Shown here: positions 1-64,000 of the stretch, piece after piece
Layout: each line of letters starts with the position of its first letter
How positions within the stretch are numbered: the stretch's first letter is position 1
DNA from: Escherichia phage IrisVonRoten
DNA: 64,000 nucleotides
Sequence record: MZ501075
Reading direction: 5' to 3' (one strand)
The notes under the pieces: generated by a model
Seen by the model: the letters and a program-made list of their open reading frames with translations, nothing else
Told to the model about the DNA's origin: nothing
Databases searched by the model: none
Made by a program: the position numbers and the translations under genes

Positions 1-219
1 ATGAACCGGATCAGCTTTACCACGAACAAAGCTCTCTTTGTCGCGGTTAAAACGGAGACATTCGAAAGGAGCTACGCTACCTTCTTTATTAGTCAGCCAA
101 TAGACATAACGTGGAAGAACACCAGAAACGATACGAACACGAGTGATACCGTTGTTGAACTTCAGGAATTCGATTTTATCGTTAGAACCGCCAGTAGTTT
201 CGCCCCAAGACTTAGCCAT
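1..219 (-). CDS. hypothetical protein, N-terminal part only (gene runs off left edge)
   Basis: Reverse-strand ATG at 219-217 preceded by AAAGAGGAAA SD; open frame to position 1 (MAKSWGETTGGSNDKIEF...); absent from ORF track because no stop in window. Confidence 0.5.
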   Translation of the reverse strand, partial: MAKSWGETTGGSNDKIEFLKFNNGITRVRIVSGVLPRYVYWLTNKEGSVAPFECLRFNRDKESFVRGKADPVH

Positions 220-496
220 ATTTTATTTCCTCTTTAAAGATTAATTTCGATTTGTTAATTGCGATTAGTGGGTTAGTGTCGATTACTAAACGTGGTATCC
301 ATACTGGAACATATTGTATGTCCAAACTAGGATCGTTTGTAAACTTGTATTCGGCATAATTTCGTAGACTTAAAATTCCTAGATATTCTGCCAGTTGTCT
401 ATTAGACAATTTATTTGGATTATCAACTATTGTTGATTCATTCAAAATGAATGAGGAACCGACCAATAATTGGTGAGCATCAGGCTCTGTAAGCAT
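212..496 (-). CDS. hypothetical small protein
   Basis: 94-aa ORF downstream of minus-strand T5-type promoters near 590-640; no strong SD. Confidence 0.25.
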   Translation of the reverse strand: MLTEPDAHQLLVGSSFILNESTIVDNPNKLSNRQLAEYLGILSLRNYAEYKFTNDPSLDIQYVPVWIPRLVIDTNPLIAINKSKLIFKEEIKYG

Positions 497-716
497 TCTT
501 TTGAATAACTTAATAATTAGGTCGGAATTTCCTCTAGCTAGTAAGTATAGCTTTTCATAATCGAAGAATTTAATTTTTGTTTTCTCCTCGAATTTATGTA
601 TATATTATACTAGATTTCGAGAGAATTTAGCAACTAAAATTTTTATTTTTCTGCTTCGGACTTTCTTATCAATCCGAAACTTTCTCTCTCAAATTTATGT
701 ATATATTATACATCAT

Positions 717-2069
717 TTATAAGCTGTTGCCAAATGCAATTTTAGCTAATTGAACTGCTTTCTCCGGAGTCATAGTAATAGTTTTCCATCCGTTGTTACG
801 ATATACTGCCATACGTCCAGAAGCCTGTCTTAGTCCAGTGCCACCTTTCATAATTAGATCTACAACAATAGGGTCGAGTTTACCCTCGACAATACGTTGA
901 ACACGGCCTGCAAGCTGTTCAATGAGAGATTCATTATTAATGAGGCTTCCCATTATTAAACAAGATAGCTCATTAAGGGAAATACCTTCAGAGAAGATAC
1001 TTTGAGCTGCTGCAAGTACACAAGGGGCACCTTTTGCTATATCTTTCTGAATTTTTAACCGATCATCAAGTGGGGTTGCGCCAATAATCTCATAGGTTGT
1101 GACGCCTCGCTGAGATAGTGCTTCTAGTACTGTTTGGATTAACTCTGTTCTATCACTTACAATGAGTACTTTATGTCCCATATTCACATATAAATGTGCT
1201 AGGTTTATAATAGTCTCTCGATATTCAGGATGATTATACACATCGTTAGCACGTAATGCCCACGGTACGTTTTGGTTTCCTGATAGCTCAACAGGCACGG
1301 AGTACCTATGGATTGTAGGTGCAACAGTATTATTAACCGGCGGGCTAAATATCTTATATCCAAAGAAATCTTTGAACATAACTTGCAAGCCATCCTTCCG
1401 TTTTAATGTTCCAGATAGTCCGATCTTATAGCGAGCACAGGATATTTCTAGGAAGTTAGTGAAAGTTGTAGCTACACAATGGTGAACTTCATCAACTATA
1501 ACAGTACCGAATACTTTAGAAAGATTATTCGCATGTTTATTCACTGTTTGAATATTACTGACTACAATTGGTGGATCAATATTATATTTCCCAGAACCTA
1601 TGATACCTGGTTCAAACCCAAACCATTTACGAACTTCTGCCGCCCACATTTCACGAATAGATGTGTTGGTACAAATTACCAAAGTTTTTTGGCCAAATTT
1701 ATACGCAAGTGCAAGGGCTAGGATAGTTTTACCAAATCCAGGCTTACCATTAATAATACAGGTATCATCGCATTCTTCGTATATTGGGAGCTGATCTTCT
1801 TCACGCAGTTTGAACTTAGGTTTTGGTATATCTACAGGAGCTAATGTGCGTTTATCGACTAATTCGTATTTTACTCCTTTAGCATCTAGTAAATCCAGAC
1901 GCGTGATAGGAATCCACTTAATCTCTTTAGCAACAACACCACTATTCTTATACATAATAGGGTATTTACTAGTCATTGTCTCAATGTGATAAGTGGTTTG
2001 CTTACTACAATAATCCCAAAGTTCATCATCGGGCTTGAAATAGGCTTTATTAGATATAACAACCTTCAT
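717..2069 (-). CDS. SF2 DEAD/DEAH-box helicase (T5 D10-like)
   Basis: Walker A GKPGFGKT and DEVH box in translation. Confidence 0.8.
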   Translation of the reverse strand: MKVVISNKAYFKPDDELWDYCSKQTTYHIETMTSKYPIMYKNSGVVAKEIKWIPITRLDLLDAKGVKYELVDKRTLAPVDIPKPKFKLREEDQLPIYEECDDTCIINGKPGFGKTILALALAYKFGQKTLVICTNTSIREMWAAEVRKWFGFEPGIIGSGKYNIDPPIVVSNIQTVNKHANNLSKVFGTVIVDEVHHCVATTFTNFLEISCARYKIGLSGTLKRKDGLQVMFKDFFGYKIFSPPVNNTVAPTIHRYSVPVELSGNQNVPWALRANDVYNHPEYRETIINLAHLYVNMGHKVLIVSDRTELIQTVLEALSQRGVTTYEIIGATPLDDRLKIQKDIAKGAPCVLAAAQSIFSEGISLNELSCLIMGSLINNESLIEQLAGRVQRIVEGKLDPIVVDLIMKGGTGLRQASGRMAVYRNNGWKTITMTPEKAVQLAKIAFGNSL

Positions 2070-2563
2070 AATTTTATTCTAAGTCTAGGAATTTCAGGCT
2101 CCTCTTGATGGACTTGATAAATAACAGGGCTATTATTTATCAGGATATAGCTTATATAAGCTGGAACGTAGGATAATACAAATGGATAAGGGACTTTAGC
2201 CACATAGCATTGGTATTTTCCATTATAAATTCTAGCTGAATGCAAAACTTTAGAGGTGACAACATCATAGAACGTAGTTTTCTTCCAATTAATAAGATTT
2301 CCATCAGAATCTATAAATTGGTTACGCTTTGACCCAACTAATTGAGACAACATTGATATTCTACCCCTAATAGGATAGAGCTTATAGGGTAATTCTTTCC
2401 GTTTCTCAAATAGAATAAGCCTACGTTGAGAAAACGTGCCAGGCAACTTCCTGTTATCTAGCACATATTTATTATATCTTGTTGTAATTACGGAATAATC
2501 ACCTTCTTGCTCAATTGATACAAACGCCCGTAACGCATAGACGGGCAATTTGAAATTAAGCAC
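2066..2563 (-). CDS. hypothetical protein
   Basis: 165-aa ORF, start overlaps polymerase stop. Confidence 0.45.
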   Translation of the reverse strand: MLNFKLPVYALRAFVSIEQEGDYSVITTRYNKYVLDNRKLPGTFSQRRLILFEKRKELPYKLYPIRGRISMLSQLVGSKRNQFIDSDGNLINWKKTTFYDVVTSKVLHSARIYNGKYQCYVAKVPYPFVLSYVPAYISYILINNSPVIYQVHQEEPEIPRLRIKL

Positions 2564-5123
2564 CGAGAATCCTTTTCACGTTATCCAGATCTTTACATAC
2601 AGCAATAAACTTATCATCCTTGTACTTGCTGTGGTCTGGATGCTCTTTATCCATCGCAGCTAATTTCTTATACTCGAAATCTGCATCAAGTAGCATTTCT
2701 TTAACGTAACGAGTATATTCGTCATCATCAATACAAGCGATTGATGGGTGCTGTTTCTTCATCTTACCACAAGAATAGTCACGAGAACCTCCAGCTTCAG
2801 AATCTGAATCAATACCAATCGGACAGCCAGGAATACTGATACCACGGTCTTTCTGAATATTACGAATCAGGATTTCATTGTATTGGTCGATCAAATCCTC
2901 ACGAACAATAGCAACTACGGAGTCATGAACCAGCATAACAATCTTCATCTCTTGTTCTAAACCAAGAGAAATGATTTCATTATCTGCATCTACAGCACCT
3001 AAAAGGAGACTATCAGAAGAAGCAGACTGAATGATTGCGTTAAATCCAGAACGAATTTCTTCACCCTGAACGCCACGGTCCTCGGAGTGGATATTATGTA
3101 GACGACGTTTGCGACCAAAGTGACTATAGATAAATCCATGATTCTTGATCTGATCGTGGCACTTATCAATCCAACGCTTAAGCTGTGGGAATTGACTAAA
3201 GTAAGTCTCAATGTACTCTTTAGCATCTGCAACAGTACATTCAACAAACGGTTCACCAGTTTTGGCTGCTTGTTCGAGCAATGCTTCGTTAACAGAATGT
3301 GCTACTTTAGCCGGGCCAGAACCATACAAAATACCAAAGGTAATTGCCTTAGCTGCCTGACGTAGAGCTGGGAACAGCTTCTTAACATCACGAGGTTCAC
3401 ATTGCAATTTAAATACCATGTGGGCGATGTTAGAGTGGAAGTCAGGGTATTTATCAGGTTCATTTCTCATGTTGATAAATACTTGTTGCATATTTCTATC
3501 ACCAGATAGAACAGCAGCATAATAAACTTCCGCAGTTGTTAAGTCCCATGCGATTACACGGTATCCAGGTGGTGCAACTACACAACCCTTAATGATAGAT
3601 TCATCACGGGGTAACTGTTGCAGGTTCAGTTTACCAGAAGAACTCAGACGACCAGAAGTAGTCATGTGTTCGTGGAAACCAGTACGAATGCAACCATCAG
3701 CATCAATGCTCAGAAGAATCTTCTCAACGTAAGTAGAGATCAGCTTAGTCAGCTTACGAATCTCTAGTAGAGTCTTAGCAATTGGATGCTGTGTAGACAA
3801 TTCGTTCAGAGCTTCTGCGTCTGTAGAGTCTGCTCCAGTATCCGTCAATTTACCCGTTGGAGTTAAGCCAACATAATCAAACAGAAGAACACGGAGTTGT
3901 TTAACAGAGTTTGGGTTAAACGCTTCGTTCTGATCTTTCTCTAGCTGAACGACTTCTGGATAAGTATACAGCTTTTCACGAGCTTTATTCAGATTATGGG
4001 TTAACTGGTACTGAGCTTCTTTTAAACGATCAATAGAAATAGGTACACCACGATCCTCAACACGCTGGAGAAATACACAACCAGGCATTAGGACATCATA
4101 ATACAGACTGCAAAGTTTTTCATTCTTCTCAATTTTTGGTAAGAAGAAGTTGTGCAAACGTATGGTGGCATCGGTATCTTTTGCAGCGTAAGGCCACATA
4201 ATATCAAACGGAATTAAATCATAGGTGAAATCTTCTTTCTTGATTTTATGTGCTTTGCAGTAATCATCTTTGAACTTATCTAGTTCAAAGTCATAGTCAC
4301 CCATATCTGTATACTTCATTGCTAGAGATTTCAAGCCATGAGTACCACGACGCTCATCTAGAACATAATGCTGCAACATTGTATCATGGAGTCTGCGTTC
4401 TTTATGTGCTTTATCAAAAGTAAGTCCCAGATGGTACTTATAAAAGTGCATATCAAACTTCAAGTTGTGAAAAACAATAGTGTGGTTTTCACTATCCAGA
4501 ATTTTCTGGAGATAATATACTGCAACCTCTGTGAGACAATCAGAATCGATATATACACCCTGATACTCTTGGTGAGATATAGAAACACCAAGCAGATAAC
4601 CATCTCGACAGTATAGTGCTGAGGTTTCGGAGTCGAATGCGACAGGTCCGATAACCATATTATACACCATCTTGATATATTCTTCTGCCTCATCAGGGTC
4701 AGTAATAGGGCGGTAATCACCAGCTTTTGCAATCTTCTCACGACCATTGATAATATCGTGGATATTCTCTACTGTTGCATCAAAAACTGGTTTCATTTCA
4801 GGTTTAAAGTGTAACTGGGCTGGGCTGATACTCGCAATCCAGTTAGCATATCCATTATACTCTACACGTTTACCGGTATAATCACCAATACCTTTCTTAC
4901 CTGCAAAGTACAAGAAAGGTTCGGCACCTACCAGTATAACAAAATCATAGTCACTCGGGTCAAATGGGTTTTCCGGAGTCCCGATAGTAATATGCTTTTT
5001 GAGCAAACGACCGGACAACTTCTCGTTACACATATGGAATACATCAACTTCCTCGCCGTATAGCTGGAAATGTTTATCATAACGAGTGTTGTTTAGAGCT
5101 TTATCAACTACTGCGATTTTCAA
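2556..5123 (-). CDS. DNA polymerase, family A, with 3'-5' exonuclease domain
   Basis: Exo I motif FDSETSAL, motif B RQAAKAITFGILYG, motif C LVHDS. Confidence 0.9.
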   Translation of the reverse strand: MKIAVVDKALNNTRYDKHFQLYGEEVDVFHMCNEKLSGRLLKKHITIGTPENPFDPSDYDFVILVGAEPFLYFAGKKGIGDYTGKRVEYNGYANWIASISPAQLHFKPEMKPVFDATVENIHDIINGREKIAKAGDYRPITDPDEAEEYIKMVYNMVIGPVAFDSETSALYCRDGYLLGVSISHQEYQGVYIDSDCLTEVAVYYLQKILDSENHTIVFHNLKFDMHFYKYHLGLTFDKAHKERRLHDTMLQHYVLDERRGTHGLKSLAMKYTDMGDYDFELDKFKDDYCKAHKIKKEDFTYDLIPFDIMWPYAAKDTDATIRLHNFFLPKIEKNEKLCSLYYDVLMPGCVFLQRVEDRGVPISIDRLKEAQYQLTHNLNKAREKLYTYPEVVQLEKDQNEAFNPNSVKQLRVLLFDYVGLTPTGKLTDTGADSTDAEALNELSTQHPIAKTLLEIRKLTKLISTYVEKILLSIDADGCIRTGFHEHMTTSGRLSSSGKLNLQQLPRDESIIKGCVVAPPGYRVIAWDLTTAEVYYAAVLSGDRNMQQVFINMRNEPDKYPDFHSNIAHMVFKLQCEPRDVKKLFPALRQAAKAITFGILYGSGPAKVAHSVNEALLEQAAKTGEPFVECTVADAKEYIETYFSQFPQLKRWIDKCHDQIKNHGFIYSHFGRKRRLHNIHSEDRGVQGEEIRSGFNAIIQSASSDSLLLGAVDADNEIISLGLEQEMKIVMLVHDSVVAIVREDLIDQYNEILIRNIQKDRGISIPGCPIGIDSDSEAGGSRDYSCGKMKKQHPSIACIDDDEYTRYVKEMLLDADFEYKKLAAMDKEHPDHSKYKDDKFIAVCKDLDNVKRILGA

Positions 5124-5185
5124 ATTTAATCTCCTCTTGGTAAGTAAGTATAACTTCAGTGTTTCTTCTCTAACTTACCAATATA

Positions 5186-6076
5186 TTATACCAAATCTTT
5201 AAGCGATTCAGCAACTAAAATTTCAATACGTTTTGCTAACATATCAATCTCTTCTTTATTTAAGTCCCCAGGGTCTTTACCTTCAGGCAGAAGAAAGTTA
5301 GCAACTACAGGTGTTAAACGCGTTTTTGTACGAATTAGCTTGGCCAGTGCTTGTGCAGCTTTATTACCAGAAGCATCATTATCTAGTAAGATAACAACAA
5401 CTTTTACACCGGCAATAATATAAGGACTGAACTTATCTGCAATGTTATCTGAAGTAAACTGATGTGTACCAAAGCAGCAGGAAGCATAGTCTATACCATT
5501 ATCCTCTAGGTTCAGCATATCAAAGATACCTTCAACTAGAATAAGAACTGGAGTATTATATCGTACAGGAAAAATTGGTGGTGAAACTTGTTTTGGTTTT
5601 ACTAAGTATTTAGGAGGGGCAGAACTGTTTATAGAACGACCCAAAAATAGGATATTGCGTCCAACAGCATCTGTGATTGGGAATACAATTCTGCCTTCCC
5701 AGTCTGCTTGGTGTTGGAAAGCAAAATATTTCTTCAAGGTCTTAGAACTTATACCCCGGAAATCACCTTCGAAAAGGTAAGCAGATTCAGGGATTGCAAG
5801 ATTCGTTGATCCATTCCTAATCTCTGAAATCTTTTTACGTACTTGCGATAGCCTTGGGGACTGTCGGTACTGAGTCTCATTAAAATAATGGTAAATGCTC
5901 GGTATACCTTTACCGAAGCCACAACTCAAGCAGTGCATAATACCTGTTTCAGGGTCAATACGCAAACTTGGGTGTTTATCGTCATGATCTGGATTGAGAC
6001 AACAGATGAGGATGTCCCCACCTGTGTCCTTATATTCAATGCCTTTCAGATCAAGTAGTTCTGTTATTCTACTCAT
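5186..6076 (-). CDS. DNA primase (DnaG-like zinc ribbon + TOPRIM)
   Basis: CCLNPDHDDKHPS...HCLSCGFGKG zinc-binding motif; acidic TOPRIM segment VEGIFDMLNLEDNG. Confidence 0.75.
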   Translation of the reverse strand: MSRITELLDLKGIEYKDTGGDILICCLNPDHDDKHPSLRIDPETGIMHCLSCGFGKGIPSIYHYFNETQYRQSPRLSQVRKKISEIRNGSTNLAIPESAYLFEGDFRGISSKTLKKYFAFQHQADWEGRIVFPITDAVGRNILFLGRSINSSAPPKYLVKPKQVSPPIFPVRYNTPVLILVEGIFDMLNLEDNGIDYASCCFGTHQFTSDNIADKFSPYIIAGVKVVVILLDNDASGNKAAQALAKLIRTKTRLTPVVANFLLPEGKDPGDLNKEEIDMLAKRIEILVAESLKDLV

Positions 6077-7545
6077 ATATCGCTGGCCTGTTCACCTGTT
6101 GAATTTTCAGCTTTGTCTTTCTTAGCACGTTTAGATTGAGCCGGCTTATCCTTCTCAATAGGGATAACGAACTCAGCTTCCATTTGAGATATATCTTCCA
6201 TTGCTAGGTTGGTAGTGTTATCCATCCGCAGGGTTTCCCAGTTCATTTTAGGCATAAACTTCACGCTATCAGAAGAACGGGTCTTAACGAAGTCAAACAT
6301 AATAGCACCTTGACCATTATCAGCTTTTGCAGCATTAAGATTAGCAGCCATGTCTGCGGAATCAAGAATCCCCTTTGACATACGTGTTCTACCATCTTGA
6401 TCAATCTGGTAAGGAGCTACACCAGCCACGTTATGCTTCTGGCAGATGGATTTGAAAGACGAGCTAACAACCATCTGTTCTTTCCAGTCGTACATATCAA
6501 TGGTTTTAGAATCTGGAAGTCGGGTTTGGTTAATATAGTCAAGTAAAGCTACTGTAACTTTATCCCCATATCTAGCAACTAATTTATTTAATTCTACGTC
6601 AACTGTTGTAATAGACAGCTCAGGGTCATAAACAATAATCATAGGAGTATGTAGTTCATACCCTTCTATTAGCTTACTTTCCATATCGTAGAAATCACTC
6701 ATCTTAGCCATTGTGTACTGTTTAACGAAGTTATCGAAAAGCTCTTCACCACCGTTAAACATCCTAGCTCTAGTTCTGGCTAATCTCAACAGAGCTGCAC
6801 CTTCTAGAGTATTATTACGCATTGCTAGTGCTGATACACCAGCTAACATGGCTAGATTACGTCTAAATACTTCATGTTCTTTCATCTCAATTGAGAAGTA
6901 TGGAGCAATATCCCCATTCAAATATTGCTGAACCTGTATGTTTGAACAGATAATGGATTTACCAGTACCACGCCAACCACCAAGCAGTAACGTTTCTGTG
7001 CGAGCTAAACCAATTTGAGCGTCGAACTCATTACAAATACCAAGAGCGATTAAGTTCAGTTTGGTATCTTCTTCTCTCTGGAAAATACGCATGTTATCTG
7101 CGTTGAATACTTTTCCAGTATTCGTTACTTTCTCTTCTAATTTTAAGTGAAGGGAGGCAACTCGGTTAAGAATTTCTCCCTGATCCAGCATTGTTAAATC
7201 TTGAAGCACGTCTGTTTCTAGAAGCTTCAGGAATAAATCCTGTGTATACTCGGCCTCTAGGACTTCAAGTGCCTGTTCCATGCTAACTTCTGGAATTTGA
7301 GTGTTAGCTAAAACGACTAGAGCTTGAGAAAGGCGGGCGTTCCTATTAGCCTCAAGCATCAGTGCGTCAATGGACGGCATTGTGTTATATTTTTTATAAT
7401 AATTCTGGACGGCTTGGTAAATTGAGGAGAAAGCGTCACTAAAATGATCTTTATGCAGTTTTGAGAATGTTTCCAATGCTATTTGCTTCTGTTCGGAAGC
7501 TAGAAGCATCTTCAACACTACAGCTTGCACGTTAAACAAGGTCAT
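6073..7545 (-). CDS. replicative helicase (DnaB-like, RecA-fold)
   Basis: Walker A GWRGTGKS; start placed at internal ATG (MTLFNV) preceded by AAAGGAGA SD; track ORF extends to 7596. Confidence 0.7.
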   Translation of the reverse strand: MTLFNVQAVVLKMLLASEQKQIALETFSKLHKDHFSDAFSSIYQAVQNYYKKYNTMPSIDALMLEANRNARLSQALVVLANTQIPEVSMEQALEVLEAEYTQDLFLKLLETDVLQDLTMLDQGEILNRVASLHLKLEEKVTNTGKVFNADNMRIFQREEDTKLNLIALGICNEFDAQIGLARTETLLLGGWRGTGKSIICSNIQVQQYLNGDIAPYFSIEMKEHEVFRRNLAMLAGVSALAMRNNTLEGAALLRLARTRARMFNGGEELFDNFVKQYTMAKMSDFYDMESKLIEGYELHTPMIIVYDPELSITTVDVELNKLVARYGDKVTVALLDYINQTRLPDSKTIDMYDWKEQMVVSSSFKSICQKHNVAGVAPYQIDQDGRTRMSKGILDSADMAANLNAAKADNGQGAIMFDFVKTRSSDSVKFMPKMNWETLRMDNTTNLAMEDISQMEAEFVIPIEKDKPAQSKRAKKDKAENSTGEQASDI

Positions 7546-7575
7546 TCTCCTTTGCACGCTTTCGTGCCTTCTAAA

Positions 7576-7612
7576 TGCAAAAAGGGGAAGGAGCATAGCC
7601 CCCTCCCCTTAG
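7576..7612 (-). terminator. rho-independent terminator (minus strand)
   Basis: AAGGGGA...TCCCCTT hairpin with T-tract on reverse strand. Confidence 0.55.
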
Positions 7613-7627
7613 GTTTAATTTACCAGA

Positions 7628-8395
7628 TTATTCAGCAGCCGCAGCTTTTGCATCCAGTTTAGCACGCTTAGCGGCACCATCATAGTCCTTAGCAACCAGA
7701 CCACGACGAGACAGCATAGATTTAACACCGCGCTCAGACTTACCAGTTTTCTCAGCGATCTCAGCAACAGTCATGTTAGCCAGATCCAGACCTTCTAAAA
7801 GATCTTCACGAGTTTTAGCACTTGAAGTTTCCTGTACCGGCATAGCAGCGATACGACCTTCACGAAGCAGACTCAGAGCTTTACCACGGATCTGCTTGAT
7901 ATTACGACCGAAGTGAGCAGCGATAGCTTCAATAGTAGCTCCAGCAACAACCTGATTAACAAAGTCAGTTTCTTCATCCGGAGTGAAGGAACGAACAGCA
8001 GCAGCTTTTTCGGTCGGCTTAACAGATGCGGTCATTTCCAGACTCAAGATTTTACCCTGTACCTGCTTAGCACCGAACTGACCACCAGCTACAGCAGCAG
8101 CGATTTCAGCATAAGTATACTGACCAGCATGAGCGTTCAGGAAATCAACCAGTTCAGCTTCCTGCTCAGGAGTCCATGGGGATTTCTGTACTTCGTTAGC
8201 TTTCTGTACTTCGAAACCTTCTTTACGCAGCTTAGAGCCAACAGAGCGAGCGGTAACGTCTTTGCCAGTTTCAGCAGCCAGTTCAGCAGCGATAGCAGCT
8301 ACTTGTTCTTGAGAGATTACAGCAACACCCAGAGCAGTGGCTTTTGCTTTCAGAGACTCGGTTACACCTTCTACGTTCCAGTTCAGTTTAGACAT
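7628..8395 (-). CDS. hypothetical Ala-rich protein, possible DNA-binding
   Basis: 255-aa ORF with phage-typical codon usage; function not recognisable. Confidence 0.55.
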   Translation of the reverse strand: MSKLNWNVEGVTESLKAKATALGVAVISQEQVAAIAAELAAETGKDVTARSVGSKLRKEGFEVQKANEVQKSPWTPEQEAELVDFLNAHAGQYTYAEIAAAVAGGQFGAKQVQGKILSLEMTASVKPTEKAAAVRSFTPDEETDFVNQVVAGATIEAIAAHFGRNIKQIRGKALSLLREGRIAAMPVQETSSAKTREDLLEGLDLANMTVAEIAEKTGKSERGVKSMLSRRGLVAKDYDGAAKRAKLDAKAAAAE

Positions 8396-9170
8396 TATTA
8401 TTTTTCTCCAATAGTTCTTTAATCGACAGGATTTCTATCCCATTCGTTTCGGCTTTCTTATAAGATGAGGAAGAACGCTTCGATTCATCCTCACAGATTA
8501 GGTATTTGACGTCTTTGGTAACGGATTTCTTAACCGTATATCCTAGACCTTCTAAATAGTTTGTTGCATCCGTTCTATTTGCAAAATCTTGCAAAGATCC
8601 GGTAATACATACCGTTATTCCGTTTGGTTGGGCTACTAGACCATCAGTGATGATGACCTCAGCTTTAGCACCTTTAATACCAGTTGTGAATTTCCACGGT
8701 AATTCGATAACATCCTTGCCTTGTGGGGAATTTAGCCAGGCTTTATAATTTTCTCCAGCTCTGCCATCAGCTCTCACATCTTGAAAACTGGTGCAATTTT
8801 GGGACAATTTCTTTGCTGCAACCTCTCCGATTAGAGGGATTCCTAAAGAACCGAGAACTGAACCAAAGTCAATGTCTCCGCGAACTTTATTATTTAATTC
8901 GCTAATTAACTTAGCGGCAACCTTGCTACCCACGACTCTAACCAAATCTTCTTCGGTTAGGTAAAATAGTTCTGAAATCTTCGTCAGCTCCAGCTTCTCA
9001 ATAGTTTTTGGGCCAAAGCCCTTTAACTTCATTTTTGTACAGAAGTTCTCAATTAACTTACTTGATTGCGCTGGACAGTTGGACTTATTACGACAGAATA
9101 ATTGTCCGTTGACAAGATCTAGTTTAGAACCACAAGAGGGACATTGTGTTGGAATTTCGATTTTCATCAA
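8388..9170 (-). CDS. NAD-dependent DNA ligase, C-terminal subunit (Zn finger/HhH region)
   Basis: CPSCGS...C...C zinc finger; lies directly after adenylation-domain ORF with a promoter between them. Confidence 0.65.
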   Translation of the reverse strand: MMKIEIPTQCPSCGSKLDLVNGQLFCRNKSNCPAQSSKLIENFCTKMKLKGFGPKTIEKLELTKISELFYLTEEDLVRVVGSKVAAKLISELNNKVRGDIDFGSVLGSLGIPLIGEVAAKKLSQNCTSFQDVRADGRAGENYKAWLNSPQGKDVIELPWKFTTGIKGAKAEVIITDGLVAQPNGITVCITGSLQDFANRTDATNYLEGLGYTVKKSVTKDVKYLICEDESKRSSSSYKKAETNGIEILSIKELLEKNNNV

Positions 9171-9197
9171 ATTTCTTCCTTATCAATTTATATAAAT

Positions 9198-9226
9198 ATT
9201 ATAGCAAGTATTTAAGCATTTAGCAA
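9198..9226 (-). promoter_or_regulatory. T5-type early promoter between the two ligase ORFs
   Basis: Reverse strand TTGCTA, 17-bp spacer, TATAAT. Confidence 0.6.
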
Positions 9227-9369
9227 CTACAATTTTAACTAACTTTGCTTACCCTCGCCATAACTTTCTATCCCTCAACTGAATGATAATAGTATATACC
9301 TAAGCGGCGAAAATGTCAATAACCACTTTATAATTCCGATATGGTAGATGGGTAGCAAAGGGTTGTGTA

Positions 9370-10344
9370 TTAATCGTATACTCGCTCTACTATGCACGGG
9401 ATTACACCACCAGCACGAATCACTCGAATCTGGCAACCGATCTCTAGATCAAGAGAGTTAATATAATCAACGTTATTAAGAGTCGCTTTAACAATTGTAG
9501 CATCATCAATAATTACCGGTTCGAAATAACCAACTGGAGTTACTTTACCAGAAGCCCCTACCTGCCATTCAACTTTAGTAAGAGTTGTAATCTCGCCTTC
9601 TTCATCCTCTTTAATAGCGAATGCTCCACGAGGGAATTTATTAGTCCAGCCTTCGCGGAAGAATTTGTTGTTGTCATTAATACGAACAACTTTACCGTCC
9701 GTTGGAATCCATTTAAAGAAGGAACGCACATTAACAACTGTTAAGAAGTTCTCATTCTCTAGCCAAAGCATATCTTTTAAATATGCTTCTGTAATACCCA
9801 CAGATTCAGCAGAACATTGGATACCATAAGCAACAAAGATTAAACCACCTTCCCCAATACGTTGTACGAAATCATCGCTATCTTTGAGGTTAATAGCACC
9901 AGAGGCAAAGTTACGTTTATTTTCTACTTCTTTTGTAATTAGAACTTCACCAGTGATTTGAGTAGGTACTTTTTGGGAAATCTTTTTAGGAATGTTCAGC
10001 AATCTTACGTTGCTTGTGACATCATTCCCCAGAATACCATTACCACGAGTTAGTGCTTGAACAAATTCACCGTTAATATATAACAGAGAAATTGCACAAC
10101 CATCTAACTTATCGGTTTCCACCTGACCTAAAGGATTGAAGGGTGGTTTATCACCACGGTTATAGTAAACTTTCTGTAAAGAATACATACGATATAGATG
10201 TGGAATATCACCCTTAGGCCCGATCTCTTCCTCTAACGGGAAGCGTTTTACCAGGCAATCATACTCCTCATCAGAGATTAAAGACATGCCTTGATAATAT
10301 GCTTCTTGACAACGCTTAATAAAGCCTTTTACATTATTCATCAT
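9370..10344 (-). CDS. NAD-dependent DNA ligase, adenylation-domain subunit
   Basis: KLDG adenylation motif (KxDG), OB-fold region. Confidence 0.75.
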   Translation of the reverse strand: MMNNVKGFIKRCQEAYYQGMSLISDEEYDCLVKRFPLEEEIGPKGDIPHLYRMYSLQKVYYNRGDKPPFNPLGQVETDKLDGCAISLLYINGEFVQALTRGNGILGNDVTSNVRLLNIPKKISQKVPTQITGEVLITKEVENKRNFASGAINLKDSDDFVQRIGEGGLIFVAYGIQCSAESVGITEAYLKDMLWLENENFLTVVNVRSFFKWIPTDGKVVRINDNNKFFREGWTNKFPRGAFAIKEDEEGEITTLTKVEWQVGASGKVTPVGYFEPVIIDDATIVKATLNNVDYINSLDLEIGCQIRVIRAGGVIPCIVERVYD

Positions 10345-10534
10345 CGGCGATTTCCATCTTGAGTTCTTTATTATATTGTGTAACCATATCCATCAAATCA
10401 GCAGATTCTTTCAGAAACGCATCTTTGTACACCTTTTGATTTACTGTGCCTATGTTATCCTGATAATTAATGCGTGCTGTGGAAAGTAGATTAAGTTTTG
10501 CTTGAATCTTGGGAAGTGTTACTGTCATTGCCAT
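10334..10534 (-). CDS. hypothetical small protein
   Basis: Start moved to ATG after AAGAGGA SD; the upstream ATG lies inside the conserved promoter leader. Confidence 0.5.
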   Translation of the reverse strand: MAMTVTLPKIQAKLNLLSTARINYQDNIGTVNQKVYKDAFLKESADLMDMVTQYNKELKMEIADDE

Positions 10535-10619
10535 GATTGATCCTCTTATCAATTTATATAAATATTATATAACAAAACTGAGTTGAAAGCAAATACATTT
10601 ATAAAGAAAAAGCCAAGAA

Positions 10620-10928
10620 CTAGGCATTCTTGGCTTTGAGTTCTTCAGCTCGTTTCTGTACTTCATGTAAAACCTCAGATTCGCTAAGAATCTGTGTAAA
10701 CGCATAGAAAAGCTGTGATGTTGTTTCTAGGGTGTAAGGAAAAGAGAAGCCAGATTTCGTTGGAAACCATTCATCATTAATATCAAGAAGCCAGTAACGA
10801 ATACCCATGTATAGATTCCCACGAAATTCAGATACTGTTAATCTTACTTGTTCCCCCTCCTTCTCCCAAAGTATGATGGACTGGTCATCAACGTGTCCTT
10901 CATAGTTTTGATTTACCTGTTCGCTCAT
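10620..10928 (-). CDS. hypothetical protein
   Basis: 102-aa ORF. Confidence 0.55.
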   Translation of the reverse strand: MSEQVNQNYEGHVDDQSIILWEKEGEQVRLTVSEFRGNLYMGIRYWLLDINDEWFPTKSGFSFPYTLETTSQLFYAFTQILSESEVLHEVQKRAEELKAKNA

Positions 10929-10978
10929 TTACATATCCCAAATACACAAAAAGCCCCATATAGGGGCTAATTGTTTTC

Positions 10979-11275
10979 TTATCGGCCTACTGGAGAAGCA
11001 CGATCTAACTCTGATTGGAGGCTAGTCACACGACGAACTTTCTCGACAGGAATAAAACGGAAGCTATCATTAGTACGAGAGAAGACAAGGATTTCATCAT
11101 CTTTCGCTTTACGAATACGTTCACGTTTAATACGCTCAGCCAGATATTTATCCTGGGCTGGATCAAATTCCATTGTACCCTGAAGGTACGTGGTTCCTTT
11201 CTGACGAAGTTTCTCGTAATGAAGATAAAACTCACCAAATTTTTCACACTGTGCGATAATTTCAGCTTTGGTCAT
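10979..11275 (-). CDS. hypothetical protein
   Basis: 98-aa ORF. Confidence 0.45.
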   Translation of the reverse strand: MTKAEIIAQCEKFGEFYLHYEKLRQKGTTYLQGTMEFDPAQDKYLAERIKRERIRKAKDDEILVFSRTNDSFRFIPVEKVRRVTSLQSELDRASPVGR

Positions 11276-11312
11276 AACTGTAGTTCCTTTTGTTGGTGGA
11301 TTTATCTAAATA

Positions 11313-11723
11313 TTACTTAGTGATAGCTCGGATTGCTTCTGCCAGATGAGCAGCCGCTTTACCGGTCAGTTTGTCGATAATTGCATCATCCAGAAAATCT
11401 GGTGCTAAGCCAGCATCAGAGAACGCTGAACGAAGGTCGGCATGAGCTTGGGCTTTGGAGGTGCGAGAACCACCGGAAGCTTTTTCTCCAGTAGATGCGC
11501 TAGATTTAGAAGTAGAACCAGCAGCTTTCTTAATATACAAACCTGCTTTAGTCAGCTTCATACGAAAACCGTTCGGAGTTACACCATTTTCCTGGGCAAT
11601 TTCACTAACAATTTCCATGCTAACACTCGGACGTTCATCCTCTGGGAATTGCTCCATACGAGCAACGTATTCGGAAGACATTTTTTCGAACAGTTCATCA
11701 GTCCACTGAGTTGGAGTAGTCAT
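11313..11723 (-). CDS. hypothetical protein
   Basis: 136-aa ORF with Ser/Ala-rich linker. Confidence 0.55.
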   Translation of the reverse strand: MTTPTQWTDELFEKMSSEYVARMEQFPEDERPSVSMEIVSEIAQENGVTPNGFRMKLTKAGLYIKKAAGSTSKSSASTGEKASGGSRTSKAQAHADLRSAFSDAGLAPDFLDDAIIDKLTGKAAAHLAEAIRAITK

Positions 11724-11829
11724 ATTTTATATTTCCTTAATTAAGAATTAAACAGAATAGTTCTTTCAAACTATGAGAATATTATATCAAGAATTGTAGG
11801 ATTAAGCAACTGAAATTTTTAAGTAGTTA

Positions 11830-12102
11830 CTACACCAGGCCAACAGCGAGCATATCATCAATGCTGGCAGCCTCCCAATCGTCCGCAATAGCTTCACATA
11901 CTGTTAATGAAACAACTTCGCTATACGGATAGTTACCAGCTACCCAAGTATGCTGAGTAGCTACATCCGAGTCAGCGTCTAAAGTTAGTAACACTAAGCC
12001 ATTATTGTCATTATCCCAGCTTCTACGATATAGAGTTTTTACTTCTCCATCTTTAAGTAAATCAGTTAGTTTACTCACGGCGTTTTCCTTTTTCTTTATC
12101 AA
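11830..12102 (-). CDS. hypothetical protein
   Basis: 90-aa ORF. Confidence 0.45.
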   Translation of the reverse strand: MIKKKENAVSKLTDLLKDGEVKTLYRRSWDNDNNGLVLLTLDADSDVATQHTWVAGNYPYSEVVSLTVCEAIADDWEAASIDDMLAVGLV

Positions 12103-12775
12103 GTTTCAAGGCAGCCTTAACAGCTTCGTTAATCAACGTAATAACTTCTTCACGAGTCCACTTGTACCCCAGGGATTTTACGTCAACCCCTAACTTTTCC
12201 AGATGTTTAACAGAAGCCAGCTCGTAATTCATATAATGAACGTTCTGTTGTTTGCCTTCTGATAGAAGCCATACACGGTAACAACCAACAGGATTATCCA
12301 TTGCTTTTTTGATTTCACCGATACACTGGTATCCAGGAACCCAAACAAGCTCGCCTATCTCAAATTCTTCTGCTACAGCATCGTCAGGAATAATTGGAGG
12401 ATTCAATGGGTCTACAATATCGTTCAAACGAAGTAGAGCACCATATCGTTCCAGGACAGATTTAACCATTGCTACAGAGCGATAATTACGATCAGCAATC
12501 TCTTCAAAAGAATCACCAGATAAATACTGTTCAATAACGTTAGCTAACTCGATGCCTTCAATGAGTGTACCACGTTTCTTTTTCTTCATCTCGGCAACTT
12601 GAATTTGGCGATCTTGCCATTCTTCAATCATCCTTTCCATAGTTGGATTGGATGATACGCCGAGCATTTCGCATGCTGCTTTCTTAGTACCACCGTTTTC
12701 CAGATGCTCTATAACTTTTTTAAAGACTTCATCCGGGATTTCATGGATATGTTTCTTTCTGCGAGAACCAGCCAT
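12071..12775 (-). CDS. hypothetical protein with N-terminal HTH-like segment, first gene downstream of the PN25-like promoter
   Basis: 234-aa ORF; GAGAGGAG SD of the PN25 leader directly upstream. Confidence 0.6.
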   Translation of the reverse strand: MAGSRRKKHIHEIPDEVFKKVIEHLENGGTKKAACEMLGVSSNPTMERMIEEWQDRQIQVAEMKKKKRGTLIEGIELANVIEQYLSGDSFEEIADRNYRSVAMVKSVLERYGALLRLNDIVDPLNPPIIPDDAVAEEFEIGELVWVPGYQCIGEIKKAMDNPVGCYRVWLLSEGKQQNVHYMNYELASVKHLEKLGVDVKSLGYKWTREEVITLINEAVKAALKLDKEKGKRRE

Positions 12776-12804
12776 ATTTAAACTCCTCTCTCAAATTTAT
12801 GAAT

Positions 12805-12833
12805 CTATTATACAGAAAAATTTTCCTGAAAGC
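12805..12833 (-). promoter_or_regulatory. T5 PN25-like early promoter
   Basis: Reverse strand reads AAATTTATTTGCTTTCAGGAAAATTTTTCTGTATAATAGATTCATAAATTTGAGAGAGGAG, matching the PN25 sequence as recalled. Confidence 0.7.
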
Positions 12834-12843
12834 AAATAAATTT

Positions 12844-13077
12844 TTACGATTCCTTGAGCAAAGAAGAAAGTTCAGCATATACTTTATCTAACTCAAACCC
12901 TATGCGAAGAGATACGTTAGTCCTCCGTTGTTTAAGTAACCACTCGGATATGTTAGGGATACCAGCTAATCTATGTGGTACCACTCTACATAGCTTTTCC
13001 GAAGTATCATAAACAGGAACTTTACGTTCTTTTACTGGAAACTTCCTTGTTTCCCATTTTTTATTCTTCACTGTCAT
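12844..13077 (-). CDS. hypothetical small protein
   Basis: Internal Met start chosen to limit overlap with the HNH ORF. Confidence 0.3.
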   Translation of the reverse strand: MTVKNKKWETRKFPVKERKVPVYDTSEKLCRVVPHRLAGIPNISEWLLKQRRTNVSLRIGFELDKVYAELSSLLKES

Positions 13078-13591
13078 ATCTCTCCGAGGGATTAAATTCA
13101 CCAAACAATTCTTTAACTCCCCTAAGGTATAGCTGATGGGCTTCTTCCGGGGTATCTCGTCTACCAAAAATATGCTGCTTTCCATCGCAGTAAGCGTAGG
13201 CCATATACCTATTACCTCGTTTTACAACTCCAGTGAATCCGGTAGAATTAGTAGAACACTTCTTATTCTTTCCATTTTCGGAATAGGTAGCCTTACGTAA
13301 ATTATCCCACAAGTTGTTTAAACTATCACCGTCTTTATGGTCGATAGTTTTATCTCCAGGATCTTCGCCTGTCTTTATAAACCAGATTATTCTATGGGCT
13401 AAGTAAGCTGTCCGCTCCCCATTTATCGTAAACTCTAACTGTCTCCCAGTTTTCATTTTGGAGCCCGCTACCTTTCCCTTCCTTGGGCCAGATAACCAAA
13501 TTAAGTCCCCAGTACTTTCGTCATACCTAAGCTTTTCTAGGATAAATTCCATAGGAGGCATTGGTTTATGCATCTTCATTAGTTGCTCCAA
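13061..13591 (-). CDS. HNH homing endonuclease
   Basis: IDHKDGDSLNNLWDNLR HNH core in translation. Confidence 0.65.
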   Translation of the reverse strand: MEQLMKMHKPMPPMEFILEKLRYDESTGDLIWLSGPRKGKVAGSKMKTGRQLEFTINGERTAYLAHRIIWFIKTGEDPGDKTIDHKDGDSLNNLWDNLRKATYSENGKNKKCSTNSTGFTGVVKRGNRYMAYAYCDGKQHIFGRRDTPEEAHQLYLRGVKELFGEFNPSERYDSEE

Positions 13592-16352
13592 GTTCGGACA
13601 TTACTTCTTCTGCCATAGCTTTCTCCTCCTCTGTCATGAATTTGAAAGGAATTGGCATACACTCTATTTTACAATAGGTTCTGTACCAGTCTACGATATT
13701 CTCCGTGTTCATATCTTTACCAATACCCATCATACCAAGATACATTCTAGCATATTTTGGGTTCGCACTCTGACCTGTTTTAAGGAAGAAGTCCTTCTTC
13801 TTACCTTTCAGAGCTTCTATGAATGGTTTAATGGTCACATTTGAACATTTCTTAATATCTTCCCAGAACATCTCGTGCATCTTATGGAAGAATGCAGCTC
13901 GATCATTCGGCTTATCTTTGATATATTGTTCAACATGCTCAACTGTTACATCTTTAATAGACTCAAGATGATAGTAGCGAACAAGAAGTAGTTTAGCTTC
14001 ATACGCATCCACATGACGTGGAGCACAATAATCCGGAGTTGAATGTAGAATAGCTTTGATTCGCTCTTCTGTGTACTCTTTACCAGCACCTTCAATAGTT
14101 CCCCAGCTTTCGCTGAAAATATCAATAGTTGCACCCTGATCAAGCAAGTAATAACGTAAGGTACTAGTATAGTTTCTAGATTCCAGCTCCCTGCGACGTG
14201 CATATAATTGCTGTGCTAACTCCAGCCAACCCTCATCAATATTATATTGTTCAGAACCTGCAGAGAATCCACTCGTAGATTTATCAATAAAATAATAGAT
14301 ATTCTGAGCACCACGGTCGCGCCTGATTGCTTGAAAACGCATGTTTGGCGCTTGATTACTAGTTCTCGTAATAACAAATACGTTATCGAAGTAGTTGAAG
14401 TCAACGCCACTCGTTACGGATGGACTACATAATAAGCAATCAATTTGTTGATCAATTAGCTCATTAGTTGTGTAATCCAGAATACGTCTAATATCCACAT
14501 CAGATGTAGAGTTTGAATGGATTTCCTTAACTAACGCACCAGTATTGCGACGTAGTGCCATACCCTTCTCATTAAGCTCATCAGGCCCACAATCAGATAC
14601 TAGAATAGATTTCTCACCCATCTCTAGAGAAGTCTGAAGTGCAACCCAAATACTGGACTCATCAGGGAACTCATAAGCATGAGCTTTTGACAGCATTTTA
14701 CGGTGATGATTGTAAAATGCTACTGGTTTATCGAACTCAATCAAAGAACCATATGCTTCAATTGTTTCAGCACTAATATCACCATCTGATAGTATAATGA
14801 TTTTTGCAGTTGCAAGAATATCACGAAGAACCTGAATACACTCACGACGTTGCTTAACAACCGGGGCGAATAATAGGTCATTCATTACTGCATCACATTC
14901 ATCTATAAAGATTGCATCAATTTGACCAATAAAACTCTTAAACTTATGCAAAGAGTGAATGGTTGTGGACATACGGTCAATAGCACCACGCTTGAAATTA
15001 AGCATATCTACAGACTTATCATATTGTCCTGCACTAAATTTCTTAGCATTTGAAGATACCAGTGCTCTAGTGTTGGTAATTGCTAAGAAATTACCTTTAA
15101 TAACTCCTGAATCCAGCCAACGAACAACAGCTGTTGTTTTACCCGTGCCTAGACTTGCTTTTACAAAAGTCATATAGCCTTCTGGTGGTACAGTATTTAA
15201 TTTCAAGAAGTTGTCGGTCTCTAGTGAATTAGTTTCTAGCTTTTTAAGGGGGATACCTTTTAATATTTCAGGGATCTCACGCTTAGAGTTATTCACAAAG
15301 GCTTTTAATGCCTGCTTCCGTCCGTTATTGAAATAATCCTGAATATTACGGCTATTATCTTTAGTTGCAATATATTCTGATAAAGCTGGGCGGATTTCTT
15401 TTTCTAGCCAACCAAAATCTACCCCATCCTCTAACGCTCGGTGATATAGCTTTGGAATAATACGTAAGTATACCCCATCATCAGCCTCTTCTAGCTCACT
15501 GATAGTTTCCTCTACTTTATCAGAGGCAGCTTTTTTACCTTTAATTTGATCGAGTAAAGAGTAGAATTCCTCTTTAAACTCTCCTCTAGTTGTTTCATAG
15601 TCAACTAGATTATTAGGTAAATTTACTTTTGAGCCTTTAACAAATACCAGACGTGAAGCACCCTCCGCTTTAAACGGATCAACTATACCATCAGTAAATA
15701 AAGGATCTGCAAAATAGTGGAGCTGTACGGAAGAGTAATAAGCTAAGTCGGCAATATCAAAGCCATACTTTTGTCTACTACTTTCGTTGATAGATGTAAA
15801 TAAGAACTTGATCTGACCCTGTGTAACTTTAACATTAGATTCTAGTATTAAGTGCATTCGGATACCTGGTTTTAGTCCAGCCGAAGACGATGCATGAGCA
15901 ATAAACCCTGCATCAAGAGGAAACATATCCTCACTAATACTATTCAACATCCTAATAATAAGACGCGCCATGCCAACAAGATCAAACTTGTTACAACCTC
16001 CTGTATCTACAATACCATCCACATCCATTGCGATTATATGACTTGGATTAGATACATTAAAGTTGCCCTTCTTACGTCGCACATTATTTTTGGGTGCAAG
16101 ACATCGACCTCGCACCGCAACGATATGAGGGTCAGACGTTAAACGTCTCATAAGAGGAAGCATTTCTACTAGGGTTTGAGGATCAACTTCGTCAATTACA
16201 TCAAACTTGAAGGGCATTGAAGCTGGTTTACCTTCAGGATGCTTTGAGGAAAATCTTTTAGCAAAAAGATAATCTTCTGCTTTAACTTCTCGCCAATTGC
16301 CTGTGGCTAAATCGCGATGAAATCCTGCATGACCTTGTAGGATTGAAAACAC
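13566..16352 (-). CDS. large replication-associated P-loop ATPase (putative origin-binding/helicase protein)
   Basis: Walker A GTGKTT, IFIDECD Walker B-like; start placed at GTG after AGGAG SD; track ORF extends to 16430. Confidence 0.65.
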   Translation of the reverse strand: MFSILQGHAGFHRDLATGNWREVKAEDYLFAKRFSSKHPEGKPASMPFKFDVIDEVDPQTLVEMLPLMRRLTSDPHIVAVRGRCLAPKNNVRRKKGNFNVSNPSHIIAMDVDGIVDTGGCNKFDLVGMARLIIRMLNSISEDMFPLDAGFIAHASSSAGLKPGIRMHLILESNVKVTQGQIKFLFTSINESSRQKYGFDIADLAYYSSVQLHYFADPLFTDGIVDPFKAEGASRLVFVKGSKVNLPNNLVDYETTRGEFKEEFYSLLDQIKGKKAASDKVEETISELEEADDGVYLRIIPKLYHRALEDGVDFGWLEKEIRPALSEYIATKDNSRNIQDYFNNGRKQALKAFVNNSKREIPEILKGIPLKKLETNSLETDNFLKLNTVPPEGYMTFVKASLGTGKTTAVVRWLDSGVIKGNFLAITNTRALVSSNAKKFSAGQYDKSVDMLNFKRGAIDRMSTTIHSLHKFKSFIGQIDAIFIDECDAVMNDLLFAPVVKQRRECIQVLRDILATAKIIILSDGDISAETIEAYGSLIEFDKPVAFYNHHRKMLSKAHAYEFPDESSIWVALQTSLEMGEKSILVSDCGPDELNEKGMALRRNTGALVKEIHSNSTSDVDIRRILDYTTNELIDQQIDCLLCSPSVTSGVDFNYFDNVFVITRTSNQAPNMRFQAIRRDRGAQNIYYFIDKSTSGFSAGSEQYNIDEGWLELAQQLYARRRELESRNYTSTLRYYLLDQGATIDIFSESWGTIEGAGKEYTEERIKAILHSTPDYCAPRHVDAYEAKLLLVRYYHLESIKDVTVEHVEQYIKDKPNDRAAFFHKMHEMFWEDIKKCSNVTIKPFIEALKGKKKDFFLKTGQSANPKYARMYLGMMGIGKDMNTENIVDWYRTYCKIECMPIPFKFMTEEEKAMAEEVMSELGATNEDA

Positions 16353-16852
16353 AACAATACTCCTGTGTTGGAAATGAAATAAGTTTTCTTTAGGACTATT
16401 CAGAAAGAATAGAACAACTGTTACTGTCAATTTCTCAACAAATTAATTGCAAATACTGAAGTGGGGTGGCAACTTCCACTTTCACGCTGCGCTGCTGCCT
16501 CATTATATCGCACAAATCCTTGAGGATGGCCGCTAAGCCAGATTTGCTCACCTAATGCTTCATATACTAGCTCATACTAGATGCAATATAACTTACAGAA
16601 TCACGTCTCGGTAGTTTTTCACTCCTCCCATCTCACTTCACAACCACCTCATACTAGGTTGCTTCGAGGCCTTACCAGGGTTCCTATGGGACGCAGATCG
16701 CTAAGTATTCTATTAACTATTTGTTTAAAAACTAACACGTAACAGTTAAAACAACCCTTAATGGGGCAGCCTAACTGTTCCGTATCGCGGATTGTAAACA
16801 AGAAAAATTAGTAAAACCAATTTTTACTAATGTCTCTCAATTCAATATAAAT

Positions 16853-16881
16853 ATTATATCAAGATTTTGAGTATCATGCAA
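16853..16881 (-). promoter_or_regulatory. promoter upstream of long leader of the 954-aa ORF
   Basis: Reverse strand TTGCAT, 17-bp spacer, TATAAT. Confidence 0.5.
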
Positions 16882-16921
16882 GTAAAATTTTCCGGATGGT
16901 GCTATCAGTGTCTTTGAGTAC

Positions 16922-16950
16922 AGAGAAAACCGAGCCAAAATGACTCGGTT
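16922..16950 (-). terminator. rho-independent terminator (minus strand)
   Basis: AACCGAG...CTCGGTT hairpin followed by TTTTCTCTG on reverse strand. Confidence 0.55.
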
Positions 16951-16957
16951 ATACGGA

Positions 16958-17152
16958 TTAATCATAAAAAAGACCACGAATAGTATTAGCAAATTTAAGT
17001 ATAATAGCGCGGTTTGAGCTACTTAACTTTTTAATATCGAAAGTGGGATCAGTCAAATATCTCGCCATAAATTTTACTTGTTTAGCGGAAAGTTGACCCT
17101 TATTCCACTTTTTAATTTTACCATAACATACCCAATATTCTTTATTCATCAT
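16958..17152 (-). CDS. hypothetical small protein
   Basis: 64-aa ORF. Confidence 0.4.
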   Translation of the reverse strand: MMNKEYWVCYGKIKKWNKGQLSAKQVKFMARYLTDPTFDIKKLSSSNRAIILKFANTIRGLFYD

Positions 17153-17534
17153 TTAGTCCCGGAACATAGATTCCAACACGATTTAATTGTTCTTTAGCTT
17201 CTTTGAGAATACCTGGAGTGTACTCCCAAATATCATCTTCCACCTGTAAAAGATGGGGCGAACAACCGTCACCAGGCACACGACATATGGCCAAACCACG
17301 TGGATGGAACAAAGAGAAATTTAGTGCAACAATTAAACCCATAGCAGACAATTCATTCCAATCCAATTCCCATTCCCTAGCGTAGCCTGATAGGAAAACA
17401 CCAACACAGGGATCATCTATTTGCTGCTCTGGAAAAGTGAAGGAGGCTTGTCTTACCCCCAACCAACGTTGTAGCAGCTTCTCCGCACGCTTCACCAAAC
17501 TAGGATCAATCTGACGCCAATATACTTGTTTCAT
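17142..17534 (-). CDS. hypothetical protein, paralogue of 17543-17971
   Basis: Shares G..E..L.EMGL..ALN..LF.P and C-terminal ..VPGL motifs with the adjacent ORF. Confidence 0.55.
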   Translation of the reverse strand: MKQVYWRQIDPSLVKRAEKLLQRWLGVRQASFTFPEQQIDDPCVGVFLSGYAREWELDWNELSAMGLIVALNFSLFHPRGLAICRVPGDGCSPHLLQVEDDIWEYTPGILKEAKEQLNRVGIYVPGLNDE

Positions 17535-17542
17535 TGTGCCCC

Positions 17543-17971
17543 TTAGGCAGTTAAACCCGGAATTTGATAACCAAAACGACGAAGTTTTTGGATACCATCA
17601 TTTACTTCTTCCGGTGAGTAAGACCAACCGTAATGTTCATTAATTTGAAAGCCTGGAGATTCACTGGTTTTATAATTAACAACAATACGGTGTTTATTGG
17701 GCATAAATAGCTTATAGTTTAATGCAAAAACCAAGCCCATTTCATCTAACTCTTTCCAGCCGACAATCTCTTCAAGACCATCCTCTACCTGCACAATTAA
17801 ACCAATACAGGGAGCTTCTTCAATCTCACCTTTAAAAGCAAAGGAGATTTCATTATTCTCACACCATATTTTCAGAGCATTAATAGCCTCATTGTACAGG
17901 TTGTCTGGAAGAGTACGCCAAAAATTAACCAATATTGGGTTAGCTTCTTTAGAGAATACATTATTGAACAT
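17543..17971 (-). CDS. hypothetical protein, paralogue of 17142-17534
   Basis: Tandem duplicate of neighbouring ORF. Confidence 0.55.
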   Translation of the reverse strand: MFNNVFSKEANPILVNFWRTLPDNLYNEAINALKIWCENNEISFAFKGEIEEAPCIGLIVQVEDGLEEIVGWKELDEMGLVFALNYKLFMPNKHRIVVNYKTSESPGFQINEHYGWSYSPEEVNDGIQKLRRFGYQIPGLTA

Positions 17972-17973
17972 AT

Positions 17974-18480
17974 TTACACCTTAAATTGTTGTAGGGCTTT
18001 ACACATTTCAAGATCTGGACTAAATTCTAACATATAGCTAACAGCTTTTAAATCTTGAAGATTTATTCCAGTTCTACCGTTGACTATAACCGTTGGATAC
18101 TGGTACATCATAGCACCAGCGTCATCCAGCACACACCAATGTTTGAGCTTATGCTTTTCAACAAAGCGAAGAACAGAATTACCCCTAGATAGCCCACCAC
18201 CAGTAAAATCCGTTGTACCAAGAAAACGATCGATAAGATCTAATCCGGTCATAATCTGAACGTTCTCCATCTCATTCCTAACAGAGAACCATGAAGATAC
18301 CCCAACAATCATTATTGGAGAAGGACTAATAAAGTCCTGAAAAGCCTTGAGAAGCGGTTTAAAAACCCAGTCACTTCCAAAGAAAATCTTTTCATCATCA
18401 GGTGCATGGTGATGGGAGATGCTCGAGTTGAGCACCCCATCAATATCTAGAAAAATAATTGGAGTATTACTTATTTCCAT
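17974..18480 (-). CDS. HAD-superfamily phosphatase
   Basis: N-terminal FLDIDGVL (DxDG motif I). Confidence 0.6.
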   Translation of the reverse strand: MEISNTPIIFLDIDGVLNSSISHHHAPDDEKIFFGSDWVFKPLLKAFQDFISPSPIMIVGVSSWFSVRNEMENVQIMTGLDLIDRFLGTTDFTGGGLSRGNSVLRFVEKHKLKHWCVLDDAGAMMYQYPTVIVNGRTGINLQDLKAVSYMLEFSPDLEMCKALQQFKV

Positions 18481-18649
18481 TTTTGTTCCTTTCTAAGAAC
18501 GTATCATACTCAACTGTATCAACATATATGACACCATAGTCATCGGATTTATAGTCCATTTCCCATAGCTCACATCGATAGCACCAACTACCATCCGCCC
18601 ATACAAATATATCATCGGGATGTGTATATACAGATTTAACTATGGACAT
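18467..18649 (-). CDS. hypothetical small protein
   Basis: 60-aa ORF. Confidence 0.35.
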   Translation of the reverse strand: MSIVKSVYTHPDDIFVWADGSWCYRCELWEMDYKSDDYGVIYVDTVEYDTFLERNKNGNK

Positions 18650-19464
18650 ATCTGTTTCCCCGGCATATAAGGTCTACCCTCTAGATGAGCTTCCACACGA
18701 GCAATAAAACCAGGGTCACTGAAAGCATCTACCGCACCTTTACTCCAGTAAGGAATACCACGATCTTCCAGTTGGTACATATCACTACGAGTCATACCTT
18801 GATAGCCTGGTTCCGCCGCTAAGGCACTATCGTAGTAGTTAACTACCATAAGTTTCGCAGCAGTCCGATTAAGAACAGGGAATAATTCCCAGTAGAAGTT
18901 AATTACTTGGTTAGAGCAACCAACCACCACAATCATATCTTGACTGGTAATACCATCAAAAACATTGTACATCTCAGCGTATGCTGGAGCACACTCCCCA
19001 AAGAAGATTACATTAGGTTTAACCCATTTATAATCATCAGGGTCAATAGAGCTATACCCAACATCAATAACTCGTTTATTACTACTATTGTAGCTATCAG
19101 CTACAACAACCTCTTTTAAATACCCGTGAATGTGCAGAATGTCACTATGTGGAACGCCAGCACGCTCAATAAGGTCATCAACGTTGGTAGTTAAGTTTAC
19201 TACTTGACCCGGATATTTCTTATACCATTCACCAATACGCAGGTGTGCAAGATTGGGCTCAACAGTTTCTAACTCTTCACGACGTTTGTTGTAAAACATG
19301 TGGGTTTTATGATAAAAGTTACCACGAAAGGCATGAATATTACATACCTCTTCTAAGTCATAATCATCCCACAATGCTTTACCACTAGCAGTATCAGTAC
19401 GAAAAGCTCGTACACCACTTTCAACACTCAAACCCGCACCGCTAATAATAATTAATCTACGCAC
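18640..19464 (-). CDS. Sir2-family (sirtuin-like) NAD-dependent protein
   Basis: GAGLSVESGVRAFR, TTNVDDL and IHG motifs match the sirtuin core. Confidence 0.65.
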   Translation of the reverse strand: MRRLIIISGAGLSVESGVRAFRTDTASGKALWDDYDLEEVCNIHAFRGNFYHKTHMFYNKRREELETVEPNLAHLRIGEWYKKYPGQVVNLTTNVDDLIERAGVPHSDILHIHGYLKEVVVADSYNSSNKRVIDVGYSSIDPDDYKWVKPNVIFFGECAPAYAEMYNVFDGITSQDMIVVVGCSNQVINFYWELFPVLNRTAAKLMVVNYYDSALAAEPGYQGMTRSDMYQLEDRGIPYWSKGAVDAFSDPGFIARVEAHLEGRPYMPGKQICP

Positions 19465-19658
19465 TATACGATTCCTTGCTTAAATCCTTCGATAATATTT
19501 CGGAGTAAAATTGCTTCCTCCGGGCGTACCTTTTCTTGTTTAATAAGCATATCCAATCTAGCAATACAAGTAGCTACACCAGCATTATAACCAAAGTTCC
19601 ACTGCTCAATAAGCATGTTTTCTGGATTACTTTTTAGATTCTGATTCAAGAAGTCCAT
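19464..19658 (-). CDS. hypothetical small protein
   Basis: 64-aa ORF. Confidence 0.4.
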   Translation of the reverse strand: MDFLNQNLKSNPENMLIEQWNFGYNAGVATCIARLDMLIKQEKVRPEEAILLRNIIEGFKQGIV

Positions 19659-19830
19659 AAAGTTTCTCCTCTAGTTCCATAACACGATTTTCATAAGAAG
19701 CACGCAACTTTTCAATTGCCAGTGCACGCACTGTAACCTCATTAGAATTAATAGCTAGTTGGGCCAGATCTTCTGTTTCCATACGTCCGTTGTAAATTAA
19801 GCGATATTTAAGATGTTTTACGTTTTTCAT
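19627..19830 (-). CDS. hypothetical small protein
   Basis: 67-aa ORF. Confidence 0.4.
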   Translation of the reverse strand: MKNVKHLKYRLIYNGRMETEDLAQLAINSNEVTVRALAIEKLRASYENRVMELEEKLYGLLESESKK

Positions 19831-19895
19831 TCTTGTTCCTCAAACATTTCAATTTCTGCATTAGCAATAGAAAGGGCGGGCTCAGATAAGCACAA

Positions 19896-20039
19896 TCACG
19901 CCCTAAGATCAATCTTCTCTTCGTCCATCCAAGTATTTACTAAACATAATTTAGTTATACCCTCACGGAGAATGGAACCATATGCCCCAGAATCCATAAT
20001 AAAATAGATACGTTCTTTATCTACCTTGTGAACTCTCAT
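19896..20039 (-). CDS. hypothetical small protein (47 aa)
   Basis: ATG preceded by GAGGAG SD within a T5-type promoter leader; below ORF-track size cutoff. Confidence 0.4.
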   Translation of the reverse strand: MRVHKVDKERIYFIMDSGAYGSILREGITKLCLVNTWMDEEKIDLRA

Positions 20040-20138
20040 ATCTTTCTCCTCTCAAATTTATAAATCTATTATATATAAATTTTTGGCTGAAAGCAAATAA
20101 AATAAAAGCCAGGTCGACTAGCAACCCGGCTGATTAGC

Positions 20139-22013
20139 TTATTTAGCTCGAATATCCTGATGTTTCACCCTGCCCATAACCTCGTGCTGTTTGCCGGGGT
20201 TAAATGGACGAGCACCTGGATTTCCAAGATACCCACAAACTCGACGAGTTACTTCAAGAGTTTCGGGGTCATGATTACCACAGATAGGGCACTTAAACCC
20301 ATCTTCGGATGCTACTGTTTCACCTAAGAATCCACATTTACCGCAAGAATCCACTGGAGTATTAATACCGAAGTAATGAACTTTACTAGCAGCATAATTA
20401 ATAACCCATTCCAGTGCATCTGGGAATCGTTTCATATCTGGTAGTTCTACATAGGAAATACACCCACCAGAAGCAATAGGAGTAAAGTTAGATTCATAAT
20501 CAAATTTCACGTTAGGAGCAACTTTACGTTCCACATCAAGGTGGTGAGAGTTGGTGTAGTATCCTTTGGACAGAATATCTTCATGCTCCGGGAAATATTC
20601 ACGGTCTAGACGACAAAAGCGATCACATAGGGACTCTGATGGTGTAGCATACAGGCTATAACCTAACTTAGTCTCTTCCTTCTTCTGATCGACCCTATCC
20701 CGCATGTACTGCAATACACGCTGAACAAACTTGATGCAGGTCTCAGACATTGTATCTACATCTTTGCCAAACATGAACTGTAGCATTTCATGGCAACCAA
20801 TATACCCCAGAGATACAGAAGCACGGTTATAGAAATGATCGAATACATATTCATCCGGCCCTAAGCGTAGTCCAAAGGCTCCTGACATATAGAGGATGGG
20901 TGCGGCTTTAGCTTGAATGTACTTTAAGCGATCAACTCTCCACTCCAATGCTTTTAACGCTGTATCCACACGTAGCTCGAGCAAATCAAAGAATAGATCA
21001 ATATTCCCTTCAGCTTCGATAGCAATTCTAGGCAGGTTTACAGAAACAACACCTAAGTTATTACGACCTGCAGTTTCACCATCTTCTGTAGCAGCCAGGA
21101 ATGAACGGCAGCCCATAGAAACTTTATAGTCACCAGTAACTTCCACAACCTTATCGTAGCTGATATAGTCGGGATACATACGTTCAGCAGTACATTTCAT
21201 AGCTAACTTCTTGACGTCATAATTAACATCTCCTGGCTTCATATTTACGCCATCACGCAGAACAAACACCAGTTTCGGGAAGATAGCTGTACGTTTATTG
21301 ATACCTAAACCATCCATGCGTACTTTCAGTATTGCTTTCTGTACTAGACGTGCTTCCCAAGAAGTTCCTAGACCAAAACCAAAGGTAATAAATGGACTCT
21401 GACCATTAGAGTTGAACATGGTATTGATTTCATATTCTAAACCCTGACAAGCGTCATAGACTTCTTTTTCAGTCATCTCCGTAGCCATTACGGATGCTTT
21501 GGCTTCATCCTTAGTCCAACGTTTTGCAAACGCATGATTTTTGTCATAGGATTTACGAACATAAGGGGCTAATACTTCATCAAGGCGATCTACAGAAGTA
21601 CCACCATACTGATGGGAGCTAACCTGAGTGATAATCTGAGCAGTAATAGCCGCCGCAGTAGTGATAGAGTTTGGAGTGCTAATTTCAGCATTACCAACCT
21701 TCATACCATTCTTCAACATATCTTCCAAAGCTACCAGACAACAGTTAGTCATACCTAATGCAGCATAATCAGCATCATGGAAATGAATATCTCCAATCAT
21801 ATGAGCATTTCGAATCTGAATTGGCATTTCTTCTAGAATCAGATATTTACTTAACTCCCCTGCAAGCATATCCCTTTGTGTAGGGAAACGCTCAGAGGGT
21901 TTATTCGCATTATTAAAGAGAAGCTCTTCATCAGCAGAACCCTCAATAATTTCTTTGCAGTTTCTAATCAAGGACTGCATTTCCTTGTATTTTAGTTCAT
22001 CATTGCGATTCAT
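20139..22013 (-). CDS. nrdD: anaerobic ribonucleoside-triphosphate reductase (class III)
   Basis: C-terminal glycyl-radical motif RVCGYLG and Cys-rich zinc ribbon. Confidence 0.9.
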   Translation of the reverse strand: MNRNDELKYKEMQSLIRNCKEIIEGSADEELLFNNANKPSERFPTQRDMLAGELSKYLILEEMPIQIRNAHMIGDIHFHDADYAALGMTNCCLVALEDMLKNGMKVGNAEISTPNSITTAAAITAQIITQVSSHQYGGTSVDRLDEVLAPYVRKSYDKNHAFAKRWTKDEAKASVMATEMTEKEVYDACQGLEYEINTMFNSNGQSPFITFGFGLGTSWEARLVQKAILKVRMDGLGINKRTAIFPKLVFVLRDGVNMKPGDVNYDVKKLAMKCTAERMYPDYISYDKVVEVTGDYKVSMGCRSFLAATEDGETAGRNNLGVVSVNLPRIAIEAEGNIDLFFDLLELRVDTALKALEWRVDRLKYIQAKAAPILYMSGAFGLRLGPDEYVFDHFYNRASVSLGYIGCHEMLQFMFGKDVDTMSETCIKFVQRVLQYMRDRVDQKKEETKLGYSLYATPSESLCDRFCRLDREYFPEHEDILSKGYYTNSHHLDVERKVAPNVKFDYESNFTPIASGGCISYVELPDMKRFPDALEWVINYAASKVHYFGINTPVDSCGKCGFLGETVASEDGFKCPICGNHDPETLEVTRRVCGYLGNPGARPFNPGKQHEVMGRVKHQDIRAK

Positions 22014-22042
22014 TATACTCTCCTTCTCTAACTAAGACTACT

Positions 22043-22071
22043 ATTATAGCTTATTCAAGGGCAAATGTCAA
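22043..22071 (-). promoter_or_regulatory. consensus sigma70 promoter for nrdD
   Basis: Reverse strand TTGACA, 17-bp spacer, TATAAT just upstream of nrdD. Confidence 0.65.
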
Positions 22072-22140
22072 TATAATTTTTCTCTTAGATATTGTATTTT
22101 GATCTGTGCTAAAAGGTTAGCAAATTGTTAAAAAATTTAT

Positions 22141-22169
22141 TTGCTATTTTGTACTTAAAATAGTATAAT
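22141..22169 (+). promoter_or_regulatory. T5-type early promoter (divergent from nrdD promoter)
   Basis: TTGCTA, 17-bp spacer, TATAAT. Confidence 0.6.
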
Positions 22170-22281
22170 CACGCGCCTATGTACGCGGTATAAAATGATT
22201 ATCTAATACCATACATTTCCCATTAAAAGCAAGCAAATTTTTTATTTAAATGCAATATCATAGGCTTATTTAAAATTGTAG

Positions 22282-22310
22282 TTGCTTTTTACTGTATATA
22301 CTGGTATAAT
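22282..22310 (+). promoter_or_regulatory. T5-type early promoter upstream of phoH
   Basis: TTGCTT, 17-bp spacer, TATAAT. Confidence 0.65.
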
Positions 22311-22383
22311 ATATTTGTAAGTTGATAAACAAGATCTTTTTGTTGATCCTCTGTTAGCGAAGTACACTATAGGAGTGTTATTT

Positions 22384-23136
22384 ATGGGAAAAGCACGTCA
22401 AAAAAGAGAGAACCGCAATGGTTCAAGAAAGCGTGGCAACAAATATGAGAATAACGTAATTCAGGCTGATTTTTCTAATGATTACGCTAACCCAGTTGCT
22501 AAATCCCTAGTAGGTAAAAACCGAGAGCAAAAATCATATATCAATATGATCAAGAACAACACAGTGACTGTGGGTATCGGTGAGCCAGGTACTGGTAAAA
22601 CCTTTATCCCGTCTGTTCTTGCAGCTCAGGAACTCGTAGACATTCACTCAGATATTGAGCAAGTGATCCTCGTACGTCCTAACGAACCTCTAGGTAAGTC
22701 TCTTGGTATGCTTCCTGGTGACCTAGCAGAAAAGCTAGAGCCTTGGTTAGAGCCAATAGCTGATGGTATGAAATGGGCCATCGGTGATCATGCCTATAAG
22801 GGATATGTCGAACGTCAGAAAATTAAATTTTTGGCTATAGAACATGCTCGTGGCAGAACTTTCAACAACTCCTATGTAATTGTCGATGAAGCTCAGAATA
22901 TTTCCGTTGAGGCAATGGTTTGTCTCCTAACTCGTGTAGGACAAGACTGCCGTTTAATTATCTGCGGGGATATAGCTCAAAAAGACATTAAAGGTGACTC
23001 AGGTCTAGCACTTCTTATGGAAGTTTATGAGAAATATGAAAATGCTCCATTCTCAATGATCGAATTAATTGATAACGTTCGTTCTGCTGAGTCTAAAGCA
23101 TTCTACGATATTTTTAAAGACATGGGGAAGGTGTAA
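22384..23136 (+). CDS. phoH: PhoH-like ATPase
   Basis: Walker A GEPGTGKT; ATG after AGGAG SD. Confidence 0.85.
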   Translation: MGKARQKRENRNGSRKRGNKYENNVIQADFSNDYANPVAKSLVGKNREQKSYINMIKNNTVTVGIGEPGTGKTFIPSVLAAQELVDIHSDIEQVILVRPNEPLGKSLGMLPGDLAEKLEPWLEPIADGMKWAIGDHAYKGYVERQKIKFLAIEHARGRTFNNSYVIVDEAQNISVEAMVCLLTRVGQDCRLIICGDIAQKDIKGDSGLALLMEVYEKYENAPFSMIELIDNVRSAESKAFYDIFKDMGKV

Positions 23137-23137
23137 T

Positions 23138-23335
23138 ATGGGAGACGTTGTACATCTACACCGAAAAACTAAAATACATCGTACTTCACTGAGTGCTGCT
23201 AATATGATTACACGTAAGGAAGGGGAAGAAAGTCCTAAGACTACCCTAGCGTGGAAAATTGTAACCTCAAATCCAAATCGGCCCTTCAATTATAATGAAC
23301 TAAGTACCTCAATAGATATTCTGCTGAGAACTTAA
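23138..23335 (+). CDS. hypothetical small protein
   Basis: ATG after GGAAGGTG SD immediately after the phoH stop. Confidence 0.4.
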   Translation: MGDVVHLHRKTKIHRTSLSAANMITRKEGEESPKTTLAWKIVTSNPNRPFNYNELSTSIDILLRT

Positions 23336-23479
23336 GTGGCCAAAAACTAGACTGACAACACAGAAGGCCTGGGTATGAAAATACTCGGGCCTTTTCTATC
23401 AGAAAATTTTATTTGCCAAATGACTGAGAATAAAGTAGAATATTCCTTAAATCCTGATAACTATAAAAAGGAAAACCAA

Positions 23480-25810
23480 ATGAGCCATCGCATTGAAAAA
23501 GTAATTAAACGTGACGGTACTGTAGAAGACTTTGCTCCTGAAAAACTCAATGGTTGGGCAGAGTATGGTTGCAAAACAGTTGATGTAAGTTGGTCAGCCA
23601 TTACTATGGCTGCTCAAAAAACTCTGCCTAAAGGGGTTGTAGATTCCGACACTCTGATGGATGCTTTAATTAAGGCTGCTGAAAGTCTTATCAAAGATAA
23701 TCCAGCATACGACGTGCCAGCAAAGGAATTACGTCTTGCGCAAATGCGTAAACGCCTTTATGATTCCTTCGAACCACCTTCTCTGCGCTTTTTCCACGAT
23801 CATATGGTTAGTGTAGGTGCATGGGAAGACATGAGTGCATGGATTACCAATGAGCAATTTGAAGCTCTGAATCAGGTTATCGACCATGATCGCGACCGTC
23901 TTTTCACTAGCGGAGGATTGAAACAATTCTTTGATAAGTATTCTCGTCGTAATATCGCAACTGGCGAAATTTACGAAACCCCGCAATTTGCCTATATGGG
24001 TATGGCAATGGCGATGTTATCTCAACCTAATTGGACAATTCTAGATGCAATCGACCTCTACAACGCAATGTCGCTACACAAAATCAACGTTCCTACGCCG
24101 CCATTGGTTGGCTTGCGCTCTAGTGACCGTGGATTTGCTAGTTGCTGCCTCGTGGATTCCACTGACACGTTGGATTCAATCGACACAGCCGAGCACATCG
24201 TCTTCAAAATGGTCGCAGCCAGAGCGGGAATCGGGTATCATCTTGAAAGCCGATCAATTGCTGATCCGGTGCGAAATGGGGCATTCCCGCATTCCGGAAA
24301 ACTGCCATATTATCGACACATTGACCGATCAGTAAAGGCTAATACTCAGCAAACTCGTGGCGGTTCTGCTACAGTGTCTTATCCTTACTTTGACCCTGAA
24401 ATCATTCAGTTGATGCAGGTTAAGCAACAACGTGCTACAGATGAGAATAAAATCGATAAGATGGATTATTCTCTGAGCTTCAACAATCTTTTGTTAAAAC
24501 GTTATCTGAAAAATGAAGATATTACGCTAATGTCATACTTCTATGCTCCAGAAGTTCATGAAGCGTTTTATAGTGATGACGAGGCTAAATTTGAAGAAAT
24601 CTATGTGGCAGCGGAGAAACGTGTGGCATCTCTTACAAAGATCGACCACGAAGGAAAAACAGTTCCAGCAGCTCCTAAAGTCTCTGCAAAAGAAATCCTA
24701 GATACTTGGCTACGTATCCGAATGGAAACAGGACGTATGTATGCTCACCACATCGGGGAATCTAATCGTCATGGTAACTTCCTTGATCCGATCCGTATGA
24801 CAAACCTTTGTGTTGAAATTACTCAGCCTACACGCCCATTCCACCACATTACAGAGCTGTATAAAACAAAAGAACAACTTGATCAAATGAAGCCGGAGGA
24901 TATTGGGGAAGTATCTCTGTGTAACTTAGGTGGTGTTGTACTAGGACGCATGGAATCTCTGGCTGAGTGGGAAAAGACTTGCTATATTCTTCTGAAATTC
25001 GTTGATACCATCATTGAAATTCAGGACTATCCGTTCCCAACTATGGAATATACAGCTAAGAAACGTCGTAACGTTGGTATTGGCCTTATGAACGCAGCAG
25101 GTGCAATGGCAGCAGAAGGTCTGGCTTATGAAGGCGTTGAAGCACGTAACTGGATCCATCGTGAAGCTGAAAAACTGTCCTACTTCCTGCATAAAGCTTC
25201 TGTACGTCTGGCTAAAGAACAAGGTGCATGTGAATGGTTTAATCGTACTAAACCATCTAAAGGAACTCTGGTAATCGATACGTATAAGAAAACTGTTGAT
25301 GAGCTGGTATCAGTAGGCCTAGAAATGGATTGGGAATCTCTGCGTGCAGATATTCTGAAATACGGTATGCGTAACTCTGTTCTGACGGCACAGATGCCGG
25401 GAGAAAGTTCTTCCGTTCTGTTAGGGGTTACTAACTCTATTGAACCACCTCGTAAGATTGTATCTATCAAGGGTAGTGCAGTGAATAAAGTAATTGCAAT
25501 TGCTCCCGGTGCAACCGATTGGGAAACTTTAATGAGCTATAAACTGGCTTATGATGTGGATCGTATTGAATGGATCAAATGGGTAGCAACTATGCAGAAA
25601 TTCTTCAGCCAGTCTATCAGTACTAATATGTACTACGACTACACCAAGTTTGAGAATGAAATCATTCCTGGCCCAGTAGTAGTTCGTGATTTCATGACTG
25701 CTGTTAAATATGGTTGGAAGACTTGGTACTACGCAAACTTCAACACTGCGAATGGTGGAGGAGCGGGTGAAGAAGCAGCGGGTTGTGCTTCTGGTGGTTG
25801 CCAGTTGTAA
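23480..25810 (+). CDS. nrdA: ribonucleoside-diphosphate reductase alpha subunit (class I)
   Basis: ATP-cone start IEKVIKRDGTVEDF; C-terminal Cys pair; start at ATG after AAGGAAAA. Confidence 0.9.
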   Translation: MSHRIEKVIKRDGTVEDFAPEKLNGWAEYGCKTVDVSWSAITMAAQKTLPKGVVDSDTLMDALIKAAESLIKDNPAYDVPAKELRLAQMRKRLYDSFEPPSLRFFHDHMVSVGAWEDMSAWITNEQFEALNQVIDHDRDRLFTSGGLKQFFDKYSRRNIATGEIYETPQFAYMGMAMAMLSQPNWTILDAIDLYNAMSLHKINVPTPPLVGLRSSDRGFASCCLVDSTDTLDSIDTAEHIVFKMVAARAGIGYHLESRSIADPVRNGAFPHSGKLPYYRHIDRSVKANTQQTRGGSATVSYPYFDPEIIQLMQVKQQRATDENKIDKMDYSLSFNNLLLKRYLKNEDITLMSYFYAPEVHEAFYSDDEAKFEEIYVAAEKRVASLTKIDHEGKTVPAAPKVSAKEILDTWLRIRMETGRMYAHHIGESNRHGNFLDPIRMTNLCVEITQPTRPFHHITELYKTKEQLDQMKPEDIGEVSLCNLGGVVLGRMESLAEWEKTCYILLKFVDTIIEIQDYPFPTMEYTAKKRRNVGIGLMNAAGAMAAEGLAYEGVEARNWIHREAEKLSYFLHKASVRLAKEQGACEWFNRTKPSKGTLVIDTYKKTVDELVSVGLEMDWESLRADILKYGMRNSVLTAQMPGESSSVLLGVTNSIEPPRKIVSIKGSAVNKVIAIAPGATDWETLMSYKLAYDVDRIEWIKWVATMQKFFSQSISTNMYYDYTKFENEIIPGPVVVRDFMTAVKYGWKTWYYANFNTANGGGAGEEAAGCASGGCQL

Positions 25811-25819
25811 TAAAAGACA

Positions 25820-25847
25820 AGGAGATCTTCGGGTCTCCTTTTTCTTT
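25820..25847 (+). terminator. rho-independent terminator after nrdA
   Basis: GGAGATC-TTCG-GGTCTCC hairpin + TTTTTCTTT. Confidence 0.7.
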
Positions 25848-25857
25848 GAAATTTTAC

Positions 25858-25886
25858 TTGCTAATCGCTACCTGATTTGCTATAAT
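25858..25886 (+). promoter_or_regulatory. T5-type early promoter upstream of nrdB
   Basis: TTGCTA, 17-bp spacer, TATAAT. Confidence 0.65.
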
Positions 25887-25917
25887 ATTCCTGAAATAGT
25901 GAGAAAGAGGAAAATCA

Positions 25918-27063
25918 ATGACTACTTTACTAAACCTGAATTGGGATCATACTAACGCTGATCTTTTCCTGGGCGATTCTCTAGGTATCGCAGATTATGT
26001 ACGTGTAGCACATCCAGAACTAGAACGTCTGGCACTTCTGCAACGCTCTCAATTTTGGACTGAGACAGAAATCAGTTTAGAAGCTGATAAGAAACAATGG
26101 CCTAACCTCCCACGTGAAATTCAGGAAATTACACTTCTGAATTTAGCATGGCAGACTCAAACTGATTCCTTTATCAGTCGAGCGCCTGAAGCAGCTATTA
26201 TGCCACTTGTAAGTCGTCCAGAACTAGAGGGTATGCTCAAGCAGTGGAGCTACTTTGAAGACCTGCATAGTCGTGCTTATAGTAATATTATTCGTAATGT
26301 GCTGACTGATCCAGCAGAATTTATTGATTCTGTAACTAAAAACCAAGAAGCATTTGCACGTATTGCAGATTCTGTTGAACTGTTCGATGAACTGTACCAG
26401 TTAGGTCAGTATTTCATCGCAGTACGTGATCATCGTGGTGACAATACATATCCAGAAACTGAGTTCCCTGAAGTTAAGCGTGAAACTCAGGCTAAACTGT
26501 TAGATGCTTATTTTGCAATCTACGGTCTGGAAGCAATGCAGTTCTACGCATCCTTTGCGTGTACTTTTGCTCTAGCAGAGAACGATATTCTGCAGGGTAT
26601 TGCTAAAAATCTGCAATTAATCGCTAAAGATGAGGCTCTGCACACCCAGATGTCTAAAGCAATCATCCAGATTATGTTCCAGCAGTTTGACAAAGATCTG
26701 GTAGATGAAGCAGTGGCTAAAGCACCAGCACAGCTCCTGAAAACTCTGAAAACTGAAATTGAATGGGGTCATTTCATCTTCAAAGGTCGTAGTCTAATCG
26801 GTTTGAATGCAGAACTTCTAGAAGAATACTTGTACTTTGTGGGGCGTAATGCATTTATGCACATTGGTGTAGAATGGCCTAGTCACTTACCAGTAATCAC
26901 TAAAAACCCTATTCCGTGGATCATGAACTGGTTGGATACTACTTCTCTACAGCCTGCTCCACAAGAAATCCAGATTGGCGCAGCCTACCGTGTAGGTCAG
27001 GTAACTGAGACCTCTACTGATACTCTGAAAGATCTGGGCAATGAATTTGGAGATTTCCTATGA
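25918..27063 (+). CDS. nrdB: ribonucleoside-diphosphate reductase beta subunit
   Basis: Immediately follows nrdA; ferritin-like fold signature. Confidence 0.85.
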   Translation: MTTLLNLNWDHTNADLFLGDSLGIADYVRVAHPELERLALLQRSQFWTETEISLEADKKQWPNLPREIQEITLLNLAWQTQTDSFISRAPEAAIMPLVSRPELEGMLKQWSYFEDLHSRAYSNIIRNVLTDPAEFIDSVTKNQEAFARIADSVELFDELYQLGQYFIAVRDHRGDNTYPETEFPEVKRETQAKLLDAYFAIYGLEAMQFYASFACTFALAENDILQGIAKNLQLIAKDEALHTQMSKAIIQIMFQQFDKDLVDEAVAKAPAQLLKTLKTEIEWGHFIFKGRSLIGLNAELLEEYLYFVGRNAFMHIGVEWPSHLPVITKNPIPWIMNWLDTTSLQPAPQEIQIGAAYRVGQVTETSTDTLKDLGNEFGDFL

Positions 27064-27593
27064 TTACAGCAATGTATGCAGTTGGGCCGAATGGGGAGTT
27101 CGGCCTCCGAGGTAAGCTTCCCTGGGGTTCTTTTAAAGAAGAACTAGATGCTTTTTATTCACAATTAGATGTACTAAATCCTGATAATATTATTATTGGG
27201 GCGGGTACTTATTTAGCTCTTCCATATGCCGTTAGGGAACGTATGATTGGAGCTTCTGACCTATTTATTCGTGCTGATCGTCCATTGCCAGACGATATTA
27301 CACATGATATTTACACTCCCATATCAATGATAGGTGATACACTACCTACTTTTCTAAAAGATCAGCAAACAGTAGTTCTAGGTGGAGCTAATCTTCTTCT
27401 AGAAATGTACCAACATGGACATATTGAAAGTGCTTTTGTATCTACAATTTTTAGCGAGCAGAAGCTAGAGGCAGATACACACCTAGATAGTATGATACTG
27501 GATTATAACTATGAATCCACTCGATTAGTCTATGCAGTTGGCGCAAACAGTGATAACAGCCTGCGATTTGTACAGGAATTGGTTACTTATTAA
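27060..27593 (+). CDS. dihydrofolate reductase
   Basis: N-terminal AVGPNGEFGLRGKLPW. Confidence 0.8.
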   Translation: MITAMYAVGPNGEFGLRGKLPWGSFKEELDAFYSQLDVLNPDNIIIGAGTYLALPYAVRERMIGASDLFIRADRPLPDDITHDIYTPISMIGDTLPTFLKDQQTVVLGGANLLLEMYQHGHIESAFVSTIFSEQKLEADTHLDSMILDYNYESTRLVYAVGANSDNSLRFVQELVTY

Positions 27594-28432
27594 TGCAACA
27601 ATACTTAAAAATTTTGACAGATGTAATTTTACTAGGTGAACCCCGTAATGACCGTACAGGAACAGGCACAGTTTCAATTTTTGATTCCTATGCTAAGTTT
27701 GACCTACGTGAAGGGTTCCCGGCTGTAACTACTAAACGCCTGGCCTGGAAATCAGTAGTAGGAGAACTTTTATGGTTCTTGTCTGGCTCCACAAATCTTC
27801 ATGATCTACGTGTATTCACATTTGGGCGTGACGAAGGACAGTGGACCATCTGGACTCCAAATTATGAAGACCAAGCTATAAGTATGGGGTATGATAAGGG
27901 TAATCTAGGACCAGTATATGGTAAACAGTGGCGTAACTTTGGTGGGCGAGATCAGATTCTAGAACTTATTGAAGGACTCAAGAATAATCCTCATGGCCGC
28001 AGACATCTAGTTTCTGCGTGGAACGTAGCTGAACTTGATAAAATGGCATTACCACCTTGTCACTACGGCTTCCAGTGTTATGTAAGTAACGATGGATACC
28101 TAGATCTTAAATGGACACAACGCTCTGTGGATTGTTTCCTCGGTTTACCTTTCAATATTGCTAGTTATGCTTTATTAACGCATATATTAGCAAAACTGAC
28201 AGGATTAAAACCTCGTTATCTTATCTTTAGTGGCGGTGATACTCATATCTATAATGACCACATGGAACAGGTAGAAGAACAGGTAAAACGCAAGCCACGC
28301 CCTCTACCAACTCTAGTAATGCCAGAGTTTGTAGATCTTTACGATTTATTAGAAAACAATACAGCAGCTTGGTCATTCCATTTAGAGGGGTACGATCCTC
28401 ATCCAGCTCTTAAAGCTAAAATGTCCTCTTAA
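27593..28432 (+). CDS. thyA: thymidylate synthase
   Basis: Active-site PPCHYGFQCYV. Confidence 0.9.
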   Translation: MQQYLKILTDVILLGEPRNDRTGTGTVSIFDSYAKFDLREGFPAVTTKRLAWKSVVGELLWFLSGSTNLHDLRVFTFGRDEGQWTIWTPNYEDQAISMGYDKGNLGPVYGKQWRNFGGRDQILELIEGLKNNPHGRRHLVSAWNVAELDKMALPPCHYGFQCYVSNDGYLDLKWTQRSVDCFLGLPFNIASYALLTHILAKLTGLKPRYLIFSGGDTHIYNDHMEQVEEQVKRKPRPLPTLVMPEFVDLYDLLENNTAAWSFHLEGYDPHPALKAKMSS

Positions 28433-28447
28433 CTTAAATAGCCCTTC

Positions 28448-28475
28448 GGGGCTATTATATTTAAATTTCATTTGC
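28448..28475 (+). terminator. terminator hairpin after thyA
   Basis: ATAGCCC-TTCG-GGGCTAT hairpin followed by T-rich tract. Confidence 0.6.
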
Positions 28476-28500
28476 TTATTTAGTGAAATTTAAATATAAT
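28472..28500 (+). promoter_or_regulatory. T5-type early promoter
   Basis: TTGCTT, 17-bp spacer, TATAAT. Confidence 0.65.
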
Positions 28501-28525
28501 ATATTTTATAAATTGGAGGTATACA

Positions 28526-28807
28526 ATGATTTCAGCCAAAGAAGCCCAAGAACTTGCAGGATTAACAGAAGTACCTGCATTTCTAAAGTTTATAGAAGAA
28601 AAGATTGTAGAAGCTGCTAAGTCTGGAAATACAGAAGTAATTATTCGAGATAATCCTTACGCTAGGTGGCTATATAATCCTAGAGAAATGCCAGGAGCCG
28701 CTAAATCGGTACTAAAAACCTTATCGGATAAGGGGTATCATCTCTCACAATACTACCGAGAAGCCACCTTTGTAGACATGGGTCTTAAAATTAGTTGGGA
28801 GGTATAA
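28526..28807 (+). CDS. hypothetical protein
   Basis: 93-aa ORF after T5-type promoter. Confidence 0.55.
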   Translation: MISAKEAQELAGLTEVPAFLKFIEEKIVEAAKSGNTEVIIRDNPYARWLYNPREMPGAAKSVLKTLSDKGYHLSQYYREATFVDMGLKISWEV

Positions 28808-29283
28808 TGTCGGTTTTCCACATTTATACAGATGGTGCTTGTAAGTCTAACCCAGGTCCAGGCGCTTGGGGTTTTATTGTCTATGATGATAACGACGATC
28901 GTTTAGGTTCTAAATCTGGTTATAACCCTAAAACTACAAATAATGAGATGGAACTCACAGCTATCGTAGAAGCCCTACGTTGGTCTGTTAAAAAAGATAA
29001 TAGACCAATTGCTATCTATACTGACTCTGCTTATTGCAAAAATGGCATGGAAAGTTGGATGTTTTCTTGGCAAAGGAAAGGCTGGAAGAAAGCAGATGGT
29101 GAAGTTCCTCTTAATCTAGAACTTTGGCAGGAAGCATTTAAATTAACACAGCAGTATATCAACTTTCATAATACTAACCCTACTTTTATTAAGGTTAAAG
29201 GACATTCTGGTATTAGTGGTAATGAAGCTGTAGACGCCTTATGTAACACAGTTATTACTGAAGCTGAAATGGCTGAGATGTGA
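28807..29283 (+). CDS. ribonuclease H (RNase HI family)
   Basis: HIYTDGACKSNPGPGAWG motif. Confidence 0.8.
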   Translation: MSVFHIYTDGACKSNPGPGAWGFIVYDDNDDRLGSKSGYNPKTTNNEMELTAIVEALRWSVKKDNRPIAIYTDSAYCKNGMESWMFSWQRKGWKKADGEVPLNLELWQEAFKLTQQYINFHNTNPTFIKVKGHSGISGNEAVDALCNTVITEAEMAEM

Positions 29284-29303
29284 TAAATAAGTTAAAAATC
29301 TTC

Positions 29304-29332
29304 TTGCTTAAAGCCCTCTAATTTAGTATAAT
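29304..29332 (+). promoter_or_regulatory. T5-type early promoter
   Basis: TTGCTT, 17-bp spacer, TATAAT. Confidence 0.65.
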
Positions 29333-29359
29333 ATTCGTATTGAAAGTGAGGAGGGCTTT

Positions 29360-29644
29360 ATGCGAATTTATAACTCAAATTCATTAGGATTTAAACCGTT
29401 GAGAAAACGTGCACAATCACCTCGTCAAATAAGAAAGGCTAATATTGGTGAGCCAGAAACACGTCTTCCACCTCCTCCAGAACAACGTTTAGTTTATCTG
29501 GATGAAGAATTAGCTGAACGCGAAGGAAAAGCTCAAGAAGAGATTGAGCGTAAGAAAATGTGTACTGCTCCAGCCTACTCCAAAGGGGCTTATCAGTATA
29601 TCTATACAGCCGAAGAGGCTAAAGATGCGGGGCGTAAAAAATGA
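29360..29644 (+). CDS. hypothetical protein
   Basis: Strong GTGAGGAGG SD. Confidence 0.55.
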   Translation: MRIYNSNSLGFKPLRKRAQSPRQIRKANIGEPETRLPPPPEQRLVYLDEELAEREGKAQEEIERKKMCTAPAYSKGAYQYIYTAEEAKDAGRKK

Positions 29645-30090
29645 AGATTACTGAATTTAAAGGTGCTTATAGTTTCTTATCTAACTTTTATTTATCACCA
29701 ATTACTTTCGAATATCTAAATGAAATATGGCATGCTGATACTGTAGAACATGCTTTTCAGGCTATGAAATCCGACCAAAAAGATGATGTAGCTCATGTAC
29801 TACGCTCCCTAAATGCAGGAGTTGCTAAACGTAGAGGACGTAAATTAACTCTACGCTCTGACTGGGATAAGGTAAAAGATGATGTAATGCTAGAGCTTTT
29901 ACGGTTAAAGTTTGCAATCCCTGATTTGAGAGATAAACTGTTAGCAACAGAAAATGCAACTTTGATTGAAGGAAATACCTGGGGAGATACATATTGGGGT
30001 GTTTGCCGAGGCATCGGGGATAATACTTTAGGAGTTCTTTTGATGCAGGTAAGGTCTGAAATTAAAAGAAGCTTACAGTTAATAAATTAA
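29641..30090 (+). CDS. NADAR / YbiA-like (DUF1768) protein
   Basis: GAYSFLSNFY...HAFQAMK...NTLGVLLMQVR pattern typical of the YbiA/NADAR family. Confidence 0.65.
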   Translation: MKITEFKGAYSFLSNFYLSPITFEYLNEIWHADTVEHAFQAMKSDQKDDVAHVLRSLNAGVAKRRGRKLTLRSDWDKVKDDVMLELLRLKFAIPDLRDKLLATENATLIEGNTWGDTYWGVCRGIGDNTLGVLLMQVRSEIKRSLQLIN

Positions 30091-30098
30091 AAATTCAT

Positions 30099-30127
30099 TT
30101 GCTAAACGCTTCAAATTCTCGTATAAT
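30099..30127 (+). promoter_or_regulatory. T5-type early promoter
   Basis: TTGCTA, 17-bp spacer, TATAAT. Confidence 0.7.
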
Positions 30128-30165
30128 ATACTTCATAAATTGATAAACAAAAAGGAAAACAAATA

Positions 30166-30681
30166 ATGGCTAAGCAGAAAAACGCAAAAACTCAAGCAGC
30201 TACTACAGTTAAAACTTTCCCGCAGACTGAGGCTAACCGCAAAGCTCGTCTGGAACGCCATCTGCGCAAGCACCCTACTGATGCTCAAGCTGCACAGGCA
30301 CTGAATCGTCCGGCTCCGATTCGTCAAAAGCCGAAGGCTAAGAATGCTACTCGTTCTGTAGCCCGCCTTGTGACCTATGTACAGGGTTATGGCCACAAAT
30401 CTGTTCCAGTAACACTGAGTTTCAATGCTGGAGCTGAATTGTTCTCTCGTAATGGCATGGCCATGAAAGATTATGAGAAAGCAGTTAACCAGAAGCGTAA
30501 ACCAACGGCAGATGTACTGCGTGATACTCGCGGACAGTTCGGTTCTGTTAAACCAAATATCTTTGGTGTAGAATATAGCAAAGATAACGTTCGTGCTCTG
30601 TGTTATGGTGTGGGGATTAAATTCACAGGCGATTCTGCTCGTAAATCTGCTAAACCAGCTCGCAAGCGTAAAGCGAAGTAA
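30166..30681 (+). CDS. highly basic protein, possible nucleic-acid binding
   Basis: Lys/Arg-rich 171-aa ORF with preferred codons; own promoter and GNRA hairpin after stop. Confidence 0.6.
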   Translation: MAKQKNAKTQAATTVKTFPQTEANRKARLERHLRKHPTDAQAAQALNRPAPIRQKPKAKNATRSVARLVTYVQGYGHKSVPVTLSFNAGAELFSRNGMAMKDYEKAVNQKRKPTADVLRDTRGQFGSVKPNIFGVEYSKDNVRALCYGVGIKFTGDSARKSAKPARKRKAK

Positions 30682-30687
30682 TAGATA

Positions 30688-30701
30688 GGGGCGAAAGCCC
30701 C
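30688..30701 (+). repeat. GGGGCGAAAGCCCC GNRA-tetraloop hairpin (copy 1)
   Basis: Same hairpin recurs at 30966-30980 after the next gene. Confidence 0.6.
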
Positions 30702-30740
30702 TACAGTCAACTAATTCTCTAACCAATCCAGGATATTTTT

Positions 30741-30956
30741 ATGTTCTCTAAGAAACCACGTTCCGTTACTGAAATCGTTGCTTCCTTTACTACTATTACT
30801 GATGAACTTCAAGCTCGTATTGAGGCTGATCAGAAAATTGCTGCTGATATTCAGAAACAGCAGGAAGAACTCGCTCTGAAGTTGGCTGAAACCAACAAGA
30901 GCGAAAAATCTGCCCAAACTATTATGGAAAATATCCTTAAACTGCTTGGCAAGTAA
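30741..30956 (+). CDS. hypothetical coiled-coil protein
   Basis: 71-aa ORF. Confidence 0.5.
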   Translation: MFSKKPRSVTEIVASFTTITDELQARIEADQKIAADIQKQQEELALKLAETNKSEKSAQTIMENILKLLGK

Positions 30957-30965
30957 TTTAAATCA

Positions 30966-30986
30966 GGGGGCGAAAGCCCCTCTTAT
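30966..30986 (+). terminator. GGGGGCGAAAGCCCC hairpin + T-rich tract (copy 2)
   Basis: Hairpin followed by TCTTATTT. Confidence 0.6.
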
Positions 30987-30997
30987 TTGGAGAAATT

Positions 30998-31234
30998 ATG
31001 CGTAATTTTGTAGCAAAGAATGATTTTAACCGTGCTAGCACTCATAAGTCCGCTAGAGATTATACACGACTTTCTAGTCATGAGGTAATGGATACCTGTT
31101 ATGAAGAGCTGGAAGGTAGTTGGAATGAATGGCCTGACTTCTCTATGGAAGAGAACTGGGATGTCAGTGAGGATATGCTTCCTGGTTTCAAAGACCCCAA
31201 GAAGTGGGAGTCTATTAAAGAGACAGCTCTTTAA
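30998..31234 (+). CDS. hypothetical acidic protein
   Basis: 78-aa ORF. Confidence 0.5.
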   Translation: MRNFVAKNDFNRASTHKSARDYTRLSSHEVMDTCYEELEGSWNEWPDFSMEENWDVSEDMLPGFKDPKKWESIKETAL

Positions 31235-31262
31235 TAGTTTTCTACACAATAAAGGATAAGTT

Positions 31263-31964
31263 ATGAAAGTAAAACCATTTGGTATGCTAGATATTGAATC
31301 TCTAGGAACTCCAGGAGATTGTGGTACTACTCATATCGCAATGCCTTCTTTCGCTTTTGTGGCTATGCACGGAATTGATAAAGACCCTGATCTAGTGTTT
31401 GTTACTTTGGATGTACAAGATCAGCTTAACTCTGGAGCTAAAGTTACGGCATCTACTCTAGCATTCTGGATGGATCAAGCTAAGAATAGCCCATCAGCTC
31501 TACATATTATGGAAGCTATGAAGGAATGCAATCCAAAGCTGATTGCTTTTCAAGATGGTAAACATCACTGTACTAATAAGCTAGGCTCTAACTATGCAGC
31601 TTATTCTATGGCTAAAAACATTATGGAGTTGGCTCTAGGTGAGAATGCTTTGTATTATGGCAATGGCCCAGAGTTTGATATGACTATCTACTCTGCAAAC
31701 ACTTTCCATGCTGGAACCAATGAAGAAATAGTTCCGTGGAAATTCTGGAACTTAGGCAATGTTCGATCTCTCCGCAATCTCTGGATGCAGGCTGGTTATA
31801 GTTACAAAGACCTAGAAGCAGAGGGAATTAGCTGGGCAAAAGCTAAGATGGAGAAGATGGACACTATTCGTTATGGGATCTATCCGGTTAAGCATGATCC
31901 AGCATTCGATGCCTTAGTTGAGAGCTATTGTGTTGCAGCTATGGTCGAAAAAATCAAAATTTGA
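31263..31964 (+). CDS. DEDDh-family 3'-5' exonuclease (DnaQ-like)
   Basis: Exo I MLDIESLG and Exo III HDPAFDA motifs. Confidence 0.6.
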   Translation: MKVKPFGMLDIESLGTPGDCGTTHIAMPSFAFVAMHGIDKDPDLVFVTLDVQDQLNSGAKVTASTLAFWMDQAKNSPSALHIMEAMKECNPKLIAFQDGKHHCTNKLGSNYAAYSMAKNIMELALGENALYYGNGPEFDMTIYSANTFHAGTNEEIVPWKFWNLGNVRSLRNLWMQAGYSYKDLEAEGISWAKAKMEKMDTIRYGIYPVKHDPAFDALVESYCVAAMVEKIKI

Positions 31965-31965
31965 T

Positions 31966-31994
31966 TTGCTTCCAGCTTCAAAATTCTGTATAAT
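31966..31994 (+). promoter_or_regulatory. T5-type early promoter
   Basis: TTGCTT, 17-bp spacer, TATAAT. Confidence 0.7.
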
Positions 31995-32034
31995 ATACTC
32001 ATAAATTTGAGAAAACAACAAAAGGAAAACAAAT

Positions 32035-32217
32035 ATGCCAGTATCTAAAAATGTTCGTAAAAATGGTAAGAAAGCTACTCGTAATCTGGGTATTCGTCGT
32101 ATGGCTGAACGTCAATCAGGTGTCCAGAAAATCTTTGATATGCTAAATCGTGCTAATCCTAAAATTGATAACAGTAAAGATACTGTTCTGCGTACCTTAC
32201 TGGCAATGGGTCTGTAA
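32035..32217 (+). CDS. hypothetical small basic protein
   Basis: 60-aa ORF after promoter and AAAAGGAAAA SD. Confidence 0.5.
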   Translation: MPVSKNVRKNGKKATRNLGIRRMAERQSGVQKIFDMLNRANPKIDNSKDTVLRTLLAMGL

Positions 32218-32269
32218 TAGACCAACTTTAAACAAATTCAAATCTTAAACTTCATATAAGGAAGAAACA

Positions 32270-32908
32270 ATGACCACTCGTATTTCTAAAACTCGTGCTC
32301 TAGCAACTATCAAATCTCTGGAAGCTAAAATCCGTAAAGCTACTGAACAGCAGCTTCTGATCGCTGTTGGTGAAGGTAAGGATAAAAACCAGGTTGTAGT
32401 TGGCGCTGCAATCGAAGTAGCTGATCTGTCTACTCGTATTAAGACTGATTTCCAGTCTCTGCTGGATATGATGTCCCAGCGTGATCGTATCAAAGCTGCT
32501 CTGATTAAGAGCAATGCGGAAACAATCGTTGAGATTGGCTCTCGTAAGATGACTGTTGCGGAAGCAATTGAAGCTAAGCGTTCTATGGAGCTTAAAGCTC
32601 AGCTGCTGGCTAACATGCGTAAGCAGTTCCATGCCGCTACGGTTAAGTTTAATACGCAGAAAGCACAGTTTGATGCTAAATATGAGCGTTTGCAGGATAG
32701 CATGGCTACCCGCGATAAGAAAACTTCCGAAGATGAAGTTAAAATGCAGCTCAACCTGCTGGAACTCAAGAATACTCCATTCTTGATTGATCCGCTGGAA
32801 CTGGAAAAGCTGATTAAGCAGCATGACGAGGAATATCAGGACTTTGCAACAAATGTTGACTTTGTTCTGTCCGAGTCTAACGCCTCTACCTTCATTGAAG
32901 TAGAGTAA
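32270..32908 (+). CDS. hypothetical coiled-coil protein
   Basis: 212-aa ORF. Confidence 0.6.
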   Translation: MTTRISKTRALATIKSLEAKIRKATEQQLLIAVGEGKDKNQVVVGAAIEVADLSTRIKTDFQSLLDMMSQRDRIKAALIKSNAETIVEIGSRKMTVAEAIEAKRSMELKAQLLANMRKQFHAATVKFNTQKAQFDAKYERLQDSMATRDKKTSEDEVKMQLNLLELKNTPFLIDPLELEKLIKQHDEEYQDFATNVDFVLSESNASTFIEVE

Positions 32909-33291
32909 TAATTTAAAAGCTAGTAAATCGGTAGACGAAAGCCCAAGCATCTTACCTCGCAGCAGCGGTTGAAATACGAGGTTAAATAAGACCGCTGACC
33001 ATACTATAAAGTATAATCTATTGGAGATTATGTTTATTACATCAGACATTTAATCTGACACGTAAAAACAAAGCGTCGTTGATATTACCGACACAACTTC
33101 AAAGATCAACATTTAAGTATGAAAGCTGAAAAGTTTAAAGAACTCAAACTTCTAAACTTCTAAAGCTAAAAGATGCAAAGTATTCGTTGATGATTCAAAC
33201 CCTAGATCAAAGGTACATGGCTCATAAGATATGGCCTGTGGCGCCTCTAGGCTGTTTATCGGTTTACTAGTTTCACAATTTAAAAATGTAT

Positions 33292-33320
33292 TTGCTAATT
33301 TATTAAGTTATCTGTATAAT
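33292..33320 (+). promoter_or_regulatory. T5-type early promoter
   Basis: TTGCTA, 17-bp spacer, TATAAT. Confidence 0.7.
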
Positions 33321-33350
33321 ATATTTTTAAATTGATGAAACGAGGCTATT

Positions 33351-33668
33351 ATGACTTTTCATATTTTGATTGATGATGTGCGTAATCTTCACGGAATGGA
33401 CATTATCATTCGAACCCCAGAAGCCGCTGTAGAGTTTCTGAATAAAACTGATACCACAGGCCACTTCGTTTATATGGATAATGACTTGGCTGTAGATGGT
33501 ATGGAAGGTTATCAAATTCTTCGTTTACTCTTAGAATTTGGGCAGAGACCAAAGAAAGTGGTACTAGTAACCTCGAACCCAGTAGCTAAGCAAAATATGC
33601 GTAATGATTTGCTTGACTTAGGGTATAAAGAAAATCCCAATCGTGTTGAATATGATTGGCAGGAGTAA
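33351..33668 (+). CDS. hypothetical protein
   Basis: 105-aa ORF after promoter. Confidence 0.55.
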   Translation: MTFHILIDDVRNLHGMDIIIRTPEAAVEFLNKTDTTGHFVYMDNDLAVDGMEGYQILRLLLEFGQRPKKVVLVTSNPVAKQNMRNDLLDLGYKENPNRVEYDWQE

Positions 33669-33673
33669 AAAGA

Positions 33674-34123
33674 ATGAAGGCAGCGTTGCTTTTAGTAGCT
33701 GCCCTTACCTTCAGCTTTAGTAGTCAGGCATCGCACGATGCAAAAGAAATAGATTGCATTGCTAAAAATATCTATTTCGAAAGTCGTGGTGAGGGCATAA
33801 AGGGAATGACGGCGATTGCACATGTTACTAAAAACCGTGTAAACTCCGGTAAATTCCCAGATTCCTACTGTAAAGTAGTATATCAGTCTAACCAGTTCTC
33901 TTGGGTATCTAAGAGACCAAAAGTTGATAAAACTGATGAGGCTTGGCAAACCGCTAAGAATTTAGCTAGAGTGATATACTACGTTGATTTACCACAAGAT
34001 CCTACATATGGAGCACTTTACTTCCATAGTGGTAAAGATAAACCTTACTGGACAAAGAAGTTTAAGAAAACAACTAAGATTAAGGGACATACGTTTTATA
34101 AACCTGTTGTCACTAAAACTTAA
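33674..34123 (+). CDS. secreted SleB-like cell-wall hydrolase
   Basis: Signal peptide MKAALLLVAALTFSFSSQA; IAKNIYFESRGEG...AHV.KNRV core; ATG after AGGAG SD. Confidence 0.6.
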   Translation: MKAALLLVAALTFSFSSQASHDAKEIDCIAKNIYFESRGEGIKGMTAIAHVTKNRVNSGKFPDSYCKVVYQSNQFSWVSKRPKVDKTDEAWQTAKNLARVIYYVDLPQDPTYGALYFHSGKDKPYWTKKFKKTTKIKGHTFYKPVVTKT

Positions 34124-34131
34124 AAATTTAC

Positions 34132-34160
34132 TTGCTTAAATACTTAAACTTCTGTATAAT
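34132..34160 (+). promoter_or_regulatory. T5-type early promoter
   Basis: TTGCTT, 17-bp spacer, TATAAT. Confidence 0.7.
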
Positions 34161-34191
34161 ACTTTCATAAATTAATGAGAGGAAGCGAAAT

Positions 34192-34356
34192 ATGAAATCA
34201 GTTGTAATTATTGGTGTTAATACTCGCGGTATTCGTACTACGAAAACTGTTAAAACTTCCAACGTTGCTGAGATCACTACGAACCCTAAAAAGTTTGATT
34301 TCGCCAAAGTCTCAGCAGTTATGACAGAACAATCTTTTAACCAAGCGTTAGGAATG
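34192..34356 (+). CDS. hypothetical small protein (54 aa)
   Basis: ATG after GAGAGGAAG SD; below track cutoff. Confidence 0.4.
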
Positions 34357-34361
34357 AAATA

Positions 34362-34805
34362 ATGGAAGAGAATATTTTAGATGTTTTGCGTAGAGCTTTG
34401 CAGGATTCTAAGTTTAATGGTTCTGATAAAGAAGTCGCTAAAAGCTACCAGACCATAATCGGGGATCTTCAGCGTATTGATAAAGATTTCATCACTTCTG
34501 AACAATTTGTGTCTTATCTCAAAGCTCAACTAAAAAGCATTAACCAGATGAAAGCTAAACTTCATGGTCAAGATCTTGATAGTTATAGCTTGCAGTCCGC
34601 TCAGTATGAATACATTCTAAATAAGTGGTTGCAGGAGTATCTGCCTCCTCAGTTATCTGATACTGAGATTCGTAAATACTTTGCAGAATTAGTTAAGCTA
34701 AACCCTGGAATTACAAAAGGTATGCTGATGAAAGCGATTAAGGAAGAATTTCCTGGGCGTTATGATGGTGGTACTGCTGCTCAGATTGCTGGCGAATTTA
34801 ATTAA
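34362..34805 (+). CDS. GatB/YqeY-domain protein
   Basis: C-terminal NPGITKGMLMKAIKEEFPGRYDG pattern. Confidence 0.6.
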   Translation: MEENILDVLRRALQDSKFNGSDKEVAKSYQTIIGDLQRIDKDFITSEQFVSYLKAQLKSINQMKAKLHGQDLDSYSLQSAQYEYILNKWLQEYLPPQLSDTEIRKYFAELVKLNPGITKGMLMKAIKEEFPGRYDGGTAAQIAGEFN

Positions 34806-34813
34806 AAATTTAT

Positions 34814-34842
34814 TTGCTAAATGCCTATAAATTCTGTATAAT
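34814..34842 (+). promoter_or_regulatory. T5-type early promoter driving the ~900-nt untranslated region upstream of the SPFH gene
   Basis: TTGCTA, 17-bp spacer, TATAAT. Confidence 0.7.
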
Positions 34843-35065
34843 ATATTCATAAATTAGAGAACAGCGAGCCGATTACGCTGAGTGCAGAATCCCAACCGGA
34901 GCGCATTGAATAGAGTCGGTGGGTTAGTTGGAAAACTAGTACACAGGGGGCGGCAATCCCGGTTAGTGGCTAGAACGTGTAAAATGGGGCGTCTGAAACC
35001 TCTCCCCTAAACTCTTCTTTAATTTACTGATAGTGGGGTGTGGAAATCACTTATGTAGTAACACT

Positions 35066-35138
35066 GCCGATCTAGTATAAAACGGTATTATCAAGCCGTA
35101 ACTGGTGGAAGATGTAGGTTCGAATCCTACGGTCGGTA
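35066..35138 (+). ncRNA. tRNA-like element (acceptor stem + canonical T-arm, no canonical anticodon arm)
   Basis: GTAGG-TTCGAAT-CCTAC T-arm; 7-bp acceptor pairing GCCGATC/GGTCGGT; no 5-bp/7-nt anticodon stem-loop found. Confidence 0.3.
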
Positions 35139-35640
35139 AGAACTGGATAACTGGTGCTTTTAATGTAAAAGCTTCCGAGGTTAGTTGCGCACTGCCTAAA
35201 CCACGCGGTAGTTGGTTCCAGACTAACCAACCAGTCTGCTGAATAGTTTTATTACGATTTAACTATGTCCAGGCTAAAGAAGAACTTTAGAAGGTATTCT
35301 AGGATAGTGAAGTTCTTTCTCCATATCGGAGTAGTTTTTCAAACTATCCACAAAGTGGGAAATGCTGGCATGAGAGATGCCACTAATGGTGCACAATAGC
35401 ACAGGTAATTCGCGATAACTCCTGTTGAGTAGCAGCAAAAAGGTGGGGAGTCATGACCCTAACCTAACCGAGTCCTCAGTATACCGCAGGACATAACCAC
35501 TAAGTCACCTTGACTTAAACTGGAAAATAATAGACGTTACTGTATTTTGTCTTGAAATACTTAATGAGTGAGACTTATGACTCTCCCGGTATCGTCTGTA
35601 TTTTTAAGAGTTTTTACGAGAGTTCTTAAAAATACTTAAA

Positions 35641-35715
35641 CGGGGTGTAGTCTAAGGGAGAGGCAGGAGTCTTCTAAATTCCTTTATGCAGGTTCGAATC
35701 CTGTCACCTCGGCCA
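35641..35715 (+). tRNA. tRNA-Arg (anticodon UCU)
   Basis: Cloverleaf folded by hand: acceptor CGGGGTG/CACCTCG, anticodon loop CTTCTAA, T-loop TTCGAAT, encoded CCA. Confidence 0.7.
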
Positions 35716-35749
35716 ATTTTATTAACTGTAACTAAAACAAAGGAAATAT

Positions 35750-36697
35750 ATGTCTAATACTAAAAATATGAAAGAACTGACTTCTGAGCAAAAAGTAATT
35801 CGCACTATTAAACGTTGGAGTATTGGTGCTGTAGTTGGTTTAGCAGGTTTAATCCTAGCTTTTAATTCATATACTATTGTTTCTGATGGTACGGTTAAAA
35901 CCCAAACATTTCTAGGTAAAGTAGATCCTAACCCAGTATTACCTGGTTTCCATCTTGTAAACCCATTTGCATCTTTCGATACTTTTAGTACAAAAGATAT
36001 TGCTGTAAAATTAGATAAACTTCAGGTTCCTAGCCAGGATAAGTTTAAATCCACTGTTGACCTGACTGTTATGTTGCAGTTTGATGGTTCTAAGGCACCG
36101 ATCAACCGTATTAATGCGGGTACTCAAGATCAGGCTCTAGATAAGTATGTAACTGAAAAATTACTGTCTACTATTCGTGAGTTTGGTAAGTCTGTACCTA
36201 AAGCACAAGATTTGTTTGATGCTAAAATTCAAGCACAATTGCAAACTGCAATTCAACAGGAAGTTGAAGAGTATGCACGCCCCTATGGTTACACAGTTAA
36301 GCAAGTGTTCCTTCAGGATATTACATTGCCACCGGTAATTATGGAACAGGTACAGAATACCAAAGTTCGCGAAGAACAAGTTAATGCTGCGAAAGCTGAA
36401 TTAGCTCGCGTTGAACAAGAAGCACAGCAGAAGGTTAAACAAGCAGAAGCAGATCGTGAAGCTCGTAACAACCAAGCTATTGCAAACGAACGTGATGCAG
36501 ATGCTAAACTGTATGCAGCTAAGAAAGAAGCTGAAGCTAACGCTGCTCTGCAACGTACCATTACTCCTGAGATGATTCGCTGGAAGCAACTAGAAGTTGA
36601 AATGATTCGTGCTCAGAAGTATCAAGGTGGTGTACCGCAGACTGTGGTTGGCACTGGTTATGATGGCCAGATGATTATGGATATGCGTAACAAGTAA
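35750..36697 (+). CDS. SPFH/band-7 (prohibitin/HflKC-like) membrane protein
   Basis: N-terminal TM helix, SPFH-like core, Ala/Gln-rich coiled-coil C-terminus. Confidence 0.7.
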   Translation: MSNTKNMKELTSEQKVIRTIKRWSIGAVVGLAGLILAFNSYTIVSDGTVKTQTFLGKVDPNPVLPGFHLVNPFASFDTFSTKDIAVKLDKLQVPSQDKFKSTVDLTVMLQFDGSKAPINRINAGTQDQALDKYVTEKLLSTIREFGKSVPKAQDLFDAKIQAQLQTAIQQEVEEYARPYGYTVKQVFLQDITLPPVIMEQVQNTKVREEQVNAAKAELARVEQEAQQKVKQAEADREARNNQAIANERDADAKLYAAKKEAEANAALQRTITPEMIRWKQLEVEMIRAQKYQGGVPQTVVGTGYDGQMIMDMRNK

Positions 36698-36721
36698 TAC
36701 CCACACGTAATATTCGAAGTA

Positions 36722-36757
36722 AGCCCTGCGTTCCCTGGAGAGCGCAGGGCTTTTCTG
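36722..36757 (+). terminator. rho-independent terminator after SPFH gene
   Basis: AGCCCTGCG...CGCAGGGCT hairpin followed by TTTTCT. Confidence 0.7.
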
Positions 36758-36772
36758 TATTTAAGATAAGAG

Positions 36773-36806
36773 AAAAGCCCCTAAGTCTTTCGACTAGGGG
36801 CTTTTT
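36773..36806. terminator. bidirectional terminator hairpin
   Basis: GCCCCTAAG...CTAGGGGC hairpin flanked by A-tract upstream and T-tract downstream. Confidence 0.6.
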
Positions 36807-36818
36807 ATTATTGGTTCT

Positions 36819-37013
36819 TTAGAACCATATACTCTTGTTACAGCAACCACCCATACGGGAGGCCAATCTTGACTGAAAATCTACTCTAGGGGGCAGGATA
36901 AGAGTAGGCTTAAAGGCAAAGGGATTGAACGCCGGTATTTGTGTAAACATTGCTGGAGAGCAACAACGTGCTACAGGCATTGGGCAGCACGAAACAGATT
37001 TTCTGCAACACAT
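36819..37013 (-). CDS. Cys-pair-rich small protein (64 aa)
   Basis: ATG after TAAGGAGGA SD; four CC dipeptides (MCCRK, SCCP, RCCS, GGCCN). Confidence 0.45.
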   Translation of the reverse strand: MCCRKSVSCCPMPVARCCSPAMFTQIPAFNPFAFKPTLILPPRVDFQSRLASRMGGCCNKSIWF

Positions 37014-37022
37014 AATTCCTCC

Positions 37023-37439
37023 TTAGGAGTTATTACCACCATTTTGAGCTTTTGCAACTTGGCTTTGGCAGAAGCTATTAAACTTACCCATAAGTGATAC
37101 AAGCTGCTTCCCATCCTCTGTCTTTGCGAAGTCTTCGAAAAGGGCTAGTACTGCTTGTCCTTCCGTAGAAACCTGCGGTTGTTGGGTTTGCTGCTGAACT
37201 TGCTGCTGAGGCACCTGTTGCTGCATTTGTTGAGGCATTTGCGACTGCCCGCTCATTTGCTGCATCATTTGCATAGGACTCACACTTCCAGGGTTTTGCT
37301 GGAAGTGTTGCTGCATCTGTTGCGCTTCTGCTAAACGCTGTTGCAACTGTTGTAGGTAAGGATTATCCAGACCCGGAACGGGCTGCTGGGAGCCCATTGG
37401 TTGATTAAATCCGTTGTTTACAAAACCATATTTACTCAT
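37023..37439 (-). CDS. Gln/Met-rich low-complexity protein
   Basis: ATG after GGGGAGGAG SD; long PQQ/MQQ tract. Confidence 0.6.
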   Translation of the reverse strand: MSKYGFVNNGFNQPMGSQQPVPGLDNPYLQQLQQRLAEAQQMQQHFQQNPGSVSPMQMMQQMSGQSQMPQQMQQQVPQQQVQQQTQQPQVSTEGQAVLALFEDFAKTEDGKQLVSLMGKFNSFCQSQVAKAQNGGNNS

Positions 37440-37460
37440 AATGGGCTCCTCCCCTTAATT

Positions 37461-38441
37461 TTAAGCCGGCAGTTTAGCCTGCAGACCAGCCAGAGTCTGA
37501 GTGATAGCACCAAGACTTACAGCGATTTGATTAATTACCTGACCGTTAGCACCACTACCTGCAGCGATTGCTTCGCGCAGACGGCATTCATTCAGTTCGT
37601 CCTGGATACGTGCAGTAGTTACACCAGCGATTGCAGTCTGAAGCTCACAGCAACATTCAGCAAGCTGACGTTCGATAGCGTTCTGGTTAGCACACATCTG
37701 AGCCTGAACAGCGGCAAACTGGTTGTTGGTCTGAATAGACTGCTGGAAAGCAATCTGAGCAGAGTCAAACTTATCTTGAGCACGTGCGATCTGGTTAGCA
37801 GCGAAAGATTGATCCATCTGACGAGAAAGATCGAATTGACCCTGAATAACGTTACGAGTTTCAGCACAGATCTGGTTTGACAGATTAGCACCTGTACCAT
37901 AGATAGTAGTCAGAACTTGCTGAGTGCTAGCAGCTTGAGCAGCTCCCACACCGTTTACTGCGCTTAGAACAGCCCCAGTGCCCTGGTTAGCTTCTGTACG
38001 AGTAGTATTGATTGCAGCTAGAATACTTGCAGTATCTTGGTTAGAAAGGATCGCGTCCACAGCAGTCCCTTCAGCGGCAACGCCAGCACCACGGCCAAAA
38101 CCACCAAAACCACCAAATCCGCCCGTTAATAGAGCACCGATTAGGATAGCTCCGAATAGACCCATACCTTCTCCACCGAAAGCACTTGCGTTAGCTGGGA
38201 ATGCACCCATGCCAGGGAAGCCGTTAGTAAATACGTTTACTGGTTCTTGCATTTTATGTTTTCCATATTTATGACAATGTTCATCATAGTCATCTTCTTC
38301 ATCTTTATCATCGTGTTCACGATGTTCTTCTTCGTAGGCTTTGACTTTCTCCCACTTTTTCTTATCTGATTCCTCGTGACGGTGCAGTTCTGCTGCTACG
38401 CTAGCGACGGTTTCAGGACTCTTAGCTACTTCTTCTGTCAT
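37461..38441 (-). CDS. glycine-zipper membrane-associated protein with acidic His-rich N-terminus
   Basis: Start at ATG (MTEEVAK) after AGGAGGTG SD; GLFGAILIGALLTGGFGGFGGFG segment; Ala/Gln/Asn-rich C-terminus with CCC. Confidence 0.6.
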   Translation of the reverse strand: MTEEVAKSPETVASVAAELHRHEESDKKKWEKVKAYEEEHREHDDKDEEDDYDEHCHKYGKHKMQEPVNVFTNGFPGMGAFPANASAFGGEGMGLFGAILIGALLTGGFGGFGGFGRGAGVAAEGTAVDAILSNQDTASILAAINTTRTEANQGTGAVLSAVNGVGAAQAASTQQVLTTIYGTGANLSNQICAETRNVIQGQFDLSRQMDQSFAANQIARAQDKFDSAQIAFQQSIQTNNQFAAVQAQMCANQNAIERQLAECCCELQTAIAGVTTARIQDELNECRLREAIAAGSGANGQVINQIAVSLGAITQTLAGLQAKLPA

Positions 38442-38503
38442 TTTTTGACACCTCCTAGTATATAGAAAATGTGTGTCTCTTTGATCACTCATCCATAACA
38501 TAT

Positions 38504-38532
38504 ACTTTACACTACCCTGGCAAAAATGTCAA
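38504..38532 (-). promoter_or_regulatory. sigma70-like promoter for the opposite-strand cassette
   Basis: TTGACA, 17-bp spacer, TAAAGT about 55 nt upstream of the 37461-38441 start; differs from the T5 early type. Confidence 0.4.
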
Positions 38533-38648
38533 GGGGTCTTTAAAAATTGCCCCCAGATTTTTAGTGGGGTCACAAATTTCGGTCCTGACCACTTACCTGC
38601 TACCCTTAAGCACCCTGTGATTTTCCTCTAAAAAGTTAAAAAATTCAA

Positions 38649-38677
38649 TTGCTTGAATGCTAAATTCTCTGTATAAT
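38649..38677 (+). promoter_or_regulatory. T5-type early promoter
   Basis: TTGCTT, 17-bp spacer, TATAAT, then ATATATTTATAAATTTGAGAGAGG leader. Confidence 0.7.
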
Positions 38678-38707
38678 ATATTTATAAATTTGAGAGAGGA
38701 ATCTAGT

Positions 38708-39226
38708 ATGACTGTTGATGAACTAACAGAACACCTCTTATCTAGAGGGTTTGATGCAGATAAATATCATTGCTGGTTAAGCCCGGAAGGATGGCTAACA
38801 GTACCATTGTATGACTTCTCTGGGATGTTGAGAGGCTATCAGACGTATAATCCTTCTGCTCCAAAAGGTCATGGTAAATCTCCTTTTGAAGCTAAGTATT
38901 TTACTTATTCTACTACACAGTGTGTATGGGGGCTGGAAACTCTCAATGGGGATGAAAAAGTAGTATTGGTTGCGGAATCTGTATTTAAGGCTGTAGCATT
39001 ACATAACGCTGGTTATCCAGCCCTGGCAATGTTGGGTTCTTCTCCAGGAAAAGCGTTGTTAAAGCAATTGAAATTACTACCTTTTAAATTGGTAGCTGTT
39101 GGGGATAATGATCCTGCTGGTGAAAAATTTGCTAGACAATTAAATGGATTTGTTTCTCCTGTAGATGTGGATGAGATGTCTACCGAAAACTTGAAAAATT
39201 TTCTTGCTATGAAGCTAAATTTCTAA
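38708..39226 (+). CDS. small TOPRIM-like domain protein
   Basis: VLVAESVFKAV...VAVGDNDPAGEKFA resembles TOPRIM E...DxD; start placed after GAGAGAGGA SD. Confidence 0.5.
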   Translation: MTVDELTEHLLSRGFDADKYHCWLSPEGWLTVPLYDFSGMLRGYQTYNPSAPKGHGKSPFEAKYFTYSTTQCVWGLETLNGDEKVVLVAESVFKAVALHNAGYPALAMLGSSPGKALLKQLKLLPFKLVAVGDNDPAGEKFARQLNGFVSPVDVDEMSTENLKNFLAMKLNF

Positions 39227-39247
39227 TATAATATATCTTATAAATTC

Positions 39248-39336
39248 GGAAGAATAGCATAACGGTATTGCAGCAGATTGCTAATCTGTCGGTTTGAAAT
39301 ATAGCCTTGTGGGTTCGATTCCCACTTCTTCCGCCA
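39248..39336 (+). tRNA. tRNA-Ser (anticodon GCU)
   Basis: Acceptor GGAAGAA/TTCTTCC, anticodon loop TTGCTAA, long variable arm, T-loop TTCGATT, CCA encoded. Confidence 0.75.
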
Positions 39337-39342
39337 AATTCT

Positions 39343-39420
39343 GGTTCTCAAGCTCATATGGTATGAGCACCCGGCTCATAACCGGAAGGTACGTAGGTTC
39401 GAATCCTCGGGGAGCCACCA
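39343..39420 (+). tRNA. tRNA-Met (anticodon CAU; elongator or Ile2-type)
   Basis: Acceptor GGTTCTC/GGGAGCC, D-stem GCTC/GAGC, anticodon loop CTCATAA, weak T-stem. Confidence 0.6.
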
Positions 39421-39441
39421 TCTTGATTAGAGAGGTTACAA

Positions 39442-39630
39442 GTGGAACTATACCTAGTTTGTGTTGTGTTTATTCCAGATAGGGAATACCCGGATGAATA
39501 TAAAAAAGGATATAGGTTAGCTAGGGCTACCTCTGAAGCTCAGGCTATGGATAAAGTGGCAGATTATATGATTACGGTAGAAAACGTACACTATATCGAC
39601 TCCCTTGAAGCCTCAAAAGTAATTGAATAA
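39442..39630 (+). CDS. hypothetical small protein
   Basis: GTG start after AGAGG. Confidence 0.4.
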   Translation: MELYLVCVVFIPDREYPDEYKKGYRLARATSEAQAMDKVADYMITVENVHYIDSLEASKVIE

Positions 39631-39639
39631 GGAAACTAT

Positions 39640-39825
39640 ATGTCTAAGTTTCAAGAACTCAAGCAAGAGCTAGAAGAATGTGCCTGCCCTGAATGTCGGG
39701 GGATTGGAGAAAGTTCTGATGCAGAAGCAGGGGATACTTTTTGCAATATCTGGGTTTGCCCTACATGCAAAGGCACAGGCATTAATCCTACCTGTGGTAT
39801 TTCTCTAGATATTGAACGAGGTTGA
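39640..39825 (+). CDS. small zinc-ribbon protein
   Basis: CxxC...CxxC pairs (CACPECRG, CPTCKG). Confidence 0.5.
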   Translation: MSKFQELKQELEECACPECRGIGESSDAEAGDTFCNIWVCPTCKGTGINPTCGISLDIERG

Positions 39826-39927
39826 TACCCGTGAAACTAAAAGATTATTATATTGGTTGGTTTGTAGGATTAGTAGTAGGGTTTTCTCTAGGCTATAATA
39901 TGTATCAACTAATAAACTGATTACATG

Positions 39928-40004
39928 GGGGGTGTAATCGAATTGGCATAGGTACTGGACTTAAAATTCAGGTTTTGTGGGTTCGAATCCCACCACCCCT
40001 ACCA
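39928..40004 (+). tRNA. tRNA, probable Leu (anticodon UAA) with short variable loop
   Basis: Acceptor GGGGGTG/CACCCCT, anticodon stem CTGGA/TTCAG with loop CTTAAAA, T-arm GTGGG-TTCGAAT-CCCAC; D-arm irregular. Confidence 0.5.
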
Positions 40005-40019
40005 ACTTAAGGAAATAAG

Positions 40020-40187
40020 ATGTATAGACATCCACCTCCGCCAACACGTCGTTCTAGGGAAGTCATCCTCATGGAATTGACGAAAAACTTCAAGGCGACC
40101 CTTGAGGATAGAGACTTAGGCACAGATGAAGACGTTGATTTCATCTGTAAACTATTAAAAATGAAACTGGAGAAACAACATGGCTAA
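40020..40187 (+). CDS. hypothetical small protein (55 aa)
   Basis: ATG after AAGGAAA SD directly after the tRNA. Confidence 0.4.
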   Translation: MYRHPPPPTRRSREVILMELTKNFKATLEDRDLGTDEDVDFICKLLKMKLEKQHG

Positions 40188-40386
40188 TCCTGAAATTACC
40201 ATGCAACGATTCATGGCTAAAGGCATGATAGCCGAGGCAGGCATTGAACAAGAAGTAAAAAGTTATTACGAACAGATTAAGGATATTATAGACTCTGCTA
40301 AAAACACCGGAGAAAAAGAACACGGTGCGGCAATTATGGCTATAACTCTTATTAGTCTAGACTTGGCCGAAGAATCCGGAGTTTAG
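40180..40386 (+). CDS. hypothetical small protein
   Basis: 68-aa ORF. Confidence 0.45.
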   Translation: MANPEITMQRFMAKGMIAEAGIEQEVKSYYEQIKDIIDSAKNTGEKEHGAAIMAITLISLDLAEESGV

Positions 40387-40476
40387 CTCCTCCAAACAGA
40401 ATTTTTAAAAATGTACTTGCCTTTTGCTTTAAATCTCTGATATAATAGTTATATAAATTGATGAAGGAGTTAACTA

Positions 40477-40752
40477 ATGCAAAATCGTGTTGTAGCAACT
40501 GGTATTGAAAGTGCAATCTGTAAATCCTGGGAAGACTGGGAAGGTGAGATTGAGTGGCTCTATCTCTATAACGTAGAACTCCTGCCGGAAGTTAAAGCTA
40601 AATGTGTTGAAGCTGGCATGGCTCCAGATGCAAAAGCTGATATTGATATTTCAATGCCTGAACTTAAAGGTCGTGTAGTTACCGTTAGTAATGAGGGCGA
40701 AGAAGTTTTTGAACTTCCGTTCTCCTTAACTGTCACTCCTAAGTTCGACTAA
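40477..40752 (+). CDS. hypothetical protein
   Basis: ATG after GAAGGAG SD and promoter. Confidence 0.6.
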   Translation: MQNRVVATGIESAICKSWEDWEGEIEWLYLYNVELLPEVKAKCVEAGMAPDAKADIDISMPELKGRVVTVSNEGEEVFELPFSLTVTPKFD

Positions 40753-40880
40753 CTAATACAGCACTGAGCAAGTTCTTCAAAATCTGACTTGCTCAGTGCC
40801 TTAAAACTTGATATAATAGTTATCTAATTTGGAAACATATTTAAAAGTGTTTAAACAAGTATTTGAATGCTTCTAAATAT

Positions 40881-40968
40881 GGGCGTTTATTCCGTAAGTG
40901 GTAGCGGAGGGGATTGTAAATCCCCGGTCATTGCGACTCGAGTGGTTCGACTCCATTAACGCCCACCA
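40881..40968 (+). tRNA. tRNA-Tyr (anticodon GUA)
   Basis: Acceptor GGGCGTT/AACGCCC, anticodon loop TTGTAAA, long variable arm, T-loop TTCGACT. Confidence 0.7.
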
Positions 40969-40976
40969 AATTTAAT

Positions 40977-41051
40977 ACACCTATCGTCTAAAGGCTAGGA
41001 CATCAGGATTTCAATCTGAGAATCGGAGTTCAATTCTCCGTGGGTGTACCA
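40977..41051 (+). tRNA. tRNA-Glu (anticodon UUC)
   Basis: Acceptor ACACCTA/TGGGTGT, D-stem GTCT/GGAC, anticodon loop ATTTCAA, T-loop TTCAATT. Confidence 0.7.
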
Positions 41052-41059
41052 ATTTCTGC

Positions 41060-41136
41060 ATTCCTAGAGTGTTACTGGACAGCATGTCGGTCTCCAAAAC
41101 CGTACGGTCTAGGTTCGAGTCCTAGTAGGTTTGCCA
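41060..41136 (+). tRNA. tRNA-Trp (anticodon CCA)
   Basis: Anticodon loop CTCCAAA, T-arm CTAGG-TTCGAGT-CCTAG; acceptor stem has mismatches. Confidence 0.5.
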
Positions 41137-41142
41137 AAATTT

Positions 41143-41217
41143 GCACCTTTAGCTGAGATGGATTAGCGCTTGCCTGAAGAGCTTGAGAGGTTCGTTCGAT
41201 ACGAACAGGGTGCACCA
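41143..41217 (+). tRNA. tRNA-Phe (anticodon GAA)
   Basis: Acceptor GCACCTT/AGGGTGC, anticodon loop CTGAAGA, T-loop TTCGATA; anticodon stem has two U-U mismatches. Confidence 0.55.
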
Positions 41218-41234
41218 AATTGAAGGAGATGCTG

Positions 41235-41498
41235 ATGCATCCTGAAAACTTCTTTATTTACTGCGCGGATAAGTCGCTGAAACGTAGAATTAACAAAGTC
41301 TATCATTATCGTGCTAGTCAACAGCCTTATGTATACGCTTTTGACGGCGATCACATTCCACTAGAACAATTATCCTGTGATTACATGATATTGAAGAACT
41401 TTGACGAGACAAAGATCTCAAGCGTTTATAATCGACAAAATCCATTAACGTGGAAATATAAGAAGAAAAAGAAAGGCATCAAATCCTTAAAAATGTAG
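41235..41498 (+). CDS. hypothetical protein
   Basis: ATG after AAGGAG SD. Confidence 0.5.
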   Translation: MHPENFFIYCADKSLKRRINKVYHYRASQQPYVYAFDGDHIPLEQLSCDYMILKNFDETKISSVYNRQNPLTWKYKKKKKGIKSLKM

Positions 41499-41527
41499 TT
41501 GCTTAGTTTCCAAAAGTTCTATATAAT
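41499..41527 (+). promoter_or_regulatory. T5-type early promoter
   Basis: TTGCTT, 17-bp spacer, TATAAT. Confidence 0.65.
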
Positions 41528-41575
41528 AATTACATAAATTGAACTGGAGAAGCAACATGACAGAACAAGATAAAC

Positions 41576-41651
41576 CGACCGTTGGCTGAATGGCTTAGGC
41601 GAAGGATTGCAAATCCTTTTTATGTGAGTTCAAATCTCATGCGGTCGTCCA
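41576..41651 (+). tRNA. tRNA-Cys (anticodon GCA)
   Basis: Acceptor CGACCGT/GCGGTCG, anticodon stem AAGGA/TCCTT loop TTGCAAA, T-loop TTCAAAT. Confidence 0.75.
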
Positions 41652-41653
41652 AT

Positions 41654-41795
41654 TTGCTGAAAGAATTGTTAAATCAATTCAGGCACGCGTAGGAACACTG
41701 TCTCCGTAATTGAAAGATGAGGCACGGTTTGGAGAGGTATGCCGCTACACGCTACGGTGCTAACTCCGTCTAGGTGAAAATCCTAGTCAGCAATA
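41654..41795 (+). ncRNA. long tRNA-like structured RNA (~140 nt)
   Basis: 7-bp terminal pairing TTGCTGA/TCAGCAA, internal hairpin CTAGG-TGAAAAT-CCTAG with non-canonical loop. Confidence 0.3.
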
Positions 41796-41803
41796 TAAAT
41801 TTA

Positions 41804-41886
41804 GGGTCGTTAGCCAAGCGGTTTGGCGGCGGATTGTTAATCCGTGTCGAAAGACAACGTAGGTTCGAATCCTACACGGCCCGCCA
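41804..41886 (+). tRNA. tRNA-Asn (anticodon GUU) with 13-nt variable region
   Basis: Acceptor GGGTCGT/ACGGCCC, anticodon stem GCGGA/TCCGT loop TTGTTAA, T-arm GTAGG-TTCGAAT-CCTAC. Confidence 0.6.
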
Positions 41887-41988
41887 AATTCTGTGTAGAG
41901 TTAAGTAAACCGGTAGCCAACCAGCTATCATTGCTGACATCGAATTCAGCCACAGATACCATTTTCATTAATAACTGAGGAAACAAGC

Positions 41989-42174
41989 ATGTCCAAGAAT
42001 GTGATTGCGCAGCTAGAAGTTCATCGTGATAGTACTATCAACAATATTGAAGTTGAGAAGAAATACATCGAAGAACTTAAACATGATATACTAGTAAGTC
42101 TCAATCGTCTTAATGTACGAAAAGAGTTTCTTAAAGAACTTAATGCAGCTATTGAAAAACTCAAAGCTGAGTAA
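41989..42174 (+). CDS. hypothetical coiled-coil small protein
   Basis: 61-aa ORF with SD. Confidence 0.5.
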   Translation: MSKNVIAQLEVHRDSTINNIEVEKKYIEELKHDILVSLNRLNVRKEFLKELNAAIEKLKAE

Positions 42175-42183
42175 ATAAATTAT

Positions 42184-42260
42184 GCGACCGGGGCTGGCTT
42201 GGTAATGGTACTCCCCTGTCACGGGAGGGAATGTGGGTTCAAATCCCATCGGTCGCGCCA
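42184..42260 (+). tRNA. tRNA-Asp (anticodon GUC)
   Basis: Acceptor GCGACCG/CGGTCGC, anticodon stem CTCCC/GGGAG loop CTGTCAC, T-loop TTCAAAT. Confidence 0.75.
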
Positions 42261-42277
42261 AATAAGGTAGGTTAGCT

Positions 42278-42436
42278 ATGGAACGTAGGGAGTTTACTCC
42301 AGAAGAGATAGAGCAGATAAAAGAATCTGCTATGAAAAATGCTAGAATATCTCTGTCACTGGAAGGTATCATTATTAGTGATGTAAACTTTGAAAAAATC
42401 AAAGCCATAGCTGATGAACTGGAAAAAGTAATTTAA
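42278..42436 (+). CDS. FicA/VbhA-like antitoxin homologue (52 aa)
   Basis: ATG after AAGGTAGG SD; NARISLSLEGI matches the S-x-x-x-E-G inhibitory helix motif recalled for VbhA/YhfG antitoxins; below track cutoff. Confidence 0.5.
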   Translation: MERREFTPEEIEQIKESAMKNARISLSLEGIIISDVNFEKIKAIADELEKVI

Positions 42437-42437
42437 T

Positions 42438-42513
42438 ACATCCATAGCTCAATGGTTAGAGCTACCGCCTCTTAAGCGGAGGGTTCTAGGTTCAAGTCCT
42501 AGTGGGTGTACCA
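42438..42513 (+). tRNA. tRNA-Lys (anticodon CUU)
   Basis: Acceptor ACATCCA/TGGGTGT, D-stem GCTC/GAGC, anticodon loop CTCTTAA, T-loop TTCAAGT. Confidence 0.75.
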
Positions 42514-42539
42514 AATTAAACTAGCACGAGAAATATGCT

Positions 42540-42887
42540 ATGATTAATGCTAAAGAAGAGTTGTTACTTGCCCTAAAGAATACTAAGTCTGAAGTTAAGT
42601 GTATTAAGATAGAATTCGGTTATTATGGGGACAAAGAAGTTTGGGTATTACCAGTAGGTTATACAGAAAAAGATATTGAAGATTTTCTAAATAACCTAGA
42701 CTTTAAATATGATTCTGGTTTTGGTGGACAATTGCTTTATGGTAACGTATGGTTTACTGATGGAACTTGGTTAGAACGTGGTGAATATGATGGTTCTGAA
42801 TGGTGGGAGTATAAGACTACGCCAGCAATCCCAGAAGAATGCCGAACAATTAATGGTGAAGTAGATAATACTTTACGGTTAAACTAA
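42540..42887 (+). CDS. hypothetical protein
   Basis: 115-aa ORF. Confidence 0.6.
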   Translation: MINAKEELLLALKNTKSEVKCIKIEFGYYGDKEVWVLPVGYTEKDIEDFLNNLDFKYDSGFGGQLLYGNVWFTDGTWLERGEYDGSEWWEYKTTPAIPEECRTINGEVDNTLRLN

Positions 42888-42894
42888 TAAAATT

Positions 42895-42999
42895 TCAGTG
42901 CAGAACACGGAGCTAGCAATTCGGAAGTGCTGACTCATGATAAGCTGCCTATGTACTTGCTAAGCGGTCGTGTCCAAGACTCGGACTCTTGCACTGAAA
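42895..42999 (+). ncRNA. structured RNA domain closed by 10-bp long-range helix
   Basis: TTTCAGTGCA at 42895 pairs with TGCACTGAAA at 42990; no ORF. Confidence 0.3.
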
Positions 43000-43009
43000 A
43001 CAATCAAAC

Positions 43010-43130
43010 ATTCTAGCGTGGTTGATGGGGAAACCAGCTTGGCGAGGGCAGAAGCTCGTTCGATTCGAGTGAAAGAATGGTTCTCGTAAGTCCGCACAAG
43101 TGATAACAGGTTCGAGTCCTGTCTAGAATG
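43010..43130 (+). ncRNA. long tRNA-like RNA (~121 nt) with duplicated T-arm
   Basis: Perfect 7-bp acceptor ATTCTAG/CTAGAAT; D-arm TGGT/ACCA; two T-arm hairpins (TTCGATT and TTCGAGT loops); no canonical anticodon arm. Confidence 0.35.
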
Positions 43131-43145
43131 ACACTATAAAGTTTA

Positions 43146-43257
43146 CTTATTATGTAGGTTCCGATAGATCGGCGGGTCTATTCTGGCATTTAAGAGAGGT
43201 CTCGCAAACTTCTTTGTCAGCCGTGGGGTTGGTAGCCTCCAGGTGGCCTACACAATA
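43146..43257 (+). ncRNA. structured RNA domain closed by ~12-bp long-range helix
   Basis: CTTATTATGTAGG pairs with CCTACACAATAAG; internal hairpins; no ORF. Confidence 0.3.
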
Positions 43258-43279
43258 AGTAAATTTATTAAAAATTCAT

Positions 43280-43308
43280 TTGCTATTTTGCTTAATTCTC
43301 TGTATAAT
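43280..43308 (+). promoter_or_regulatory. T5-type early promoter
   Basis: TTGCTA, 17-bp spacer, TATAAT. Confidence 0.7.
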
Positions 43309-43340
43309 ATATCTTATAAAGTGAAGAGAAGGAAAGCTAA

Positions 43341-43499
43341 ATGAAGTATAAAATTGCATCAGTATTCATGTGTACTTGGGTTATTCCTATAGTAATAGTA
43401 GGGTTTAACATAGATAACTTTTCTATCATAGAAAAGTTATTAGGACTAAGTACAGGCTTTACAATGCTAGGATTAAGCATGTTGTGGCTGAAGAAATAA
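43341..43499 (+). CDS. small hydrophobic membrane peptide (52 aa)
   Basis: ATG after GAAGAGAAGGAAAG SD; two predicted TM segments. Confidence 0.5.
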   Translation: MKYKIASVFMCTWVIPIVIVGFNIDNFSIIEKLLGLSTGFTMLGLSMLWLKK

Positions 43500-43503
43500 T
43501 TTT

Positions 43504-43580
43504 CTCCGATTAGCTCAATTGGCTAGAGTACACCGTTTGGGGCGGTGGGGTTGAAGGTTCGAGTCCTTCATTGGAGACCA
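43504..43580 (+). tRNA. tRNA-Pro (anticodon UGG)
   Basis: Acceptor CTCCGAT/ATTGGAG, D-stem GCTC/GAGT, anticodon stem CACCG/CGGTG loop TTTGGGG, T-loop TTCGAGT. Confidence 0.8.
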
Positions 43581-43587
43581 AACAATT

Positions 43588-43662
43588 GCGGGTGGGAGGC
43601 ATAGAGTTCTTCTTAGTCTCATAAGCTAAGTAAGTCCAGGGCAGTACTGGAACCCGCTACCA
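43588..43662 (+). ncRNA. possible tRNA-like hairpin RNA
   Basis: GCGGGTG/ACCCGC terminal pairing with ACCA tail, but no canonical T-loop. Confidence 0.2.
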
Positions 43663-43682
43663 TTTTAATAGGGGATTTCGAA

Positions 43683-43847
43683 ATGAAAGTATTTCGATTA
43701 GTAGTAAGTGATCGACGTTCTAGCAAAGATCGTTCGAAGTATACCTTAGCCCATTATGGTAAAGATGAAAATGAAGTAATGGCTGAATTTGGTATTAACC
43801 ATCCTTACTTAAAAGTCTACTCTATTAAGGAAGTTTATGCTTATTAA
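43683..43847 (+). CDS. hypothetical small protein (54 aa)
   Basis: ATG after AGGGGA. Confidence 0.35.
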   Translation: MKVFRLVVSDRRSSKDRSKYTLAHYGKDENEVMAEFGINHPYLKVYSIKEVYAY

Positions 43848-44310
43848 CAGGGTACTTCAAGCCCTGGATCTTCCAAGGCACTTTACTATTACTGACTCCT
43901 TAATACGTAGGTATATGGAGAAGTATAACGAAATATCTGGTAAAGAAGGTAAACTAAAGTCCTCGGAGTTTAAGTTCTGTTATAGAATGGCAGCGTTAAA
44001 CCTGCTGAAGTATAAAAGGGAGCATAAAATCCCTATAACAGAAGGGTTTGTATATGTAATAGGTAATCCAGCATGGCCTGGACTCTATAAGATAGGTATG
44101 ACAGTAGACGTAAATGAAAGACTGTCTAGTTATCAAACATATTCTCCCTATCGTGATTACAAGTTATACCATTTTAGATTCTCCTCGGACAAGAGAAGAA
44201 CTGAAAAAGCATTACATAGTCTTCTGAAAGACTACAAAGTATCAGGAGAATGGTTTGAAGTACCTCTGTTAGACGCTTTCAAACTATTAGTAGAGAATTT
44301 GGATTGCTAG
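43837..44310 (+). CDS. T5orf172-domain (GIY-YIG-like) protein, putative homing endonuclease
   Basis: GFVYVIGN...LYKIGMT motif; 3' end overlaps start of tRNA-Lys. Confidence 0.6.
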   Translation: MLINRVLQALDLPRHFTITDSLIRRYMEKYNEISGKEGKLKSSEFKFCYRMAALNLLKYKREHKIPITEGFVYVIGNPAWPGLYKIGMTVDVNERLSSYQTYSPYRDYKLYHFRFSSDKRRTEKALHSLLKDYKVSGEWFEVPLLDAFKLLVENLDC

Positions 44311-44378
44311 CTCAACTGGATAAGAGTAGCGGACCTTTAATCCGTCAGTTCTGGGTTCGAATCCCAGGCAATCCACCA
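44301..44378 (+). tRNA. tRNA-Lys (anticodon UUU), C33 in anticodon loop
   Basis: Acceptor GGATTGC/GCAATCC, anticodon stem GCGGA/TCCGT loop CCTTTAA, T-arm CTGGG-TTCGAAT-CCCAG. Confidence 0.6.
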
Positions 44379-44385
44379 AATTTTT

Positions 44386-44459
44386 GCTCGGTTAGTTTAA
44401 TGGGAGAACCCCGTCTTTACACGGCGGTTGCGATAGTTCGATTCTATCACCGAGTACCA
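44386..44459 (+). tRNA. tRNA-Val (anticodon UAC)
   Basis: Acceptor GCTCGGT/ACCGAGT, D-stem GTTT/GAAC, anticodon loop TTTACAC, T-loop TTCGATT. Confidence 0.75.
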
Positions 44460-44484
44460 AGTACAAGAAATTTCAAAAACTCAT

Positions 44485-44513
44485 TTGCTTAATGCTTAAT
44501 TTCTTGTTATAAT
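44485..44513 (+). promoter_or_regulatory. T5-type early promoter driving a ~600-nt ORF-free RNA region
   Basis: TTGCTT, 17-bp spacer, TATAAT. Confidence 0.65.
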
Positions 44514-44551
44514 ATTTATATAAATTGATGAGGAGAAATCCTCATCATAGT

Positions 44552-44738
44552 TCACTAAGGTATTAGCTCGACCTAGGACTGGCTGCCAAAAAGCACGATC
44601 CCTACGATTTGGGAGAAGTTCTAGATTAGTCCACTAGATTCAGCGGCAACTGAATAGTGTATCGGGTTTGCGAGATGACGTAGTTCCTTCCGCTCGAAGC
44701 GAAGGTGCTGTAGTTACGCCGAGCTAATAGCCTTAGTA
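44552..44738 (+). ncRNA. structured RNA domain (~190 nt) closed by long-range helix
   Basis: CTAAGGTATTAGCTCG pairs with CGAGCTAATAGCCTTAG; internal hairpins; no ORF. Confidence 0.3.
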
Positions 44739-44751
44739 AACTAAAGAATTT

Positions 44752-44830
44752 GGGGAATGGGTCTGCATGGAGTGGACACCTCGCTTGCACCGAGGACATC
44801 AGAACGGTTCGATTCCGTTATTCTCCACCA
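44752..44830 (+). tRNA. tRNA-Ala (anticodon UGC)
   Basis: Acceptor GGGGAAT/ATTCTCC with G3-U70 pair, anticodon stem CCTCG/CGAGG loop CTTGCAC, T-loop TTCGATT. Confidence 0.75.
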
Positions 44831-44835
44831 AATAC

Positions 44836-44912
44836 GCGTGATTGATGGAATGGGCATACATACCGTCCTTAGAAGTCGGGTTTTGAGGGTTCGAATCCCT
44901 TGTCACGCACCA
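44836..44912 (+). tRNA. tRNA, probable Leu (anticodon UAG) with short variable loop
   Basis: Acceptor GCGTGAT/GTCACGC, anticodon loop CTTAGAA, T-arm GAGGG-TTCGAAT-CCCTT. Confidence 0.5.
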
Positions 44913-44945
44913 AATTTGATGGTCAGAGTAAATTAAACCTACTAT

Positions 44946-44984
44946 CTCGGTTGAGCTGTTTTAATGGGTTCGAATCCCAGCGAG
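44946..44984 (+). ncRNA. tRNA fragment-like mini-helix
   Basis: CTCG...CGAG stem enclosing TGGG-TTCGAAT-CCCA; no full cloverleaf. Confidence 0.2.
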
Positions 44985-45024
44985 GCGTAACTGCCTGGTG
45001 TGATAGAGGCATCATCTTATTATT

Positions 45025-45115
45025 GGAAGAGCAAATCGAATTGGCGACGAAAACCGCTTGGAAAGCGGCTGACTGGTAAAACGGCTTGAGAGTTCAAATC
45101 TCTCCTCTTCCGCCA
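45025..45115 (+). tRNA. tRNA-Ser (anticodon GGA)
   Basis: Acceptor GGAAGAG/CTCTTCC, anticodon loop TTGGAAA, long variable arm, T-loop TTCAAAT. Confidence 0.75.
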
Positions 45116-45134
45116 AACAATTGAGGTAATAATA

Positions 45135-45482
45135 ATGCTAGCAAAAGATAAAGCTCTAGAGTTTTTAGCATCTTTAGATGAAGATAAGATTATAGATGCA
45201 GCTGAAAAAGCTGGAATGCCTGATTTAACATATCTGGAACGTGCTATTATTGCTCGTGATAAACTACAGAAAGAATTTGCTATTGCTCAGGAGGAGTTTT
45301 ATACTCGCTATAACGCTCTTACTAAGCAAATTGAAAATGAGTGTTCTCATACTTGGGGAGTAACAGAAAACCTAGGTAATGATCACGATGGCTGGTCTAA
45401 AGTAAAAATTACCTATTATCATCGTAGGACTTGTAAAATCTGTGGAAAAGTAGAAAACTTCACTAGTACGAGTGACTATTAG
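45135..45482 (+). CDS. hypothetical protein with C-terminal Cys/His cluster
   Basis: 115-aa ORF. Confidence 0.55.
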   Translation: MLAKDKALEFLASLDEDKIIDAAEKAGMPDLTYLERAIIARDKLQKEFAIAQEEFYTRYNALTKQIENECSHTWGVTENLGNDHDGWSKVKITYYHRRTCKICGKVENFTSTSDY

Positions 45483-45495
45483 TATAATAAATACT

Positions 45496-45585
45496 AGAAG
45501 ATAGGACGTAGTGGTACGTAACTGGTCTTGAAAACCAGCCCGCTGTAGTGATACGGTGATGGTTCGACTCCATTATCTTCTGCCA
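45496..45585 (+). tRNA. tRNA-Ser (anticodon UGA)
   Basis: Acceptor AGAAGAT/ATCTTCT, anticodon stem CTGGT/ACCAG loop CTTGAAA, long variable arm, T-loop TTCGACT. Confidence 0.75.
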
Positions 45586-45601
45586 ACTTATAGGGTAATA
45601 T

Positions 45602-45784
45602 ATGTCTTTAACGAAAACTGTGAAGGTTACACTAACTGATGGCACAGAGTTTAGTGCACAAATAACCTTACTAGAAGACGGTTATTGGGAAGTATATCTT
45701 CCACACGTTAATTCTACTGGTAGAGGATGGACTCAACAACAGGCTATTGTTGATGCTTTAAATGAGGCTTCCGCTGGTTTATAA
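45602..45784 (+). CDS. hypothetical small protein
   Basis: 60-aa ORF. Confidence 0.45.
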   Translation: MSLTKTVKVTLTDGTEFSAQITLLEDGYWEVYLPHVNSTGRGWTQQQAIVDALNEASAGL

Positions 45785-45791
45785 AAATTCT

Positions 45792-45921
45792 TGGAATATG
45801 CCGGAATTGGTAGACGGGACTGCCCAATAGGTTTACTAGGAACATCCACTCCTAGAAATATACCTTAAAAGCGGTTGAGTTAAATGGTCTAACTCATGAA
45901 GGTTCAAGTCCTTCTATTCCT
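45792..45921 (+). ncRNA. long tRNA-like RNA (~128 nt)
   Basis: GGAATA/TATTCC terminal pairing, T-arm GAAGG-TTCAAGT-CCTTC, D-arm-like hairpin with GG loop. Confidence 0.3.
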
Positions 45922-46036
45922 TGATACATCAATGGCTCAAAGTGTAACGGTGCTATTTGATGCGCTTGGAAAGACTTTCCCGACATGCGTTCGGGGGTAA
46001 GCTTCTGAGGCTAGAATAGAAGAGTTTCTGAGAGCC

Positions 46037-46156
46037 GCCACAATTGAAAATTCGTACTCGTCTTGAGCTGCGTGCAATAGGAGATAACTTGATTAGTATT
46101 CTAGAACATGCTAATTGAGGATGGTTTCGCTAACCCTGCGAGTTTTCAATTGTGGC
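46037..46156 (+). repeat. 14-bp perfect inverted repeat pair flanking ~90 nt
   Basis: GCCACAATTGAAAA at 46037-46050 and TTTTCAATTGTGGC at 46143-46156; second arm overlaps the 5' end of tRNA-His. Confidence 0.6.
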
Positions 46157-46228
46157 TATATCATAATTGGTTAATGATCCTGATTGTGAATCAGGCCTAT
46201 GTGGATTCGAATTCCACTAGCCACCCCA
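46152..46228 (+). tRNA. tRNA-His (anticodon GUG)
   Basis: Acceptor GTGGCTA/TAGCCAC, D-stem TCAT/ATGA, anticodon stem CCTGA/TCAGG loop TTGTGAA, T-loop TTCGAAT. Confidence 0.8.
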
Positions 46229-46253
46229 AATTAACTTAAATAGGAAATAAAAT

Positions 46254-46454
46254 ATGGCTGATTTCTGCAAACAATGCTCCATTGATATGTGGGGCAGAGA
46301 TACTGGTGACTTAGCTGGTCTGATTACAGAAGCCGAAGTCAAAGAAGGTTATGGTGCAGTTGTGGTTTGCGAAGGATGCGGAGTCATTCGAGTAGACCAT
46401 GAAGGTAAGCGCCTTGAAGAACCTGAGCCAATCGCAACGGTTCCTGTAGAGTGA
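46254..46454 (+). CDS. small Cys-rich (zinc-ribbon-like) protein
   Basis: CKQC...CEGC pairs. Confidence 0.5.
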   Translation: MADFCKQCSIDMWGRDTGDLAGLITEAEVKEGYGAVVVCEGCGVIRVDHEGKRLEEPEPIATVPVE

Positions 46455-46455
46455 A

Positions 46456-47037
46456 ATGAAATTAGAGAATTTTAAAGTAATCCCAGAATATCCAGAATAC
46501 TTAATCTCTCCATACGGAGAGGTTTACTCTACCAAGAGTAATAAATTACTTACACATCATTTAGGCAGTGCAGGATACCCGTTTGTAACGTTCTATGAAC
46601 AGGGTAAAAATGTTTCTGTTGTACTGCATAGATTATTGGCTAGAGTATTTAAAGATTTACCTTCGCTAGAATCTGAACTAGAGGTGGATCACAAAGATAG
46701 GAATAAATTGAACTTTGCCCTGGATAATCTAGTTGTCATGACCAAGGAAGATCACAGAGTAAAAACTACACTTGAAAGAGGACATATAATAGGTGGTAAC
46801 AAGTGCCCTTATTGTAGTAAACAAATAAATTCTTCAGCTAAAACTTGTTTTAATTGTAAACCTAAGAGTAACCCTGCTATTACAGCAGAGCAAATAGAAT
46901 ATTGGGTAATAAATTATTCGTGGGTTAAAGCATCAAAAGAGCTGGGACTATCTGATAATGGTCTACGTAAACGTTATAAATCCTTAACAGGTAAAGATCC
47001 AAAAAGTATTAAGAAGAAGGTTAGCCAAGTCGGTTAA
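46456..47037 (+). CDS. HNH homing endonuclease
   Basis: LEVDHKDRNKLNFALDNL HNH core; C-terminal zinc ribbon; 3' end overlaps tRNA-Gln. Confidence 0.7.
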   Translation: MKLENFKVIPEYPEYLISPYGEVYSTKSNKLLTHHLGSAGYPFVTFYEQGKNVSVVLHRLLARVFKDLPSLESELEVDHKDRNKLNFALDNLVVMTKEDHRVKTTLERGHIIGGNKCPYCSKQINSSAKTCFNCKPKSNPAITAEQIEYWVINYSWVKASKELGLSDNGLRKRYKSLTGKDPKSIKKKVSQVG

Positions 47038-47090
47038 GGCTGGGGTCTCTGAAATCCTGATCAGTGGTTCAAATCCACTACCTTCTGCCA
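47015..47090 (+). tRNA. tRNA-Gln (anticodon CUG)
   Basis: Acceptor AGAAGGT/ACCTTCT, anticodon loop CTCTGAA, T-loop TTCAAAT. Confidence 0.7.
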
Positions 47091-47096
47091 AACAAT

Positions 47097-47174
47097 TGGG
47101 GATTAGCTTAGCTTGGCCTAAAGCTTCGGCCTTTGAAGTCGAGATCATTGGTTCAAATCCAATATCCCCTGCCA
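47097..47174 (+). tRNA. tRNA-Gln (anticodon UUG)
   Basis: D-stem GCTT/AAGC, anticodon loop CTTTGAA, T-arm ATTGG-TTCAAAT-CCAAT; U1-U72 mismatch. Confidence 0.6.
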
Positions 47175-47185
47175 GCCAAATTAAT

Positions 47186-47260
47186 GCGTGATTAGTTCAG
47201 TGGCTAGAATAACTGGCTTCCAACCAGTAGACACGAGTTCGACTCTCGTATCCCGCACCA
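47186..47260 (+). tRNA. tRNA-Gly (anticodon UCC)
   Basis: Acceptor GCGTGAT/ATCCCGC, anticodon stem ACTGG/CCAGT loop CTTCCAA, T-loop TTCGACT. Confidence 0.75.
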
Positions 47261-47274
47261 AATAAGGAATCTCT

Positions 47275-47526
47275 ATGCACGTTTTTGAGTTTCGTAATAA
47301 AAGTACCGATAAACGAGTTATCATTATTGGGGAAACATACCGAGCTTATGAACAAACTGACGGCTCTGTTATCTTGAATGATGAAAAAGGAGGTTTTAGC
47401 TTTTATCCAGAAGAACCTTACGAAGAGTTTCGAAAACAATTTAACCTAGACTGGAGAAAGCATTTAAACACTGTTGCTTCATCTGTAGTATTGCCAACTA
47501 CCAGTACTGTACTCTCTAATGGCTGA
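47275..47526 (+). CDS. hypothetical protein
   Basis: 83-aa ORF after AAGGAAT SD. Confidence 0.5.
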   Translation: MHVFEFRNKSTDKRVIIIGETYRAYEQTDGSVILNDEKGGFSFYPEEPYEEFRKQFNLDWRKHLNTVASSVVLPTTSTVLSNG

Positions 47527-47683
47527 CAACCTAAAAGTAAAGATTGATAAACAAAAGAAACGTGTAGAAGTAGAGATTGGTGAAGAACGTGTTGCCTTTA
47601 CTTTTGAATTTCTACAGCAAATGGCAATGACAGTTATGACTGATAAGTCCCCTGTTATTGAAAAAGAAATCCCGTTGAAATAA
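47519..47683 (+). CDS. hypothetical small protein (54 aa)
   Basis: ATG overlapping previous stop; followed by hairpin. Confidence 0.3.
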   Translation: MADNLKVKIDKQKKRVEVEIGEERVAFTFEFLQQMAMTVMTDKSPVIEKEIPLK

Positions 47684-47693
47684 CGGGATTATC

Positions 47694-47768
47694 GCTCCTA
47701 AAGCATTGCTGGCGATGCAGTTGCCTTGTAAGCATCTGAACCGGGTTCGATTCCTGGTGGGAGCACCA
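47694..47768 (+). tRNA. tRNA-Thr (anticodon UGU)
   Basis: Acceptor GCTCCTA/TGGGAGC, D-stem GCAT/ATGC, anticodon loop CTTGTAA, T-loop TTCGATT. Confidence 0.7.
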
Positions 47769-47783
47769 AATTTAAAAATTCAT

Positions 47784-47812
47784 TTGCTTTCTCTCTTATT
47801 TATCGCTATAAT
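47784..47812 (+). promoter_or_regulatory. T5-type early promoter
   Basis: TTGCTT, 17-bp spacer, TATAAT. Confidence 0.7.
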
Positions 47813-47842
47813 ATTTATATAAATTAATGAGAGGGAAACCAA

Positions 47843-48136
47843 ATGAAACGTTATCTTTCTGTAGTATTCCAAACTGGTGGCCAAAGATACACCTATGAAT
47901 TTCCATCTTCTTGGAAAATCAAAGAGGGTGATCAAGTAGTAGTGCTAACACCGCGTGAAGAGTATAAAGTAGTAACGGTTAAACAAGTATTTCCAAAAGA
48001 TCATGAACCAGCTAAAGGCATCCGCTATAAGATGATTCATGGTGTGGTTCGTCAAGTACCACGAACTGAGGTAGAAGTAGATAAGACTGGAGAAGCTAAA
48101 TTTCATTATACTTCTTACCTAAACGAGAGGCGATAA
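47843..48136 (+). CDS. hypothetical protein
   Basis: 97-aa ORF. Confidence 0.6.
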   Translation: MKRYLSVVFQTGGQRYTYEFPSSWKIKEGDQVVVLTPREEYKVVTVKQVFPKDHEPAKGIRYKMIHGVVRQVPRTEVEVDKTGEAKFHYTSYLNERR

Positions 48137-48342
48137 TGAGAATTTCTTTTACAGAAAAGATCATGAGTAATGGTGTTATGATCATTACCGCGTGGGATGG
48201 TAATCAGTGGTGCAGTATTTCAGGTATTAAGCCTGCAGATCAAACACCTGAAAACATCCGTAAAGTAAAACGAAAGATGGCGGAATGTGCCCGACTTCCC
48301 GGTGCGCCTAGAAATGGTAAACGTTCTACAATTAAATGTTAA
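48136..48342 (+). CDS. hypothetical small protein
   Basis: 68-aa ORF, ATGA overlap with upstream gene. Confidence 0.5.
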   Translation: MRISFTEKIMSNGVMIITAWDGNQWCSISGIKPADQTPENIRKVKRKMAECARLPGAPRNGKRSTIKC

Positions 48343-48343
48343 T

Positions 48344-48420
48344 GCTTCGGTAGCTTAGCGATCTAAAGCACTCGGCCGATAACCGAGAGATCGGGGGTTT
48401 AAATCCCTCCCGGAGTACCA
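48344..48420 (+). tRNA. tRNA-Ile (anticodon GAU), C33 in anticodon loop
   Basis: Acceptor GCTTCGG/CCGGAGT, anticodon stem CTCGG/CCGAG loop CCGATAA, T-arm GGGGG-TTTAAAT-CCCTC. Confidence 0.65.
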
Positions 48421-48516
48421 AATTTAGGAATTAAGACTATGCGTCCAGGAAAGTTTAAAAAAGCTAATTGGTCTATAGAGTATAAAGAATACTTACTTAG
48501 TCTAATAAAACATAAT

Positions 48517-48592
48517 AGTTAGTTGGCAGAGTGGTTATGCACCTCCTTCATACGGAGCGACTACAGTGGTTCAAATCCACTACTAACTACCA
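48517..48592 (+). tRNA. tRNA-Met (anticodon CAU), second copy
   Basis: Acceptor AGTTAGT/ACTAACT, anticodon loop TTCATAC, T-loop TTCAAAT. Confidence 0.65.
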
Positions 48593-48629
48593 TTAACAGA
48601 GCTAGAGATAGCTAAATATAGGAGCAATT

Positions 48630-48824
48630 ATGTTAACAGTTAAAATAATGTCCACTGATGGTGGTGAGCAGATTCATGTTGGTAAAAGCGTAGGGTTTAA
48701 TCCCAGAAATAAAAGCATAGCTATTTCTGGAATAGATCAAGCAATCTTCTTAAAAGAAGATGAAGTAGCATACGTTATGAACCAAACTGGTAAGACAGTT
48801 TCTGTATATCGTGGTAAACTATAA
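48630..48824 (+). CDS. hypothetical small protein
   Basis: 64-aa ORF after AGGAG SD. Confidence 0.5.
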   Translation: MLTVKIMSTDGGEQIHVGKSVGFNPRNKSIAISGIDQAIFLKEDEVAYVMNQTGKTVSVYRGKL

Positions 48825-48866
48825 AGAATAAAGAGCTGAGCCAATTTCTAACATCGGGGAGAGCTA

Positions 48867-49235
48867 ATGAAAGCATATCAAAATCTTAAGTCTGGCGTAA
48901 TTAATCTTGTTCATGATAATCAGATTATTCAACTATACTCTAAAGATGGTGAACTTAAACAAAAAGTTCTGGTTGAGGATCTAGAAGGTATCACACCACA
49001 TTTTGACCCCGAATCCTTCCGTGAAGTCAAGGTGGAAGTAGTTCCTCAAATCGAGGGAGGTCAGCACCTAAATGTCAATGTGTTAAGTCGTGATCAGCTT
49101 TTGGATGCACAGAAACATCCTGAAAAATACCCTCAATTAACTATCCGTGTTTCAGGGTATGCTGTACGTTTTAACTCACTGACGCGTGAACAGCAGAACG
49201 ACGTTATTAGTCGTACATTTACTCAGGCGATGTAA
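48867..49235 (+). CDS. hypothetical protein
   Basis: 122-aa ORF. Confidence 0.6.
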
Positions 49236-49316
49236 TGGGGCTTGGATACGGTTTCTACGAACTACGTAAGGTAGTCGAGCAAACTCCATTTATCTCCCAA
49301 GTTTTAGGAGAAATGT

Positions 49317-49631
49317 GTGGATCGAGCATTAAGACGTCATCACCGGCAACGTGTAAAGAATAACCGCAAGAAGTATTGGACAGTCTTCCCACATGAAGAA
49401 AGCCCTAAACGGTTAGGTATTATCACTACTACTCCTTGTATCTGTTCTTGTTGGATGTGCGGGAATCCTCGCAAACACTTTAAGAATAGTAAAGCAGGGA
49501 TGAAAACCTCGGAGATTAGGAAAATGGAAGCAATGATTACGGATATTTCAAATGATGAATTTGATGGCTTCGTAGGATTCGGAGAAGGAATTAGCTCAGG
49601 CTGTTTCGAAGATGACCACCCCGATCTGTAA
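49317..49631 (+). CDS. hypothetical basic Cys-rich protein
   Basis: 104-aa ORF followed by rho-independent terminator. Confidence 0.5.
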   Translation: MDRALRRHHRQRVKNNRKKYWTVFPHEESPKRLGIITTTPCICSCWMCGNPRKHFKNSKAGMKTSEIRKMEAMITDISNDEFDGFVGFGEGISSGCFEDDHPDL

Positions 49632-49640
49632 TTAATAACA

Positions 49641-49686
49641 AACCCCAGCTATTGAATAAGTAGTCTGGGGTTTTTCTATATACAGG
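49641..49686 (+). terminator. rho-independent terminator
   Basis: AACCCCAG...CTGGGGTT hairpin + TTTTTCT. Confidence 0.7.
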
Positions 49687-49752
49687 TAAATAATTTATGT
49701 ATAATAAAATTCATCCACATTAGGTTAATTTAAAAGACTTAATGGAGGTAAT

Positions 49753-50100
49753 ATGAGCCGTACTTATCGTAAACAATCTGGTGATCAGTGGTGGAAGTCT
49801 AAAGAACAATTCTCTCAAGAATATTCTTTCCTCAAAGAAAATGGCTACTGGATTCGTGTTACTTATGCTAAATCCTGGGACGACATCAAAAAAGAAATGA
49901 AGGAAGCAACCATTCGTAATGAGAAAAAGGATGGTTATAGCTGGAATTCTGTTAGTAAGAATGTTAAGTGGCATTCTAATAAAATGGTTCGTCAAGGAAA
50001 TCGTCAAGAACTCCACCGCGTGATGAAAGATCCAGAAAATTACGACTATAATCGCGATCATGACATGCGTAAGCGTGGATTATGGTGGTGCTATGACTAA
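49753..50100 (+). CDS. hypothetical protein
   Basis: 115-aa ORF. Confidence 0.6.
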   Translation: MSRTYRKQSGDQWWKSKEQFSQEYSFLKENGYWIRVTYAKSWDDIKKEMKEATIRNEKKDGYSWNSVSKNVKWHSNKMVRQGNRQELHRVMKDPENYDYNRDHDMRKRGLWWCYD

Positions 50101-50117
50101 ATTCTGAAATAATTCAT

Positions 50118-50146
50118 TTGCTAAACCTCTCTTTTCTTGCTATAAT
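50118..50146 (+). promoter_or_regulatory. T5-type early promoter
   Basis: TTGCTA, 17-bp spacer, TATAAT. Confidence 0.7.
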
Positions 50147-50176
50147 ATATTTATAAATTGATGAGAGAGGTTTGAA

Positions 50177-50458
50177 ATGAAAACTCGTCTAGACTGTGCC
50201 ATTCATGTTCTTGAACATGATGTTGCGGGAACCTGTATGTCTTACCACGAAGCAGGTCGTTTAATTAAAGAACGTGTGGCAGATGTGTGCGGATTGAAGA
50301 TTACTGCTGAGGAAGCTGATGATCTTTTAGGTCAAGCACTGGAGAAAACCGAAATGTTTCTCTGCGATTCTTGTTCTTGGTGGTGTGAAGCTCACGAACA
50401 TTCTTTCAACGATTATGATGTATGTCGTGATTGTAGTGGGGAGGATGAAGATGAATAA
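50177..50458 (+). CDS. Cys-rich small protein (putative zinc binding)
   Basis: CDSCSWWC and CRDCSG motifs. Confidence 0.5.
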   Translation: MKTRLDCAIHVLEHDVAGTCMSYHEAGRLIKERVADVCGLKITAEEADDLLGQALEKTEMFLCDSCSWWCEAHEHSFNDYDVCRDCSGEDEDE

Positions 50459-50747
50459 GTTTATTATTGCACTGATGATCTCCGCAGTTAGTTTCGGTTC
50501 TCTGGCATCTACCAAAGTTTCTATGAAAAATGGTAATGTTAAAGTCCAACAGAACGGCATTATTACCGAGTATGGTAAAGTTCGTGATGTTAAAGAACGT
50601 AATGGTAAAGTAGAGGTATACACTAACAAAAATTTCTCTACACCAGCAGTAACTATTCACCGTAATGGTAATATTACTACCCAGCGTTCGAACAATTCAG
50701 ACTCCTTCACTTGCCGTTACGACTGTGATATTGAGATGGAAGAATGA
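50451..50747 (+). CDS. secreted small protein with signal peptide
   Basis: MNKFIIALMISAVSFGSLAS signal peptide; ATG after GAGGATGAAG. Confidence 0.5.
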   Translation: MNKFIIALMISAVSFGSLASTKVSMKNGNVKVQQNGIITEYGKVRDVKERNGKVEVYTNKNFSTPAVTIHRNGNITTQRSNNSDSFTCRYDCDIEMEE

Positions 50748-51253
50748 TTACACAAGAAAGGTTAAAAGAACTGCTGATATATGATCCAGAAACAGGATTA
50801 TTTTCTAGACGTCTAAAAAGTGGTAGAATAAAACCTATAAATAATAAGCCTAATAACTATGGGTATATTCAGATTAGAGTTGGAGATGGACACAGGGAAC
50901 TAGCGCATAGATTAGCCTTCTTGTTTATGGAAGGGTATATTCCTGAATTTGTTGATCATATCAATAGAATTAGGGATGATAATAGGTGGAGTAATCTCAG
51001 AGATAGTTCTAGGCAGGAAAATAATAGAAATAGGACTGCTACTAGCAATTCGGGATACTTAGGAGTATCTTGGGATACTCATCTCCAGAAAGGGAGAGTT
51101 TATACTAATAATAACGAAGGTATTAGAGTTTACGGTGGTCTATTCGATTATGAAGACTTAGAATCTGCAGTATACAAAGCTAATGGATTACGATTAGAAT
51201 TGCACGGAACTCTAGCAGTCATCGAAGAGTTTAATGGGTTTCCTAAAGAATAA
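50744..51253 (+). CDS. HNH homing endonuclease, paralogue 1 of 3
   Basis: N-terminal ITQERLKELL shared with 58152 and 62102 ORFs; HRLAFLFMEGYIPEFVDHINRIRDDNRWSNL core. Confidence 0.7.
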   Translation: MITQERLKELLIYDPETGLFSRRLKSGRIKPINNKPNNYGYIQIRVGDGHRELAHRLAFLFMEGYIPEFVDHINRIRDDNRWSNLRDSSRQENNRNRTATSNSGYLGVSWDTHLQKGRVYTNNNEGIRVYGGLFDYEDLESAVYKANGLRLELHGTLAVIEEFNGFPKE

Positions 51254-51563
51254 CAGAGAGAAGAACGTGAAAAGACTAAACATCAATAGCACAGTGCAGA
51301 TTCCAGCAACTAAGGATGTTTTAACATTCCTACGTAGTGAAAACGCTCAGTTTTGGCATGACTATATTCAGGAAAATAAAAATAATCCAGGTGTAGTTGC
51401 CTTTGCCAAAAAACGTATCGAAGAATATAAAGATCCAGAGATTAAAGATGGGATGATTACTATGCAATTGTGGGTAGCCATGAATACGTTTGGACCCACT
51501 ATGAGTCTAGGAGTTACTCCACTGTTTACTAATATTCTAATTAATGAAAAGGATCTGAAATGA
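51234..51563 (+). CDS. hypothetical protein
   Basis: 109-aa ORF; start uncertain. Confidence 0.45.
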   Translation: MGFLKNNREKNVKRLNINSTVQIPATKDVLTFLRSENAQFWHDYIQENKNNPGVVAFAKKRIEEYKDPEIKDGMITMQLWVAMNTFGPTMSLGVTPLFTNILINEKDLK

Positions 51564-51844
51564 TTATTTCTCCGTTTGCTCTTTGGTTCGTCATTGGCTC
51601 TGTGGTTGCTATTTACAGCTGTGTTGACGATGTGTTCTTCTCGAAAAACAAGGCTGTATTATTAGAGCATCTGTGGCGAACTTCCCCAGATACTTTAATC
51701 TTCTTTGGTGCGGAAAAGGGATACAAGATCGCCCTAGTGATGTTTATTATAATTGACACATTATTAGGGCCAGTAGCTCTCTACGGATTCTATCGTAAAA
51801 CCCGCAAGATGAAACAACTCGAAGCTAAATACTTTGGGAAGTAA
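51560..51844 (+). CDS. hypothetical membrane protein
   Basis: Two hydrophobic segments. Confidence 0.5.
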   Translation: MIISPFALWFVIGSVVAIYSCVDDVFFSKNKAVLLEHLWRTSPDTLIFFGAEKGYKIALVMFIIIDTLLGPVALYGFYRKTRKMKQLEAKYFGK

Positions 51845-51954
51845 AGAACTCGCGTAGGACCGAGTTGCGTCACCTGCAACTGTTACGGATAAGGGAGTCG
51901 TGCCCCTTAGTGCGGTAAGTGGTGAGGTTGCTGCTAGCACTAACTGGAGATAAT

Positions 51955-52299
51955 ATGAGCTTTATTTTATTCATTGTAGCAGCATGGTTTATTATTGGTT
52001 TAGGCTATGCTATTGCAGTTATTCGTCATCTGGATGAATATTCTGCTGAATGGTTTATTAAGTACCTACGTTTAGACGATCAAGAATACGAGTTCGACAG
52101 TGATGAGGAAAGGCAGGCTGTCCAGTCAATGACTCCCAAAGAATGCTTGCTCTACATGCGTGTAATTGGTTTCTTTGGACTGTTGGTAGCAGGACCGCTA
52201 GGTCTTACTATTGCTCCTTACAAAGAAGTTATTGACGACATTAAACTATGGAGAACCGCTGGATCGCTACGCAAAGCTAGAGAAACTAATATTACATAA
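51955..52299 (+). CDS. hypothetical membrane protein
   Basis: Start moved to ATG after GGAGA SD; followed by terminator hairpin. Confidence 0.5.
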   Translation: MSFILFIVAAWFIIGLGYAIAVIRHLDEYSAEWFIKYLRLDDQEYEFDSDEERQAVQSMTPKECLLYMRVIGFFGLLVAGPLGLTIAPYKEVIDDIKLWRTAGSLRKARETNIT

Positions 52300-52392
52300 G
52301 ATTGACACTAAGTCAACTTACTAGCAAAAGCAAATAATGACAAAGCCCAGCCTGCACTTTTGCGACTGGGCTATTTTTATAATAAAATTTTA

Positions 52393-52421
52393 GTTGCTTA
52401 GATGCCCAAACTTTTGTATAA
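52393..52421 (+). promoter_or_regulatory. T5-type early promoter
   Basis: TTGCTT, 17-bp spacer, TATAAT. Confidence 0.7.
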
Positions 52422-52453
52422 TATGTTTATAGATTGAGGCAAGAGGATTAAAT

Positions 52454-53152
52454 ATGAGGATTATTTCTAAGTTCTCCGATGTGTATGATTTGCAGAACAG
52501 TTTGTTTGACCCCGATCGTGTTTGGGAGCGTAAAACTGAAGAGTTACTGGTTAAGGTAACTGATGATGCAGAAAAGAACATTGTGCATACTCGCCAAGTA
52601 TTTCGTGAAGGTTCACTATCTTTCCGTGGCGACTTCGAATACTTTGTAAACCCACTGTTTGTTGCAGGTGAAGTTTACTGGTTACACGAGTTGTACTGCT
52701 GGCATCCAGCGTTTAGCTTTAAAACGTTCGACCTCGACACTATGTTCGATAAAATGAAAGAGATGGGATTGCATGCTCGCTCTTACTTAATGGATAAGAG
52801 TCGCGGAGATGTTCGTGAAACAATGCGTGATCTGCTAGCTGAAGCAAAACCTAAAGCAGAACGTATCTTATCCGAACTACGTGTACCGATTGCATATGTG
52901 AAAGGTATTAAGAAGAACGATAACGATGATGTTCGTAACTTCGTGATTCAGACTAACATTCGTTTTCATCAGTCAGGTATTCCGTGGCAGGAAATTGAAA
53001 GTAACTTATACCGTTTACACCAGATGATCGAGCAATATATCTGGGGCGTGTTAGGAACCGGTGAACCAAATACCATTACGATTTCCGATAAGGATCGCTT
53101 AGCTGCACATGGATTTGATACTGTTACTTCTTTTAGGAATATGAAAAGATGA
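52454..53152 (+). CDS. hypothetical protein
   Basis: 232-aa ORF. Confidence 0.6.
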   Translation: MRIISKFSDVYDLQNSLFDPDRVWERKTEELLVKVTDDAEKNIVHTRQVFREGSLSFRGDFEYFVNPLFVAGEVYWLHELYCWHPAFSFKTFDLDTMFDKMKEMGLHARSYLMDKSRGDVRETMRDLLAEAKPKAERILSELRVPIAYVKGIKKNDNDDVRNFVIQTNIRFHQSGIPWQEIESNLYRLHQMIEQYIWGVLGTGEPNTITISDKDRLAAHGFDTVTSFRNMKR

Positions 53153-53574
53153 TAAAAAACTTTATTAGTTCTCTATGGCAAGGTAAATGGTATATCCTGG
53201 GAGCAGGTCTAGCGATAGGCATCGGGTTCGGTGCTTATCACTTAGTAAATAAAGTGGAGACTTTGGCGGGAGATCTTGCGGTAGCTACTAAAAAGATTTC
53301 TTCTCTAGAGACTTCCCTTAATAAGGTGAAAGCTGAAAGCGAGCTTCGTGAGACTAGAATGAATCAGTATTTCACTATGAATAATATTTCGCAAGCAGAT
53401 CTAGACAAAAAGATTAAGCAGTTAGATAAAGCTCTTAGTCGACAAGATATTATAGCTGCAAAGCCTGGATTGGTAACATTAATTGCTAAAAAGCAGAGTA
53501 AAGAGTTCGAGGAAAGATTAGCATGTCTTTCTGGTAGCCTGGAATACTGTGGGAATGAGCATAAAAATAAATAA
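53149..53574 (+). CDS. hypothetical membrane-anchored coiled-coil protein
   Basis: N-terminal TM segment then coiled coil. Confidence 0.5.
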   Translation: MIKNFISSLWQGKWYILGAGLAIGIGFGAYHLVNKVETLAGDLAVATKKISSLETSLNKVKAESELRETRMNQYFTMNNISQADLDKKIKQLDKALSRQDIIAAKPGLVTLIAKKQSKEFEERLACLSGSLEYCGNEHKNK

Positions 53575-54253
53575 AGAAATCTTTAATAATGATTTAGAAG
53601 CTCAGGGCAGAACAGTAAGATTAGTTGGAGAGTATAAGCATAATAAGACAAAAGCACAATTTAAGTGCCTTATATGTTCTAATATATGGTTAACAGCCCC
53701 TACAAATGTTAGGAATAAGGGTAGAGGGTGTCCAAAGTGTGCTGGCAATGAAAAATTAACCAAAGATAAGATTAACTTACTTCTTAGTCCTAGAAAAATC
53801 ACATTACTAAGTGAATATACTAATTCTGCTTCTAAGTTAAAATTTTTATGTAATACGTGCTCCCATCAATGGGAGACAACTACCAACCATGTTTTACATG
53901 GTAGTGGTTGCCCAAATTGTGCTAAAACAGCTTGGGATACTCAAGGATTTTTATACATATTTATATCTGATAAAGGTATAAAAATAGGAATAAGTAAGAA
54001 TGTACAAAAGAGACTTTTAGAAGTTAGGTCTTGCAGTGGATTTAAAGACTTGAGAATACTATCTTACTATCTTTGTGGTAATGGTTCAAAAGAAGAAACA
54101 GCTAAAATAGAAGCTGACCTACATAGTATCTATAAAGCTAAAAGATGCAATTATACAGGGTTTAGTGGTAGTACAGAGTTTTTCAATGTTCCCCCAAAAG
54201 AAGTAGAACAGTATATAGAAGCACATTATGAGGTGCGTAAATGCGCAAAATAA
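53549..54253 (+). CDS. T5orf172-domain (GIY-YIG-like) protein with zinc ribbons
   Basis: CPKCAG and CPNCAK ribbons; GFLYIFISDKGIKIGIS motif. Confidence 0.55.
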   Translation: MGMSIKINKEIFNNDLEAQGRTVRLVGEYKHNKTKAQFKCLICSNIWLTAPTNVRNKGRGCPKCAGNEKLTKDKINLLLSPRKITLLSEYTNSASKLKFLCNTCSHQWETTTNHVLHGSGCPNCAKTAWDTQGFLYIFISDKGIKIGISKNVQKRLLEVRSCSGFKDLRILSYYLCGNGSKEETAKIEADLHSIYKAKRCNYTGFSGSTEFFNVPPKEVEQYIEAHYEVRKCAK

Positions 54254-54594
54254 AACTTGGAATACTGCTCGCAGCCGCAATCACAATCACAGGCTGTGCA
54301 CAAGAAATAAAGCCAGAACCTACACATGAGCTACCAACAGCCCATGTGGATTGGCCTAAAGGACTTCAGCCTTGTAGCTTTGATTTCAAATTCGAAAAGA
54401 AATTAGCTACAAATGGCGAAGATGGCGTAGTAGTTGTTGTACCATATAAAGATTGGAATATGTTGGCAAAATGCCGGGAGGCAGAATATTCATATATCTC
54501 ACGATTGACTAGTATGGTTTGCTTCTATCGCCAAGATTTACAAGAAAAACGTTGCTTAGTTTACTATCCACCCATTAACAATAGGAAAGATTAA
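54241..54594 (+). CDS. lipoprotein
   Basis: Signal peptide with lipobox ITGC. Confidence 0.55.
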   Translation: MRKIKLGILLAAAITITGCAQEIKPEPTHELPTAHVDWPKGLQPCSFDFKFEKKLATNGEDGVVVVVPYKDWNMLAKCREAEYSYISRLTSMVCFYRQDLQEKRCLVYYPPINNRKD

Positions 54595-55346
54595 TGTCAG
54601 TATTAGTAGGTCTGCATGGTGAAGCTGGTTCGGGAAAAGATACCGTTGCAAAATTAATTATCGATTGGTGTAATTACACGTATCCAACGTGTTTACCCCG
54701 TCGTTATAGTTTTGCTAAGCCCGTTTATGAACTTGCATCCGTAATCCTCGGTGTAACTCCAGAGTTTCTAGGAGAGCGCAGGGGAAAAGAGATTAACCAA
54801 TGGTTTACGGTCACACAATCTCAATTGGAGCGAGCTAGAGACGTATGGTTTAAATACGGTATCGATAAGTTTGAAGACTTCTCGTACGTTTGGCCAATTT
54901 TTGAGGAAAAATATCTTAATCCTCAACAACTTATCTCAGAGAATAAAGAAGACGGACTTTATAGTTTATTTATTTCTACGAGAAAAATGTTACAGCTCGT
55001 AGGAACAGAGCTAGGAAGGCAGCTGGTACATGAACGCATTTGGCTCATAATTCTGGAGCAATCCATCGCTAAAGACGACCCAGATGTCGCCGTAATAACA
55101 GATGTGAGATTCCCCAATGAAGGAGAGTTACTCAGAGAAACGAACCATTTAGATATGGATTCTTTACTAGTAAATGTAGTGCCCGCTGAGCAGAAGTTCA
55201 CTATTAAATCAGATCATCCATCTGAAAGTGGTATTCCTGCAAAATATATCACTCACGAATTAGTTAATAAATTCGATGGTATCAATAACCTTAAACTAGA
55301 AGTGTATAACTTCTGTGACTTAGAGCTAGAACCACTAGTTGGATAA
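54594..55346 (+). CDS. deoxynucleoside monophosphate kinase
   Basis: Walker A GEAGSGKDT near N-terminus. Confidence 0.7.
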   Translation: MSVLVGLHGEAGSGKDTVAKLIIDWCNYTYPTCLPRRYSFAKPVYELASVILGVTPEFLGERRGKEINQWFTVTQSQLERARDVWFKYGIDKFEDFSYVWPIFEEKYLNPQQLISENKEDGLYSLFISTRKMLQLVGTELGRQLVHERIWLIILEQSIAKDDPDVAVITDVRFPNEGELLRETNHLDMDSLLVNVVPAEQKFTIKSDHPSESGIPAKYITHELVNKFDGINNLKLEVYNFCDLELEPLVG

Positions 55347-55358
55347 TCAAGGATCGCT

Positions 55359-55958
55359 ATGACTAATAAAAAAGAAGAAAAGACTAACCTGTTCCACTCC
55401 ATTCGCCAATCTAATGAGTATACCTTCTTCTTTGATGAAGAACTTGGTCCGCCGGATGAATACCGTGATTTATCAATGGTACTTATGCAGGCAAATGAGG
55501 ACGATGAAATTAATCTGATGATTAATGGCCCTGGTGGTTATGTTGATACTGCTGCACAGTTATCTAACTTAATTGCTAATTGCCGTGGAACAGTTATAGG
55601 ACACCTGATTGGCCCTAGTGCTTCTGCTTACTGCACAATTTTTCTATCTTGTCATGGATGGGTAGTACATCCACATGCTACGCTAATGGGACACACGTTC
55701 TCTGGCGGGTTCTGTGAGAAAGGTCAAGAAATCAAGAAAGCCTATGAATCTTACAACAAGTTCGTAGAAGATATGATGCTAGATGTCTACTATCCGTTCT
55801 TCTCAATAGATGAAATCGACGAGATGGTAAAAGACAACAAAAATATCTATCTAGATAGCAAGGAAATCCATAAGCGTATTGAAATCTTGGCAAAATATCG
55901 ATCTGAGCAATATAATAAAGCCCAGTTACCTCAATCCGAGGAGCATAACGAAGAGTAA
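55359..55958 (+). CDS. ClpP-like serine peptidase family protein (tentative)
   Basis: INGPGGYV...GPSASAYC resembles the ClpP core; assignment tentative. Confidence 0.45.
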   Translation: MTNKKEEKTNLFHSIRQSNEYTFFFDEELGPPDEYRDLSMVLMQANEDDEINLMINGPGGYVDTAAQLSNLIANCRGTVIGHLIGPSASAYCTIFLSCHGWVVHPHATLMGHTFSGGFCEKGQEIKKAYESYNKFVEDMMLDVYYPFFSIDEIDEMVKDNKNIYLDSKEIHKRIEILAKYRSEQYNKAQLPQSEEHNEE

Positions 55959-55967
55959 GTAATTTTA

Positions 55968-55998
55968 AGCCAGGGTTAAGTACCCTGGCTTTTCTTTT
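55968..55998 (+). terminator. rho-independent terminator
   Basis: GCCAGGGT...ACCCTGGC hairpin + TTTTCTTTT. Confidence 0.7.
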
Positions 55999-56060
55999 AT
56001 CTAAAATTCTTCTTGACAACGACAAAATTTTGTGCTCCAAAGAAAATCTTTAAAAACACA

Positions 56061-56089
56061 TTGTAATTTTCCTCCAAAATTAGTATAAT
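56061..56089 (+). promoter_or_regulatory. sigma70-type promoter upstream of lysis genes
   Basis: TTGTAA, 17-bp spacer, TATAAT. Confidence 0.55.
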
Positions 56090-56771
56090 GGTACTGGTTA
56101 GAGGAGGTTACAAATTGGAAAAGTTCTTACAATTATTAACAGTACTGCTCCAAGAAGCGAAAGACCCAGCATCGCTTCTTAAACGTCTGCTAACTATCTT
56201 AGTTGCTGTCATTATTTTCTTATTTGTTAGTAATACTAGTGAAGTGATGTCATTCTTAAAGACTTTTTCCACGTCTGCAGTTTTACAAGATTTACAAACC
56301 CAGAGGATAGATAACTTCCCTAATGTGGCGAGGGAAAAGAGCATGGTTCTCTTCTCTCAGACGGGTGCAGATGCTGTTTTTGTAGTCAAGTATAAACCAG
56401 ATGCTATCAATGATTATTCCAATATTATTGCATGGGAAAGTAATGCGCAATTAGATAGGGCTGACTTGGCCGATAAAGCGGTAAATAAAACGTCTGAATT
56501 ATACAGACGTCATTTAGAGGGCTTTAACTACGCATCGGATTTAAGTGTAAGAGTAAATAAATATATGGGGTTAAATATACCTGCGTTTAAGAACGTTACT
56601 TTTAATTACATATACACTTGTCCGTACTTCAATCTAAACAATATCTATGCTGGATATATTGGTATTGCTTGGAAAGATAATCCTGTAGATGCAGCCGATT
56701 CTGAGAAATTTAACGAGTATTTAACAAAGCTCTGTTCCCCACAACAGAGATCTTTAGGTAGATCAATATGA
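56088..56771 (+). CDS. putative holin / lysis membrane protein
   Basis: N-terminal TM helix; stop overlaps endolysin start (ATGA). Confidence 0.5.
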   Translation: MVLVRGGYKLEKFLQLLTVLLQEAKDPASLLKRLLTILVAVIIFLFVSNTSEVMSFLKTFSTSAVLQDLQTQRIDNFPNVAREKSMVLFSQTGADAVFVVKYKPDAINDYSNIIAWESNAQLDRADLADKAVNKTSELYRRHLEGFNYASDLSVRVNKYMGLNIPAFKNVTFNYIYTCPYFNLNNIYAGYIGIAWKDNPVDAADSEKFNEYLTKLCSPQQRSLGRSI

Positions 56772-57181
56772 GTTTTAAATTTGGTAAAAATAGCGAAAAA
56801 CAATTAGCTACCGTTAAGCCAGAGCTACAAAAAGTAGCTCGTAGAGCTTTAGAATTATCTCCTTATGATTTCACGATCGTACAGGGTATTCGTACAGTAG
56901 CACAAAGTGCCCAGAATATTGCTAATGGTACTTCATTCTTAAAAGATCCTAGTAAAAGCAAGCATATTACTGGGGATGCTCTTGATTTTGCTCCATACAT
57001 TAATGGTAAGATTGATTGGAATGATTTAGAAGCATTTTGGGCAGTTAAAAAGGCTTTTGAACAAGCAGGTAAAGAACTAGGCATTAAACTTCGTTTTGGT
57101 GCTGATTGGAATGCTTCGGGAGATTATCACGATGAAATAAAACGTGGTACCTATGATGGCGGTCATGTCGAACTAGTTTAA
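56768..57181 (+). CDS. endolysin, L-alanyl-D-glutamate peptidase (M15 family)
   Basis: SKHITGDALD and GGHVELV zinc-ligand motifs; 137 aa. Confidence 0.8.
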   Translation: MSFKFGKNSEKQLATVKPELQKVARRALELSPYDFTIVQGIRTVAQSAQNIANGTSFLKDPSKSKHITGDALDFAPYINGKIDWNDLEAFWAVKKAFEQAGKELGIKLRFGADWNASGDYHDEIKRGTYDGGHVELV

Positions 57182-57258
57182 TTAATAACTTAGGCGGGAA
57201 TATTCCCGCCTTTTTAGGCAAAGGGGGCTTTAATAACTTTTGAAGATAGGAGAAAGCC

Positions 57259-57675
57259 ATGTTTGCAGAACTATTCACTATGATGCTACTAGGTATCTGG
57301 AAAATAAGTCTAGTAGTATTCGTTTTAATGATAGTCTTTACTATCGTTGCATTAACTACCCGAAATAGCTTATTAATAAAGGTTATTCACGGACTAGAGT
57401 ATATAATTATGGGTTCATTCGGCGTTTGTAAATGCAATTGCCATAGAGATACGAAATATTGTTGGTTATGGATGGAACTAGAGAATCCTATATCCATAGC
57501 TTTGGCTGTTTCATTCGGTATGATTCTTATGGCCCTTACTCTAGCATTAATACCTTTGATGTTAGCTGGGGGAGTTACAGCGTATTTCACCCTTTTCTCC
57601 CCGATACTTATGTACTCAATTTATCCAATAACTATGTATCTAGTTAGGAAAAGATTTATACATGCAGTAGATTAA
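57259..57675 (+). CDS. hypothetical membrane protein (possible lysis accessory)
   Basis: Multiple TM segments; adjacent to endolysin. Confidence 0.5.
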   Translation: MFAELFTMMLLGIWKISLVVFVLMIVFTIVALTTRNSLLIKVIHGLEYIIMGSFGVCKCNCHRDTKYCWLWMELENPISIALAVSFGMILMALTLALIPLMLAGGVTAYFTLFSPILMYSIYPITMYLVRKRFIHAVD

Positions 57676-57688
57676 GATAAAAAAGTAG

Positions 57689-57717
57689 TTGACTTTTAGC
57701 CCTAGTTATTATATAAT
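57689..57717 (+). promoter_or_regulatory. sigma70-type promoter
   Basis: TTGACT, 17-bp spacer, TATAAT. Confidence 0.6.
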
Positions 57718-57750
57718 ATATACATAAATTAGTTAAGAAAGGTATATATT

Positions 57751-58155
57751 ATGTCTGATCGTTTCTACACTCAAATGGCGGAACATTATAACATGGCCCC
57801 ATATGAGTTGAACATCGCATTACGTGACCTCAATTCACCAGAGCGTAAAAAACTTGAGAAGAGGGCAGGAACTACTATGTCTAAAGGCAAGAAACTTACT
57901 CGTATTGATCTTAATAACATGCTGACCGAAATGCTTGGTGTGAATATTGAGGGTGCGAAGTTGCCTCTCAATGTTCTTGAAGCTATGTTGGATAAAGTAA
58001 AGAATAAAACCTACAAAAAGGTAGAAGTCCCTGAAGGGCGTTTAAAAGCGCCTTACCAGGCAGCATTAACAGAATGTTTAGGAACTACTCTAGATCTCAG
58101 CACTGCAACTGTTAGGTGCATGAAAAACTTCTTGGAGGCCATTAATAAATTGTGA
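57751..58155 (+). CDS. hypothetical protein
   Basis: 134-aa ORF. Confidence 0.6.
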   Translation: MSDRFYTQMAEHYNMAPYELNIALRDLNSPERKKLEKRAGTTMSKGKKLTRIDLNNMLTEMLGVNIEGAKLPLNVLEAMLDKVKNKTYKKVEVPEGRLKAPYQAALTECLGTTLDLSTATVRCMKNFLEAINKL

Positions 58156-58691
58156 TAACACAAGAAAGATTAAAGGAATTACTAGATTATAACCCGGAAA
58201 CGGGTGTGTTTACCCGGTTAATAAGTGTTGGAGGCCAAAAAGTAGGTAGTATTGCTGGTACTCTAAGGAAAGATGGATATATACAAATCCGAGTTGATAG
58301 AAATCGTTATTATGCCCATCAGCTAGCTTTTCTTTTTATGGAAGGTTATTTACCAGAAATAGTAGATCATATAAATCGTATACGAAATGATAATAGGTGG
58401 GTCAATCTTAGGGAATCCAATAGTCAGAAGAACAACAGAAATAGGAACACTAAAAGTAAATCTGGCTACTTGGGGGTCTTCTGGGATACCCAAAAACAAA
58501 AGTGGAGAATAACTATTAGAGATTCTACAGGTAAAAATATTCATGGTGGTTATTTTAACTACTTAGACCTAAGATTAGCAGTCCAAAGAGCTAACGAACT
58601 CAGATTAAAATTACACGGACCCGATGCTATTCTAGAAACTTTCAACCCTACCAAGCTATTACCAACTTTAGAGGATTTAAATAATGAGTAA
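58152..58691 (+). CDS. HNH homing endonuclease, paralogue 2 of 3
   Basis: ITQERLKELL N-terminus; HQLAFLFMEGYLPEIVDHINRIRNDNRWVNL. Confidence 0.7.
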   Translation: MITQERLKELLDYNPETGVFTRLISVGGQKVGSIAGTLRKDGYIQIRVDRNRYYAHQLAFLFMEGYLPEIVDHINRIRNDNRWVNLRESNSQKNNRNRNTKSKSGYLGVFWDTQKQKWRITIRDSTGKNIHGGYFNYLDLRLAVQRANELRLKLHGPDAILETFNPTKLLPTLEDLNNE

Positions 58692-58977
58692 TAAATTAGT
58701 CTATCTATTAAAAGGTTCCACGTGTCGTCCTTGTGCTCTTTTTGAGCCAGTATTTGATAAAGTAGTCAATGAATATAATTTGGAAGTCCATAAAGAGACT
58801 GATAATACAGAATTAATGCAGAAGTTCGGAGTAAGAGCTGTTCCTGTAGTAGTTCTGGCGGATCGCTTACCTAATGGTCGAGTAGAAGCTAATCATATTT
58901 TGATTGGACGTCAGCTTCGTAAAGAAACTATGCACGAAGCTATTAAAAATTTCCTGGACGATAATCCAGAGGATTAA
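58684..58977 (+). CDS. thioredoxin/glutaredoxin-like protein
   Basis: CRPC redox motif near N-terminus. Confidence 0.55.
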   Translation: MSNKLVYLLKGSTCRPCALFEPVFDKVVNEYNLEVHKETDNTELMQKFGVRAVPVVVLADRLPNGRVEANHILIGRQLRKETMHEAIKNFLDDNPED

Positions 58978-58983
58978 TAAACC

Positions 58984-59016
58984 AAGCCTGATCTTAGCGG
59001 ATCAGGCTTTTATTTT
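58984..59016 (+). terminator. rho-independent terminator
   Basis: AAGCCTGATC...GATCAGGCTT hairpin + TTTATTTT. Confidence 0.7.
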
Positions 59017-59018
59017 AC

Positions 59019-59047
59019 TTGCTTTTTGCTAAAAATTTTGGTACAAT
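59019..59047 (+). promoter_or_regulatory. T5-type early promoter
   Basis: TTGCTT, 17-bp spacer, TACAAT. Confidence 0.6.
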
Positions 59048-59137
59048 ACTTATATAAATTGATGAGAAGGCTATCTTCGTATGGGTTCTAGTCATACTAA
59101 GGGCTATCTACGCACTACAAGAAATAGGAGTATTCCA

Positions 59138-59515
59138 ATGAACTATGCATATCTTATTATTAATAATAACGTAGTTTGTGGTACTCGCGCTGTTGAGATG
59201 GGTATTACAGAAGAAAAGTATAAGTCACTTCCAGAAAAGGAACAACAATATTATGTTGAAGAAGCTGCTTGGGAGTATGCTGAGGTTTATCCCGAAGAAC
59301 GTGAAGATCGTCTTACTCTTGTTGTGTCTCTGGGTTTGGTTGGCTATGATACCGAAGTTGATACAGACCTAGAGACTTTGGAGGAGTGGGAAGAGTTAGA
59401 TATCTCAGCTAAAAACTCCTTAATCCGTGAAGCCTTTTGGGAAGCTGTAGATTGCCACGTAGTATTTGAGCCTAATGATGAAGAGGCTGAAAAACATACC
59501 AACCATTGGAGATAA
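59138..59515 (+). CDS. hypothetical acidic protein
   Basis: Start moved to ATG after AGGAG SD. Confidence 0.55.
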   Translation: MNYAYLIINNNVVCGTRAVEMGITEEKYKSLPEKEQQYYVEEAAWEYAEVYPEEREDRLTLVVSLGLVGYDTEVDTDLETLEEWEELDISAKNSLIREAFWEAVDCHVVFEPNDEEAEKHTNHWR

Positions 59516-59519
59516 TTAA

Positions 59520-59765
59520 ATGTTAGCAGAGCAAGCAAAACATTTAGCTAGGGTTAATAGAGCTGCTCTTCTCAAGAGCAGAAAGAAACCGTATAGATAC
59601 GTTAAAAGACGGATTATATCTTCTGTAGAATGTGGTGGTTCTTATGTGCAGTTTAACCGTGATGAAATTAGTTATGAGGCCATAAAAGCCATTTATAAAG
59701 AGGGTTATACTCTCAAACTATCTAATAACTATGGTACAACTATTTTAAATGTTATTTGGGAATAA
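59520..59765 (+). CDS. hypothetical small protein
   Basis: 81-aa ORF. Confidence 0.5.
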   Translation: MLAEQAKHLARVNRAALLKSRKKPYRYVKRRIISSVECGGSYVQFNRDEISYEAIKAIYKEGYTLKLSNNYGTTILNVIWE

Positions 59766-59767
59766 TT

Positions 59768-60631
59768 ATGAAAAAAGAATTTAATGTGCATAAAACACTA
59801 GTAGTACCTGATGATGTTAACTTATTTTTTGTTGGTGATATTCATGGATGTAACGATTTACTAGAAGATGCACTACAATTAGCTGGCTATAACGGCAAGA
59901 AAGATTGCGTTGTATGCGTGGGAGATTTAATTGATCGAGGCACGCAGAACCTACAAGTTCTAGCTAAATTCTTATATAATCCACGTTTCTGTAGTGTTCG
60001 TGGAAATCATGACCAGTTTATGATTGTAGGAGATTGGGCTAACTGGATGTATAATGGTGGTATGTGGGCTATGAATGAGCTGGACGCAGATACCATTAAA
60101 AATATTGCCGAAGACATGGCTGAAAAACTTCCAGTATTTCTGACTGTGCTGCATCGTGGCAAGAAGTATGGTGTTGTTCATGGTGGTGTACCTTTTACAT
60201 ACAAAGAATGTGGTAACGAAGTAGAAACTCCAGTATGGGATAACCTTATTGCACAAGTAGAAGCAGCTAAGGAAGACCCACATGACCATCCTGGATACCA
60301 TGTTGAACCATATTTATGGGATCGAGATGTAATACAAGAAATAGGCTTCCATTTGTCCAAAAATGGTGAGGAACACCCCTACTTCCAGCGTTATGCAGGA
60401 TTTAAAGAAAAATACATGGTAGAAGTACCTTCAGTTAGTGGGGTAGACTTTGTGTTTCATGGACATACTGGAGTACCTTACCCTATTTTACACCAAAATC
60501 GTGTTTACCTAGATACTGGCGGTGTCTTCAACGGGCAGTTGACGGTTGCGCAAGTTAATGATGAAACTGGGAAAATCACAACATTTACCACGCTTCGAGA
60601 AGATAGCTGTGGCATACAGAGGATTCTTTAA
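59768..60631 (+). CDS. Ser/Thr protein phosphatase (PPP family, lambda-PPase-like)
   Basis: GDIHGC, GDLIDRG and RGNHD motifs. Confidence 0.8.
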   Translation: MKKEFNVHKTLVVPDDVNLFFVGDIHGCNDLLEDALQLAGYNGKKDCVVCVGDLIDRGTQNLQVLAKFLYNPRFCSVRGNHDQFMIVGDWANWMYNGGMWAMNELDADTIKNIAEDMAEKLPVFLTVLHRGKKYGVVHGGVPFTYKECGNEVETPVWDNLIAQVEAAKEDPHDHPGYHVEPYLWDRDVIQEIGFHLSKNGEEHPYFQRYAGFKEKYMVEVPSVSGVDFVFHGHTGVPYPILHQNRVYLDTGGVFNGQLTVAQVNDETGKITTFTTLREDSCGIQRIL

Positions 60632-61152
60632 TGAAAGTCTGCTTTTGGAGTGATCTACACTTAGGACATGCAAATATTACTAAATTCAGGCCAATCTTTT
60701 CTAGTATGGAAGAGCATGACGAATTTATTATGGATACCATTACATCCATGAAGGATAAGCGTACAGTATTCTATATTTTAGGGGATGCATTTGTATCTAG
60801 AGATGGTTTGGAGAAGTTTGGGAAACTCTTCAGCAATGTTAGAACTACATTAGTTTTGGGGAACCACGACTTAGAACGAGAGGGGTTATCTTTCAAAGAC
60901 TTAGTAGGAGTAGTAGATAGTGTACAATCCCTAGTTAAGTATAAAAACTTTTGGCTTTCCCATGCTCCAGTACATCCAGAAGAGTTAAGAGGCAAGAAGA
61001 ACTTACACGGACATACTCACTTTGAGTTAATGGGAGACCCTCGTTATATTAACGTTTGTGTAGAGTATGCAAAATCACCGGTACGCCTGGAAGACATCAT
61101 GAATGGTAAGTACACTTCTCATGATAAAACTAGCTGGATGTTAAATGTCTAA
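60631..61152 (+). CDS. calcineurin-like metallophosphoesterase
   Basis: SDLHLGH, LGDAF and GNHD motifs. Confidence 0.7.
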   Translation: MKVCFWSDLHLGHANITKFRPIFSSMEEHDEFIMDTITSMKDKRTVFYILGDAFVSRDGLEKFGKLFSNVRTTLVLGNHDLEREGLSFKDLVGVVDSVQSLVKYKNFWLSHAPVHPEELRGKKNLHGHTHFELMGDPRYINVCVEYAKSPVRLEDIMNGKYTSHDKTSWMLNV

Positions 61153-61260
61153 GTATATAGCTGAGGCTATCATTAAACGAGTCATACAAGCAGTAGCAAT
61201 ACTTATAATCATTTGTATTGCTATTGGTACAGGATTAGGCATTTTAATTAAAAGTTTTAT

Positions 61261-61289
61261 TTGCTAAAATGCTTAAGTTTCTGTATAAT
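61261..61289 (+). promoter_or_regulatory. T5-type early promoter
   Basis: TTGCTA, 17-bp spacer, TATAAT. Confidence 0.7.
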
Positions 61290-61319
61290 TACTTTATAAA
61301 TTGATGAGAAGGAAACAAA

Positions 61320-61751
61320 ATGAACAAAGTTGATAAAGCTCTAGTTTTCGCAGCAGCAGATAAGTTTGAACAAGTTAAGGCAACTTTCCGAACCTTGTTT
61401 CAGTCTTACGTTCAGGATAAGTCTAACCCTATCTCTGAACGATTAATGGTCTGGGAATGTCATGCTTGCAATGCCCTGCTAATTGCTGATTACCGTAGTG
61501 ATATAGATAAAGATCTTTGTGAAATCCTTATCCCCGAGGAAGCAGAACGTTATCAGCTAATCTCTTTCCAAGATTTGGCAGAGCAGATCATCCCTGATGA
61601 TCTTTGGGACAAATATTACGGTGATCCTGAAGACGAAGGAATGGCTCCAGAAGCATGTATTGAGTTAATCTGTAAAGATTATCCTGAAATTGCGGAAAAA
61701 TTTGAAAAAGTTTTTGCTTCTGAGTTCTCTGGTGTTGTTAACGATTGGTAA
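61320..61751 (+). CDS. hypothetical acidic protein
   Basis: 143-aa ORF. Confidence 0.6.
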   Translation: MNKVDKALVFAAADKFEQVKATFRTLFQSYVQDKSNPISERLMVWECHACNALLIADYRSDIDKDLCEILIPEEAERYQLISFQDLAEQIIPDDLWDKYYGDPEDEGMAPEACIELICKDYPEIAEKFEKVFASEFSGVVNDW

Positions 61752-61768
61752 GTAATTAAAAAATTCAG

Positions 61769-61797
61769 TTGCTTTAAGCCTTAAAATTCTGTATAAT
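61769..61797 (+). promoter_or_regulatory. T5-type early promoter
   Basis: TTGCTT, 17-bp spacer, TATAAT. Confidence 0.7.
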
Positions 61798-61829
61798 AAG
61801 TTCATAAATTAATGAGAGAGGAAATTCTA

Positions 61830-62108
61830 ATGGAAAACATGACTAAAGACTTCGACGCCTCTAACCTTACCAAGACTGAAATGGCCAATGTATTAGCAAT
61901 TCTCCTCGACATGCAAGGATTTGAGGGGCAACTGATGAAAATGTCTATTCCGGCGATGAAGAAGATGTACGATTCTCTTAACAAGAACGCTATGGCCTTT
62001 AATTTAGCAAAACAAGAGGCACGCTTTGCTAAGGAGCATCAAGCAGTGGCAGAACGCCGAGCAGCTAGCTTTGAGCGTGAAGTCAAGCAATTAAAGAAAA
62101 AATGTTAA
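61830..62108 (+). CDS. hypothetical protein
   Basis: Start placed after GAGAGAGGAAA SD. Confidence 0.55.
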   Translation: MENMTKDFDASNLTKTEMANVLAILLDMQGFEGQLMKMSIPAMKKMYDSLNKNAMAFNLAKQEARFAKEHQAVAERRAASFEREVKQLKKKC

Positions 62109-62638
62109 CACAAGAAAGATTAAAAGAGTTATTTGAATACCGCCCGGAAACGGGCGAGTTTATTAGATTAGTAAGTATAGGTAATCAAAAAGCTGGTAGT
62201 ATTGCTGGCTGTCTAAGAAAGACTGGGTATATAGAAATAAGAGTAGATAAAGTAGGCTACAAAGCACATCGACTAGCCTTCCTCTATATGGAAGGTTATA
62301 TTCCCAAAGTAATAGACCACGTAAATCGTATACGGAGTGATAATAGGTGGTCTAACCTTAGAGAATCTAATAACCAAGAAAATTCTAGAAATAGAACAGC
62401 AAGAAGCAAATCAGGGTATTTGGGAATCTTTTGGCATAAACAAAAGCAAAAATGGGAAGTAAGGGTTGTAGATTCATACAAAAAGTTAGTACATGGCGGG
62501 TATTTTGATTTCCTAGATCTAGAATTAGCGGTTCAAAGAGCTAATGAACTACGTTTAGAACTACAGGGGGCTAACGCTGTTATAGAAACTTTTGACCATA
62601 CAAAACCCTTACCTACTTTAGAGGAATTAAATAAATGA
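62102..62638 (+). CDS. HNH homing endonuclease, paralogue 3 of 3
   Basis: LTQERLKELF N-terminus; HRLAFLYMEGYIPKVIDHVNRIRSDNRWSNL. Confidence 0.7.
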   Translation: MLTQERLKELFEYRPETGEFIRLVSIGNQKAGSIAGCLRKTGYIEIRVDKVGYKAHRLAFLYMEGYIPKVIDHVNRIRSDNRWSNLRESNNQENSRNRTARSKSGYLGIFWHKQKQKWEVRVVDSYKKLVHGGYFDFLDLELAVQRANELRLELQGANAVIETFDHTKPLPTLEELNK

Positions 62639-62916
62639 TTACAGAAATTCTTATTGGGTTACTAATTCTTACTACGCTAGTAGCGATTGGTGGAATTATT
62701 GGGATTGTAAACGCGCGAAAAAACATGGAAAGTATGCTTATTACTAATGATGGACTACACCACCGTTTGCTAGAGCAAGAGCAAGATATTGAAATAGCCC
62801 AAAGACGCTCGGATATTCTTAAGGAAAAACTAAGTAATATAGAAGCAATAGTTGGGAATAATAAATTACCTGCTAAAGTAATGCGTACACAGATAATCAT
62901 GGAGATTAAAAAATGA
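62635..62916 (+). CDS. hypothetical membrane protein
   Basis: N-terminal TM helix. Confidence 0.5.
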   Translation: MITEILIGLLILTTLVAIGGIIGIVNARKNMESMLITNDGLHHRLLEQEQDIEIAQRRSDILKEKLSNIEAIVGNNKLPAKVMRTQIIMEIKK

Positions 62917-63158
62917 TGATGTTTATTCTAGCATTTTATTTGGTTGTGGTAGGGGTTCTAGTTACTAAGTACCATACATGGGCACCAAAGAATATAGCTA
63001 AGGTAGCATTATTTGTTATTCCAGTCCCACTTATTATACTTTCTATGTTACTGGTGATGTTAATCGGTAAAGTGACGAAGACCGATACTAAGCGCATTGC
63101 TGACGAATTGCAACAGTCCTGTGATATGATTGAGGATATTCTTAAAGATGAAACTTAA
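62913..63158 (+). CDS. hypothetical membrane protein
   Basis: Two TM segments. Confidence 0.5.
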   Translation: MMMFILAFYLVVVGVLVTKYHTWAPKNIAKVALFVIPVPLIILSMLLVMLIGKVTKTDTKRIADELQQSCDMIEDILKDET

Positions 63159-63474
63159 TTTTAACGAATTAAATACTTTGCATGAGCTGTTACAGTTTGT
63201 AAATAATAATATTAGTATTCCAGATGACACACTAGAAGTTCTCATGGTAATCGAGAAAAAGGTAGGAATTGCAATTGAGGACTCTTGGAAACCGCTCTCT
63301 GAACTGACACCTCTCAAAATGAAGGTGGTTGTTAAAAATATTGAAACTGGAGAAGAACGTGAGATGGTTCGTACAGAACTGGCGAATAGTTACTCTCCAA
63401 CGTCTGTAGTAATGCAACATGATGATGTTTCCGAAGTTCTACAGACAGCTAATTACGTATGGCGTCTCCCATGA
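63130..63474 (+). CDS. hypothetical protein
   Basis: 114-aa ORF. Confidence 0.5.
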   Translation: MRIFLKMKLNFNELNTLHELLQFVNNNISIPDDTLEVLMVIEKKVGIAIEDSWKPLSELTPLKMKVVVKNIETGEEREMVRTELANSYSPTSVVMQHDDVSEVLQTANYVWRLP

Positions 63475-63573
63475 TTGATTTAGTACCAATTACTGCAGGG
63501 CTAATAGCACTATTAGTGCTCGCAGTTTTCATTATTGTGGAGCAGGCCAAAGTAATAAGGAGACTTAAAAACA

Positions 63574-63774
63574 ATGATAAAACGTCTTGTTTATCAGGCA
63601 CCAAAGATTGTAACTGAGTATTTTGTATTACTTCCCCAGATTGTATTTCTAACAGCATTATTTAATATACTTTTTCGACATCTAGGAATAACGGAAAATA
63701 TATTCTACACTTCTGGGTTACTTCCTTTTATGTACGAAGGCATCATTATGGCAATTAACGGGGTTCGTAAATGA
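63574..63774 (+). CDS. hypothetical small membrane protein
   Basis: ATG after AATAAGGAGA SD. Confidence 0.5.
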   Translation: MIKRLVYQAPKIVTEYFVLLPQIVFLTALFNILFRHLGITENIFYTSGLLPFMYEGIIMAINGVRK

Positions 63775-64000
63775 CAGCACTACAACAACTACAGAATTAT
63801 TGGTTTGATAACCAATTTAACGATCTCTTCATCCAGTTATTTGTCGAAACGAATGGACGCTTCAATTACCGATTCTTTAATAAGTTTCATGAAACAAAGT
63901 TCTCACATACAGAAATTAATGCAGCGATTCAAGACCTAACTGGTTCTAAAGTAATTCAATATCGCGAAGTAGACTTTACACCAGATTGTTTTGGATTTGA
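63771..64000 (+). CDS. hypothetical protein, 5' part only (runs off right edge)
   Basis: ATG overlapping previous stop (ATGA); open to end of window. Confidence 0.45.
   Translation, partial: MTALQQLQNYWFDNQFNDLFIQLFVETNGRFNYRFFNKFHETKFSHTEINAAIQDLTGSKVIQYREVDFTPDCFGF

What the first reader, a model, noticed from the sequence alone, without database searches (positions are those of the whole stretch)
41654..46156. Several long tRNA-like and helix-closed structured RNAs interspersed with canonical tRNAs
Besides about 25 canonical tRNAs in this span, there are ORF-free segments with tRNA-type acceptor pairing and T-arms but 120-140 nt long (41654-41795, 43010-43130, 45792-45921). There are also domains closed by perfect 10-14-bp long-range helices (42895-42999, 43146-43257, 44552-44738, 46037-46156). 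The 43010-43130 element has a perfect 7-bp acceptor helix and two tandem T-arms. These could be stable small RNAs, pseudo-tRNAs left by recombination at homing-endonuclease sites, or processing signals. T5 is reported to encode small stable RNAs of unknown function in its tRNA region, so these may correspond to known species, but their function is unresolved.
Basis: seen in the sequence. Interest (0 to 1): 0.55.

Follow-up and report, generated by a model that had tools for sequence, protein, structure and literature searches.

The report
T5-type stable RNAs among tRNA genes
The flagged segments are real, conserved non-coding RNAs of a T5-like phage: mostly the long-known but still function-less "stable RNAs" of phages T5 and BF23, plus two relatives that the database records I inspected do not annotate. 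They are built either as tRNA bodies carrying a foreign insert where the anticodon loop should be, or as domains clamped shut by a long helix.

Summary
The window is a T5-like phage and the span lies in its tRNA gene cluster.

**Identity.** All seven flagged elements exist at the stated coordinates.
- Five are 95-100% identical to RNAs annotated in the BF23 and T5 GenBank records: RNA2, RNAIV, RNA 2H, RNA1 and RNAIII, all marked "unknown functions".
- Two are unannotated there: E1 (41654-41795) and E2 (42895-42999).

**Architecture.**
- The three long "tRNA-like" elements have tRNA shells (acceptor, D-arm, anticodon stem, T-arm). A 40-70-nt insert replaces the anticodon loop.
- Compensatory base changes across genera support these shells: 94-97% of cells paired against 27-53% in slid controls.
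- The inserts hold invariant motifs.
- E1 also occurs in Vequintavirinae phages. The RNA2 insert also occurs in T4-like Acinetobacter phages and in metagenomic contigs.
- The helix-closed elements are as conserved as the tRNAs and more conserved than shared neighbouring ORFs.

**Interpretation.** They are not debris, spliced tRNAs or any Rfam family. I read them as stable RNAs matured by the tRNA-processing machinery, whose inserts bind some factor, possibly as decoys. That function is inferred, not shown.

**Verdict.** Largely known entities with new members. Moderate interest.

The parts
41654..41795 (+). E1: a tRNA-like shell with about 70 nt inserted in place of the anticodon loop. The shell has acceptor UUGCUGA/UCAGCAA, a D-arm, anticodon stem GGCAC/GUGCU and T-arm CUAGG-UGAAAAU-CCUAG. 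It is not annotated in any record I inspected and is absent from T5 and BF23.
   Evidence: ARAGORN with introns calls 41654-41794. It has no BF23 match. It occurs in 218 phage records, with no RNA annotation in the 40 rows shown. On 8 sequences including Sugarlandvirus and Mydovirus, 96.9% of cells are paired against 27-41% in slid controls. Thirteen pairs changed on both sides, against 0-2 in the controls.
41889..41961 (+). RNA3: a 74-nt tRNA-like RNA ending in ACCA, with a non-standard anticodon-type loop (CCAACCAG) and an 8-nt T-loop.
   Evidence: It is 98% identical to the BF23 misc_RNA rna3, 'tRNA-like RNA with unknown functions'. The anticodon-type stem covaries in L053, GGUAGC/GCUAUC becoming AGCAGC/GCUGUU.
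42893..42999 (+). E2: a roughly 105-nt domain closed by a perfect 10-bp helix. The sequence is present in BF23 and T5 but is not annotated there.
   Evidence: Inverted repeat of 10 nt, 100% complementary. It is 99% identical to BF23 L001 3160-3264, which carries no feature. Mean identity over 22 loci is 98.7%, against 91.6% for the adjacent ORF. The sequences vary too little to test covariation.
43009..43133 (+). RNA2: a class-I tRNA-like shell. It has acceptor AUUCUAG/CUAGAAU, a D-arm, anticodon stem GCUUG/CAAGU, a 5-nt variable loop and a T-arm. About 55 nt are inserted in place of the anticodon loop. The insert contains a second T-arm-like hairpin (GCUCG-UUCGAUU-CGAGU) and the conserved motifs AAUGGUU and CGUAAGUCCGCA.
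   Evidence: It matches BF23 and T5 rna2. On 13 sequences, 94.5% of cells are paired against 30-44% in slid controls, with 18 pairs changed on both sides against 2-4. The insert module is also found in Acinetobacter phages 133 and Acj9. It is also found in metagenomic contigs L090 and L125.
43143..43262 (+). RNAIV: a helix-closed RNA. The mature form by BF23 annotation corresponds to 43152-43254. The P13a-type promoter follows at 43280-43308.
   Evidence: It is 96% identical to BF23 and T5 rnaIV. The closing helix is 16 nt, 94% complementary. Of 35 predicted pairs, 2 show compensatory changes and many show one-sided changes that keep pairing.
44548..44743 (+). RNA 2H: a multi-branched RNA of about 172-190 nt closed by a helix of roughly 17-28 bp. 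It is the first product downstream of the P13b-type promoter (about 44486-44514) and lies 8 nt upstream of tRNA-Ala.
   Evidence: It is 99% identical to BF23 and T5 rna2H. Folding z-score is -3.6. Fourteen of 56 predicted pairs show compensatory changes. A homologue in Pectobacterium phage DU_PP_V has a covarying closing helix and the conserved motif GGCU(G/A)CCAAAAAGCAC.
44913..45024 (+). An unannotated conserved element between tRNA-Leu(UAG) and tRNA-Ser(GGA). It has a closing helix and a T-loop hairpin (UGGG-UUCGAAU-CCCA).
   Evidence: Mean identity over 19 loci is 99.6%. It occurs in 247 phage records. The homologue in Klebsiella phage SEL21 shows compensatory changes in two hairpins.
45790..45933 (+). 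RNA1: a class-II (tRNA-Leu-like) shell with acceptor, D-arm GCCGGAAUUGGUAGACGGG, a long variable arm and a T-arm. About 47 nt are inserted between the strands of the anticodon stem. The apical loop of the insert, AACAUCCACU, is almost invariant (one A-to-G change in 25 sequences).
   Evidence: It matches BF23 and T5 rna1. ARAGORN calls it 'tRNA-Leu(taa)' with a 40-nt intron, and the JLBYU40 record annotates it that way. On 25 sequences from three genera, 94.7% of cells are paired against 40-53% in slid controls, with 11 pairs changed on both sides against 1-2.
45934..46040 (+). RNAI: a 107-nt RNA with an acceptor-like terminal stem GGCUC/GAGCC followed by G-CCA, which is encoded.
   Evidence: It is 97% identical to BF23 and T5 rnaI. 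CCA is invariant. The terminal stem covaries in Sugarland, becoming GGCCC/GGGCC followed by A-CCA. There are two interior types, A and B, with similar nested-helix shapes.
46037..46156 (+). RNAIII: a helix-closed RNA. The mature form by BF23 annotation corresponds to 46045-46150. It ends exactly where tRNA-His begins.
   Evidence: It is 100% identical to BF23 rnaIII. The closing helix is 18 nt, 94% complementary. Folding z-score is -3.2. In other phages the same slot holds at least five different-looking cassettes, all with a 15-17-bp closing helix.

Best explanation
**What they are.** These are genuine non-coding RNA genes maintained by selection in the tRNA cluster of a T5-like phage. They are orthologues of the T5/BF23 'tRNA-like' RNAs (RNA1, RNA2, RNA3) and 'stable' RNAs (RNAI, RNAIII, RNAIV, RNA 2H). 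Unannotated members of the same kinds are E1, E2 and the element at 44913-45024.

**Two architectures.**
- (a) tRNA shell plus insert. E1, RNA1 and RNA2 keep an acceptor stem, D-arm, anticodon stem and T-arm. A 40-70-nt structured insert with invariant motifs replaces the 7-nt anticodon loop.
- (b) Cassettes whose 5' and 3' ends are clamped by a 10-18-bp helix, or by an acceptor-like stem with encoded CCA in RNAI.

**Proposed working (inferred).**
1. They are transcribed with the tRNAs from early sigma-70 promoters.
2. The tRNA shells, and the neighbouring tRNAs, recruit RNase P and the tRNA 3'-end enzymes. These cut the RNAs out of the transcript.
3. The tRNA-like fold or the terminal helix protects them from exonucleases, so they accumulate as stable RNAs.
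4. The conserved inserts then bind a host or phage factor. My best guess is that they act as tRNA-mimicking decoys for a host tRNA-binding enzyme or a tRNA-targeting defence nuclease.

**Confidence by step.** Identity, structure and selection are shown. The processing route is inferred from anatomy. The decoy function is a guess, at about 0.3.
For: **Identity with annotated T5/BF23 RNAs:**

**Structure supported by compensatory changes**
- RNA1.
- RNA2.
- E1.
- RNA 2H.
- RNAI and RNAIV, weaker.

**Conservation**
- The RNA1 insert loop is almost invariant, and a 17-nt stretch of the E1 insert and the E1 T-loop are invariant.
- The RNA2 insert motifs are conserved.
- The non-coding elements are 97-99.7% identical over 19-24 loci, E1 over 8. 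tRNAs are mostly 94-99.9% and widely shared ORFs 80-92%.

**Spread across phage families**
- E1 occurs in Mydovirus tRNA clusters.
- The RNA2 insert occurs in T4-like Acinetobacter phages and in environmental contigs.

**Processing anatomy**
- RNAIII ends at tRNA-His. RNA1 abuts RNAI. RNAI ends in encoded CCA.
- RNA2 in Klebsiella phages ends in U-CCA and directly follows tRNA-Leu.

**Not coding:** 1-nt indels separate lineages in RNA1 and RNA2.

**Context for a defence-related role**
- T5 tRNAs are reported to counter tRNA-cleaving defences (PMC10644984, and the title of PMC11464382).
- The st0 deletion in the tRNA region, which removes RNA3, is tolerated. A paper on T5 mutants with deletions in the tRNA gene region is cited in PMC11464382.
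Against: - I had no expression, end-mapping or binding data. Stability rests only on the depositors' notes.
- E2, RNAIII and the element at 44913-45024 vary too little within Tequintavirus for a covariation test.
- I identified no partner or target. The complement of the RNA1 loop is not enriched in the 64-kb window: 4 matches against 3.96 expected.
- The interior of the RNAIII slot is replaceable by different-looking cassettes. This suggests that there only the clamp matters.
- T5-type RNA1 and RNA2 lack an encoded CCA.
Confidence: 0.7

Rival explanations
1. They are cis-acting processing and stability signals only. The tRNA-like shells and long helices would serve as RNase P, RNase III or RNase E recognition sites and as exonuclease blocks. 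These would punctuate the polycistronic tRNA/mRNA transcripts. The released RNAs would be by-products with no trans function.
For: - Every element abuts a tRNA, another such RNA or a promoter.
- RNAIII ends exactly at the tRNA-His 5' end.
- The RNAIII slot keeps a 15-17-bp clamp while its interior is swapped among at least five different-looking cassettes.
- The position upstream of RNA2 holds E2 in Tequintavirus and a different 52-nt hairpin in SH9 and DU_PP_V.
Against: - The RNA1 apical loop is almost invariant while its stem covaries.
- Insert motifs of RNA2 and E1 are conserved at sequence level across phage families, in shells whose helices have changed completely.
- The interiors of E2 and RNAIII are about 99% conserved, not only their clamps.
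Confidence: 0.2
2. They are decaying pseudo-tRNAs and recombination debris left by homing-endonuclease activity in the tRNA region, with no function.
For: - Homing-nuclease ORFs are interspersed in the cluster.
- A GIY-YIG ORF occupies the E1 position in T5, BF23 and JLBYU40.
- Truncated or chimeric copies exist: the E1 5' half is replaced in L011, the RNA3 5' half in L022, RNA 2H is partly deleted in L023, and RNA2 is chimeric in Kpn3.
- RNA1's D-arm resembles that of tRNA-Leu, by my recollection of the E. coli sequence.
Against: - Compensatory substitutions maintain every shell helix across genera and families.
- Conservation equals that of functional tRNAs and exceeds that of shared ORFs.
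- Presence runs to hundreds of phage genomes.
Confidence: 0.05
3. RNA1, RNA2 and E1 are intron-containing tRNA genes that are spliced into functional tRNAs. For RNA1 this would be tRNA-Leu(UAA), as annotated in phage JLBYU40.
For: ARAGORN's intron mode calls all three. The JLBYU40 record annotates RNA1 as tRNA-Leu(taa) of 134 nt.
Against: - The putative anticodon loops are not conserved among homologues. For RNA1 they read CUUAAAA, CUCAUAAA and CCGAAAAC.
- At 40-70 nt the inserts are far shorter than bacterial group I introns (established knowledge).
- The inserts themselves are the most conserved parts.
- A canonical tRNA-Leu(UAA) already exists at 39928-40004.
- The BF23 depositors list RNA1 and RNA2 as full-length 144-nt and 125-nt RNAs.
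Confidence: 0.03

Closest known systems
T5 / BF23 'tRNA-like RNAs' (rna1, rna2, rna3) and 'stable RNAs' (rnaI, rnaIII, rnaIV, rna2H), in GenBank records AJ604530 and AY692264
   Same: Sequence identity is 95-100% in the same gene order for RNA2, RNAIV, RNA 2H, RNA1, RNAI, RNAIII and RNA3. These are the same entities in another T5-like phage.
   Different: E1 has no counterpart in T5 or BF23, where a GIY-YIG ORF sits at that position. E2 and the element at 44913-45024 are present in BF23 but carry no annotation. The records give no structure, distribution or function.
Phage T4 RNAC and RNAD (species 1 and species 2 RNAs)
   Same: They are small RNAs of 119-139 nt encoded at the end of a phage tRNA cluster. 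Their role was still stated as unknown in 2010 and 2022 (PMC3014915, PMC9697503). By my reading of the sequence, RNAC has a T-arm and an acceptor-like stem and ends in N-ACA, like T5-type RNA2. I did not test that reading further.
   Different: There is no significant sequence similarity. The best local match is 15 nt at E about 0.2 in a tiny database. Homology is not shown, so the relation is analogy only.
Engineered 'tRNA scaffold' for expressing recombinant RNA in E. coli (Ponchon and Dardel; from my own knowledge)
   Same: An RNA of interest is inserted in place of the anticodon loop of a tRNA. The chimera is processed by tRNA enzymes and accumulates stably. This is the same topology as E1, RNA1 and RNA2.
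   Different: It is a laboratory construct. That the natural RNAs exploit the same principle is my inference, not a tested result.
Murine gammaherpesvirus 68 TMERs (viral tRNA-like units linked to stem-loops)
   Same: Both are viral tRNA-like modules that do not decode and sit next to structured RNA. That the TMER modules serve as processing handles is from my own knowledge. PMC4337559 was seen only as a search result and I did not read it.
   Different: TMERs belong to a eukaryotic virus with Pol III transcription, and their cargo is pre-miRNA placed 3' of the tRNA-like unit, not inside its anticodon arm.
tmRNA and bacterial Y RNA-like YrlA (cellular RNAs with tRNA-like domains)
   Same: They combine a tRNA-like domain (acceptor and T-arm) with non-tRNA modules. 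By my recollection of E. coli tmRNA, its pseudoknot-1 region shares short strings (CUCGUAA, CCGCA) with the RNA2 insert.
   Different: ARAGORN finds no tmRNA. There are no Rfam hits to tmRNA or YrlA above noise. There is no G3-U70 pair, no tag reading frame, and I found no segment able to form the second pseudoknot helix.

Membership tests
Annotated T5/BF23 stable and tRNA-like RNAs | Near-identical sequence at the syntenic position of an annotated misc_RNA feature | tested here: met
   RNA2 is 96.7% identical, RNAIV 96.4%, RNA 2H 98.9%, RNA1 95.4% and RNAIII 100% to BF23 features. The same features are annotated in T5 record AY692264. This criterion is not met for E1, which has no BF23 match. 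For E2 the sequence is present but unannotated.
Annotated T5/BF23 stable and tRNA-like RNAs | Accumulates as a discrete stable RNA in infected cells | not testable with these tools
   Only the depositors' notes ('stable RNA with unknown functions') are available. The original papers are not in the searchable library.
Canonical tRNA (Rfam RF00005) | Acceptor stem, D-arm and T-arm in cloverleaf order | tested here: met
   This holds for E1, RNA1 and RNA2. ARAGORN draws the structures and the helices are supported by covariation.
Canonical tRNA (Rfam RF00005) | A 7-nt anticodon loop with a conserved anticodon, and a score at or above the gathering threshold of 29 bits | tested here: not met
   The anticodon loop is replaced by 40-70 nt. 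No RF00005 hit reaches threshold for E1 or RNA2. The 3' part of RNA1 scores 23.9 bits. The putative anticodons are not conserved.
Intron-containing bacterial or phage tRNA | Removing the insert restores a conserved, functional anticodon loop, and the insert has the features of a self-splicing intron | tested here: not met
   The residual loops differ among homologues. The inserts are 40-70 nt and give no Rfam intron hit.
tmRNA | tRNA-Ala-like domain with G3-U70, a tag reading frame and pseudoknots | tested here: not met
   ARAGORN reports no tmRNA. Only noise-level Rfam hits appear, at 12-16 bits against thresholds of 47-70. The acceptor 3-70 pairs are U-A or C-G.
T4 RNAC/RNAD | Sequence homology to T4 rnaC or rnaD | tested here: not met
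   Pairwise BLAST gives only 7-15-nt matches at E of 0.17 or higher.
T4 RNAC/RNAD | A small non-tRNA RNA gene inside a phage tRNA cluster, with unknown role | tested here: met
   T4 annotation is, literature, and the window context.
Any described RNA family (Rfam 15) | A covariance-model match | tested here: not met
   Between 41000 and 47000, at E up to 10, there are only tRNA-clan hits and noise. Nothing covers the interiors of the flagged elements.

The most novel reading that the evidence does not exclude
E1, RNA1 and RNA2 would represent a widespread, undescribed class of phage 'tRNA-scaffolded' RNAs. A tRNA shell would be used purely as a processing and stability chassis. A mobile insert module with a conserved sequence would be the active part. 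The RNA2 insert is one such module: a second T-loop plus a D-loop-like AAUGGUU, which could form a second tRNA 'elbow'. These modules would move between unrelated phage families (Demerecviridae, Straboviridae, Vequintavirinae and uncultured phages). They would act as decoys or inhibitors of host tRNA-binding factors such as tRNA-targeting defence nucleases. If so, this would at last suggest a function for the T5 stable RNAs, and by analogy a lead for T4 RNAC and RNAD.
Probability: 0.2. Interest if true: 0.8.

Novelty: new member of a known kind. Interest (0 to 1): 0.45.

Why it matters
- **An old open question.** Small stable RNAs in the tRNA clusters of T4 and T5 are annotated in the reference genome records, and no role has been assigned. 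Reviews and omics papers still call T4 RNAC and RNAD 'of unknown function' (PMC3014915, PMC9697503).
- **What this analysis adds.** The T5-type RNAs are under strong structural selection. Three of them share one design principle, a tRNA shell with the anticodon loop replaced by a conserved insert. Two of the inserts or RNAs cross phage-family boundaries.
- **Why that helps.** A vague annotation becomes a set of concrete experiments: insert-loop mutants, pull-downs, and challenge with tRNA-targeting defence systems.
- **Practical gain.** It shows that ARAGORN's intron mode, and at least one genome record, misreads one of them as an intron-containing tRNA, and that many records place 'hypothetical protein' ORFs over them.
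- **If the decoy idea holds.** It would add an RNA-based layer to the known use of T5 tRNAs against tRNA-cleaving immunity.

Tried and rejected
1. **Rfam.** At gathering threshold and at E up to 10 it found only tRNA-clan hits and noise. No riboswitch, ribozyme, 6S, Y RNA or tmRNA family matched.
2. **Homology to T4 rnaC/rnaD.** Not significant.
3. **Antisense target for the RNA1 loop.** Within the window there are 4 matches against 3.96 expected, one of which is the loop itself.
4. **Distant loci found through the neighbouring 115-aa ORF (L024-L036).** Of the nine I scanned, six had no tRNA genes and three had only a few. nhmmer found none of the elements in any of L024-L036.
5. **IMG/VR scan with the RNA2 core.** It returned only the isolate genomes already held.
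6. **Bacterial genome scan with the invariant 19-mer of E1.** Three hits in MAG contigs have no E1-like flanks. About four are expected by chance, by my estimate, so no cellular homologue was found.
7. **Metagenome scan with the 17-base RNA2 core.**
   - I estimated the chance expectation to be of the same order as the hits, assuming a collection of about 10^12 bases.
   - Of 81 matches in the loci examined, only 11 have both T-loops.
   - Nine of these are T5-like or Sugarland-like, and two are truly divergent.
8. **tmRNA pseudoknot-1 similarity.** I considered that the RNA2 insert resembles it (shared CUCGUAA and CCGCA). I dropped the idea because I found no segment able to form the second pseudoknot helix, and covariation supports a plain stem (GGGC/GUCC) instead.
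9. **Alternative pairing inside RNA2.** The 5' end could pair with an internal AGAAUG. This is not conserved in the Klebsiella phages, so I rejected it.
10. **Literature searches for the original T5 stable-RNA papers or newer transcriptomics.** Nothing relevant is in the held library.
11. **The SEL21 'tRNA-Ser' annotation over the 44913-45024 homologue.** It is a 7.7-kb feature and looks like an annotation error.

Full report
**What the window is**

The 4.8-kb span is 99.7% identical to Salmonella phage S.Inf 5-2. It is 92-97% identical to many Tequintavirus genomes, and 620 phage records match it. It lies in the tRNA gene cluster, all on the + strand.

- ARAGORN finds 23 tRNAs between 39.2 and 48.6 kb.
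- Rfam adds a tRNA at 39343-39417.
- Relaxed ARAGORN adds tRNA-Ser(GGA) at 45025-45115.
- Only 10-11 of these lie inside 41654-46156.

**Mapping to known annotation**

The BF23 tRNA-region record AJ604530 annotates seven non-tRNA RNAs:
- rna1, rna2 and rna3: "tRNA-like RNA with unknown functions".
- rnaI, rnaIII, rnaIV and rna2H: "stable RNA with unknown functions".

T5 record AY692264 carries six of them. DT57C and AY543070 carry some of them.

|---|---|---|
| 43010-43130 | RNA2 | 96.7% |
| 43146-43257 | RNAIV | 96.4% |
| 44552-44738 | RNA 2H | 98.9% |
| 45792-45921 | RNA1 | 95.4% |
| 46037-46156 | RNAIII | 100% |

These values come from BLAST. Three further points follow from the same comparison:
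- 42895-42999 (E2) is 99% identical to an unannotated stretch of BF23.
- 41654-41795 (E1) has no BF23 or T5 counterpart. A GIY-YIG nuclease ORF lies there instead.

**Check of the observation**

At a relaxed threshold it also calls 41654-41794 and 43010-43130. Each call is a tRNA body with 40-63 nt inserted in the anticodon loop. The relaxed threshold also produces about five doubtful calls elsewhere in the window. I therefore do not treat ARAGORN as sufficient on its own.

The closing helices are real:
- 10 nt perfect for E2.
- 16 nt at 94% for RNAIV.
- 13 plus 15 nt for RNA 2H.
- 18 nt at 94% for RNAIII.

Folding z-scores are modest, from -1.3 to -3.6.

**The tRNA-like trio: a shell with an insert in place of the anticodon loop**

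*RNA1.*
- It has a tRNA-Leu-like class-II shell. By my recollection its D-arm resembles that of E. coli tRNA-Leu.
- I aligned 25 distinct sequences from Tequintavirus, Epseptimavirus and Sugarlandvirus.
- 94.7% of cells pair, against 40-53% when partners are slid. Eleven pairs changed on both sides against 1-2. The covariation score is 0.293 against 0.04-0.09.
- The insert's apical stem covaries while its 10-nt loop AACAUCCACU is almost invariant, with one A-to-G change in 25 sequences.
- The residual "anticodon loop" differs among lineages: CUUAAAA, CUCAUAAA and CCGAAAAC. The "tRNA-Leu(taa)" label in JLBYU40 is therefore a software guess.

*RNA2.*
- RNAalifold shows that GCUUG/CAAGU is the anticodon-stem equivalent. 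It covaries in Sugarland, DU_PP_V and Kamaji.
- The shell is therefore class-I, with a 5-nt variable loop.
- 94.5% of cells pair against 30-44%. Eighteen pairs changed on both sides against 2-4.
- The acceptor is completely different in three lineages: AUUCUAG/CUAGAAU, UACGGGG/UCCCGUA followed by U-CCA, and GGGUACU/GGUAUCC.
- The insert keeps a T-arm-like hairpin whose stem covaries while its loop UUCGAUU stays nearly constant. It also keeps AAUGGUU and CGUAA-N-UCCGCA.

*E1.*
- All four shell helices change with compensation among Markadamsvirinae, Sugarlandvirus and Mydovirus.
- 96.9% of cells pair against 27-41%. Thirteen pairs changed on both sides against 0-2.
- The T-loop UGAAAAU and the insert segment GCCGCUACACGCUACGG are invariant.

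**Distribution beyond T5-like phages**

- E1 occurs in 218 phage records, and no RNA annotation appears in the 40 rows shown.
- These include Klebsiella Mydovirus (Vequintavirinae) phages, where it sits between two tRNA-Ser genes.
- The RNA2 insert plus T-arm occurs in T4-like Acinetobacter phages 133 and Acj9, directly after tRNA-Gly.
- There it is enclosed by a 7-bp helix (GGCGCUG/CAGUGCU and GUCCCUA/UAGGGAU) and has no acceptor or D-arm.
- A metagenome scan was mostly noise. It did yield two divergent full members:
  - L090.
  - L125, which lies in a tRNA cluster and ends in ACCA. Its shell sequence is unrelated but its insert motifs are conserved.
- I found no bacterial homologue of E1.

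**The helix-closed elements**

*RNA 2H.*
- 14 of 56 predicted pairs show compensatory changes.
- A homologue in Pectobacterium phage DU_PP_V has a covarying clamp and the conserved motif GGCU(G/A)CCAAAAAGCAC.
- It is the first product after the P13b-type promoter and a 5' hairpin.

*RNAIV.* It shows 2 compensatory pairs and many one-sided changes that preserve pairing.

*RNAI.*
- It has an acceptor-like stem and an invariant encoded CCA.
- In Sugarland the stem covaries, GGCUC/GAGCC becoming GGCCC/GGGCC. Two interior types exist.

*RNAIII and E2.* Both are nearly invariant, so covariation cannot be tested.

*Conservation.* E2, RNAIII, the element at 44913-45024, RNA3 and E1 are 98.7-99.7% identical across loci.
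- The tRNAs are mostly 94-99.9%.
- Widely shared ORFs are 80-92%.

*The RNAIII slot.* In other phages this slot holds at least five different-looking cassettes of 64-135 nt. All are clamped by a 15-17-bp helix beginning CAAUUGA.

**What they are not**

- They match no Rfam family.
- They are not tmRNA.
- They are not detectably related to T4 rnaC or rnaD.
- They are not protein-coding, because 1-nt indels separate lineages.
- They are not spliced tRNAs, because the anticodons are not conserved and the inserts are the conserved parts.
- They are not mere debris, given the covariation and conservation. Recombination and homing nucleases do nevertheless create truncated and chimeric copies.

**How they most likely work**

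*Shown:* sequence identity with the T5/BF23 RNAs, conserved structures, and strong purifying selection.

*Inferred from anatomy:*
- They are co-transcribed with the tRNAs.
- RNase P and the tRNA 3'-end enzymes excise them. These act on the shells and on neighbouring tRNAs.
  - RNAIII ends where tRNA-His begins.
  - RNA1 abuts RNAI.
  - RNAI and Klebsiella RNA2 end in CCA.
- The tRNA fold or the terminal clamp then stabilises them.

*Guess, about 0.3:* the conserved inserts bind a host or phage factor, acting as tRNA-mimicking decoys.
- T5 tRNAs are already reported to counter tRNA-cleaving defences (PMC10644984, and the title of PMC11464382).
- The st0 deletion in the tRNA region is tolerated. 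A paper on T5 mutants with deletions in the tRNA gene region is cited in PMC11464382. Dispensability would fit an accessory role.
- I found no target. The complement of the RNA1 loop is not enriched in the window.

*Main rival, about 0.2:* the helix-closed elements are pure processing and stability punctuation. This rival is strongest for the RNAIII slot.

**Comparison with known systems, and novelty**

- The closest known entities are the T5/BF23 RNAs themselves.
- T4 RNAC and RNAD are analogues whose role is still unknown.
- The engineered tRNA scaffold and the herpesvirus TMERs work on a similar principle (my own knowledge).
- The finding is mostly a rediscovery of annotated RNAs.
- New here are E1, E2 and the element at 44913-45024 as further members, the common shell-plus-insert design, the quantified covariation, and the cross-family spread of E1 and the RNA2 insert.
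- Verdict: a real feature, a new member of a known kind, of moderate interest.

Noticed in passing
window 43586-43662: A diverged copy of the T5 initiator tRNA-fMet. It keeps the acceptor (UGCGGGU...ACCCGC-U-ACCA) and the anticodon arm with CAU. Its D- and T-arms are replaced, with T-loop GGCAGUA. Neither ARAGORN nor Rfam calls it. The same variant occurs in five other T5-like loci. It could be a pseudo-tRNA or a specialised tRNA mimic.
   Followed up: partly
window 44913-45024: An unannotated element between tRNA-Leu(UAG) and tRNA-Ser(GGA) with a closing helix and a T-loop hairpin. It is 99.6% conserved in 19 loci and occurs in 247 phage records. The homologue in Klebsiella phage SEL21 (L084 248-360) shows compensatory changes.
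   Followed up: partly
window 45025-45115 and 39343-39417: Two tRNAs escape one of the two standard detectors. tRNA-Ser(GGA) is found only with relaxed ARAGORN, and Rfam scores it 24 bits as tRNA-Sec. The tRNA at 39343-39417 is found by Rfam and by relaxed ARAGORN (as tRNA-Met), but not by default ARAGORN.
   Followed up: partly
L042, L043, L054, L060, L076, L077, L078, between RNAI and tRNA-His (equivalent to window 46041-46151): The RNAIII position is a cassette slot. At least five different-looking interiors of 64-135 nt occur in different phages. All are closed by a 15-17-bp helix that starts CAAUUGA and ends UCAAUU.
   Followed up: partly
L054, L075, L078 between RNA1 and RNAI; Sugarland L040 about 4640-4750: Some phages carry an extra element of about 110-135 nt here. 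It has a hairpin, a promoter-like AT-rich box and a conserved small RNA containing an AUC-GUAAG-GAU hairpin. The string CGUAAG also recurs in the RNA2 insert and in T4 rnaC, and E1 has CGUAA.
   Followed up: no
L045 about 5940-5995 and L072 (SH9), upstream of RNA2: A 52-nt helix-closed hairpin (CAGAGUAAAGGCUACAGUAGGUGCACCCUUACGGACUGCUACACCGGACUCUG) occupies the position that E2 holds in Tequintavirus.
   Followed up: no
L043 (Klebsiella phage vB_Kpn_3) 10884-11008: This RNA2 copy is a chimera. It has a Sugarland-type acceptor and D-stem 5' strand joined to a T5-type core, which leaves the D-stem unpaired. It is either a recombinant or an assembly artefact, since the record has sequencing gaps.
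   Followed up: no
window 44526-44547: A 9-bp hairpin (UGAUGAGGA-GAAA-UCCUCAUCA) lies between the P13b-type promoter and RNA 2H, at or near the transcript's 5' end. The terminator scan flags it on the minus strand.
   Followed up: no
L084 (Klebsiella phage SEL21, PV402694): The record carries a 7.7-kb 'tRNA-Ser' feature, which looks like an annotation error. Several other records place 'hypothetical protein' ORFs over RNA1, RNAI, RNA2 or E1.
   Followed up: no
window 46037-46054 with 46139-46156: The RNAIII clamp extends into the GCCA 3' end of RNAI and into the GUGGC 5' end of tRNA-His. In the precursor this 18-bp helix would therefore compete with the tRNA-His acceptor stem.
   Followed up: no

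What the first reader, a model, noticed from the sequence alone, without database searches (positions are those of the whole stretch)
42278..42436. Orphan FicA/VbhA-like antitoxin homologue between tRNA genes
A 52-aa ORF with a good ribosome-binding site carries NARISLSLEGI, which matches the S-x-x-x-E-G inhibitory helix motif of antitoxins that block Fic-domain AMPylating toxins. No Fic toxin gene is in the window. A phage-borne orphan antitoxin could neutralise host Fic toxins or toxin-based abortive infection.
Basis: partly seen in the sequence, partly recalled or inferred. Interest (0 to 1): 0.6.

Follow-up and report, generated by a model that had tools for sequence, protein, structure and literature searches.

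The report
Phage orphan copy of Fic-toxin partner
A 52-residue gene squeezed between two tRNA genes of a T5-like phage is a trimmed copy of a small bacterial protein that is always encoded tail-to-tail with a Fic (AMP-transferring) toxin in defence islands, so it is probably a stolen antitoxin that lets the phage switch off Fic-based immunity.

Summary
The ORF (42278-42436, +) is real, has a good RBS, and sits 17 nt after tRNA-Asp and 1 nt before tRNA-Lys(CTT) in a T5-like phage. Independent evidence nevertheless supports the core idea. The phage family is clearly homologous (hhalign 98.5%, E 1.8e-15) to 65-71-aa bacterial, plasmid and P2-prophage proteins. These are encoded convergently, with 3' ends overlapping or abutting, with a 337-aa Fic protein. 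That Fic has the canonical HPFxDGNGRxxR motif, no internal inhibitory helix motif (class-I-like), VbhT as best solved relative, and PADLOC PDC-S04 as best defence-model match. These cassettes lie in defence contexts: the P2 gpA-portal interval, and beside SoFic. S and G of the motif are invariant, with E in 63 and D in 6 of 69 clusters, and the motif caps helix 1 of a helix-loop-helix. Orphan copies occur patchily in T5-like and T4-like lytic phages; T5's tRNA region lacks it. Best reading: a new, unannotated Fic-antitoxin family whose phage copies are anti-defence antitoxin mimics. Function is inferred, not shown.

The parts
42264..42271 (+). Shine-Dalgarno-like AAGGTAGG, 6 nt upstream of the ATG
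   Evidence: Sequence read
42278..42436 (+). 52-aa ORF (PHROG 19286), trimmed homologue of the small partner protein of a class-I-type Fic toxin
42299..42361 (+). Predicted helix 1 (residues 8-28); its last turn carries S25
   Evidence: AlphaFold2 model, mean pLDDT 91
42338..42367 (+). Conserved core N21-A-R-x-S25-x-x-L-E29-G30; S and G invariant, E in 63 and D in 6 of the 69 clusters matched by the scan; candidate inhibitory Ser/Glu at the helix C-cap
42380..42430 (+). Predicted helix 2 (residues 35-51), conserved K40, L48, E49
42184..42260 (+). tRNA-Asp(GTC), upstream neighbour; in phage T5 it is followed directly by the T5.067 gene
42438..42513 (+). tRNA-Lys(CTT), starts 1 nt after the ORF stop; with the ORF it forms an insertion relative to T5

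Best explanation
The ORF encodes a minimal helix-loop-helix protein derived from a previously unannotated family of class-I-type Fic antitoxins. In bacteria, plasmids, ICEs and P2-like prophages, the full-length 65-71-aa form has an N-terminal beta-hairpin plus the same helix-loop-helix. It is encoded convergently with a 337-aa Fic AMP-transferase that lacks an inhibitory helix of its own. By analogy with VbhA/VbhT and FicA/FicT, the small protein would supply the inhibitory helix in trans. The Ser and Glu of S-x-x-x-E-G at the C-cap of helix 1 would reach into the ATP site and force a non-productive ATP orientation. The lytic phage keeps only the inhibitory core. It expresses it from the early tRNA gene cluster, co-transcribed with tRNAs, to keep such Fic toxins silent during infection. 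This could work, for example, after host shut-off has depleted the cell's own labile antitoxin, and would defeat Fic-based abortive infection. Shown here: gene reality, homology, synteny with Fic, motif conservation and position, defence-island context, and patchy orphan distribution in lytic phages. Inferred: physical binding, inhibition of AMPylation, and the anti-defence role.
For: (1) The phage family versus the Fic-linked bacterial family gives hhalign probability 98.5%, E 1.8e-15, 41 columns, 54% identity. A phage-only profile retrieves bacterial members at E 2e-6 among 1.84 billion proteins. (2) The small gene lies convergent to a Fic gene (PF02661), with 3' ends overlapping or abutting. 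This is seen in E. coli IncFII plasmids, a Proteus conjugative element, Yersinia, Mixta, Phytobacter, two MAGs and a Klebsiella integrase island. The same arrangement persists in P2-like phages STYP1 and R18C, where the Fic is only 37% identical and the small protein is strongly diverged yet keeps S-F-S-L-E-G. (3) All 7 partner Fic proteins examined have HPF[EQ]DGNGRxxR and no internal [ST]xxxE[GN]. That fits class I as defined in PMC3667792, apart from gene order. Their best solved relative is VbhT (E 5e-9). (4) Motif conservation: S and G invariant, E in 63 and D in 6 of 69 clusters. AF2 puts the motif at the C-cap of helix 1 in both the phage form (pLDDT 91) and the bacterial form. (5) Defence context: the Fic matches PADLOC PDC-S04 at 1e-27 to 1e-29. 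In P2-like phages the cassette lies between the gpA and portal genes, and Rousset 2022 supplements list 'Fic + hypothetical' cassettes in P2/P4 hotspots. In Klebsiella it lies beside a SoFic-type gene. In Serratia the small gene lies beside Gabija-like genes. (6) Orphan, patchy distribution in lytic phages. The ORF is in 61 (DNA) to 108 (protein) phage records, against 471 that share the flanks. It is absent from the 25 kb of T5 (20-45 kb) that holds the tRNA cluster. 47-aa orphans occur in T4-like contigs with no Fic nearby. No T5-like record encodes the partner Fic. (7) A Fic defence (SoFic) is reported to protect strongly against T5 (PMC12249575), so T5-like phages are under selection by Fic enzymes.
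Against: No detectable sequence-profile relationship to VbhA or YhfG. The gene order in bacteria is convergent and downstream, unlike known class I pairs, where the antitoxin is upstream and co-directional. Six clusters have Asp instead of the supposedly critical Glu. Three Serratia contexts have the small gene without a Fic, so it may have a Fic-independent role. Phage versions lack the N-terminal beta-hairpin, which might be needed for binding. Fold searches are uninformative for such a small hairpin. No complex could be modelled and nothing was tested experimentally.
Confidence: 0.55

Rival explanations
1. The small protein is a partner of the Fic enzyme but not an active-site inhibitor. 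It could be an activator, a specificity or targeting subunit, a transcriptional regulator of the convergent operon, or a substrate or decoy. The phage copy would then manipulate or mimic that role, for example by acting as a decoy that prevents sensing.
For: The convergent, 3'-overlapping gene layout is atypical for type II toxin-antitoxin pairs. There is no detectable homology to VbhA or YhfG. Glu is replaced by Asp in six clusters. AS1, the reported SoFic antitoxin, may act through protein stability rather than active-site blocking (PMC12249575).
Against: The partner Fic lacks any internal inhibitory motif while carrying a fully canonical AMPylation motif. According to PMC3667792, such enzymes are toxic unless inhibited in trans. 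The only conserved neighbour carries exactly that motif, at a helix C-cap as in VbhA.
Confidence: 0.15
2. The phage protein has a Fic-unrelated job, for example in tRNA processing or translation, or in host take-over. It merely shares ancestry with the bacterial Fic-linked protein.
For: It is embedded in the tRNA cluster, 1 nt from tRNA-Lys(CTT). Orphan bacterial copies exist without a Fic. The phage forms have lost the N-terminal third.
Against: In another T5-like phage (vB STyj5-1) the ORF and tRNA-Lys(CTT) are 2.5 kb apart. The tRNA is in 246 records and the ORF in 61, so they are not an obligate pair. T4-like copies are not next to tRNAs. The residues conserved between phage and bacterial forms are the candidate inhibitory motif and helix 2, which points to a retained binding function.
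Confidence: 0.15
3. It is a bona fide, very divergent member of the VbhA/FicA (YhfG) antitoxin superfamily.
For: VbhA, YhfG and this family share the register N-x-x-x-S-x-x-[LI]-E-G at the end of helix 1 (VbhA and YhfG sequences verified; alignments). BLASTP against VbhA gives 42% over 26 residues, pairwise E 0.004. hhalign of the phage alignment against VbhA gives 48%. The partner Fic's best solved relative is VbhT.
Against: There are no Pfam VbhA hits and only sub-threshold YhfG hits. Probability falls to 6% and 0.7% when the query alignment is broadened. The PDB profile search misses both. The similarity is confined to about 10 residues that could be convergent, as PMC3667792 argues for the three Fic classes.
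Confidence: 0.15

Closest known systems
VbhA, antitoxin of the class I Fic toxin VbhT (Bartonella; PDB 3SHG/3ZC7; Pfam PF18495)
   Same: Small (about 60 aa) helical protein. S-x-x-x-E-G at the C-terminal end of the first helix, preceded by N at S-4 and L at E-1. The partner Fic of the bacterial homologues is most similar to VbhT among solved structures and lacks its own inhibitory helix.
   Different: No significant profile match. Two helices instead of three. Bacterial homologues are encoded downstream and convergent rather than upstream in an operon. The phage gene has no toxin partner at all.
FicA (YhfG), antitoxin of E. coli FicT (PDB 5JFF; Pfam PF10832)
   Same: Same motif register (N-F-Q-A-S-R-R-L-E-G) and size. 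One or two family members give sub-threshold YhfG hits at E 0.026-0.15, about the level at which VbhA itself hits YhfG (E 0.047).
   Different: Below every significance threshold. Different gene order. The partner Fic has an extra N-terminal domain of about 150 aa.
AS1 (anti-SoFic1), 47-aa antitoxin encoded downstream of the SoFic defence gene of E. coli H397 (PMC12249575)
   Same: A very small protein encoded downstream of a Fic-domain anti-phage protein that neutralises its toxicity. SoFic is reported to protect against T5. One Klebsiella island carries the Fic/small-gene pair right beside a SoFic-type gene.
   Different: SoFic is class II, with an internal inhibitory helix. The AS1 sequence is not given in the paper, so identity or homology could not be checked. 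Every 47-aa family member whose context was read (3 of the 5 such clusters) is in a T4-like phage contig, not beside SoFic.
Phage-encoded antitoxin mimics (e.g. T4 Dmd against RnlA/LsoA, pseudo-ToxI of phage phiTE); from general knowledge, not tested here
   Same: A lytic phage carries a stand-alone inhibitor of a host toxin whose cognate antitoxin is lost on infection. It is an accessory gene with patchy distribution.
   Different: Here the phage gene is a recognisable trimmed homologue of the cognate protein antitoxin, and the target would be a Fic AMP-transferase. I found no phage counter-measure against such enzymes in the literature searched.

Membership tests
VbhA (Pfam PF18495) | Significant match to the family profile | tested here: not met
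   No hit at E<=10 for the ORF or any of 64 relatives. Positive control: VbhA scores 47 bits, E 2e-12.
VbhA (Pfam PF18495) | Profile-profile similarity to a VbhA alignment | tested here: inconclusive
   hhalign gives 48% / E 1.8e-4 with the phage-only alignment, 6% with the mixed alignment and 0.7% with the bacterial alignment. The VbhA alignment used is Bartonella-centred.
VbhA / FicA-type inhibitory module | [S/T]xxxE[G/N] motif on an alpha-helix (alpha-inh), conserved in the family | tested here: met
   S25 and G30 invariant; E29 in 63 of 69 clusters and D in 6. The motif sits at the C-cap of helix 1 in AF2 models.
VbhA / FicA-type inhibitory module | Encoded immediately upstream of, and co-directional with, a Fic toxin gene | tested here: not met
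   There is no Fic in the window. Bacterial and P2 homologues are downstream and convergent, with 3' ends overlapping or abutting.
YhfG/FicA (Pfam PF10832) | Significant match to the family profile | tested here: not met
   Only 1-2 members hit, at E 0.026-0.15, below the 22.6-bit cutoff.
Class I Fic toxin-antitoxin pair (sense of PMC3667792) | Partner Fic has the canonical HxFx(D/E)GNGRxxR motif and no inhibitory helix motif of its own | tested here: met
   7 of 7 partner Fic proteins have HPF[EQ]DGNGRxxR at position 273 and no [ST]xxxE[GN] anywhere. This applies to the bacterial homologues' partner, not to the window.
Class I Fic toxin-antitoxin pair | The small protein binds the Fic domain and blocks AMPylation; an E-to-G change relieves inhibition | not testable with these tools
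   This needs co-expression and AMPylation assays or complex modelling.
AS1 (anti-SoFic1) | Sequence identity or homology to the 47-aa EcAS1 | not testable with these tools
   The AS1 sequence is not in the paper text and no supplement is held.
Phage anti-defence antitoxin mimic | Orphan homologue of a defence-associated antitoxin in lytic phages, accessory and patchy | tested here: met
Phage anti-defence antitoxin mimic | Restores phage growth on hosts carrying the toxin system | not testable with these tools
   This is an experiment.

The most novel reading that the evidence does not exclude
The 52-aa protein is a trans-acting, broad inhibitor of Fic-domain immunity. It would neutralise not only the 337-aa class-I-type Fic carried by plasmids, ICEs and P2 prophages but also SoFic-type defences, which are reported to block T5. 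Its presence or absence would then explain differences in Fic-defence sensitivity among T5-like and T4-like phages. That would make it the first anti-Fic anti-defence protein. It would also define a new convergently encoded Fic toxin-antitoxin defence module.
Probability: 0.2. Interest if true: 0.8.

Novelty: new variant of a known kind. Interest (0 to 1): 0.66.

Why it matters
Fic-domain proteins (SoFic, PADLOC candidate PDC-S04) are recently recognised anti-phage effectors. How they are triggered is open, and I found no phage counter-measure in the literature searched. This finding links three things that are all annotated 'hypothetical'. The first is a small protein family encoded convergently with a class-I-type Fic in defence hotspots. 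The second and third are its orphan, trimmed copies in two unrelated groups of virulent phages. If the inference holds, it gives (i) a new Fic toxin-antitoxin architecture missed by the original three-class scheme, (ii) a ready-made 52-residue inhibitor with which to probe Fic defence activation, and (iii) a predictor of host range for T5-like therapeutic phages. All of these are directly testable with simple co-expression and plaque assays.

Tried and rejected
Direct family assignment:
- Pfam, NCBIfam and PADLOC scans of the ORF and of 64 relatives gave no VbhA or YhfG hit.
- phmmer and hmmsearch against PDB sequences found neither VbhA nor YhfG.

Fold comparison:
- Foldseek-PDB had no hit with E below 1.
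- The afdb50 library was unavailable.

Other attempts that led nowhere:
- Complex modelling of Fic plus the small protein was not attempted.
- Whether AS1 belongs to this family could not be checked because no sequence is available.
- A megablast of the E. coli Fic cassette against 5,426 complete E. coli genomes found no full-length copy. PLSDB has 3 plasmids with it, annotated 'Fic family protein | hypothetical protein'.
- The promoter/terminator scan around the ORF was not above shuffled expectation.
- The idea that the upstream co-directional 63-70-aa ORFs are the real antitoxins was rejected. They are unrelated between E. coli and Proteus and lack the motif.
- The literature hit 'VbhA + phage' for a Hafnia phage was a text artefact of the name vB_HalM.
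- The idea that the ORF and tRNA-Lys(CTT) are an obligate module was rejected.

Full report
**1. What is in the window.**

The window is part of a T5-like phage (Demerecviridae, Tequintavirus). The 2 kb around the finding is 96% identical to Salmonella phage vB_SalS_ABTNLsp9 and matches 471 phage records. ARAGORN finds 25 tRNA genes.

The ORF is exactly as described: 42278-42436, + strand, 52 aa, MERREFTPEEIEQIKESAMKNARISLSLEGIIISDVNFEKIKAIADELEKVI.
- AAGGTAGG lies 6 nt upstream of the ATG.
- tRNA-Asp ends 17 nt before the ATG.
- tRNA-Lys(CTT) starts 1 nt after the stop codon.

In related genomes the ORF is annotated 'hypothetical protein'. The window contains no Fic motif and no homologue of the Fic family discussed below.

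**2. Is the motif more than chance?**

The bare [ST]xxxE[GN] pattern is found in 17 of 205 window ORFs, an expectation of 0.038 for a 52-aa ORF.

The extended string is different.
- N21, A22, R23, S25, L28, E29 and G30 are invariant among the close T5-like relatives.
- Across the 69 clusters of the wider family that the motif scan matched, S and G are invariant. The acidic residue is E in 63 and D in 6.
- AlphaFold2 (pLDDT 91) predicts helix 8-28, loop 29-34 and helix 35-51. Ser is in the last helical turn and Glu-Gly is at the C-cap. From the literature, that is where VbhA carries S20/E24/G25.

**3. Direct tests of the VbhA/FicA assignment fail.**

- Pfam has a working VbhA model: genuine VbhA scores E 2e-12. 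Neither the ORF nor any of 64 relatives hits it.
- YhfG appears only at E 0.026-0.15, for one or two members.
- NCBIfam and PADLOC give nothing for the small proteins.
- PDB sequence searches with the ORF or with family profiles miss the VbhA and YhfG chains.
- BLASTP against VbhA aligns 26 residues at 42% (pairwise E 0.004).
- hhalign against a VbhA alignment gives 48% probability with the narrow phage alignment. It gives 6% and 0.7% with broader alignments.

Membership of the VbhA or YhfG families is therefore not demonstrated. The shared register N-x-x-x-S-x-x-[L/I]-E-G in VbhA, YhfG and this family may be remote homology or convergence (sequences verified).

**4. Where the relatives are.**

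A full HMMER scan of 1.84 billion representatives with a phage-only profile, and a second profile search, define a small family of about 70 clusters with three habitats.
- (i) T5-like phages of Escherichia, Salmonella, Pectobacterium and Erwinia, plus more distant copies in Klebsiella and Proteus phages of about 100-115 kb.
- (ii) 47-aa orphans in T4-like phage contigs, among small accessory genes and with no Fic gene nearby.
- (iii) 67-71-aa proteins in Enterobacterales chromosomes, plasmids and ICEs: Serratia, Yersinia, Klebsiella, Proteus, E. coli, E. albertii, Pantoea and Mixta.

The phage and bacterial alignments match at hhalign probability 98.5%, E 1.8e-15, over 41 columns. This covers the whole helix-loop-helix. 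The bacterial forms add an N-terminal segment predicted as a beta-hairpin.

**5. The bacterial relatives are wedded to a Fic gene.**

The small gene is followed by a convergent 337-aa Fic-domain gene whose 3' end overlaps or abuts it by a few bases. The contexts are:
- E. coli IncFII plasmids (L003-L007);
- a Proteus conjugative element (L008-L010);
- Yersinia, Mixta, Phytobacter and two MAGs (L019-L023);
- a Klebsiella integrase island (L026-L028).

P2-like phages STYP1 and R18C carry a Fic that is only 37% identical. It has a convergent 65-aa gene (MSKKVITIQVRGGHAGAKPVRRSKLEQSVNRSLRASFSLEGNHITNTSWSKMSQAARFLTRVAVA) that overlaps it by 4 nt in STYP1. That gene has diverged almost everywhere except the beta-hairpin signature and S-x-x-x-E-G.

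Exceptions are informative.
- In one plasmid the Fic is truncated by an IS110 element (L006).
- In one MAG the Fic carries an in-frame stop (L023).
- Three Serratia contexts have the small gene alone.

Antitoxins outliving their toxins is a familiar pattern (general knowledge). The co-directional upstream ORFs are not conserved and lack the motif.

**6. What kind of Fic is it?**

- All seven partner proteins have the AMPylation-competent signature HPF[EQ]DGNGRxxR. None has an internal [ST]xxxE[GN].
- By the scheme summarised in PMC3667792, that is a class I enzyme which needs an inhibitory helix in trans. That scheme looked for antitoxins 'immediately upstream', so this pair would have been missed.
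- The best solved relative is VbhT (E 5e-9).
- The best defence model is PADLOC candidate PDC-S04 (1e-27 to 1e-29), ahead of SoFic (6e-13).
- The full-length architecture is PHROG 10690.

**7. Defence context.**

- In P2-like phages the cassette lies between the replication gene A and the portal gene. To my knowledge that interval holds P2's old and tin anti-phage genes. The supplements of Rousset et al. 2022 list 'Fic' and 'Fic + hypothetical' cassettes in P2/P4 hotspots. I did not verify that those accessions are the same family.
- In Klebsiella the pair is flanked by an integrase, a SoFic-type gene (Fic_N/Fic/SoFic-like_C) and an McrA-like HNH gene.
- In Serratia fonticola the orphan small gene abuts Gabija-like genes: an OLD-like TOPRIM ATPase plus a UvrD helicase.
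- SoFic is reported to give robust protection against T5, and a 47-aa downstream protein, AS1, neutralises it (PMC12249575).

**8. The phage gene is accessory.**

- It occurs in 61 records by DNA and 108 by tblastn. The flanks occur in 471 records and tRNA-Lys(CTT) in 246.
- In T5 itself, tRNA-Asp is followed directly by T5.067, so the [ORF + tRNA-Lys(CTT)] segment is absent. T5's 20-45 kb region has no copy.
- No T5-like record encodes the partner Fic.

**9. Interpretation.**

The best-supported reading is that the ORF is a trimmed antitoxin of a new class-I-type Fic toxin-antitoxin/defence module. Lytic phages would have captured it to keep such Fic toxins inactive.

The inhibitory chemistry is inferred by analogy with VbhA/VbhT. 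There, Glu occupies the gamma-phosphate site and Ser contributes (PMC3667792).

A plausible trigger logic also exists, from general knowledge. T5 degrades host DNA and shuts off host expression, which would deplete a labile antitoxin. An early-expressed phage copy would replace it.

Steps shown: gene reality, homology, synteny, motif conservation and placement, defence context, orphan patchy distribution. Steps inferred: binding, inhibition, anti-defence phenotype.

I put 0.55 on this mechanism. The remainder is split among three alternatives: a non-inhibitory Fic partner role, a Fic-unrelated role, and true but undetectable VbhA-superfamily membership. The last is compatible with the mechanism.

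**10. Verdict.**

Novelty: a new variant of a known kind. It is a new, unannotated Fic-antitoxin-like family with a convergent gene layout, and its phage orphans are candidate anti-Fic anti-defence proteins.

Noticed in passing
window 42261-42539 versus T5 (L002 13553-13579): Relative to phage T5, this phage has an insertion of [52-aa ORF + tRNA-Lys(CTT)] between tRNA-Asp and the T5.067 homologue. tRNA-Lys(CTT) is in 246 phage records and the ORF in only 61, and in phage vB STyj5-1 the two are 2.5 kb apart. The tRNA cluster therefore acts as an insertion hotspot for small accessory genes.
   Followed up: partly
L026 3501-6014 (Klebsiella quasipneumoniae island): The small-gene/Fic337 pair lies directly beside a 358-aa SoFic-type gene (Fic_N, Fic, SoFic-like_C), next to an integrase and an McrA-like HNH gene. 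Two different Fic enzymes sit in one island, which raises the question of whether one small protein serves both.
   Followed up: no
L029-L031 1-3716 (Serratia fonticola): An orphan 71-aa homologue with no Fic downstream lies divergent from a Gabija-like pair (OLD-like TOPRIM ATPase plus UvrD helicase). L017 and L018 (other Serratia) are also Fic-less.
   Followed up: partly
L006 6212-7673; L023 about 4219-5226: Decayed toxins beside intact small genes. In one E. coli plasmid the Fic is cut down to its last 57 residues by an IS110-family transposase. In one MAG the Fic has an in-frame stop just before HPFEDGNGR.
   Followed up: partly
L025 2369-3669 (Salmonella phage STYP1) and L024 (phage R18C): P2-like temperate phages carry a Fic (annotated VbhT) plus a convergent 65-aa gene between the gpA and portal genes. 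In R18C the small gene is not annotated at all.
   Followed up: partly
window 39343-39417: Rfam finds a tRNA (40 bits) immediately after tRNA-Ser(GCT) that ARAGORN did not call. It corresponds in position to the tRNA-Met/Ile2(CAT) annotated in T5 and in vB_SalS_ABTNLsp9. Conversely, ARAGORN's tRNA-Ser(ACT) at 35065-35139 is weak (34.5 bits in Rfam) and has an unusual anticodon.
   Followed up: partly
window 42888-43340: A non-coding stretch of about 450 nt lies between the T5.067 homologue (42540-42887) and the T5.066-like 52-aa ORF (43341-43499). In T5 the syntenic interval holds the stable RNAs RNA2 and RNAIV, of unknown function.
   Followed up: no
window 43837-44310: A 157-aa ORF with a C-terminal region (…LYKIGMT…SGEWFEV…) resembles the T5orf172/GIY-YIG-like domain seen in mobile genes. 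It is inserted between tRNA-Pro and tRNA-Lys(TTT). The resemblance was recognised by eye only.
   Followed up: no
P0071 (105 aa) and P0127/P0075/P0130/P0131 (82-83 aa, Proteus T5-like phages): Some phage relatives carry unrelated N-terminal extensions: a Cys-rich segment in P0071, and a different segment of about 40 aa in the Proteus phages. These are fused to the same helix-loop-helix core, which suggests modular reuse of the inhibitory core.
   Followed up: no
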